Source of the DNA: Chlamydiales bacterium
Lineage (GTDB): Bacteria > Chlamydiota > Chlamydiia > Chlamydiales > JBDQID01
DNA: 34,179 nt
Reading direction: 5' to 3'
NCBI GenBank assembly: GCA_047611865.1
Contig: JBLFWS010000017.1
Location: 1 to 34,179 of the forward strand
In this document: positions 1 through 34,179 of the stretch, piece after piece
Layout of the letters: each line of letters begins with the position of its first letter
Numbering within the stretch: position 1 is the first letter of the stretch
The notes under the pieces: model-generated
Databases searched by the model: none
What the model was told of the DNA's origin: nothing
What the model saw: only the letters and a program-made list of their open reading frames with translations
Position numbers and translations under genes: made by a program

Positions 1-45
1 GACAAAGTCTGTGAATTAAAACAATATAAGCATAGCCCTGAAAGA

Positions 46-1161
46 CTATCTATTTTTGAAATCTTCGTCCTTAGGGTCGAAGTTCACCACATCCCCTTTT
101 GGCGCACTCTCTTTTAACATTTCTCTTTGGAAACGTTTCTGAACTAAAAGATTTTGCTCAAAATCTTTTTTGGCATATGTCATCACCCGCGAGAGCTGTT
201 TCTCAAAATTCTCTAACCTACTGCCATCAATAGCTTTGTTAATAATATGATTCATTGTCTGAGTAGCCACACGCTTAATCGTTTTCGTCGTCACAGACTC
301 TGGATCTGCAAGAGAAATTGGCCTCATTTTATATACTGCCGTCGGGACTTCTTCATTATAAAATATGATACCTGAAAAATTTAGATCCAAGCACAAATGT
401 CTGGAACAAATGTCTCGCAATTTCACACCCAGATGTGCTTCGTTCGTTTTTCTCGCCTGATTAAAAATGATATAGAAATCCAAGTCCATACACACTTCTC
501 GAATATTATCTGCTATCCACTCATTCTTCTGAGCAACAGCATCAATGAGTTCTGCAATAGTCGATATATTCAGATGATTATTGCGATTCGTTGAAAGCTT
601 TAAAATCTCAGTAATTCCCTTATGATTGCGGAACATGCGGAATAGTATTCTATAAACAACGTTCTTTAAAAACTCGTACGCATTCACAATAGCAGTCGGC
701 TCAGGTGTTGTGATAACCAATCCGGCCTGGGTCATCGCAAAAAAATCTACTACATTATTCGAACTCCCTGCTCCTAAATCCAGTAAAACCAAATCCGCAT
801 TTAGTTTTTTTATCTGATTTATCAATTTGACCTTTTGCATATGTTTCAAGTTAGCAAGCTCCGGAACAAAGCCACTGCCAGGGATCAACAATAAACTCTC
901 TAGCTCCGTTTTCACCACATAGTCCGTCAATTTACTACGTGGAGTACTAAAATAATCTCCTAAACCACGAGGAGGCTGCCGCATACCAAAAAGCGTATGT
1001 AGATTTGCGGCCCCAAAATCCAAGTCAATTAAGACAACCTTCATTCCAGCCAAAGCGTATTGGACAGCAAGATTACTACTGACCATAGACTTCCCCACTC
1101 CGCCCTTACCTCCACCTACGGAGATAATTAAAGGCTCATTTTTCTTTCTGCTTTCCAACAT
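46..1161 (-). CDS. MinD/FlhG(FleN)-family P-loop ATPase with C-terminal extension
   Basis: Deviant Walker A GGKGGVGKS, DLDFGAANLH, DLGAG and TTPEPTAIVNAYEFLK. The ORF track starts at 1203; the ATG at 1161 (MLESRK), 7 nt after the upstream stop, is the preferred start. Confidence 0.88.
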   Translation of the reverse strand: MLESRKKNEPLIISVGGGKGGVGKSMVSSNLAVQYALAGMKVVLIDLDFGAANLHTLFGMRQPPRGLGDYFSTPRSKLTDYVVKTELESLLLIPGSGFVPELANLKHMQKVKLINQIKKLNADLVLLDLGAGSSNNVVDFFAMTQAGLVITTPEPTAIVNAYEFLKNVVYRILFRMFRNHKGITEILKLSTNRNNHLNISTIAELIDAVAQKNEWIADNIREVCMDLDFYIIFNQARKTNEAHLGVKLRDICSRHLCLDLNFSGIIFYNEEVPTAVYKMRPISLADPESVTTKTIKRVATQTMNHIINKAIDGSRLENFEKQLSRVMTYAKKDFEQNLLVQKRFQREMLKESAPKGDVVNFDPKDEDFKNR

Positions 1162-1168
1162 AAGATCA

Positions 1169-2563
1169 CTACCCGATAATTTTATTTGCCTCACGGTATT
1201 CATGAAGCTTATTTCTCAACGTACGAATGCTTATGCCTAGTATCTCAGCTGTTCTTGTTCTGTTATTACTTTGTGTTTCAAGAGTCTCTAAAATTAAGCG
1301 TTTTTCCACTTCACGAAGTGTTAGACCAGAAAGAAACAAGCCTTTTTTCGAACTCAATTCGACTACAGGTTCAGTATCTAACTTTTCAAAGGGCTCAATA
1401 TACAGATGCTCCCCATCTATAGTCTTGTCTAAATCTAAGACAACAGCCCTCTCAATAATATTAGCTAACTCCCGAATGTTACCCGGCCAGTGATATGCCA
1501 ACAGTTTCTTTTTCGCAAAATCATTCAAGTGCTTTACCGGCTGATGATTTTCAAGACACATCTTTTCCAGAAAATATTCGGCAAGAAGGATTACATCCTC
1601 CCGTCTATCTCTTAAAGGCGGCAAACAAATCGGCACGACATTCAGTCGATAATACAAATCTTCACGGAAAACCTTTTGATCTATTGCCTCTTTCATATTT
1701 CTGTTAGAAGTCGAAATAAGCCGTGTATCAACCTGTATTACCTTGGCTCCACCGACGCGCTCAAATTCTCTCTCTTGTATAACGCGTAATAACTTTGCCT
1801 GAAGCCCTATGGGTATCTCTGTAATCTCATCCAAAAGAAGAGATCCGCCATCGGCTAACTCAAATCGCCCCTTTCGCTTAAGGTTGGCCCCCGTAAATGC
1901 TCCCTTTTCATGGCCAAAAAACTCAGATTCTACCAACGTATCTGGTACTGCGGCACAATTTACTCGAATAAATGGAGCGTGAGCTCGTGGAGAACTATGA
2001 TGAATTGCAGCGGAGATCACCTCTTTACCAGTCCCAGACTCGCCGCTGATAAACACACTGGCATTACTCAAAGCAATTCTCTTCACATCACTCAGAATTT
2101 TCTTCATTACAGCGCTTTCACCAATTACTCGATGAGGACTATTTCCTCCTCCTGATTGAACCTGCTGTCGTAAGTAGCTATTTTCTTCTACCAATGATAA
2201 ATATTCTTGTGCCTTATGTATTACAGCTTCAATGGAATCTGGAGAAAAAGGTTTAATAAGATAATTAAAAGCTCCGAACTTCATTGCCTCTACAGCATTC
2301 TCAATGCTTCCATATGCCGTAATGATAATGACTATAGTACTGGGATTTTGCTCCTTAACTTTTCGTAATACCTCAATTCCAGTTATATCTGGCATTTTCA
2401 TATCTGTAATAACCATGTCATAGGAATTGTCTTTCAACAAAGCCATTGCCGTCTTTCCATTCTCAGCGGTAGTAACCTCGTACCGTTTCCTTTTCAGAAC
2501 TTCAGCCAGGAAATTGCGAATGAGCATCTCATCATCCACAATAAGAATTTTTTCTATTGCCAT
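1169..2563 (-). CDS. atoC: Sigma54-dependent response regulator (REC-AAA+-Fis HTH), AtoC/CtcC-like
   Basis: REC domain (ILIVDDE, TDMKMP), Walker A GESGTGKE, GAFTGA loop, Walker B LLLDEI, WPGNIREL and a C-terminal HTH (NRTRTAEILGISIRTLRNKL). Confidence 0.93.
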   Translation of the reverse strand: MAIEKILIVDDEMLIRNFLAEVLKRKRYEVTTAENGKTAMALLKDNSYDMVITDMKMPDITGIEVLRKVKEQNPSTIVIIITAYGSIENAVEAMKFGAFNYLIKPFSPDSIEAVIHKAQEYLSLVEENSYLRQQVQSGGGNSPHRVIGESAVMKKILSDVKRIALSNASVFISGESGTGKEVISAAIHHSSPRAHAPFIRVNCAAVPDTLVESEFFGHEKGAFTGANLKRKGRFELADGGSLLLDEITEIPIGLQAKLLRVIQEREFERVGGAKVIQVDTRLISTSNRNMKEAIDQKVFREDLYYRLNVVPICLPPLRDRREDVILLAEYFLEKMCLENHQPVKHLNDFAKKKLLAYHWPGNIRELANIIERAVVLDLDKTIDGEHLYIEPFEKLDTEPVVELSSKKGLFLSGLTLREVEKRLILETLETQSNNRTRTAEILGISIRTLRNKLHEYREANKIIG

Positions 2564-3861
2564 GCACAGCCCCCTTCAGGTCTTTTAACCGCTTTGGGTA
2601 TCCTAATCACAAACGCCGTTCCCTGGTCAAGCTCGGAATTAACTTCAATTGTGCCGTCATGTGCCTGAACTACTTTGTAGACTTCTGAAAGTCCAAAGCC
2701 GTTCCCATTATGCTTTGTGGTAAAAAATGGCGAAAAAATCTTTTCTAGATTTTCCGCCGAAATTCCAACTCCGGTATCTGCAACTTTTAATACGAAATTC
2801 TGCCCTTCATCTTCTAGTGAAATTACAACTCTTCCCCCTTCTGGCAACGCCTGCGCTGCATTGAAAATCAAGTTGTATAAGACAGAGTTAATTAAATTTG
2901 GATCTACGTGCGCTTCCAAAGACTCACACTCAGATTCAAGAACTAAGGACACATTCTTAGGAAACGAATGGTCCATCAATATAAATTTTTTATTTTTTTC
3001 AACGAAGCTAACGAGGTCTATCTGCTCATAATACATGTCGATAGGCCGAGAATAATCCAGTACCCTACTCACCAGATTGTTCAATGCTCGTGTCCCCTCA
3101 ACAATTTGAGAGGCCATATTTTGACTTTCAGGCCTATCAACTAAATCTCTACAAAGCAGTGAAGCAAACCCTTCAATACCTCCCAAGGGATTGCGTATTT
3201 CATGAGCGACAGATGCAGCCATTTCCCCTAACTCTTCCAATCGATTATTTCGCGTAGCTAGCCGCTGTAGGCGAAATACCTCTGTCACATCCCGCAGCAT
3301 AACAATAAGACCATGATTTAACTCGGGCCCTTGTCCAACAAACGTCAAAGTCACCTCTACATCTTTTGATCCATACTCATTACTGAGAGCAGTAAAAAAT
3401 GATTTATCACTGAGCTTTTCCTCAATGGCTTTTCCCATAGAAAAGCCAAAAATCTTATCGTCAAAATGATCCCAAAATTGAGAAAATAATACTTTTTCTC
3501 TCTTGTACCCTAAAATTTCTTCAGCAGCAGCGTTAAATGTCGTTACATCACCAGATAGTCCCATAAAAAGGATTCCTTGCTGCATGTGACTTAAAATGCC
3601 ATCCAGATAATTTGTAACACTATCTAACTCTACAAAATTCTGATTCAAACGACGATTGCTCTCTTCTAGTTCCAGATTAACCGTATGAAGCTTTGCCCGT
3701 AAATTCTCATAGGCAGCCTCCAGACGAGTAGTCTCTTGAGAGAAAAGGTTGAACGCTTTCGTAAGGTTCTCTATCCCTTCCTCTTTAGTAGTGCTCTCAG
3801 AAACAGACTTAGCCACCTTTTGCAAAAGCGACAACCCGGTAGAAGCCATACACCAACCCAT
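2554..3861 (-). CDS. atoS: PAS-domain sensor histidine kinase, AtoS/CtcB-like (soluble)
   Basis: H-box AHEIRNPLGGI, N-box NLIFNAAQA, G boxes DTGVGI and GNGFGL, F-box FSPFFTTK, PAS (FNAAAEEILGY). Overlaps the regulator by 10 nt. Alternative start at 3849. Confidence 0.92.
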   Translation of the reverse strand: MGWCMASTGLSLLQKVAKSVSESTTKEEGIENLTKAFNLFSQETTRLEAAYENLRAKLHTVNLELEESNRRLNQNFVELDSVTNYLDGILSHMQQGILFMGLSGDVTTFNAAAEEILGYKREKVLFSQFWDHFDDKIFGFSMGKAIEEKLSDKSFFTALSNEYGSKDVEVTLTFVGQGPELNHGLIVMLRDVTEVFRLQRLATRNNRLEELGEMAASVAHEIRNPLGGIEGFASLLCRDLVDRPESQNMASQIVEGTRALNNLVSRVLDYSRPIDMYYEQIDLVSFVEKNKKFILMDHSFPKNVSLVLESECESLEAHVDPNLINSVLYNLIFNAAQALPEGGRVVISLEDEGQNFVLKVADTGVGISAENLEKIFSPFFTTKHNGNGFGLSEVYKVVQAHDGTIEVNSELDQGTAFVIRIPKAVKRPEGGCAWQ

Positions 3862-4109
3862 TATACTGGTTATTAATGACTCAGAATTACACTAAACAAT
3901 AATGCCACAACCTCAGCCGCATTATAGGTCATACCTCAATAAACCATAAACTTTTTTTTAACCAAGTTCGATAAGCGATCTCATTTCCAGCCCTTAATTT
4001 TACCCCCAAATTATGACTTAATCTGTCAACTTAGCAGGGGTTTTTCAAATCAATCGCATTGATAAATTAGTGTGCTCTTTTTTTATTTTCCCATCTACTT
4101 AACAGTCTT

Positions 4110-4134
4110 TATACCGAAATGACTTCAAGAATTG
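4110..4134 (+). repeat. Dispersed intergenic motif, possible MITE terminus (copy 1)
   Basis: TATACCGAAATGACTTCAAGAATTG. A related copy lies at 21410-21435. It resembles ERIC-type TATACC...TTCAAG ends; no partner end was found. Confidence 0.35.
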
Positions 4135-4247
4135 GGTTAAGTAAAAATTCAAAGCTTACGCCTAATGGACACCCTATCTTCCTTATAAAGGAAAGAGCTT
4201 AGGGGAATTATGGGCAATTCAAAAGCAGGCTAAAACCACATTTCTGT

Positions 4248-4457
4248 GGCGTTGTTGTATAAAACGTGAGTCTACAAGAGGCTTATGATTAACATTTTAC
4301 CACCGAGATCACAGAGGGCACAGAGAAAATAAAAAATCACAGATCAGTTGATAGCATATTCTGAGAGACTTTATGCATTTTTCTATCTCTCTGTGTTCTC
4401 GTTGCTCTCTGTGGTTAAATAAATGATTGTAAACGTATTAAGTTATGCAACAACGCC
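4248..4457. mobile_element. 210-bp non-autonomous MITE with IS5-family (IS903 group)-like ends
   Basis: Terminal inverted repeats GGCGTTGTTGTATAA (4248-4262) and TTATGCAACAACGCC (4443-4457), 14/15 match. Exact 9-bp flanking duplication CATTTCTGT at 4239-4247 and 4458-4466. No transposase ORF. Confidence 0.9.
4295..4420. repeat. Long imperfect inverted repeat inside the MITE
   Basis: TTTACCACCGAGATCACAGAGGGCACAGAGAAA pairs with TCTCTCTGTGTTCTCGTTGCTCTCTGTGGTTAAA. Confidence 0.7.
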
Positions 4458-4671
4458 CATTTCTGTTGGCCTATATGAAAGATCAGGCGTCCGCCGGCTT
4501 TTAATACACGATCCCAAGTCGGATCACAAAGATTTACAAATCGGCAGACATCTTGAGTCTATGTGAAAAATTAGAGCTTCAAACGAGTTTAAAGCCTTTT
4601 TTTAGCCCAAAAACTAAAAAAAATATAATTGAAATTGCTAAAGCTCAGATAAGAATCTGCCGACAATTTTC

Positions 4672-4700
4672 TTGATAAAACAGAACACAAACAATATAAA
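4672..4700 (+). promoter_or_regulatory. Candidate sigma70/sigma66 promoter of the SET gene
   Basis: TTGATA-N17-TATAAA, 12 nt upstream of the ATG at 4713. AT-rich context lowers specificity. Confidence 0.45.
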
Positions 4701-4712
4701 AATTTAAATGCT

Positions 4713-5582
4713 ATGATCTATTCCAAGCTTGTTAAACGCCTTATCAAAAGTGGCAGGGACATTAACCTCCAAGATCATTATGGAAACACACGCTTACACC
4801 AATTTATCCTTCAGGATGATGTAGAAGCTCTACAATTATTAGTGAAAAATGGAGCCAAGCAGGAAATAAAAAATAGATACGGCTGGACTCCTAAAGATCT
4901 AGCCCTCAACCTCGGAAGAAGAGACTGTCTCCAATATTTAAAACAAGATGAAATACCCTGGGTTTCCTTTTTTGATAGGGGATCTTTTTACATTAAATTT
5001 CTTACAAAAAATGCATTCGAGCAGCTCATAAACTTTGAATATCTCCCCCAACTTAAATTTGACGACCCAAAAACTCTAGAGAAAGCAGCAAAAATTGCAA
5101 AACATTATATTGAAACAAAAAACCATATTTTGACACCGGATTCAGAAACTCTTGATTGGATTAAAGCCAACATTTCGGCCCCCATTTGGAAAGACTTTGT
5201 GATTCAATGGGTGGGTGATGAAATAGGTTATGGGCTTTTTGCTAACAGGGATCTAATAATGGGAGAATTTGTAGGCGAATATGTAGGAACAGTTTCTTGC
5301 CAAAAAAAATTGAAAGAGAATGACTATCTTTACTATTATAACGAAACCACCGACCCTAATAAAGTTATCTATATCGATGCAAAATCTTCAGGAAACCATA
5401 CACGATTTATAAACCACTCCAGTACTCCGAACCTCCTTAATTCGACCTTCTATTATGACGGTCTCCTTCACCAACTTCTATTCGTCAACCAGCCCATCTC
5501 AAAAGGTCACCAGCTCACATATGACTATGGTGAAAAATTCTGGGAGGGCAGGGAGAGCCCCCCCCCTAACTGCTTAACTTGA
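4713..5582 (+). CDS. Ankyrin-repeat plus SET-domain protein lysine methyltransferase (putative effector)
   Basis: N-terminal ankyrin motifs (DHYGNTRLH, NRYGWTPKDLA). SET motifs IGYGLFA, GEFVGEYVG, GNHTRFINHS, QLTYDYGEKFW. Confidence 0.9.
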   Translation: MIYSKLVKRLIKSGRDINLQDHYGNTRLHQFILQDDVEALQLLVKNGAKQEIKNRYGWTPKDLALNLGRRDCLQYLKQDEIPWVSFFDRGSFYIKFLTKNAFEQLINFEYLPQLKFDDPKTLEKAAKIAKHYIETKNHILTPDSETLDWIKANISAPIWKDFVIQWVGDEIGYGLFANRDLIMGEFVGEYVGTVSCQKKLKENDYLYYYNETTDPNKVIYIDAKSSGNHTRFINHSSTPNLLNSTFYYDGLLHQLLFVNQPISKGHQLTYDYGEKFWEGRESPPPNCLT

Positions 5583-6050
5583 ATTATTTTGAGAGAGCTT
5601 GTCTTTCTTCTTCTGCAAAGCATCCATATAAGCCATTAGCATAGCCTCATTTGCCTTATCAATCGTCACTATCTCTGCTAAAAGATTTTCGATCCCCTCA
5701 AATAAGCCCTGATAAAACTCTTCTTCTTGAACCGAATGCCCCCCTCTCCCTTTCCACGATTTCTTAAGAGGTTGTATCTTTTCTTCAATTTCCTCCACAC
5801 ACGCAAGTAAAATTTGCTTTTTCTTCATCAGAGGAACAATTTCATTAATTGGCTTATGAGTAGTATATTTTTCATGCTCGTTACGCGCCAGTTCGAGAAT
5901 CACTCTGTAAAACCCACATTGCTTCTCAAGAAGCTTAGGCAGCTCCTCCTCGACTTGCTTTCCGGCATAGATCTGTTCACAGCTTTTATTCCACATTCGG
6001 CACCCACACGCTAGACTAGGTCTCTGGAGTGCCAAAATGCGCCACCCCAC
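5574..6050 (-). CDS. Small helical FlgN-like hypothetical protein
   Basis: All-helical pattern LLEKQCGFYRVILELA...LMKKKQILLACVEEIEEKI...LLAEIVTIDKANEAML, typical of FlgN/FliT-type chaperones. The start may be the ATG at 5996. Its stop overlaps the convergent SET gene by 9 nt. Confidence 0.6.
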   Translation of the reverse strand: MGWRILALQRPSLACGCRMWNKSCEQIYAGKQVEEELPKLLEKQCGFYRVILELARNEHEKYTTHKPINEIVPLMKKKQILLACVEEIEEKIQPLKKSWKGRGGHSVQEEEFYQGLFEGIENLLAEIVTIDKANEAMLMAYMDALQKKKDKLSQNNSS

Positions 6051-6076
6051 CTGAAGGACTTCAAATCATCCCCGAT

Positions 6077-9000
6077 TTACAATGTATTCAACTCGTTCAG
6101 CAATTCCTTTGCACGAATTCGTGCAGTAATCTGTATACCATCACCATCTTCGAGTCCCACAAGCTCTTCCAATATCGATCGAGCCATATCGAGTTTATCT
6201 TGGGTTTTTTTCTGCTCGAGCTTCTTCAACACTTCATCCTGTATAAAAGCCACCTCATTAAAACGCTCTCTTCCCACCTGAAATAAAGCTCTCGCATATG
6301 CCAACTTTGCTCTAATTTTGTCTGAACCATCCGCCTGAGCGAAAAAAAGATCCTGATCTGGCCTCAATATATATTCATGTAATTGTTCAGAATTTGCCCA
6401 GTCCTCTCTAAAATCAGCACCCATTGATGCCAACTCCACGATCTGCCATACAGTTATTGGTGATTGAATTCTGTTTGGGAACTGCTCTACCCTATTCAAG
6501 TGCTTCTGAGCAATTTCAACTAGTTTACCGTAATTTTCAAAATCATCTAAGAAAGAGTGTAAAGAGGCCCTATAAAGATCCACCTCTTCAAGAATTTCTG
6601 CCTGAGCACTAACAGGTACAAATACATCATCTATCCCTGTAGCACGCATGCGTTGCTCAATCCATCTTTTTAAAGAATAAGCGAAGTTGGCAAGACGTTC
6701 GGTAGCCTTATCAATTTCCATAAGGTTATCGATATTATTATTCATTGGAATCATGTCTTTACGATCTTCAGGAGTTAACTGTAAACCTTTTGCAAACTCC
6801 AAGGTAAACTCATTGATCATTGAGTCTTCGATACCCTCACGAGTAAATTGCTTTAAAATCTCTCCCATAAATTTCAATGGAGACAAGTTAACGTTTACGA
6901 TCGTAAAGTCTCGAACGCGGACCAATGCATCGTAAACTCGAACCTGTTGTCCACCAATTTTCCTATCCCAACTCCTGATATTCCTTACCCGGTCTCCCTC
7001 TACCGTCTCCGGCAATCTTTCTTGCTCGGTAACATATAAATCATCCACTGCTTTGAGAAGCTCTACGTAACTCTCCCTTTGGCCACCCGCTTCCAGCATG
7101 ACTTTATCAATACGAGCTAAAGCATCGTCAGGGTCAAACTCCTGCCCTGGTTCAAGCCCTCTTGCCAACAACCGACGATACCCTTCAAAAGTACTGAAGG
7201 CTAAATCAAGAATATCTGATTTAATATGTCCCCATTCAGCCTGCAAAATATGGCTCTTCCGATAGATCTCAAACTCTCTTTTATTCAACTCTCTCAAAAT
7301 ACGGTCTTCACGCCAGCGAATCATTCTGAAAAGACTCTGGGCTTTTTTAAAATAGCTCTTAGCTGAAGTATATTTTCTCTGTGTCAAATAAATTTCCGCC
7401 GAATGTAAACAACTCATTGCAAGAGGTCGGATAGAATCTCTATAATCCGTTTCCAAAATGGCCAACCCACGAATATTCATCAAAGAAAGCTCCCCTTCTG
7501 AATCCAGAAGCTCTACAGGGGCATAGTCTCGGAAAACTGCTCTAAAAATTCCCAAAGCATTCTCATAATTAAACAACTCCTTTCGAACAAAGCCTAAATC
7601 AACAAGAATGTCTGCATGATAGTAATGCTCTTTCTCTAACATTACCCGATCCTTCTCCTCAGCTAATTCGCTCAGAAAATAATCAGCTATTAACCACTTG
7701 GAGGTTTTCATCAAAGCCTGCGCGTAGGCAATTCGAGCCTTTAGCACATAAGTATTACCTGGATCACCCTCTTGAGCTCTACGAAAGATATCCGCAGCAC
7801 CCTCGTAATCTTGGTTGTCAAAATACAGTTTCCCTAGCTCAAAGGCTATATAGGAATATCCCGGGTTCAACTCTCCAGGTAAATCTCCCTTAACAGTCAT
7901 ATCCTCATGATTTAAACTACCATTACTATCATAAGGACTTCCAAGAACAGCTACCAAATCCCTTCTCGCATTTTCATAATCCCCTACCATCTTCCGTAGG
8001 AGCCCTCTCTGAAGGGTAGCTGCTCGACGATATGGCGAATACGACTGCGTCAAAATAAGCTGTGAGAAATAGGCCATTGCCTTATAAGTATATTCATCTA
8101 TAGCCTCATGATCTTTTTGTACTTCAATCACTCCGCCGACCAAAGAATTTTTAATCTCTTCTTCGTATGCTTCATTCGCCAAGGCACTATAATTTCGTCC
8201 CAAGCGATAGAGGACCTCATGAGAATGTGGATTGTGTGCCATAAGTGACGCGTACAGAGGGTGAACGCCCAGATCATACTGAAACTGTTCAAGTAAAATA
8301 GGGTCTATCTGTCCAACAGGTAAATCAGAATTTTCTAATTCTATCCCTGGCAAATCTTTTACCATGTCGGTCAAGATCTGCCGATCATGTAAAATAGATT
8401 CGTGATAGTCTCCCTTCAAAAAGGCTATAACACCAAGATTTATTCGTGCTTGATCAACCAAGTTCACGGGCTTGCGAACCTTTACAGGAAACTCCTGCGT
8501 GCCAAACATTGTTTCAGTAAGGATATCCTTGAAAGACGAGGATTCCCTACTTAGTGAAGTTGCGAAATCTAAATAGCTCAAAAATGATCGCATAGCAGCA
8601 TCGAGTTCTTTCCTCGCTTGATCATTGGCCTTAACTTCTGCTCTGCTACTACGGATAAAGCGTAAGGCTCGTTTCATATAGATTTCACCAGAAAGAAAAC
8701 GAGATCTAGCTATAATCGCATTATTATCTCGCATATTACCTTCACTGCCTCCCCCCATCCCTGACTCTGTCCGGGTGATCACGTAGTTGGGTAATTCTTC
8801 ATGAAATACATTTAGGGCCGTCTCCTCGAGAAAATCAATCCAGGTATCAAAATTAACATTCCCCCCATCTGCTAACTCTCCTTCAGGACCAAACATTTCT
8901 TCTGAGTAGACAAAAGTGGGATTGAACTCATTAACTATCAACTGACCTACGCGACTTTCCTGTTCAAGCATTTCAGGAGGAAGCTCATTCGAAACGATCA

Positions 9001-12000
9001 AATCATCAAAAGCCTTCAGCCTACTTTGTTCTTCTAAACTTTTCCCTATCAGCCACAAGGATTTTGCTTTATAAGAATCTTCTCTCAATTTGACATTATG
9101 AACTTGATGCAACCTTTCCAACTGAATTTTCTGTTGATGAATAAGTTCATCAATACCTTTTAAATCTCCGACACTCAAAGAAGTTATAGTCTTGCTAAAC
9201 TCACTAGCAGTCCAAAATATCTCTTTGCTGAGGCCATTCAATTGCTCATCGTTTTCCACCATAGAACGGTGAATGCCTCCAAGACCCTCAGCTGCACCAA
9301 CAATTCCATTCCGGAGTTCTACCCTATAATCCTCGACCCTCTCCATTCTACTCGAATACTCTTCAGCCAAGCCCCTTAGCTTATCATTAATTTCGTTCTC
9401 CCTCTGGCTAAGAATGGAAATATTTCTTTCTAGCTCAAGAATCTTTGGTAAGATAACATCCACTCTTACCTGATCCCTTCTTCGAACAGCATCAAGTTTG
9501 TCGCCTTCAAGTCTTTTCTTATTTCCTAATACAGGCTGAAGCTCAGCTAGAAGTAATTTCCTTTCTTCGAAGGCTCTACGATATTCTGTTACGTTGAAGC
9601 CCATGGCCTGTTCCATCTGGAACACTTCCAGGGAATCTAGGTAATGCCCTCCAATCGCCTGTTGATTTTTTCCTTTCTTAAGGTCTTCGTTGCCAATCAA
9701 AGCCTTTAACTCTCTACTGCCTAGACTCATGGCCTTGCGGGCAAGTAAGATATTCTCCATGTAGCGACTCAAATCATTGATTTGAGCTTCAGAGAGTTCA
9801 CTCGAAATCGCAAGACGAGTCGATATTAACTTCATGTTCTCAAGTATGACGCTCTGCTCTCGATACAAGTCATCTCTGATGACCTGCTGTTTCCATATAT
9901 TGCCATACTCTTCCATCAAGTGCGTCTGGTGATCTAAATACTCTTCTAATTTCGCCAGATCTCCTTCGCGCAATGAGAATGTTGCGTACTCTCCTGCATA
10001 GGGATAAAAGGCCTCAAGTGTTGTTTGAGCAAATTTTTCCGTTTGCAACAAAGCTTGAAGGCTCGCATGAAATTTCGATATTTCTGCATTTAGGATGATG
10101 ATTTCCTGGCTATAGTTCGCTCCATCTAATATTTCTTGAGGCTGCATTAATAATAGAGAAGCCCTTCTCCGAGTTTTTTCTTCCAATAGCCCTATCTGAT
10201 CATCTCTTCCAATTATCTTCGAAATCTCTTCGCGGGTATCTTTCAAGAGTTCTTCAGTTTTCCAAATTTCCTCTTCTTGAGCAGAAATACTCTCCACAAC
10301 CGTTCTAAGAGGATCATATAATTTGTTAAAGTCTTTGACTAGCTCATGCTCTCTTTTTCTCAGCACTTTTAGATCAATTTCCAAGTTCTCACGAGCATTA
10401 CCACTAAGTAAACTCAAGTTCTTCGTTACTTCAGTGATTTGTTCTAAAACCTCTGTTTTCTCTTGGTCTAGTTGCTGAAGAATGGTGTGCTGCCCCTTCT
10501 CTTTCAGTCCATTAAGGAGAGTCATATACTGTCCTCTCAACTCTATCTGCTCTTCAATCTGACTAATTAAAGGCCCTCTCTCAGTCAGGTTACGGTCTCT
10601 TAGTTGATTTTGCCGCACCAGCATGCGAGTAAGGCGAATCTTAAATTGATCAAGCCTGTCACGGAAGGGGCTATTTAAATCTGCAAGCTGCGCATTTACA
10701 CCTTCCAAATCTCCATTAAGCTGTTTAATACGTATTTTAGCTTCTTGCTGCCTGTTCCTCGCTAGCTCTTCCTGCTTATGAAGCTGTATAATTCGGCTGA
10801 CATTCACGCCTCCTCTTTCTTCTAACTCCTTTACTTCCCCCAGAACATTTGACAAAGATGTTCTTTGTTCGTCAAATATTTTTTCATTATCATCTATAAT
10901 CTGCTTCAGATACCCTACTTTTTCTTTCAAAATCGTTTGTAAATCAAACAGTGTGGCCTCTTTCTCTCCACTAAAAATCGCATTAACTTCCTTTCGAAGC
11001 TCATTTCTCCGTCTTGGCTCTGTATCCGTACGATCTATCTCTTCCTGGCGAAGTTGAATTAACAAAGAGATCTGTGAAAGCTCCAGAGCGTTATTCAGGC
11101 GAGTACCGTCACTAAGTAGAAACTTGTTTACTATTCCTCTTGTAAAGGTCGAATCGAAAATATCTCTGTTGAGAAACATATATTCATTCGCGGTGAGGCT
11201 CGCGGTCTCACTCTTCAGTAATAGGCTCTGTCCTTTTTCAGATAACTGACTATTTTCAAAAGTAACCCTTTGATAAAAAGTTGGGTCTTTTATCAGCTCG
11301 TTAAATACTCCCATTATCTGCTGTTTAATAGGTAAAGTAAGCCAACGTATAGACTTTTCCCTTTGGATTCGCTCCTGCACACCTCTTTCCAATCTTTCCC
11401 AGACATAATCTGTTGCCAAAACCCCTGAAGCAGAATATCCTACACTAATTTCTTCCAGAAGTTCTTTCCACTCAATAATAGAATCATTAGAATGGAGAAA
11501 AGGAAAAGAGGGCAGTCCTGAAACTGTCCCAAGTACTTTTTCAATAAGTGCAGTATCACGATGCAGTCTATTGATTTCTATTTTCGTATCTGCAATCTGT
11601 TCTGCCATACCCCGGCCAAGATATGAGACATTCACCCCTCTCGGGGTGTCAAAAATACGAATAAGGTATGACCTGGCCTGCCTAAATTTCTTTTTATCAA
11701 ACGCATCCTCAGCCAAAGCTTCAAGGCAGCCTGCATATGCATCCCACAATGGCGAAATCAAATCGAGCTTTCTACCCGGTATATACCGGTATCCTATGTT
11801 GTATCCATCAACATATTGACGTCCAATTTGAAAACAACGCTCGGCAAACTTCTTTTCATTATAAAATCTGTACCACAAGCCTAGTAAGTATGCTGGGGAG
11901 ACAATCGTAAATGATTCTGTTGCCTCTGCTGCTTCTAACCTATCAGTCAAGCTCTTAATAAGTCTTTCATCGAGATATCCAGACCTTTCTTGCTCTCCTT

Positions 12001-12583
12001 TAATCTCCTCACGGAGCCAAGCTATTTGCATCAAAGGAATGCGTTCCAAAACACCATGTTCATAATATTGTAAGCGCTGACGACCCAACTGCGTTAGAGT
12101 TGTGTCATAAAATTGCCTATCCTCATGCTTATCAAAATCAAGAAACCCCTCCAGTTCCAGTCGCTGTAAGCCTTCTAGGGCAACAATAAAAGCTTCCTCT
12201 CGTTCAGGCACATGAGGCGCTTGAGGGTGTGCAGTTAAACGAAGAGGCGTGGTCCCAAGCTTTACAGCCAAAGTGACTGCATCCATAAGCTCTTGTTTTT
12301 TAACAGTGGAAGTCCTCACTGGAAAGGAGGCATCCTCCAACATTTCAACAACACGCTGAGGTTTTTTAAGATCATCCTGGAGAATATCCTCAGGAGTAAG
12401 AGTATACTGTCGGATTAAATAATACGTCAGCATCAGTGCAAACACCACAAAGGTACTTCCACCAATAAGCGCATTACGAATGGTGTGATCATCATCGTAG
12501 ACTGTAGTCCCTCGAAGCGAATCGAAGTTCTCGTCTTCTTCGACGTCCTCTACACCTTCTTGTATTTCGTCATCACTTGCCAT
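6077..12583 (-). CDS. 2168-aa membrane-anchored coiled-coil and TPR protein, function unknown
   Basis: Uninterrupted 6.5-kb ORF. Acidic N-terminus, one TM helix (ALIGGSTFVVFALMLTYYLI, ~aa38-57), long E/L/Q/K/R-rich heptad region (~aa500-1170), and TPR-like repeats (IAFELGKLYFDNQDYEGAADIF; ARINLGVIAFLKGDYHESI; ILVDLGFVRKELFNYENALGIF). Confidence 0.85.
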   Translation of the reverse strand: MASDDEIQEGVEDVEEDENFDSLRGTTVYDDDHTIRNALIGGSTFVVFALMLTYYLIRQYTLTPEDILQDDLKKPQRVVEMLEDASFPVRTSTVKKQELMDAVTLAVKLGTTPLRLTAHPQAPHVPEREEAFIVALEGLQRLELEGFLDFDKHEDRQFYDTTLTQLGRQRLQYYEHGVLERIPLMQIAWLREEIKGEQERSGYLDERLIKSLTDRLEAAEATESFTIVSPAYLLGLWYRFYNEKKFAERCFQIGRQYVDGYNIGYRYIPGRKLDLISPLWDAYAGCLEALAEDAFDKKKFRQARSYLIRIFDTPRGVNVSYLGRGMAEQIADTKIEINRLHRDTALIEKVLGTVSGLPSFPFLHSNDSIIEWKELLEEISVGYSASGVLATDYVWERLERGVQERIQREKSIRWLTLPIKQQIMGVFNELIKDPTFYQRVTFENSQLSEKGQSLLLKSETASLTANEYMFLNRDIFDSTFTRGIVNKFLLSDGTRLNNALELSQISLLIQLRQEEIDRTDTEPRRRNELRKEVNAIFSGEKEATLFDLQTILKEKVGYLKQIIDDNEKIFDEQRTSLSNVLGEVKELEERGGVNVSRIIQLHKQEELARNRQQEAKIRIKQLNGDLEGVNAQLADLNSPFRDRLDQFKIRLTRMLVRQNQLRDRNLTERGPLISQIEEQIELRGQYMTLLNGLKEKGQHTILQQLDQEKTEVLEQITEVTKNLSLLSGNARENLEIDLKVLRKREHELVKDFNKLYDPLRTVVESISAQEEEIWKTEELLKDTREEISKIIGRDDQIGLLEEKTRRRASLLLMQPQEILDGANYSQEIIILNAEISKFHASLQALLQTEKFAQTTLEAFYPYAGEYATFSLREGDLAKLEEYLDHQTHLMEEYGNIWKQQVIRDDLYREQSVILENMKLISTRLAISSELSEAQINDLSRYMENILLARKAMSLGSRELKALIGNEDLKKGKNQQAIGGHYLDSLEVFQMEQAMGFNVTEYRRAFEERKLLLAELQPVLGNKKRLEGDKLDAVRRRDQVRVDVILPKILELERNISILSQRENEINDKLRGLAEEYSSRMERVEDYRVELRNGIVGAAEGLGGIHRSMVENDEQLNGLSKEIFWTASEFSKTITSLSVGDLKGIDELIHQQKIQLERLHQVHNVKLREDSYKAKSLWLIGKSLEEQSRLKAFDDLIVSNELPPEMLEQESRVGQLIVNEFNPTFVYSEEMFGPEGELADGGNVNFDTWIDFLEETALNVFHEELPNYVITRTESGMGGGSEGNMRDNNAIIARSRFLSGEIYMKRALRFIRSSRAEVKANDQARKELDAAMRSFLSYLDFATSLSRESSSFKDILTETMFGTQEFPVKVRKPVNLVDQARINLGVIAFLKGDYHESILHDRQILTDMVKDLPGIELENSDLPVGQIDPILLEQFQYDLGVHPLYASLMAHNPHSHEVLYRLGRNYSALANEAYEEEIKNSLVGGVIEVQKDHEAIDEYTYKAMAYFSQLILTQSYSPYRRAATLQRGLLRKMVGDYENARRDLVAVLGSPYDSNGSLNHEDMTVKGDLPGELNPGYSYIAFELGKLYFDNQDYEGAADIFRRAQEGDPGNTYVLKARIAYAQALMKTSKWLIADYFLSELAEEKDRVMLEKEHYYHADILVDLGFVRKELFNYENALGIFRAVFRDYAPVELLDSEGELSLMNIRGLAILETDYRDSIRPLAMSCLHSAEIYLTQRKYTSAKSYFKKAQSLFRMIRWREDRILRELNKREFEIYRKSHILQAEWGHIKSDILDLAFSTFEGYRRLLARGLEPGQEFDPDDALARIDKVMLEAGGQRESYVELLKAVDDLYVTEQERLPETVEGDRVRNIRSWDRKIGGQQVRVYDALVRVRDFTIVNVNLSPLKFMGEILKQFTREGIEDSMINEFTLEFAKGLQLTPEDRKDMIPMNNNIDNLMEIDKATERLANFAYSLKRWIEQRMRATGIDDVFVPVSAQAEILEEVDLYRASLHSFLDDFENYGKLVEIAQKHLNRVEQFPNRIQSPITVWQIVELASMGADFREDWANSEQLHEYILRPDQDLFFAQADGSDKIRAKLAYARALFQVGRERFNEVAFIQDEVLKKLEQKKTQDKLDMARSILEELVGLEDGDGIQITARIRAKELLNELNTL

Positions 12584-12620
12584 TACTTATTCTGATAAGG
12601 GTTATTCAAAAGACAATATC

Positions 12621-13310
12621 CTACTTCATATTTCGTAACTTCTTCAGGTACTCATCAACAACAGCACTTTGTTTCTCTCTAGCTTCCTCAGGAAATAACA
12701 CCACGGCCAGCCCTGCTAATACCTCATCAGGATGACGTATCCAGCCTTGGTTCCATATCGCTATATCCTTGACCATTGCCGCTGTTTCATAATTCTTCAT
12801 CGCAATAGAGTAAAGCGTTTCCCCTTTTCGTATCAGATCAATTGTAAAGTCAGCAGTAGGAATTGCCCCCTCATCGTCTCTTTCTCGTGATTCTTTATCC
12901 ATGGGTTTACTGATCTGCCTGATAAGGGAATCATTTCTTTTCACAAGGTCTGACACTTGAGCAGCAGTCTCTATTTCAACCTTTTCAAGGTCTGCCAGTT
13001 CTTTATTTGAAAAGGCCAGCGCATCCCTATTGATTTCTAGAAGTCTTTGCATCCGGCTAGACCACTGATCAACACTTTCATACTGATGTCTTTCCCAATC
13101 CTCACTACGATAAGCATCCACATCTACCAGGATATCGTGAATTCCGGGTTCATCAAGTCGCGGTATGGTAGGAGTATGCCTCTTTTGAGCCTCCTGCTCT
13201 AAAAAAGCCCGACGAGCATAATTTGTTCCCTTCTGCTTCGGGGTACAACCTAGTAAAATAAACAAAAACATCGTTGCAGACAACACTGCAAGCATTGTGC
13301 GACTAGTCAT
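12621..13310 (-). CDS. LysM-domain lipoprotein with central coiled coil
   Basis: Signal peptide with lipobox LLGC (Cys22). C-terminal LysM-like segment IRKGETLYSIAMKNY...IAIWN...HPDEVLAGLAVVLFP. Confidence 0.8.
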   Translation of the reverse strand: MTSRTMLAVLSATMFLFILLGCTPKQKGTNYARRAFLEQEAQKRHTPTIPRLDEPGIHDILVDVDAYRSEDWERHQYESVDQWSSRMQRLLEINRDALAFSNKELADLEKVEIETAAQVSDLVKRNDSLIRQISKPMDKESRERDDEGAIPTADFTIDLIRKGETLYSIAMKNYETAAMVKDIAIWNQGWIRHPDEVLAGLAVVLFPEEAREKQSAVVDEYLKKLRNMK

Positions 13311-13550
13311 AAGACAAACCCTAAATACTACTGTTTCAGGTATTCAGAACACCCTTCATTACAAGTCGGATGATGCCAAATTTTTTTTAAAACAACAAGT
13401 CCTTAAAACTCAGCCATATTTCATTAAATAAAAAAAGAATAAATGGGGCAGATATACAGCATATCTGGCTAATTATTAATTACTTATGATTATTAAAGGT
13501 TTTTCTTGTTCATTGTCATGTAGTCTTAAAATGATATCTCCCCACCTAAA

Positions 13551-16500
13551 TCAATTACCAAAAAATTTCTCAAAAGGAAGTATTTCAGGAAATCGCGGGT
13601 CAACTTCAACCTCTTCTGCTTCAGCCGGAGTTGATTCGGAAACTTCTTTTACAGGCTCTTTGGACATTAATGCTTCCCAAGGAAGAGGCTCAGTTGTCGG
13701 ATCGGGAACTTGGGTTCTTTTCCCCCTTTCCGCAATCATTCCAAGAATTCCCCCAAAGATCGAACCAACCTCTCCTCCTTCGGATTTCGCTATCAAAGAA
13801 CCAATACTCGCCACAGCTTTTCTCGTCTCTAAGCGAGGTTTAATCAATGTCCCCTTCAGAGGAAGCTGTAAAAGATAATCTTCGTTTATATTTTTAATAC
13901 CTAATGTCTTTTTCAAAGCAATTCCTGTCAATCCTACGACCATATTTACATCATCATTCAGTATATTCACATCTCCCCAAGCGGCGATAGGAAATCTATT
14001 GTCGATCAAAGCATCCATACGCTTGCAAGTAAGAACTCCATTATTCATGCTTACATATAGAGGAGTAAACCAAACATCAAACTGCTCGGCTTTACCCAAC
14101 TTGTCCAAACGCAAGAGCTGAAGGACGCCATCCAGGGGGCCTCCTTTTTCTAATACAACTTTTCCTGGATCAAAAAAGGCATTTCCCACCACTATATCCG
14201 CCACTCGAAAAGGGCTAATCGGCAAAGAAAAACCTTCCCTTTCAAGCTCAAAACGCAACGCGTTCTCCGAACTTATAGCTGTCATCAACAAGGGATTCAG
14301 TGTTTGAGCAATAAACCTTCCCAAACCATGTGAAATTTGCACTTCCCCGTTAAGATTCTGACGCAAAAAGATCACACCTCTTTTAAGCTCACTATCAATT
14401 TCTAAGTGAACGGACTTACCTGTAAGCTCAGTCGTAAAAGTTCCTCTACTATCCTTCGAGTCAAGAATCTTTTCAAAATGTCCTTCACTAACAAACTCCC
14501 AAATCTCCTGATCAGTACCCTGCTGGTCCCATCCTCCTCTACCTTTTCCCTTAAATCTGATTTCATCAGAAAGCTTCTCTCCGTTCATTGACAGGTGAAC
14601 TTCCTCTATCGATAAGCCCTCTCGACTCTCTTGAACTTTTAGAGAAATTCCATCAGCAGAAACCTCCGCATTTATACCCACCTGTGAAATATCAAAAGAC
14701 AAATCCTCTTGAGAAAAAGCATTGGCCAACTCTACGCTTGTGTGAATCGCCCCCCCCTCCTCCGACGTAGTCAGACTTTCTCCAAAGATTTGAGCATCTA
14801 AGATGGCTGCTACTCGACCTGCTTGAAAATCAATTTCCCAAGGTAAAGCTATATCCTTCACCTCAACTCCCCCAATCAGGGGATTCGTTGGAAAAGAACA
14901 TTTAAGAAAATCTGCCTTAAGACTGCCCTCTACTTTCAAGCTTTCCATCCAATTCTTTGACATGTTCAGATCGAAAGGTTGAATTTCCACAAAGACTTTC
15001 CCCATTTCATTCAATGAAACCTTTGGACTCCCGTATTCCGAAATCACCTGATAAGCGTCAGGGTGAAAATCATACTCAAAAATAGCTGGTGCCGAGGATG
15101 AAATGACATTTCCGTCACGGATCTCTCCGCTCCATCTAAAAACAAATCTTTCAGAACTCGCTTCGCCACTTATAGCAATAACACCAGAAGTAAACCCCTT
15201 AGTCTTTTTATCCAACCAGCCGTTAAGGCGAAAAGAAAGATCCTCACCCAGCAGAAGTTCCCTCTCAGAAGAATCTTTTAAATACCCGCCCTTTGCTCCA
15301 GCCCCAAATTTCCCGGTCTCACCTTCCCAAAAAAGGTGAAATTTTGTCGCCGAAAAATTATCTGAGTCTAAAATGAAATCCATCTCGCTATGCTCAAGCC
15401 GCGATGATCCCTCAGAGCTTATCGAAATATTCTCACCAAGATAGCTTTCAAGCTTCCCTTCCGTATTACCCAACAGATCAAGCAGTTTTGTAGGAACGTC
15501 TTGTACACTCCATTTCCACCTTCCCCTTGCCTTCTCTATTTGAAAGCCTTGCTCCCCATCAAAAAAATCACTAAAATATACCTGTCCGTCAATAGTAGAG
15601 GCTTGATCCTCATACAGTGCTACAGCATGAATGGAACTTGATACTCCGTTTACTTTCTTGGGAGAGTCACTTCGAACTTCTACTTCCTTCAAATGAACAC
15701 TTACATCTTGATCTGATAGCTTACAATCTACATCAGAAAAAATAAGCCCTACATCAAAGTCCAAATCAGAAAAATTCTTTGCTGTAAGTTCCATGGGAAA
15801 CGTAAAACGTTTAAAAGTAAATTTTAATTCGGTTTCTTTCAAAAGCTGGACTGGCAGATTTATATCCGTCACGGATCTTAGTTTATCCACTAAACCGGGA
15901 CTGACAAGCAAGGTGAAGGCTCCTCCTTCAACCACGCTAAAATGATTACCAACACTATGGCCTGCCATTCGCCCCTGTAGTAATGGAGACTGGACTGACA
16001 GGTTAAGCTCCATCCCTTCTGAGTGTAGGTAAGACCTACAGGAAATATCTGCCTCTTTACCTAATATAGAACTAATTAAACCTTTGAGCTCAGGTATACG
16101 TACCTCTGTAAGCTTATCAAGAAACATCACAGGAAGCTTGGTCATGCTAAAACTAAAATCTAAAGCTACATCTTCTTGAAAAACTCCCGAAACAATCGCT
16201 CCCTTATCAAGAGAAAAGTTCCCCTCTTCATCAAAGCCATTCAAAGATACAAATGCTTGAAAGCTCCCCTGGTCTGCAGCATGTTGAGCCGTTCCGCTAA
16301 AGCGAATTTGCAAGCCCTTATCGAAACTCGGAATTGACAGACTTAGATTTAAACCCTCTACATTAACAGGCTCCACCCCCTCTTCGAAGAACACTATTGT
16401 TCCATCCAAAATGGAGACGCTCCCTAAAAAAGGAAACTGAATAGATATTACAGAATCCTGGCTCTCTCCTTTCTCTGAATCAAGGCCCTCGGAAGATGTC

Positions 16501-16934
16501 AGCAGCAATTGATTTTCTTTCTCATGTAACAACTTAAGGAACGGAGCAGAGACTTCTAAAGTACCCATATCTGGAAACTGTTTCAAAACTTCAAAAAGTG
16601 ACAAATCTAAGGATGCCTTTTCAACAAATAATATCCGTTCACCATCTTCATCTTTAAACTCAATACCGTGTATGCTAATAGGTTTATTCCAACTTAGATT
16701 TAAGTTCTCAACAATCAACTTTCCGGGAACCCACTTCTGTGCCATTCCTAGAAGTAACTTCGTTCCTCCTGAAGTTGAAAGAGCCGTAGGTAATGCCGCA
16801 AGCAAAGTTGCCAAAACGACAAACAACAGCAAAAGATAGGCTGAAAGCTTCATCAATAAACGATTCCGTCCTTTTGAAGGGTTCTTCGTTTGAGTTTCTT
16901 TAGGCTGATTGCCTGTGTCCGAACTTTCATCCAT
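13551..16934 (-). CDS. AsmA-like large envelope protein (putative bridge-type lipid transfer protein)
   Basis: N-terminal TM anchor followed by PTALST, alternating beta-strand pattern over ~1000 aa, C-terminal LPLKGTLIKPRL and glycine-rich amphipathic helices. Confidence 0.65.
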   Translation of the reverse strand: MDESSDTGNQPKETQTKNPSKGRNRLLMKLSAYLLLLFVVLATLLAALPTALSTSGGTKLLLGMAQKWVPGKLIVENLNLSWNKPISIHGIEFKDEDGERILFVEKASLDLSLFEVLKQFPDMGTLEVSAPFLKLLHEKENQLLLTSSEGLDSEKGESQDSVISIQFPFLGSVSILDGTIVFFEEGVEPVNVEGLNLSLSIPSFDKGLQIRFSGTAQHAADQGSFQAFVSLNGFDEEGNFSLDKGAIVSGVFQEDVALDFSFSMTKLPVMFLDKLTEVRIPELKGLISSILGKEADISCRSYLHSEGMELNLSVQSPLLQGRMAGHSVGNHFSVVEGGAFTLLVSPGLVDKLRSVTDINLPVQLLKETELKFTFKRFTFPMELTAKNFSDLDFDVGLIFSDVDCKLSDQDVSVHLKEVEVRSDSPKKVNGVSSSIHAVALYEDQASTIDGQVYFSDFFDGEQGFQIEKARGRWKWSVQDVPTKLLDLLGNTEGKLESYLGENISISSEGSSRLEHSEMDFILDSDNFSATKFHLFWEGETGKFGAGAKGGYLKDSSERELLLGEDLSFRLNGWLDKKTKGFTSGVIAISGEASSERFVFRWSGEIRDGNVISSSAPAIFEYDFHPDAYQVISEYGSPKVSLNEMGKVFVEIQPFDLNMSKNWMESLKVEGSLKADFLKCSFPTNPLIGGVEVKDIALPWEIDFQAGRVAAILDAQIFGESLTTSEEGGAIHTSVELANAFSQEDLSFDISQVGINAEVSADGISLKVQESREGLSIEEVHLSMNGEKLSDEIRFKGKGRGGWDQQGTDQEIWEFVSEGHFEKILDSKDSRGTFTTELTGKSVHLEIDSELKRGVIFLRQNLNGEVQISHGLGRFIAQTLNPLLMTAISSENALRFELEREGFSLPISPFRVADIVVGNAFFDPGKVVLEKGGPLDGVLQLLRLDKLGKAEQFDVWFTPLYVSMNNGVLTCKRMDALIDNRFPIAAWGDVNILNDDVNMVVGLTGIALKKTLGIKNINEDYLLQLPLKGTLIKPRLETRKAVASIGSLIAKSEGGEVGSIFGGILGMIAERGKRTQVPDPTTEPLPWEALMSKEPVKEVSESTPAEAEEVEVDPRFPEILPFEKFFGN

Positions 16935-17018
16935 TACTTACCTACCTACTGTTTTACATTGAGACATAAGATAACAGGAACCGAGAGTTAAAAAAAAATA
17001 CAATCAACCCCCTCTGTA

Positions 17019-18500
17019 TCAAGCCCCTCCTAAATGCCTGTCTTTCTTCGGCTTAAGTAATGACTTCAACACAAAAAGAAATGGGAGGCCAGTAACACCT
17101 ATGGCCATGGCAATAGCCCAACTTGGAAATCCTCCATAATTGGCCGATGCCTCCACCAAAGATTGCTCCACAAGTAGTACTGTTAAAGTAATTGGAATTA
17201 CATACTTTATAGCATAAGTCCACCAAATCCCCAGCTGAGAATTCCCCATTGCATTAAACTCAAGACGAAGTTTATTTGCTCCATAGCCCCAACCTACAGC
17301 GAGGCACTGAAGTAGCCCTAAGAAAACTAATCCAAACTCCACAACAAAGTGATCTATTACGTCTAAAAAATATAAACCTGCATTTGTTGAGTAAATGATG
17401 CCGCAACAGAACGACCAAGTACAAACAAACATGGCTATACGCGGTTTAGATAATGATGGGAACCTATCGCTGAGAGCTGTGTTTACAGATTCTATAAGGG
17501 AAAATGCGCTATCTATACCCAAAGTTAGAAGCATCAAAAAAAAGAGAACCGAAAAAAATATGGGTGCAGGCATTACAGAAAGAGCCTCGGGAAAAACTAC
17601 AAAAGCCAGACCAGGCCCAGAGGTCGCAACTTCCCTAATCGAAGTACCCGTAACAGTCGTCATATACCCCAAAATAGAAAATACAACTAAGCCCGCGAAA
17701 AGGCTAATGAAGGAATTGGAAAAAGCGATAATCAGAGCGTCTTTTTTTACATCTTGATTAGGCTTATTGTAACTGGCATAAGCAATCATCACTCCAACAG
17801 CAAGACTCAAAGTAAAAAATATTTGAGAAGCTGCTGCAAGCCAAATTTCGCTATGTACTAAGAGGGTAAAATCTGGACTTACATAATAAAGGATCCCCTT
17901 CAAAGACCCATCCAAAGTTATGCCTCTAATAAAAAGGATAATGAGGATGATAACAGGTATAGGGGCCGTTGCTCTTACCACTTTTTCGGCACTCTTGACA
18001 CCTTTCCAAACACAAAAATATATGCATACCCAAACAAATATCAATGAAAAGAAAACCAATAAGTTTAGTCCCCCAAGATGGTCAATACTTGAGCTTAGTT
18101 GCAAAACTTCTCCGAAAAAATATCCTTTTGAATCTCCAATCCACGGCAAGGGACTGCCAAAAGAGCGAATGAAATATACTAACATCCAGGCCATAACAAC
18201 AGCATAGTAAGAAACGATTATAAAACTGGTCAGAATCGACGCCACGCCAATCCCTTCAAACCTTCTGTTCATTTTCCTAAATGCTTCTACACCACCACTT
18301 TGAAACTTCTGCCCTAACATCAATTCAAGAATAAGTAGGGGAATACCTATTATAAACAAAGCTATTCCATAAGGAATGAGGAACGCACCACCTCCAAATT
18401 TATATGCAAGATAAGGAAAGCGCCAAACATTTCCCAATCCCACAGCCGAGCCAATAGCTGCAAACAAAAATACTGACCTCGAATCCCAACGATCTCTCAT
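17019..18500 (-). CDS. Sodium-dependent transporter, neurotransmitter:sodium symporter (NSS/SNF) family
   Basis: RDRW...AIGSAVGLGNVWRFPY...GGGAFLIPY signature, QIFFTLS and GPGLAF motifs, about 12 TM segments. Confidence 0.95.
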   Translation of the reverse strand: MRDRWDSRSVFLFAAIGSAVGLGNVWRFPYLAYKFGGGAFLIPYGIALFIIGIPLLILELMLGQKFQSGGVEAFRKMNRRFEGIGVASILTSFIIVSYYAVVMAWMLVYFIRSFGSPLPWIGDSKGYFFGEVLQLSSSIDHLGGLNLLVFFSLIFVWVCIYFCVWKGVKSAEKVVRATAPIPVIILIILFIRGITLDGSLKGILYYVSPDFTLLVHSEIWLAAASQIFFTLSLAVGVMIAYASYNKPNQDVKKDALIIAFSNSFISLFAGLVVFSILGYMTTVTGTSIREVATSGPGLAFVVFPEALSVMPAPIFFSVLFFLMLLTLGIDSAFSLIESVNTALSDRFPSLSKPRIAMFVCTWSFCCGIIYSTNAGLYFLDVIDHFVVEFGLVFLGLLQCLAVGWGYGANKLRLEFNAMGNSQLGIWWTYAIKYVIPITLTVLLVEQSLVEASANYGGFPSWAIAMAIGVTGLPFLFVLKSLLKPKKDRHLGGA

Positions 18501-18583
18501 TTCCTACCCCGAATGTGATGCTAAGATCCCCTTATAGGGAATATTTTATTTTACTTCCAATTAGCAAACTCTATTCCCAACCG

Positions 18584-18599
18584 TGGCACGTAAATTGCT
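18584..18599 (+). promoter_or_regulatory. Sigma54 (-24/-12) promoter
   Basis: TGGCACGTAAATTGCT is an exact match to TGGCACG-N4-TTGC(A/T). It is intergenic and correctly oriented, 92 nt upstream of sat-cysC. Confidence 0.85.
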
Positions 18600-18691
18600 T
18601 CATAGCAAACAGTGTGTCTCGTCACAATGCCGTTACCACCGAGGACTTGGCCACTCTAAATTCATAAACACTTTGTGAAGGGGAGATTATT

Positions 18692-20398
18692 ATGCAAAGT
18701 GATGATAGCAAAATTTCCGCACCTAATACGAAAAATCTGCCTAGATATATTGCAGAATTCCCGAAAAACACAATTTCCTGGATACTCACTAAACGGCAGT
18801 ACTGCGACCTCGAACTCCTTCTAAATAAATCCTTTTCCCCTTTAAAAGGATTCATGTGTGAAAATGAATACTATTCAGTACTCCAGAAAATGCGCCTTCC
18901 AGATGGAACACTTTGGCCGATACCTATAAACCTCGACATAGATGAAATTACTGCCAAATCACTAAAAAAAGGAAACTTCCTACTCCTTCGCAATGAAGAA
19001 GGGACTATTCTTGCATCGCTTCTAGTGAAAGACATCTGGAAGCCCAATTTAATGGATGAAGCTAAAGCCATCTATGAATCAACAAACCTCTACCATGCAG
19101 GTGTTTCCCGGCTAATTCAGCAGACAAACCCCTGGTATGTTGGAGGAGACACCCAAGAATATCACCCCATTAAATCTTATGACTTTCAAAACCTACGCTA
19201 CACTCCTGATGACTTAAAGAAAGAATTTCAAGCTCTTGGTTGGGAAAAAATCATCGCTTTTCAAACAAGAAATCCTATGCATAGAGTCCATTACGAACTT
19301 ACAATAAGATCTCTTGAGAAGCTTGATGCAAACCTATTAATTCACCCCGTTGTAGGAGAAACAAAACTTGGCGACATTGAATACTACACCCGAGTACGCT
19401 GCTACCAGGCTATTCTCCCACATTATCCAAAAAACAAAGCCATGCTCGCCTTACTCCCTCTTGCAATGCGCATGGCTGGACCAAAAGAAGCTTTATGGCA
19501 TGCCATCATCCGCAAAAATTATGGTTGCACACATTTTATTGTAGGTCGAGACCATGCAGGTCCCGGAAACGACCCTCAAGGCCAAGCCTTTTATGGTCAC
19601 TATGCTGCACAAAATCTCATAAAAAAATATGAAACCGAATTGGGTATATCTATGGTTCCTTTCGAAGCCATGCAGTATGTGAAAAACCGTAACGTTTACC
19701 TAACAAAAAATGAAGTTCAACCCAATGATGAGACCCTCAGTATCTCGGGAACCGAATTACGCCAGCTTCTCAAAAGCAATCAGGAAATCCCCCCATGGTT
19801 TACATTTCCACAAGTTGCAAAACTCCTAAAGAAAAGATATCTCTCGATTTACAAACAAGGCCTAACCATCTTCTTCACAGGTCTTTCGGCTTCAGGCAAA
19901 TCTTCTCTCGCACAAGCTTTACAAGTTAAACTTCTAGAAAAAGAAGAACGGCAAGTTACTCTCCTCGATGGAGACCTCGTCCGTAGACACCTTTCTTCAG
20001 AACTAGGATTTTCAAAAGAACACAGAGACTTAAATATCTTAAGAATTGCCTATGTAGCATCTGAAATCACAAAACACCGTGGAATCGCTATATGCTCACC
20101 CATAGCACCCTATGACCAAGTACGACAAGAAGTTCGTAGTATGATAAAAGATCAAGGTCAGTTTTTTCTCATCCATATGTCAACTCCCTTAAACACCTGT
20201 GAAGAAAGAGATTGCAAAGGCCTTTACGCCAAAGCGCGAGAAGGAATACTTAAAAATTTCACTGGGATCAGTGATCCCTATGAGATCCCTGAAAACGCAG
20301 ATCTGGCTGTTGACGCCTCTCAAATGTCTGTTGAGCAAGGATTAAGCCTGATCATAGAAGCCTTAAACAAAAAGGGGTATCTGCAAAATGACCTATGA
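18692..20398 (+). CDS. sat: Bifunctional sulfate adenylyltransferase / adenylylsulfate kinase (PAPS synthesis)
   Basis: ATP sulfurylase motifs AFQTRNPMHRVH and HFIVGRDHAG. C-terminal APS kinase with FFTGLSASGKS, LLDGDLVR and KGLYAKAR. RBS GGGAGA. Confidence 0.96.
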   Translation: MQSDDSKISAPNTKNLPRYIAEFPKNTISWILTKRQYCDLELLLNKSFSPLKGFMCENEYYSVLQKMRLPDGTLWPIPINLDIDEITAKSLKKGNFLLLRNEEGTILASLLVKDIWKPNLMDEAKAIYESTNLYHAGVSRLIQQTNPWYVGGDTQEYHPIKSYDFQNLRYTPDDLKKEFQALGWEKIIAFQTRNPMHRVHYELTIRSLEKLDANLLIHPVVGETKLGDIEYYTRVRCYQAILPHYPKNKAMLALLPLAMRMAGPKEALWHAIIRKNYGCTHFIVGRDHAGPGNDPQGQAFYGHYAAQNLIKKYETELGISMVPFEAMQYVKNRNVYLTKNEVQPNDETLSISGTELRQLLKSNQEIPPWFTFPQVAKLLKKRYLSIYKQGLTIFFTGLSASGKSSLAQALQVKLLEKEERQVTLLDGDLVRRHLSSELGFSKEHRDLNILRIAYVASEITKHRGIAICSPIAPYDQVRQEVRSMIKDQGQFFLIHMSTPLNTCEERDCKGLYAKAREGILKNFTGISDPYEIPENADLAVDASQMSVEQGLSLIIEALNKKGYLQNDL

Positions 20399-21389
20399 TT
20401 CAGAAAAATACATTGCAACCCAAGCTGTTGTCCTAGCATCAAAACTCTGCCGCAATATCCAAAAAAATTTGCTAGAAAAACATTGCCTCACCAAAATAGA
20501 CCAATCCCCTGTCACCATAGCTGATTACGCATCCCAGGCAGTGATTGCCCTATGTCTTTTCAAAAGCTTTCCCAATATACCCATACTTGGTGAAGAAGAC
20601 TCCGAAATACTACTATCAAAACCAGAATTCCTCTCTCAAGTAACCCAAGAAGTCCGTAAGAACATTCCTAATATAAGTGAAAAACAAATCCTGAAAGTTA
20701 TAGATCGCTCTTCCAGATTACCCCACTTACCCGATCTTTTCTGGACCCTAGACCCCATAGACGGTACTAAAGTCTTCATAAAAAGATCTCATTACGCCAT
20801 TGCACTGGCTTTAGTAAAAAAAGGTTCAGTAGTACTAGGTGTACTAGGTTGTCCTAATTTAACTCCTGATTTAATACCCAATGAAAATGGAACAATCTAC
20901 ATCGCCGAGAAAGGAAGAGGTGCACACAAACGTTCGGTTGACAATCCTGCTGAGACGATAATACAAGTCTCCCCCGAAAGAGATGTCAACAAATCTATAG
21001 TTTGTACTTCACCAATCTCAGACAAAAGCAAGGAGCTCGCATACCTAGTACATTCACTAAAAACCTCCAAAGAACCCGTATTTGTGCACGGACAATGTAA
21101 ATACGCTCTTGTTGCAGAAGGGATAGCCTCCCTGTACTATCGCCTCTCCCCTAACAAGTCCTATCAAGAAAAGATCTGGGATCACGCTGCCGGATCTATC
21201 CTCGTCAAGGAAGCTGGTGGTATAACTACCGATATAAAAGGAAAGGTTCTCGATTTTTCCATAGGGACTACTTTAAAAAACAACTGTGGGATCCTCTCAA
21301 CAACAAAAAACTTACAAGAAGTTCTTCTACAAAATATTAAAACTCACGAAGAAAGTAAAACCCTTCATCCTTCTCTAGCAGGTACATGA
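20388..21389 (+). CDS. cysQ: 3'(2'),5'-bisphosphate nucleotidase (PAP phosphatase, HAL2/CysQ type)
   Basis: SPVTIADYASQA, GEED, WTLDPIDGTK, GVLGCPNL, EKIWDHAAG. Overlaps sat-cysC by 11 nt. Confidence 0.92.
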   Translation: MTYDSEKYIATQAVVLASKLCRNIQKNLLEKHCLTKIDQSPVTIADYASQAVIALCLFKSFPNIPILGEEDSEILLSKPEFLSQVTQEVRKNIPNISEKQILKVIDRSSRLPHLPDLFWTLDPIDGTKVFIKRSHYAIALALVKKGSVVLGVLGCPNLTPDLIPNENGTIYIAEKGRGAHKRSVDNPAETIIQVSPERDVNKSIVCTSPISDKSKELAYLVHSLKTSKEPVFVHGQCKYALVAEGIASLYYRLSPNKSYQEKIWDHAAGSILVKEAGGITTDIKGKVLDFSIGTTLKNNCGILSTTKNLQEVLLQNIKTHEESKTLHPSLAGT

Positions 21390-21409
21390 CACATATATTT
21401 TATCACCTA

Positions 21410-21435
21410 TATACCGAAACAAGTTCAAAAAATTG
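21410..21435 (+). repeat. Dispersed intergenic motif (copy 2)
   Basis: TATACCGAAACAAGTTCAAAAAATTG, similar to 4110-4134. Confidence 0.3.
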
Positions 21436-21488
21436 CTTTGTGAACAAACTGAAGACTTTTGCCATAATTTTAAAGGGAGTAAGTTAAT

Positions 21489-22370
21489 ATGAGCGCTGCA
21501 CAAGAAATTGAACAAGAAATTCAAACTCGAATGATTTCTTTAGCTAATTATATGATGCAGAATGGTTATGGCTGCTACACGATCAAGGATACCAAGCTTC
21601 CATTAATGTTCAACTTCGAAGTCAAGCACAACGATACTCACAATCTTCCCATTCCCCCCATTCTTCTCGCTACACTCCCTAAATCTGCCAGTGTATACAT
21701 TTGGACTTACCTAAATATGGAACTCGGAATTCAGCAAATGCGTGTATCTGACTCGAAATTTACTGGAGAACGGATCATGGAAGGATCCATTGAAGAACTT
21801 TCAAGAGGTCGGAAAATTGCCCAAGGCCATATGCCTGCTTCAGATGAAAATCTGAAATTAATCGATAAATACCTTGGTCGAGTGGTTGTTAACGTCCGTG
21901 ACCCCCGCCAAGCCATTTTATCATGGGTACACTTTTGCAAATCCTTATTCGAAAAAGACGGTAAAGAAAACTACAAAGCCCTTTCGCCTACAGGGGATAG
22001 AAGCTATTTCGATTGGCCTATCACTAAACAAATCGATTTTTTCCTCGATAATAAATACCACGAATATGTCAATTGGATTGAACAATGGATTGATGCAGAG
22101 ATTAACCCTAACTTTGTATCTAGAATACATTTCGCTCAACATCGAGACTTAAACGAAAACCCACAAGCATATTTTGAAAAAATACTCACCTTCTATGGGA
22201 TCGATAAAAGTATGCTAAAATCAAAAGCTGGCAAGCCCAAGCAAGGAAAGCTCCACTTTCGTAAAGGACTTACTGATGAATGGAGAAGTATTTTTAACCC
22301 AAAACAAATTGAAAAAGTAAACCAACTCATGTCTAAAAGAATGATGGAAAAATTTGGCTGGGTAGCTTAA
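21489..22370 (+). CDS. PAPS-dependent sulfotransferase
   Basis: 5'-PSB loop TLPKSAS, putative catalytic His (QGHMP), 3'-PB motif VRDPRQAILS and C-terminal HFRKGLTDEW. RBS AAGGGAG. Confidence 0.9.
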   Translation: MSAAQEIEQEIQTRMISLANYMMQNGYGCYTIKDTKLPLMFNFEVKHNDTHNLPIPPILLATLPKSASVYIWTYLNMELGIQQMRVSDSKFTGERIMEGSIEELSRGRKIAQGHMPASDENLKLIDKYLGRVVVNVRDPRQAILSWVHFCKSLFEKDGKENYKALSPTGDRSYFDWPITKQIDFFLDNKYHEYVNWIEQWIDAEINPNFVSRIHFAQHRDLNENPQAYFEKILTFYGIDKSMLKSKAGKPKQGKLHFRKGLTDEWRSIFNPKQIEKVNQLMSKRMMEKFGWVA

Positions 22371-22497
22371 AATCAAGTAGATACCCTATGGCAAAAGTTG
22401 AATATGCTCAAGGTATCCGACACGATCAAGTCCCACCGCTTGTTCTTTTCTTTTAGAAAAAAAGAGAATGGCTATTCTTAATTATTCAAACCCGTGA

Positions 22498-23835
22498 TTA
22501 TGGCTTCCTTCTTTCCAGAGCCAGCATATCAACTAATTCAAAATTGCCAACAGCCTTAGCATGATCTGCTGGAGTCATACCATCTTCATCGCGAATGTTA
22601 TATTTTGCTTTGTAATGCAGCAAAACTTCTGCAACTTCAACACCCCCTTGAGCGGCAGCCAAATGCAGGGCTGTCCATCCTCCATCAGCTTGTACATTTA
22701 GAATATCAGCATCCCTTTCAAAGCTCTTCTTCAAAATGAGATCTACAAGCGGAGCATCGCCTCTATATGCCGCTTCATGTAAAACCGTCCAGCCCTCGCT
22801 GCTAGTAGAATTTAACGAAGCTCCTTTTTCAATAAGAACATCGACAACATCCAAATTTCCATCAGCCGTAGCAAGGTGCATCGCTGTAAATCCCTCTGAA
22901 TTTTTGGCATTGATTATCGAAGAAACTGTTCCTTCGCTCGCTATTCCCCTTACAGCTTCTACCATATCTTGTTGTGCTGCAATATGAAGAGCCGTCCAAC
23001 CCTCTTTGGTAGACTCATTAATGTTCGCTCCATGGCTGATCAATTCGCTAATTATGCGATTATAGCCTTTAAACGCTGCCAAATGAAGAGCCGTCCATCC
23101 CTCAGCATCTTTATTATCAATTTTCAGACCTCTTTCCTTACCAGAGGAGAGCAGCTCACCAACAATATCTTCATGCCCTTGATCAACAGCCACGTGAAGA
23201 ACACTCCATCCATCATTATCTACAACATTTAAATTTGCTCCTCGATCAATCAGAGCTCGGACTACATCAAAATGTTTTCCAAAAGCCGCAAGGTGAAGTG
23301 CCGTCCAATTTACATAATTTGTTGCATTAATGTTAGATCTCCAATCTGAATCATTATTCAAGAGAAACTCGACCATCTCCAAGTTTCCCTTTTCTGAAGC
23401 AATATGGAGAGCCGTTAGCTCATCAGTATTCGTAAGGTTAAGGTTAGCTCCCTTTTTCACTAAGAGCTTAACCATATCCAGGTGATTGACATAGCAGGCC
23501 ATATGAAGTGGCGTCCACCCTTCAACTGTCTGGGCATTGATATGTATCGATCTAGAAGTTCTGAAAATCATTTCAGCAAGTTTCAGATAACCTTGACGTG
23601 CTGCAACATGAAGAACATTCCAGCCTTCTTCATTCGTTACATTTACGTTAAGGCCTTTTGCCAGAAACTCCTCAACAACAGCTGTTTGGCCAGATATTGC
23701 GGCTTCATACATATACACTTCATCGGCAGAACGTCCCGAATAATTTTTTGCATTAGCTCCTGTAAAACAGAATGTCTGAGCTACCAGGAGTAAAGCAAGT
23801 AGAAGATTTCTTCTCAAATCCCAAAAGACACACAT
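22498..23835 (-). CDS. Secreted ankyrin-repeat protein (~12 repeats)
   Basis: Sec-type signal peptide ending ANA, then repeated GWT(A/P/V)LH(L/I)AA units. Confidence 0.93.
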   Translation of the reverse strand: MCVFWDLRRNLLLALLLVAQTFCFTGANAKNYSGRSADEVYMYEAAISGQTAVVEEFLAKGLNVNVTNEEGWNVLHVAARQGYLKLAEMIFRTSRSIHINAQTVEGWTPLHMACYVNHLDMVKLLVKKGANLNLTNTDELTALHIASEKGNLEMVEFLLNNDSDWRSNINATNYVNWTALHLAAFGKHFDVVRALIDRGANLNVVDNDGWSVLHVAVDQGHEDIVGELLSSGKERGLKIDNKDAEGWTALHLAAFKGYNRIISELISHGANINESTKEGWTALHIAAQQDMVEAVRGIASEGTVSSIINAKNSEGFTAMHLATADGNLDVVDVLIEKGASLNSTSSEGWTVLHEAAYRGDAPLVDLILKKSFERDADILNVQADGGWTALHLAAAQGGVEVAEVLLHYKAKYNIRDEDGMTPADHAKAVGNFELVDMLALERRKP

Positions 23836-23906
23836 CTTAACTCTCCCATCTTAATATCTAAGGAGCCTACTCCAAAAAGGGAGTAAAATAAAGTTTTATC
23901 TCTTCA

Positions 23907-24872
23907 TTATAGCGCAGTAAGAACTTGAGAACAAGACAGCAACTTTTCGAAATACATCACCGTATTCATAAGTCCTTCCTTAATCTGAACTTTAGGAGTC
24001 CAAGAAAGACTTTCCTGAGCAAGTGTAATGTCTGGCCTTCTTTGTCTTGGATCATCGGAAGGAAGAGGTAAAAAAGTCAGCTCAGATCGTGAGCCAGTCA
24101 GCTCAATGACCATTTCCGCCAACTCTAACATACTAAACTCTCCTGGATTCCCCAAGTTCACCGGTCCAGTTACCTCATCACCAGACTCCATCAAACTAAT
24201 AAAGCCTTCAATCATATCTGAAACAAAACAGAAGGAACGCGTTTGGGAGCCTTCTCCATAAATCGTTATCGGATCATTCTTTAGCGCCTGTACGATGAAA
24301 TTGGACACTACTCGACCATCTTCTGCTAGCATCCGGGGACCGTAAGTGTTAAAAATTCTGGCAATCTTAATTTTTAAGTCCCATTGCCGATGGTAGTCAA
24401 AAAATAACGTCTCAGCGCAACGCTTGCCCTCGTCATAACAGGATCGTTTTCCAATAGGATTCACGTTCCCCCAGTAGCTTTCCGTTTGCGGGTGCTCAAT
24501 AGGATCCCCGTAAACCTCACTAGTCGATGCCTGAAGGATTTTACATTTTAGTCTCTTGGCAAGTCCAAGCATATTGATGGCGCCATGAACGTTAGTTTTA
24601 GTCGTTTGCACCGGATCATGCTGATAAAAGACTGGAGAAGCAGGGCAGGCAAGGTTATAAATTTGATCTACCTCAACATACAAAGGAAAACATACATCGT
24701 GCCTTAAGAGCTCAAAATAGGGGTTATTCAACAAATGAGCGATATTGTCTTTATTCCCTGTAAAGAAATTATCCAAACAGATCACATCATAATTTTTTTC
24801 CAATAGGCTTTCACAAAGGTGAGACCCTAAAAAACCAGCTCCGCCGGTAACTAATACTCTTTCTTTTCTCAT
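23907..24872 (-). CDS. uxs: UDP-glucuronate decarboxylase (UDP-xylose synthase)
   Basis: [75 protein letters not shown]. Confidence 0.95.
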
Positions 24873-24980
24873 ATTATCCTTCCAAACAAAAAACGTCCTT
24901 CATTCATAGTACACGGAGGCGTTTGACTACAAGGAAAAAGCCCCTCCATGTTATAAGCTCACGAGAAAATAGAGGTCTCA

Positions 24981-25934
24981 ATGAAATATTTACTCTTTTT
25001 CCTTTCCCTGTCTCTTCAAATAGGCTTTTTAGCCTATACCTGCCCTCTTCCATCCAGTCAAATATTGGAGCAACAAACAATACGCTTCTTTCCTGTCCAT
25101 ATCATGGAAACTGATGACTGTATGGTTTCCTTTATCGAGGATGACTGTGGTAATAAGTTTGTTCTTAAACAAATCAAAGATCCTTCTCCTGAGGAACAAT
25201 TCCTACTAGTCCTTGATGCCTTTGCCTGCTCCATCGCAAATCAGCATCAGATCCCCATGAATCAACTTACCCTCATTCCTCCAAATAAAGATTTCCCAGG
25301 AAAATACTACAGCGACCGTCCCGCCTCATTACACACAATAGCTCCTGGCATGGCAGCTGTTGAAGAAAGTCCATGGCCATCATTTAACATACATCAAAAA
25401 TTCAGAAGGGAAAATTCACGGATGTATGCTAAATGGGGACCCCTCCCACAGGAACTCATGGGGTTGACGCCTGATGTAATACACCACATGTCTTTACATC
25501 CAACTCTGCCAAAAATTGTAGCTCTGGATACCTTTGTAGGGAATGCTGACAGAAGTAATCCTAATATTTTTTATGAATCCGTGACACATAGCTTTTGTGG
25601 AATTGATATGGCAGCATCTTTCAATAGTCCTCTCCCCGAAATAGCCTACTCTCAATTGGAGAAACTCTTCGACAAGGCTAATCCCCTCTTAAGTAAATCA
25701 AAACTCGATGCATTGAAATCTTACATGGCTATGCTAGATTCGCTAACTAAAATTTGGACTGTGGAAAAGCTGCACCTTACCCTCGATCACTTCGCTCAGC
25801 TAGCGGGATTCGAAGAAGGGAGTCTGTTAATGAATCAAGATGTGAAAAACAGAATCTCTTATCATAAAAAAGTTATGGAAGAAAATTATATTTCTTCCTG
25901 CAGACTCGTAAATCTACTCTCTATAATAGACTAA
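24981..25934 (+). CDS. Secreted atypical kinase, HipA/PI4K/Fam20-like fold
   Basis: N-terminal hydrophobic signal, FVLKQ (ATP-binding Lys), catalytic loop LDTFVGNADRSNPN and metal-binding GIDMAASF. Confidence 0.65.
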   Translation: MKYLLFFLSLSLQIGFLAYTCPLPSSQILEQQTIRFFPVHIMETDDCMVSFIEDDCGNKFVLKQIKDPSPEEQFLLVLDAFACSIANQHQIPMNQLTLIPPNKDFPGKYYSDRPASLHTIAPGMAAVEESPWPSFNIHQKFRRENSRMYAKWGPLPQELMGLTPDVIHHMSLHPTLPKIVALDTFVGNADRSNPNIFYESVTHSFCGIDMAASFNSPLPEIAYSQLEKLFDKANPLLSKSKLDALKSYMAMLDSLTKIWTVEKLHLTLDHFAQLAGFEEGSLLMNQDVKNRISYHKKVMEENYISSCRLVNLLSIID

Positions 25935-26025
25935 TTTTTGGGGCTACATAAGGCCTAGCGATCTGTCAGGTTTAAAATTGACAGAGCGCCAGATCGTAAT
26001 AAAAAAGTCACTAATCGGCAATAAA

Positions 26026-26277
26026 TTAAGCGATCTTTTTCTCAGAAACATTCTCTGACTCTTGAGGCTTACTCCATGAGTAAATACCCCATACACATAG
26101 GCAAAGATAAACGGAAAATAATACTGCGGAAGAATAAATGCCATTGTAGAGGAAAAAGCCAATCCAACCAACATTACTAATGGCCCAAATCCACTGACCC
26201 ACAACATTTTTCTTAATAACAAAAACATTGCCTATCAGGGATAGTACAACAAAAACCCAATCAATATACTGCAACAT
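26026..26277 (-). CDS. Half-size (3-TM) PnuC-like membrane protein
   Basis: DWVFVVLSLIG...WIWAISNVGWI...LYLCLCVWGIYSW-type helices with the WxxxN motif and GxYxW end of PnuC. Overlaps the upstream kinase gene by 17 nt. Confidence 0.65.
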   Translation of the reverse strand: MLQYIDWVFVVLSLIGNVFVIKKNVVGQWIWAISNVGWIGFFLYNGIYSSAVLFSVYLCLCVWGIYSWSKPQESENVSEKKIA

Positions 26278-26863
26278 GAGCAGACTCCAAGTTTAGTTTT
26301 TCTAAAACCTTTTCAGAGGCAGGCGAATACCCCTTAGAAGCAAATATTTCGTCAGACTCTATTCTGACCAATTTCTCTTGAACATGTTCTGGCAAGCTAT
26401 CGATATACACACGGAAAAGATCGCGAATTCTGTTACGATAAATAATACTGGAATCCCGCACTGCATCCACTGCGTAAGAATCCGTATCACTGGAGGGCTC
26501 CACAAGAACAATCACATCATATTCGGATTGCAACCATTGCAACGCTGCTTTCTGAAGTAATTCAAAATAGGTATGGGGGGTATTTCGATCATGCCAATAT
26601 ACAATAGCATCAAGAGAACAACGATCAATTACAGCTGCCTCATACTTATTCGCTTTTGCTTCCAACTCAGCTCTAATCTGAGTGTGTACCATCCAAATTT
26701 CAGTATCTGTCGATGCAGCTTCATTTATTGGAAAAGGGCAAGACCTGGCTTTTTCCTCAATAACTGTACTGTTAACCTGTCTTTCTTTTAGAGCCACACA
26801 TACCTGATGAGCCAGAGTTGTCTTCCCAACTCCATGAGTGCCCGTAATAGCAATCTTTCTCAC
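26261..26863 (-). CDS. NadR/Ttd14-like (AAA_28) P-loop nucleoside/nucleotide kinase
   Basis: KIAITGTHGVGKTT, EKAR, IDRCSLDAIVY, DAVRD. GTG start with RBS AGGAGG. Confidence 0.8.
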   Translation of the reverse strand: MRKIAITGTHGVGKTTLAHQVCVALKERQVNSTVIEEKARSCPFPINEAASTDTEIWMVHTQIRAELEAKANKYEAAVIDRCSLDAIVYWHDRNTPHTYFELLQKAALQWLQSEYDVIVLVEPSSDTDSYAVDAVRDSSIIYRNRIRDLFRVYIDSLPEHVQEKLVRIESDEIFASKGYSPASEKVLEKLNLESAHVAVY

Positions 26864-26882
26864 TTTTTCCTCCTGTACACAT

Positions 26883-26947
26883 AAGAAAACATGAAACCCG
26901 CCAAGACATCATTGCCTATCACGGTTCACCTGAATTTGTTGTTCAGA
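26883..26947 (-). promoter_or_regulatory. Two adjacent hairpins in the 5' leader of the kinase/PnuC-like operon
   Basis: On the minus strand: CTGAA-CAACAAA-TTCAG, then TGAACCG-TGAT-AGGCA-ATGA-TGTCT-TGG-CGGGTTTCA followed by TGTTTTCTT just before the RBS. Confidence 0.35.
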
Positions 26948-27092
26948 ACTAATTTTCAGAGAAATAATCCACAACATGAGAAGCCTTATAGCTAAAAAAT
27001 GATTACTTACCAAACGATACTTTTCGTGATTGTAGAAAACTTAGATCATGTGATATCCCAGCACTATTTGCTAATATTAATTAGGAGATCCT

Positions 27093-30000
27093 ATGTCTAT
27101 TCCCCCTATCACTTCACCCATACTAAATATTACTTCTAGGCAAGAAGCAGAATTGGATTCACAGGAAGTTTCCAGTGATATTTCGAACCTTGCAGTTAGA
27201 TCCCCAATGAGTACAAGCAGCCTTCTTTCCGCAGAAACCCTTGCAGCCCTAACCGCCCCTCAGCCCTATACCCCTATCACCGATGAATGTCTGATCCCTA
27301 TATTAACCCCTACATTGTCCGACCGCAAAACAGCTAAAGTCATTCTCCCAAACGGTATTCAAGTATATATCGTTTCAGACCCAAACTTCAAAAAATCAGC
27401 CTGTGCCTTATCCGTCGGAGTAGGAAGCTACGACGATCCTCGTGAATTTGGAGGGCTTGCTCACTTTACAGAACACCTCTCGTTTCTTGGCAGTGCCAGA
27501 TATCCCGGTGACGCTGAATTTGACCAGTTTCTCAGCAGCCACGGAGGATACTCCAACGCCTCTACTCATGATATTTTCACCAACTATTATTTCGATGTAG
27601 ATCATAATTTTTTCCCTGAAGGACTTTCCCGCTTTTCTGACTTCTTTATTCAACCAATTTTTAAAGAATCAGGCATCGCCAAAGAAGTAAACGCTGTCGA
27701 CAACGAATTTACAGAATGCACCCACGAAAACGTATGGGCCAAAGAGTACATTTTGAAAGAACTCTCCAATCCCGCACATCCCGAAACGATATTTGATATA
27801 GGAAACAAACAAAGCCTGGCCAAGATACCCCGTGAAAAAGTGATTGAATGGCATCACGATCACTACAGTTCCAACATCATGAACCTTACCCTATGCTCCT
27901 CTCTTTCCCTCGAAGACATCAAACAACAGCTGTTCCACTTCTCCCAAATTGAAAACAAAAATGTCTCTTTGGAGCGTGTAAGGGAGCCAATACTAAAGCC
28001 TGAATTTGAAGGCTCCAAAATTTTCATCAAGCCCGTACAACAAGAACGAGAGCTCACAATACTTCGGGAGCTACCTTCTGAGTTCGCCTCTATAAAAGGC
28101 TCTTCCCCTCACGATACCCTGGCAACTATTTTGGGAGATGAATCCCAAAATAGCCTCCTGGAACAACTAAAACGTGAAGATCTTGCAGAGGAACTTTCTG
28201 CCGGAGGAGAAAAGAAAGGAGATCACAGCCTATTTTTCAGGATTAACATCTCCCTTACCGAAAAAGGCCTACAAAATATTGACACCGTCATTGAGCGGTG
28301 CTTTCAAGCTATCAAAAGCTTTAAGTCCTTACCCGAGGGAATCCCTCAATATGTTTTTGATGAAGGGAAAAGTCTTTCTACTCTCAATTACCAACTACAA
28401 TCTTTTTCAAATGCCAGCACCTGTGCAGAAAGCGCTTCTTCATGTCTCGTTCGCCACGAATTAAGCACTTATCCTGAAACTCCTTTTATCCCTCAAAGTT
28501 TTAACAAGGAGGCTTGTCAAGCTCTCTTAGAAAGCTTACTACCCGAACGATGCCTTTATATGATCAGCTGTGATCCAGACGAACTAGGTGTCACTGAAGC
28601 TGAACAAGCAAATTGGAAAGAAGAAAAGTGGATGAAGACAAAATTTGACATCCAGCCTGTTAGCGCAGAAACCCTCTCTCTCTGGAATGAAGCAATCGCA
28701 CATCCCTCCATCACCGTTGCTCCACCAAACCCTTTCATACCTACAAATTTTTCCATTCGAGGGAGTACAGAATCTGTAGAAGCCAACGAACCAGAACTCA
28801 TCATCAATGAAGAAAAAGGCTCCCTACATTTCAAACAGGACCAAACCTTTCTCACCCCCAAGTTGTTCGAACAGTATAGCCTTATCACTCCTACCCTAGA
28901 CTCCAGCAACACAAAAGCTCGTCTATTAGCAAGCCTATATTTAACAGGCCTCAATGAATCTCTAAACCCTCTCATGTATCAAGCTAGTGCATCAGGACTT
29001 GATTCGTCGGGCTTCGTTCTTAGTGGTAAAGGAATAGAATTATGCATCAGCGGATATAACGATAAGGCAGAAGTTTTCCTTGAAAACATGCTACAAGCCT
29101 TTTCCCAAGAGCTTTTCAGCCAAGAAAAATTCGAGTCATATAAAAGTTCCATGATGATGGAGCTACGCAGTGATCTTCAAGAAAGTCCCATGGCACAAGC
29201 CTCCCAAGAGCTTGCTCAACTTCTTTACGAATATGCTCCAAGTATAAAGCGCCAGTTGAAAATATTGTCTAAACTTCAGTATGAGGATCTCCAGACACTA
29301 CTCCCAAAGATCTTTAGCAAATCTTACCTTCAGGCTCTATCCTATGGCAACGTCACTAGAGAAGAAGCCGTTTCTAAATATCAAAAGTTCCAACTAGGCC
29401 TTGTAGGTCACGAGCCATATCTCAAAGAAAGTCATCGTCGTAAAAGAACCCTTTGTCTTCCAGAAGGTATGCAGCCTGCTTTCAAAAGGAGAAAAGTCGA
29501 TGTAGATGGAAACGCAGCCATTCTCCTTACAAGCCAGGGACCCTATAGTCCAAAAAACCGCGCCGTACAAATGATCCTCTTACACCTTTTAGAAAACCCT
29601 CTTTATGACAGGCTAAGAACACAGCTAGGCCTTGCTTATCAAGTATATCCCAAACCCTTAAGAGTTGGAGACGAACTCTACAATAGCTTCAACATTTCAT
29701 CGAATACACACAAAGGCCGAGAACTCACCACTCTTTTACAAATGGTTCTCGATCAATTCATTAGTGAGTTAAGCACAGAGGAAAAAGGGCTCAGCCAAGA
29801 AAATTTTGAGCAACACAAACACGGTTTACTTCAATCTCTAAATGAAACCGGTAGTTTAGGCAGAAAGGGGCAAGAATACGCTGGTGAACTAAACACCAGT
29901 CCCCCTGATTTTGCCAGAAAACAAAAGCTCATACAGGAAATCAAAGATCTGGAACTGGATGACTTTGTTCAATTAGCCAAAGAAAGCCTCGGCAGACATA

Positions 30001-30116
30001 TGAAAAAACGCGTCGCCATCGCCTGCGATGGGAATACTCCAGCAGATGAAAGACTTAGCTTCAAAAAAGTGGAAAATTTTAAAGGTCTACGCAAAGAGGA
30101 AAACTTCAAGGAATAA
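27093..30116 (+). CDS. ptr: M16A insulinase/pitrilysin-family zinc protease
   Basis: GLAHFTEHLSFLGS (HxxEH), SNAST, KEVNAVDNEF, LRTQLGLAY. RBS AGGAGA. Confidence 0.92.
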   Translation: MSIPPITSPILNITSRQEAELDSQEVSSDISNLAVRSPMSTSSLLSAETLAALTAPQPYTPITDECLIPILTPTLSDRKTAKVILPNGIQVYIVSDPNFKKSACALSVGVGSYDDPREFGGLAHFTEHLSFLGSARYPGDAEFDQFLSSHGGYSNASTHDIFTNYYFDVDHNFFPEGLSRFSDFFIQPIFKESGIAKEVNAVDNEFTECTHENVWAKEYILKELSNPAHPETIFDIGNKQSLAKIPREKVIEWHHDHYSSNIMNLTLCSSLSLEDIKQQLFHFSQIENKNVSLERVREPILKPEFEGSKIFIKPVQQERELTILRELPSEFASIKGSSPHDTLATILGDESQNSLLEQLKREDLAEELSAGGEKKGDHSLFFRINISLTEKGLQNIDTVIERCFQAIKSFKSLPEGIPQYVFDEGKSLSTLNYQLQSFSNASTCAESASSCLVRHELSTYPETPFIPQSFNKEACQALLESLLPERCLYMISCDPDELGVTEAEQANWKEEKWMKTKFDIQPVSAETLSLWNEAIAHPSITVAPPNPFIPTNFSIRGSTESVEANEPELIINEEKGSLHFKQDQTFLTPKLFEQYSLITPTLDSSNTKARLLASLYLTGLNESLNPLMYQASASGLDSSGFVLSGKGIELCISGYNDKAEVFLENMLQAFSQELFSQEKFESYKSSMMMELRSDLQESPMAQASQELAQLLYEYAPSIKRQLKILSKLQYEDLQTLLPKIFSKSYLQALSYGNVTREEAVSKYQKFQLGLVGHEPYLKESHRRKRTLCLPEGMQPAFKRRKVDVDGNAAILLTSQGPYSPKNRAVQMILLHLLENPLYDRLRTQLGLAYQVYPKPLRVGDELYNSFNISSNTHKGRELTTLLQMVLDQFISELSTEEKGLSQENFEQHKHGLLQSLNETGSLGRKGQEYAGELNTSPPDFARKQKLIQEIKDLELDDFVQLAKESLGRHMKKRVAIACDGNTPADERLSFKKVENFKGLRKEENFKE

Positions 30117-30130
30117 TCTATATTTACCAA

Positions 30131-30170
30131 GGATGTTTTCATTACAACGAGAGCTGTCGTGAAAACATCC
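30131..30170. terminator. Stem-loop after ptr
   Basis: Perfect 11-bp inverted repeat GGATGTTTTCA / TGAAAACATCC starting 14 nt after the stop. There is no plus-strand U-tract. Confidence 0.5.
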
Positions 30171-30214
30171 CTGTAAAAAAAGACTTCGCTGCATTAACAA
30201 TGCATTACTTTAAA

Positions 30215-30319
30215 ATGCTCTTCACCGGAGAATTCTCGAAGCACTTTGTAGAGGGTATGGCAAAAATCTATGAGCCTAAACCCTTTATCGATGTCCATTC
30301 TCACACCCCAGACAATTGA
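30215..30319 (+). repeat. att-like direct repeat, copy 1 (shortest, outermost)
   Basis: Shares CACCGGA...TCGA..CACTTTGT.GAGGG.ATGGC.AAAAT.TATGAGC.TAAAC.CTTTATCGATGTCC with copies 2 and 3. Translates as MLFTGEFSKHFVEGMAKIYEPKPFIDVHSHTPDN*. Confidence 0.9.
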
Positions 30320-30491
30320 GAAAACCCCAACCCAAAAAAAGGGATGGTTCAGAAAGAGGCTTTTTTAGGTAACAAAAAGGGTTGTGGGATCATGCCGTTA
30401 AAATATGTCTAATTGCCAAAATTGCGAAGGCTAAATCGAGAAAAGTAAAGCTATGCTTAAGCTACCTGTTCTTGAAGTATTGGAGAGGTGC

Positions 30492-30614
30492 CACTACCGT
30501 GGCTATTAGGAGTTATCCATAGCCGGCTTATTCAAATTAGCTAATAATGGGATAATTTTATTTCTTTGTTGGAGAGGGGTGTATAGGTGATTTCTTCTTA
30601 AGGCCACGGTAGTG
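30492..30614. repeat. Inverted-repeat-bounded ~120-bp element (REP/MITE-like)
   Basis: Perfect 12-bp inverted repeat CACTACCGTGGC (30492-30503) / GCCACGGTAGTG (30603-30614), with weaker pairing on both sides. Confidence 0.55.
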
Positions 30615-30629
30615 ATCTTCCCTCTTGAT

Positions 30630-30753
30630 AGCCCCGTGCTTTAGCTCGGGGATAGGAAAAAAAGAGCACTCATCGGAACAGTTATATCGCCGCTTTAAAA
30701 GACGCTGACATTGGAAGTTATGAGGCCTTATAGATCATGGCGCTAAAGCCCCC
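30630..30753. repeat. IS200/IS605-end-like or REP-like hairpin
   Basis: AGCCCCGTGCTTTAGCTCGGGG hairpin (30630-30651) and a complementary GCTAAAGC(CCC) near 30742-30753. Confidence 0.45.
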
Positions 30754-30762
30754 ACATAAAAC

Positions 30763-30799
30763 AAAAAAAAGACTTTCCTGATTACTCAAGTAAGTCTTT
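30763..30799 (-). terminator. Intrinsic terminator directly downstream of the tRNA-like end of repeat copy 2
   Basis: On the minus strand: AAAGACTT-A-CTTGA-[GTAA]-TCAGG-A-AAGTCTTT-TTTTT, a stem with a GNRA loop and a U-tract. Confidence 0.7.
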
Positions 30800-31048
30800 A
30801 TAGTATAAGTGCCCTTCACCGGACAATTATCGAGCCACTTTGTTGAGGGAATGGCCAAAATATATGAGCTTAAACTCTTTATCGATGTCCATTCTCACCA
30901 CACCAAACAACCAAAAAAGTCTCAATCAAGATCAAAAGTCGCAATCTAACAGAGGGAAACACGAAAAACTCCCTTTCTTCCTCCTTTAGAGGAATAGAAC
31001 TTCAGAGAGGGGATTCTCAAGGGCAGATTGTGAAGAATGTTCATAATC
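30787..31048 (+). repeat. att-like direct repeat, copy 2 (~260 bp)
   Basis: Colinear with copy 3 from CAAG.AAGTCTTT.TAGTATAAGTGCCC to AGGAATAGAACTTCAGAGAGGGGATTCT.AAGGG.AGATTGTG. 30809-30949 translates as VPFTGQLSSHFVEGMAKIYELKLFIDVHSH... Confidence 0.92.
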
Positions 31049-31110
31049 CCGCCCTCAAAAATTCTAAGAATAGACTCAAAAGCCATAAATTTTGAGCATA
31101 GCCATATTTA

Positions 31111-31150
31111 TCTGATATAATCTGGTATAATCTGGCATTATCTGGCATGA
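31111..31150 (+). promoter_or_regulatory. Four 10-bp tandem direct repeats (putative operator)
   Basis: TCTGATATAA TCTGGTATAA TCTGGCATTA TCTGGCATGA, overlapping TATAAT hexamers, 23 nt upstream of the AlbA_2 ATG. Confidence 0.6.
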
Positions 31151-31173
31151 CATAGACCACAAAGGGCCAGAAA

Positions 31174-32320
31174 ATGCCGGATATCTCAGAAATTCTTACC
31201 TTTCCTGAGGGGAGAACCCTTGAGTTCAAGCAGGACCTTTCCTCTCTCAAACCAATTATGAAATCATTGGTTGCATTTGCAAATACAGCAGGAGGCATCC
31301 TCATCATCGGCAAGCGTGATGATGGAGAAATAATAGGTGTCCCTGATGTCCTAAAAGCAGAGGAGAAATTAGCCAATGCTATTGCAGACAGCATCTCTCC
31401 CCGATTGATGCCAGAAATAGAAATAGCTTCACATGATGGAGTTTCTTTGCTTGTGCTTAGGGTATCCCACTGGCGTGGCCCATTTTTCCTAAAATCGCAA
31501 GGAGAAGAACAGGGAGTTTACATAAGGCTTGGCTCGACCGATAGACAAGCTGGCCCCGATATTCTCAACGAATTAAAAAGAGCTATCAATAAGGTCTCTT
31601 TCGATGAACTAGCTTGTCCCACATGCGATAAGTCTTCTCTTGGTATGAAAAAAATCGAAACGGAATTCGCCAAAGTCGGGAAAAAGGTCACAAAGAAAAC
31701 TCTGGTATCATTTTATTTGGAAATAGCGATATACGACGTAAATATTTCTCAAATTGCGAAGTACGATGCGCTAGGTTTCAAGGTGAAAATAAAATAGATT
31801 TTATCGACCAGCTTGATATCGAAGGAAGTATTCTCGATGCTTTGACCGAAGTACCAAAGTTCATCAAAAGAAATACCCGATTAGCCGCTTCTATTAAAGG
31901 AACAAAAAGAGTAAACATCCCTGAATATTCTCCTGTGGTCATAAGAGAAATCCTTACGAATGCATTAGCTCATGCCGACTACTCAATCCAAGGGTTGCTA
32001 TTTTCTCCAACCGCATGGAAATCGAAAGCCCTGGCATGTTTCCCTACGGTTATACGCTAGAGAACTTTTTCATAGGTGTAAGCCATGTACGAAATAAGGT
32101 CATCACACGAATTTTACGAGAGCTCAATTTCATGGAGGAGTGGGGAACTGGCTATCAGCGTATATGTGAAACCTGCGAAAAGGAAAACTATCCTGAGCCT
32201 ATCTGGAATGAAGTTGGAGCAGCTATTCAAGTTTCCATTCCTTCTAGAAATACTTCCCAACCCATATCTAAGACAATACAAGATTTAGCATCATATGGCC
32301 TCAGTGTACGACAGCAAGAA
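31174..32320 (+). pseudogene. AlbA_2 (Schlafen-like) / HATPase_c_4 / HTH transcriptional regulator, disrupted
   Basis: EGRTLEFKQ...VAFANTAGG and IRLGST. Frame change at ~31704 into GIILFG...EVRCARFQG...REILTNALAHADYS, second frame change at ~31993 into VAIFSNRMEIESPG...EEWGTG, then cut after LSVRQQE by repeat copy 3. Confidence 0.88.
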
Positions 32321-32580
32321 AGTCTTTTTAGTATAAGTGCCCTCCACCGGACAATTATCGAACCACTTTGTAGAGGGTATGGCCAAAATCTATGAGCTTA
32401 AACCCTTTATCGATGTCCCTTATCACCGTCACAAGGACTGGGGGAAACTCCAATCAGGATCAAAATAGGAATCTGACTGAGGAAAAAACAGAAAACGCTC
32501 TCTTTGACTACTCCCTATCCAGGAATAGAACTTCAGAGAGGGGATTCTTAAGGGGAGATTGTGGGAAATGTTGATAAATC
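32315..32580 (+). repeat. att-like direct repeat, copy 3 (~265 bp)
   Basis: Colinear with copy 2. 32337-32468 translates as VPSTGQLSNHFVEGMAKIYELKPFIDVPYH... The minus strand of 32337-32364 reads GGTTCGA-TAATT-GTCCGGTGGAGGGCAC. Confidence 0.92.
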
Positions 32581-32598
32581 TACGTATCTTTCGAGTAT

Positions 32599-32730
32599 TT
32601 GACATTTTTCCTCTAAAGTACTAATCTTATTAGTACCTTAGAGGGAATATATCAACTTGCCTTAAGTAAATACTTGAACATTTTCTTTAAAAGTACTAAT
32701 ATTATTAGTACCTTAGAAGAAATTTACCAA
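32599..32730 (+). promoter_or_regulatory. abiE promoter with two palindromic operators
   Basis: TTGACA-N17-TAATCT (32599-32627). Palindromic cores AAGTACTAAT(C/A)TTATTAGTACCTT at 32616-32639 and 32691-32714, 75 bp apart, each inside a ~57-bp imperfect palindrome. Confidence 0.85.
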
Positions 32731-32739
32731 GTGCTCCTG

Positions 32740-33552
32740 ATGTTTTTTCAAAGTTTTTTCACCAACCGTCAAATATTCACTACCGAGGAAGTGCGGAATA
32801 TTATTTCTTCCAACAAAGATAAAAGCACACTAAAAAATTTGATGACCTATCACTTAAATAAAGGGCACATCATTCGCATCCGTCGTGCCCTTTACTACGT
32901 AGTTCCAAAAGGAATTACCCCAGAAAGTAGCCCAGTCGATCCTTATCTTATTTGTAGCAAAATGGCATCCGATGCTTTACTAGGATATCACACTGCATTA
33001 GCCTATTTTGGGAAATTGCATTCAATACGAAATGATTTTATTTACATTACTCAACAAAAAGTAAAGTCCCCTTTTTCCTTTCGAGAAGAAACCTACCAAG
33101 GAGTATCTCTACCCAAAAAATTACAACAATCCAAAGTCATGGATCTCGGTGTTCAAACTTGCCATCATCTCAGCCATCAAATACGGGTAACCAGCCTTGA
33201 GCGTACTTTCATTGATGTACTTGACCGCCCAGCACTTGTCGGGGACTGGGAGGAAATTTGGCGATCGCTAGAAAGTATTGAATATTTAGATCTTGATCAA
33301 GTGCTAACTTATGCCTTGTCACTTGGCAATGCCACCACGATCGCTAAAGCTGGATTTTTTCTAGAAATGCATCAGGAGAACCTAATGATTCCTGATCAAT
33401 TTCTAAAAAAACTCTCCACACACTGCCCCCTAAAACCCCATTACTTAGACCGCCACACTAATGAACCTCAAAAACTCATGAAACGATGGAAACTCATCGT
33501 TCCACAACACCTTCTGCAACGCAATTGGGAAGAACCACATGAAAATATCTAG
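32740..33552 (+). CDS. abiEi: Type IV toxin-antitoxin antitoxin, AbiEi family
   Basis: wHTH IFTTEEV...GHIIRIRRALY, LGYHTALAYFG, RVTSLERTFIDVLDRP. The ATG at 32740 is preferred because the longer ORF-track start lies inside the second operator. Confidence 0.85.
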   Translation: MFFQSFFTNRQIFTTEEVRNIISSNKDKSTLKNLMTYHLNKGHIIRIRRALYYVVPKGITPESSPVDPYLICSKMASDALLGYHTALAYFGKLHSIRNDFIYITQQKVKSPFSFREETYQGVSLPKKLQQSKVMDLGVQTCHHLSHQIRVTSLERTFIDVLDRPALVGDWEEIWRSLESIEYLDLDQVLTYALSLGNATTIAKAGFFLEMHQENLMIPDQFLKKLSTHCPLKPHYLDRHTNEPQKLMKRWKLIVPQHLLQRNWEEPHENI

Positions 33553-33953
33553 AGAAAGACTCCTAAAAGAAGCTGCGTTAACAGGATTTCGCCCTGAAAT
33601 ACTCGAAAAAGTTTGGTGCTTAATGGTATTAATGCTCACCCGTTTCTCCAAGAATGCTTAACGCTCAAAGGTGGAACAGCTCTTAATTTATTTGTTTTTG
33701 ACCTCCCTCGATTATCCGTAGACATTGACCTTAATTACATAGGTAAAGTTGATCGAGAATCCATGGTAAAAGACCGCCCAAAAGTTGAGAAAGCATTAGA
33801 AGCAGTCTTTAATAGGGAAGATATGAAAATTCGACGCATTCCCCAAAAGCATGCTGGTGGAAAATGGCAGCTTCAATATAACAGTGCTCTTGGTCACGGT
33901 GGAAACTTAGAAGTAGATCTCAACTTCATGTTTCGAATTCCTTTATGGGAAGT
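33539..33953 (+). pseudogene. abiEii: AbiEii/AbiGii nucleotidyltransferase toxin, frameshifted and truncated
   Basis: The ATG at 33539 overlaps the antitoxin end and reads MKISRERLLKEAALTGFRPEILEKVW. The frame changes at ~33616 into VLNGINAHPFL..LKGGTALNLF..PRLSVDIDLNY. Similarity ends after RIPLWE. Confidence 0.88.
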
Positions 33954-34179
33954 GCTATTGCCGACTCCATTGAGCCGTTTTTCACCCCCAATATCCAGCT
34001 AGTCACCTGGAGAAAAAGAGACCTTTTAATTATTAATGTCCCCCACTCTATAGGCCCTTATTATCTCAAATCTAAAGGAGAAGTTAATAGTACTTTCATA
34101 AGGCTTGGTTCCACAAACCGCTTAGCTGATGGAATGATGATTGAGAATATAAAAAGGTTAAAGCAACACCTCTACTACG
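33954..34179 (+). pseudogene. 5'-truncated fragment of a second AlbA_2-family gene, running off the window end
   Basis: An open frame absent from the ORF track reads AIADSIEPFFTPNIQLVTWRKRDLLIINVPHSIGPYYLKSKGEVNSTFIRLGSTNRLAD. It aligns with AIADSISPRLMPEIEIASHDGVSLLVLRVSHWRGPFFLKSQGEEQGVYIRLGSTDRQAG in the 31174 gene. Confidence 0.85.

Follow-up and report, generated by a model that had tools for sequence, protein, structure and literature searches.

Diverged repeats in a Chlamydiales genome are probably the left-behind ends of serine-recombinase elements inserted successively beside a tRNA gene

The window, the whole stretch of DNA analysed here, comprises 34,179 nucleotides of a Chlamydiales bacterium and lies on one contig (C17) of a 3.6-Mb assembly, a 272-contig bin with 2.5% contamination. 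Direct repeats occur in it three times, at 30213-30319, 30787-31046 and 32315-32577, and the array that they form adjoins a chromosomal M16 peptidase gene. Each copy holds a short plus-strand reading frame, referred to here as the tail. P and P' stand for the two arms of a putative attachment site (attP). The features of the array are:

30165-30214, minus strand: decayed remnant of a pre-tail segment (A-run plus hairpin arms; a P-arm or terminator module) upstream of copy 1, with 30175-30191 88% identical to 30764-30780
30200-30319, plus strand: copy 1 tail reading frame, 39 aa, profile match at E 1.7e-24
30215-30242, plus strand: copy 1 P'-type half attachment site, antisense tRNA 3'-end mimic (xTGCT.., CCGGA, 6 nt, TCGAAG)
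30341-30665, no strand assigned: MITE-like dispersed repeat inserted after copy 1, with 81 blastn matches in its own genome on more than 40 contigs
30762-30808, minus strand: copy 2 P-arm module, a hairpin then an 8-U run on the tRNA-sense strand (-13.1 kcal/mol, z -3.0)
30809-30836, plus strand: copy 2 P'-type half attachment site (GTGCC.., CCGGA, 6 nt, TCGAG)
30809-30949, plus strand: copy 2 tail reading frame, 46 aa, the most complete copy, ending ..SKVAI
30983-31046, no strand assigned: second conserved non-coding block of unit 2, 86% identical to 32514-32577
31174-32310, plus strand: AlbA_2 + HATPase_c_4 pseudogene, cargo of unit 2 (PF04326 at 4.3e-21 and PF13749 at 4.6e-19, in separate frames)
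32315-32336, minus strand: truncated P arm of copy 3, the tRNA-proximal hairpin arm alone remaining; no hairpin folds
32337-32364, plus strand: copy 3 P'-type half attachment site (GTGCC.., CCGGA, 6 nt, TCGAACC)
32337-32468, plus strand: copy 3 tail reading frame, 43 aa, from translation, alignment and profile match
32514-32577, no strand assigned: second conserved block of unit 3, from the repeat search and relatives
32674-34002, plus strand: AbiEi (32674-33552, PF09407), then a frameshifted and truncated AbiEii (33539-34002, PF08843), cargo of unit 3
33945-34179, plus strand: AlbA_2 fragment (Pfam, covering just model positions 62-117) joined to the AbiEii stump, up to the contig end

How alike are the copies and how far do they extend? 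A repeat search places them in one three-copy family, in which 30193-30305 and 32315-32427 are 74% and 91% identical to the reference at 30787-30899. The diverged direct repeats that the original prediction had placed at 30215, 30787 and 32315 are thus real. Copies 2 and 3 align by blastn at 81% over 260 nt and, because the second block is also common to both, they form units of ~260 nt. Copy 1 has the most diverged half-site of the three, and the segment upstream of it (30165-30214) comes directly after an inverted repeat (30123-30178) that belongs to the M16 peptidase gene itself. Elsewhere in the genome's 272 contigs blastn returned merely 15-18-nt chance matches (E >= 0.07), tblastn with the three tail peptides gave nothing beyond the window copies (next best E 0.34), and a DNA search of the family, which holds one other genome, found no match. 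The second block lies ~35-50 nt past the tail stop codon and is also found 3' of tails in relatives (loci L028, L017, L049, L031 and, twice, L042). Its role may be that of a promoter or an operator of the element. A sigma-70 scan of 30050-32750, with seven promoter-like sites against 6.0 expected, is uninformative. A minus-strand ORF through the block was rejected, as relatives have a stop there.

The copies had also been predicted to keep a single plus-strand frame, and this frame is indeed open in all three, with 21 invariant alignment columns. What is being conserved in it, the DNA or the protein? Across 32 unique tails, codons 1-10 have low pS and pN alike (0.26 and 0.22), which argues for constraint on the DNA, and in codons 11-28 pS far exceeds pN (0.61 against 0.20; pN/pS 0.33), which argues for constraint on the protein. 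Minus-strand ORFs through the tails were rejected, since the variable sites fall at their first codon positions. The end of copy 2 resembles the ..YKRAV and ..KAI ends of relatives. A profile built from the three peptides found 59 places (E <= 1e-5) in 49 of 399 other genomes of a phylum sample, and its 47 matches in a set of 1.84 billion representative proteins are without exception short, at 32-195 aa.

Could the tail be a free-standing small gene, a protein of ~45 aa or an upstream ORF that regulates defence operons together with the second block? Most copies do begin with ATG, GTG or TTG, the frame commonly stays open for 42-74 aa, also in places that lack a recombinase stump before it, pN/pS in codons 11-28 is low, a conserved non-coding block follows and the cargo genes of the window are mostly co-oriented. 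Nevertheless, this explanation is very unlikely. The xTG is fixed by a tRNA-like TGCC and not by the need for a start (one tail has CTG and one GCT), conservation extends upstream of the ‘start’ into recombinase residues, and the synonymous sites of codons 1-10 are frozen. Moreover, the tail has no match in Pfam, NCBIfam or PHROG and no usable one in the Protein Atlas.

The minus-strand string in which the original prediction recognised a tRNA 3' end is the exact reverse complement of 32337-32366. Compared with the antisense 3' end of the organism's own tRNA-Leu(CAA) (contig C94, 7203-7286), the repeat agrees at 18 of 23 positions once a single 5-nt insertion is allowed for, and in relatives the agreement reaches 22 of 22 positions with the identical insertion. 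The tRNA mimicry therefore stands: what the repeat reproduces, in antisense, is the acceptor and T-arm of tRNA-Leu-type genes, invariably with 5 inserted nt. A tRNA gene or pseudogene was rejected, as just the 3'-terminal ~23 nt are mimicked and the insertion breaks the T-loop; ARAGORN called no tRNA in the window and Rfam had no match anywhere in it. But what is the insertion for? The spacing CCGGA-N6-TCGAAC occurs in all 36 listed tails, against N1 in 29 of 29 tRNA junctions. In the model of serine integrases, as set out in the part of Rutherford et al. (2013, PMC3783163) drawn on here, the motif bound by the zinc-ribbon domain (ZD) is 5 bp closer to the centre in attB than it is in attP. 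The outer ZD motif is offset here by just these 5 bp, visible as a 5-column gap in the alignment, and the insertion matches the published rule. The xTGCC centre is common to the tails and to Leu and Thr tRNAs. At two tRNA-Phe islands both tails that could be read, of three (the third is unmatched by the pattern), have TGGC, which is found in no other listed tail. The central tetranucleotide thus seems to follow the target tRNA, and the crossover would fall within the invariant xTGCC (TGGC at tRNA-Phe). The acceptor part of the mimic is often unlike the local tRNA, as at locus L056.

Which enzyme would use such a site? Among 14 ORFs of the window scanned against Pfam there is no integrase-type domain. 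The genome encodes a single large serine recombinase (LSR), outside the window, at 8846-7128 of C94. This 572-aa protein carries the serine-integrase domain set of Resolvase (PF00239, 2.9e-29), Recombinase (PF07508, 1.7e-08) and Zn_ribbon_recom (PF13408, 6.7e-06), as does the LSR of L056, and it matches the phrog_95 integrase at 7.9e-62. An assignment to CcrA/B/C was rejected, its NCBIfam scores (CcrB 87.2 and CcrC 72.5 bits) being far under the cut-off of 900; XisF scores 90.4 (cut-off 375). The C94 LSR reads antisense through tRNA-Leu(CAA) at 7203-7286, and in 29 of the 30 top-scoring loci of the phylum sample the 3' end of the LSR likewise meets a tRNA encoded on the other strand. A plus-strand recombinase running into a minus-strand tRNA, as had been expected past 34179, therefore exists on C94 and in related loci; the sequence past 34179 itself holds a fourth tail. 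Of 80 species genomes scanned, 62 have a tRNA at the LSR 3' end (15 have none and three lack room at a contig end), and the wider clade reads into at least 18 tRNA species in Chlamydiota, Verrucomicrobiota, Bacteroidota and Ignavibacteria-type genomes. A candidate for an accessory factor is a MerR-type gene, found upstream of the LSR in ~18 loci.

The position and orientation of the repeats relative to the tRNA in relatives are also those of islands made by tyrosine integrases, for which tRNA targeting is typical as far as the excerpted source goes (PMC4701971). Might the repeats then be plain partial copies of a tRNA 3' end flanking such islands? This is extremely unlikely: the copy is never exact, its insertion being present in every listed tail, in its acceptor part it often departs from the local tRNA, conservation runs on for ~100 nt past the tRNA-like part as a coding frame, and the recombinase abutting the tRNA is of serine type in those 29 of 30 loci.

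The tail can be tied to the recombinase directly. A tail-bearing fragment (P0015) aligns to residues 401-525 of the organism's own LSR at 39% identity (E 9e-30), which upholds the original prediction that places the repeat at the 3' end of a large serine recombinase gene. At internal array junctions the frame is continuous from the C-terminal residues of degraded LSRs into the tail in 11 of 11 cases. Yet none of 33 longer, intact LSR homologues carries the tail, and most of them end in antisense-tRNA residues of the ..GLEPA type. Taken together, the in-frame junctions and the tail-less intact genes point to an attP inside the 3' end of the LSR gene, from which integration splits the tail off. 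Where a strong tail (E <= 1e-5) and an LSR share a contig, the two are co-oriented with the tail 2-13 kb upstream in 16 of 16 genomes. Exceptions exist: in G380 one strong tail lies 1.09 Mb from the LSR, and in G100 two tails adjoin tRNAs in a genome with no LSR at E <= 1e-30. The long tail is not universal: in four LSRs the gene stops three codons into a P' arm of another kind, and relatives on viral contigs stop at once.

Are free forms of the element to be found? In plasmid and phage collections the tail-bearing fragment had no match and the LSR matched nothing but ~26%-identical Firmicute integrases, and so no free-form copy was found there. A metagenome scan with P0056 gave three loci, two of another P' class that stop after ..GQL and one ordinary LSR-tRNA junction, with no circular form among them. 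Viral contigs yielded nine full-length relatives (31-33% identity) with no tRNA called, one of which (L179) has a 6-nt spacer containing a stop codon. Several of these resemble free attP forms that stop at once, which is only a lead.

The other half of the site precedes the tail. The P arm of copy 2, which aligns with the LSR 3' end of C94, is what decay has left of the final codons of an LSR gene. In at least five arm variants the P-arm hairpin covaries, and with its U-run it folds at -18.4 kcal/mol (z -3.5) on C94 and at z -2.4 to -5.6 in relatives; the P arm is thus predicted to double as a tRNA terminator. The P arms of the window are AT-rich and decayed, and copy 2 alone still folds. The terminator proposed at copy 2 therefore holds as a hairpin with a U-run, but a consensus terminator scan of 30050-32750 called no site. 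Folding of the minus strand found no hairpin plus U-run at copies 1 and 3 (upstream of copy 1, z +0.57). Some tails are preceded by short GC hairpins and an A-run (native tRNA terminators, B + P') and others by LSR ends (P + P'), a pattern that would be expected for outermost and internal junctions, respectively.

How, then, would such an array come about? Very probably, attP lies in the 3' end of the LSR gene and successive integrations at a tRNA left units of P-arm stump, tail and cargo. In the free circular element attP would sit within the last ~60 codons of the LSR gene, arranged as P arm (hairpin and U-run on the opposite strand), crossover, P' arm and ~35 further codons of a conserved peptide, the whole tail presumably being translated as part of the LSR. 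The P' arm would reproduce the target tRNA's acceptor and T-arm in antisense, with the TCGAAC motif 5 bp further out. Recombination with the tRNA 3' end (attB) would cut the gene in two: the LSR body would remain beside the tRNA, reading antisense through it, the P arm would supply the tRNA with a new terminator, and the P' arm with the peptide tail would end up at the far side of the element, before the cargo. Later integrations at the same tRNA would displace older elements outward, and the LSR bodies of these would decay or be deleted. The remaining row would consist of units of P-arm stump, tail and cargo, three of which fill the window while a fourth begins at the contig end. Against this reading, growth of the array calls for an incoming attP to pair with a resident P + B' site, which the canonical serine-integrase model does not permit as described in the portion of PMC3783163 used here.

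What did the elements carry? The AlbA_2 gene predicted after copy 2 and the AbiE genes predicted after copy 3 are there; the ‘debris’ predicted after copy 1 turned out to be the MITE-like dispersed repeat. With a contig depth 50-100 times that of its flanks in three runs, this repeat is an insertion and not element cargo. The AlbA_2 + HATPase_c_4 pseudogene is frameshifted and has its C-terminus cut off by the next unit; intact homologues of 449 aa occur in L047. AbiEii covers model positions 3-112 of 238 (PF08843), and AbiEi homologues are present in 14 related island loci. Most of the cargo consists of defence or toxin-antitoxin genes, and in relatives it includes AbiE, SocA/Panacea, HipA, PIN, type I R-M, AAA_21+RloB, AbiJ and AlbA_2. 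Arrays of two or three tails were found in five other genomes (G320, G361, G167, G071 and G367), and the window organism has three plus one. Tail types are mixed within one array in G320, and the fourth tail of the window organism is of another type than its first three.

Local tandem duplication offers another way to such a row, a tail-plus-block module being copied by unequal crossing-over or slippage with genes landing between the copies later. Consistent with it, the window copies share GMAKIYE.K.FIDV residues absent from every relative, and they are 74-91% alike with upstream modules that are alike too. However, the cargo between the copies is unrelated, the fourth copy has the other tail type, arrays of relatives mix tail types and have in-frame LSR stumps upstream of tails, and the copies have diverged by degrees (26%, 9%), which would be expected if the events differ in age. 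Duplication is therefore unlikely, and the repeats probably represent the left-behind ends of serine-recombinase elements inserted one after another beside a tRNA gene.

What lies past the end of the window? Public contigs from three runs contain a joint from 34179 to 30762, i.e. a near-identical P-arm copy past 34179, and beyond 30804 a loose end has the sequence of a group-2 tail, which is the fourth tail; it is absent from the assembly. C94 is without any tail, the 343-aa ORF at its end has no AlbA_2/HATPase match, and no physical link of C17 to the LSR or to any tRNA was found. A tRNA-Leu(TAA) on C45, 9 nt from the contig end, has TGCT in common with copy 1, which is no more than suggestive. 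The array of the window presumably sits at a tRNA. One public contig diverges right past the unit-3 block at 32572.

Is the array a true cassette system, in which the LSR excises and re-inserts single units of tail and cargo as IntI does? The shortness of the units would fit, as would the presence of both P and P' arms at the site bounding each one and the single diverging public contig. This is highly unlikely all the same. Cassette-level excision was not seen: contigs of four public runs, which cannot show rare forms, contain no unit-skipping joint, circle or empty site. A reaction between two P + P' sites is no known serine-integrase reaction in what PMC3783163 describes in the sections used, and the LSR stumps in arrays show that units began as whole elements. 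An integron was likewise rejected, the 14 window ORFs scanned having no integrase-type domain, the recombinase being of serine type and the sites tRNA mimics. Like integrons, the array is a row of short units bounded by recombination sites and rich in defence and toxin-antitoxin genes; in contrast to them it has no IntI, attI or attC, its units are remnants of complete elements, and it would grow next to the tRNA by whole-element integration. The ‘integron-like’ array of the original prediction thus survives as repeated integration, borne out by mixed tail types and cargo; the word itself applies loosely, to stumps that lack recombinase genes. The system is a new variant of tRNA-island building.

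Other known systems share parts of this arrangement. In SCC/SCCmec, Ccr large serine recombinases act at the 3' end of rlmH. There too an LSR drives tandem stacking at the 3' end of one conserved gene, with defence genes, but the ccr genes lie inside the element and do not span the att site, and the target is a protein gene. Integrases of SSV1-type archaeal viruses have attP within the integrase gene, and integration at a tRNA partitions that gene. Those are tyrosine recombinases with an exact tRNA-fragment repeat, whereas here the C-terminal tail alone is exchanged and the catalytic body stays whole. The literature searched describes serine integrases at protein genes or intergenic sites and tRNA targeting as a habit of tyrosine integrases. 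A118-type integrases, in the part of Rutherford et al. (2013, PMC3783163) available here, have the same Resolvase, Recombinase and Zn-ribbon domains, arms in pseudo-dyad symmetry about a short centre, and the same outer motif 5 bp further out in attP (here TCGAAC, N6 against N1). They differ, on sequence grounds, in that the target here would be a tRNA gene 3' end and not a protein gene or intergenic site, the P arm would double as a terminator and attP would lie inside the integrase coding sequence, so that integration would change the C-terminus of the protein. Prochlorococcus tycheposons (Hackl et al., bioRxiv 10.1101/2020.12.28.424599) behave similarly in the text consulted: they integrate site-specifically at tRNA genes, newcomers displace older elements outward, and fragmented integrases, partial tRNA copies and adaptive or defensive cargo accompany them. 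Here, too, the integrase adjoins the tRNA, and older elements and remnants of att sites lie stacked beyond it. An LSR is found in 27 of 937 tycheposons, most using tyrosine recombinases and plain partial tRNAs, whereas here a modified mimic is fused to a coding tail in chlamydial hosts; an attP inside an LSR gene is not described in that part of the preprint (10.1101/2020.12.28.424599).

Does the recombinase sense its own integration state? Its body would be joined to the ~40-residue tail in the excised circle alone, the integrated copy ending in arbitrary residues from the antisense tRNA, and such sensing is conceivable, if doubtful. If the tail tunes activity or directionality, for example by allowing integration or by preventing re-excision, the element would have a built-in switch without a separate directionality factor; the relaxed pairing of attP with P + B' needed for stacking might also depend on the tail isoform. 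The element is also a testable case of a recombinase whose C-terminus alters upon integration. A whole LSR clade runs antisense into tRNA genes, in nearly all chlamydial loci sampled, in most of the species genomes scanned and in several phyla. The attP can be read from the genome alone, and its P' arm equals the tRNA arm plus 5 bp, a many-fold natural confirmation of the model of attP/attB discrimination and a possible route to att-site prediction for new integrases. If true, the clade would amount to a natural library of serine integrases directed at tRNAs, each with an attP derivable from its target by the ‘+5 bp’ rule. Reading the tail as a severed LSR end also explains a family of short unannotated database ORFs. 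For chlamydial biology, finally, it would account for how small defence and toxin-antitoxin islands beside tRNA-Leu, -Phe and -Thr arise in obligate intracellular bacteria.

The window is an entire contig (C17) from a 3.59-Mb genome bin of 272 contigs. A repeat search of the window found one direct-repeat family with three members, bearing out the three diverged direct repeats of the original prediction, and a second block common to copies 2 and 3, which makes each of these a unit of about 260 nt (81% alike over that length). The features discussed here are as follows.

27093-30116, M16 peptidase gene with its own inverted repeat, before copy 1
30193-30305, copy 1, 74% identical to copy 2
30341-30665, MITE-like dispersed repeat of 325 nt between copies 1 and 2, with 81 blastn matches in its own genome
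30787-30899, copy 2, the reference
30983-31046, second block of copy 2
between copies 2 and 3, frameshifted AlbA_2 + HATPase_c_4 pseudogene
32315-32427, copy 3, 91% identical to copy 2
32514-32577, second block of copy 3
after copy 3 up to the contig end, AbiEi, truncated AbiEii and an AlbA_2 fragment

Do the copies have relatives elsewhere in this genome? The assembly holds no further DNA relatives (blastn gives only chance matches of 15-18 nt) and no further peptide relatives (tblastn next-best E 0.34), and a profile of the copy peptides matches three places in it. The window contains no tRNA gene and no Rfam family. The MITE-like element has internal inverted repeats (30492-30517 and 30589-30614), its matches are spread over more than 40 contigs of the genome, with many of them at the ends, and contig depth over it is 50-100 times that of its flanks in three public runs. 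Two direct repeats of about 60 nt at 32593-32736 overlap the start of AbiEi, each with a palindrome, AAAGTACTAAT.TTATTAGTACCTT; they resemble a pair of operators through which AbiEi would regulate itself. The AbiEii stump (model positions 3-112 of 238) and the beginning of the AlbA_2 fragment (62-117 of 118) overlap at 33945-34002, a deletion junction within the cargo.

What is the repeat a piece of? Its core, here called the tail, consists of the P' half of an attachment site and a conserved peptide frame of about 35 codons. The plus-strand profile of the three peptides finds 59 places (E <= 1e-5) in 49 of the 399 other genomes of the phylum sample, spread over many families; among 1.84 billion representative proteins it finds 47, all of 32-195 aa. 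Residue conservation extends upstream of the apparent tail start codon in many copies, and the frames of two tail-bearing protein fragments (P0015, P0016) and two fetched loci (L020, L032) correspond to C-terminal portions of a large serine recombinase (LSR). The proposal that the repeat is the 3' end of such a gene is thereby borne out: P0015 matches the LSR encoded in the genome of the window over residues 401-525, with 39% identity (E 9e-30). The tail is missing from all longer LSR homologues (0/33), most of which terminate in ..GLEPA/..GFEPA-type residues; four LSRs stop three codons into a different, stop-bearing P' arm, and the long tail is not general across the wider LSR clade. On the simplest reading, the tail is joined to the LSR only when the element is excised, and for a short time wherever a new internal junction arises, the genomic copies being fossils of the excised form.

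The recombinase itself lies on another contig, C94, which carries the only such LSR of the genome (8846-7128, minus strand; a 572-aa frame with Resolvase, Recombinase and Zn_ribbon_recom domains). The gene crosses tRNA-Leu(CAA) (C94:7203-7286) antisense, and after ..SEKVSGDVP the protein goes on as KAGLEP.., translated from the antisense strand of the tRNA acceptor and T-arm. Of the 30 best loci in the phylum sample, 29 have an opposite-strand tRNA at the LSR 3' end and one has none: Leu-CAA in 15, Leu-TAG in six, Phe-GAA in five, and Leu-TAA, Leu-GAG and Thr-CGT in one each. Nine relatives share synteny on the chromosomal side of tRNA-Leu(CAA), where TruA, a HAD hydrolase and an M15-like gene lie. 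On C94 (9054-9956) and in about 18 related loci the LSR is immediately preceded by a co-oriented gene for a MerR-type HTH protein of 270-300 aa, a candidate excision or directionality factor. Searching one genome per species placed LSRs of the clade also in Bacteroidota (Chitinophagaceae, Flavobacteriales and others), Verrucomicrobia, Ignavibacteria and Kapaibacterium, with 32-49% identity to the chlamydial LSR. An opposite-strand tRNA lies within 250 nt of the LSR match end in 62 of these 80 loci (L091-L170); 15 have none, and in three the contig stops too soon for one. The set covers 18 different target tRNA species, among them Arg-ACG (14), Leu-CAG (6), Arg-CCT (5), Asn (5) and Glu (4), along with Met, Arg-CCG, Gln, Val, Ala, His and Lys.

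How is the attachment site built? The last 15 or so LSR codons hold an inverted repeat preceded by an A-run, with arms that covary between lineages (at least five arm variants). Seen from the tRNA strand, the module forms a hairpin and then a U-run immediately past the tRNA, and therefore the element supplies a terminator for its target tRNA; the hairpin folds at -18.4 kcal/mol in C94 (z -3.5), and three relatives give z -2.4 to -5.6. After the hairpin module comes xTGCC, in LSR-tRNA junctions and tails alike; in two tRNA-Phe islands the tRNA and the two tails with a readable centre show TGGC, and the third tail is unmatched by the pattern. The crossover dinucleotide is only bracketed within xTGCC/TGGC. 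In the tRNA junctions CCGGA is followed after 1 nt by TCGAAC, and in the tails the same motifs are 6 nt apart; the extra 5 nt are present in all 36 tails printed and absent from all 29 tRNA junctions. In its motif spacing this is the relation published for serine integrases, whose zinc-ribbon motif is described in PMC3783163 as lying 5 bp further out in attP than in attB. As read from the sequence, CCGGA and a TCAGAA motif also occur in the LSR-end arm, 7 nt apart, a P-type spacing, so a pseudo-palindromic attP results from LSR end plus tail, and a hybrid of the P arm with B', the tRNA-side half of attB, from LSR end plus tRNA. LSR coding sequence comes just before eleven tails and is in frame with them in 11/11. 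Others follow a short GC hairpin and A-run without LSR similarity, a native tRNA terminator, and the two contexts are as expected for inner and outermost junctions. These in-frame junctions, and the tRNA motifs with 5 nt added, support the idea that the copies are att scars of a tRNA-mimicking attP lying within the 3' end of the recombinase gene.

Related sites take other forms. On a 60-kb viral contig from IMG/VR (L179:2035-2245) a clade LSR ends in the hairpin-plus-A-run module, followed by GGGA, 6 nt with a TAA stop, and TCGAAC; the arrangement resembles a free attP that has P-type spacing and lacks the long tail. Two metagenomic loci (L088:2790-2990, L089:2670-2870) have a different P' class after the LSR end, ..AGGAC, 5 nt, TAGAAC, where a TAG stop closes the frame after ..GQL, and then an inverted, sense-oriented stretch resembling a tRNA end.

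Is the tail conserved as DNA or as protein? Comparison of 32 unique tails gives pS 0.26 and pN 0.22 for codons 1-10 (the P' arm), and pS 0.61 and pN 0.20 (ratio 0.33) for codons 11-28, these being uncorrected proportions over non-independent pairs. In the P' arm serine is TCG in 31/32, glycine GGA in 32/32 and asparagine AAC in all 30 that retain it. This points to a DNA-level constraint on codons 1-10, and codons 11-28 show the pattern of translated sequence. The second block is a conserved non-coding stretch of about 70 nt, 35-50 nt past the tail stop, found at 30983-31046 and 32514-32577 and in L028, L017, L049, L042 (two) and L031; it carries a G-rich mirror motif around TTCTAAG and a ATGTTCATAA box, and neither strand has a conserved open frame in the window or in the relatives' copies.

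The arrangement in relatives is regular. In 16/16 genomes where one contig holds both an LSR match and a strong tail (E <= 1e-5), the tail is on the LSR strand, 2.3-11.5 kb upstream. Of the fetched islands, six have tails directed towards tRNA-Leu(CAA), two towards tRNA-Phe and one towards tRNA-Thr; in two more the LSR and tRNA are just outside the fetched stretch. There are two exceptions: G380 has a strong tail 1.09 Mb from its LSR, and the tails of G100 adjoin tRNA-Leu and tRNA-Phe with no LSR at E <= 1e-30. Five genomes (G320, G361, G167, G071, G367) hold arrays of two or three tails at intervals of 1-6 kb, and both tail types can occur within one array, so some route to stacking exists. 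Stacking needs recombination between attP and a resident P+B' site, a pairing forbidden by the canonical model as set out in PMC3783163.

In the window the array has decayed. Copies 2 and 3 keep a P-arm stump, which still folds in copy 2 (z -3.0) and is down to a single arm in copy 3; the P arm of copy 1 is no longer recognisable as a hairpin, and all LSR bodies are missing. The unit-3 stump truncates the AlbA_2 pseudogene, and the AbiEii stump is fused to a second AlbA_2 fragment, so the units were trimmed by deletions. And what lies beyond 34179? The original prediction expected a plus-strand recombinase running into a minus-strand tRNA. Such a pair exists on C94 and in the 29 of 30 loci; past 34179 there is instead a fourth tail. 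Window-bearing contigs from three public runs extend past this point, first repeating 30762-30804 and then reading into a tail of the other type (..PSTGAFSNQF), and therefore a fourth unit begins exactly at the assembly break. This tail is absent from the genome's own assembly, and a search for a link from the contig to C94 or another tRNA contig found none. A candidate for the tRNA that anchors the array, though only a lead, is tRNA-Leu(TAA) at C45:1-93, which lies 9 nt from the contig start, its 3' side missing from the assembly: its antisense end starts GTGCTC vs ATGCTC in copy 1, with TGCT common to both, and the preceding 9 nt are similar to the end of the window P-arm stumps. Single public contigs depart from the window at 32572, directly after the unit-3 block (run X1), and at 31911, within the AlbA_2 pseudogene (X1-X3); they may be population variants with other cassettes or paralogues of other organisms.

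The cargo of relatives lies between the tails and the LSR or tRNA. Most of it fits the expected defence and toxin-antitoxin cassettes: AbiEi/AbiEii (many), SocA/Panacea, HipA, PIN + HTH, type I restriction-modification, AAA_21 + RloB, AbiJ and AlbA_2 + HATPase_c_4. Relatives also carry hydrolases, a leucine-type biosynthesis cluster and IS transposases, and the description does not cover all of the cargo.

The open-access literature searched yielded no serine recombinases reading into tRNA genes and no attP inside an LSR gene. tRNA targeting is given in PMC4701971 as a property of tyrosine integrases, and the main text of an LSR discovery survey (PMC10083194) leaves tRNA unmentioned. Elizabethkingia type II ICEs sit at tRNA-Leu-CAA, a few of them described as having serine recombinases (bioRxiv 402107), and small strain-specific islands of Protochlamydia naegleriophila are reported next to tRNA-Leu and tRNA-Thr (PMC5010888). 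Also close are the tycheposons of Prochlorococcus, described as tRNA-seeded islands with stacked elements, 27/937 of them with an LSR (bioRxiv 10.1101/2020.12.28.424599). Taken as a whole, the analysis supports reading this locus as tRNA-island building by a serine integrase that carries attP within its own gene, successive integrations leaving a row of stumps, tails and cargo.
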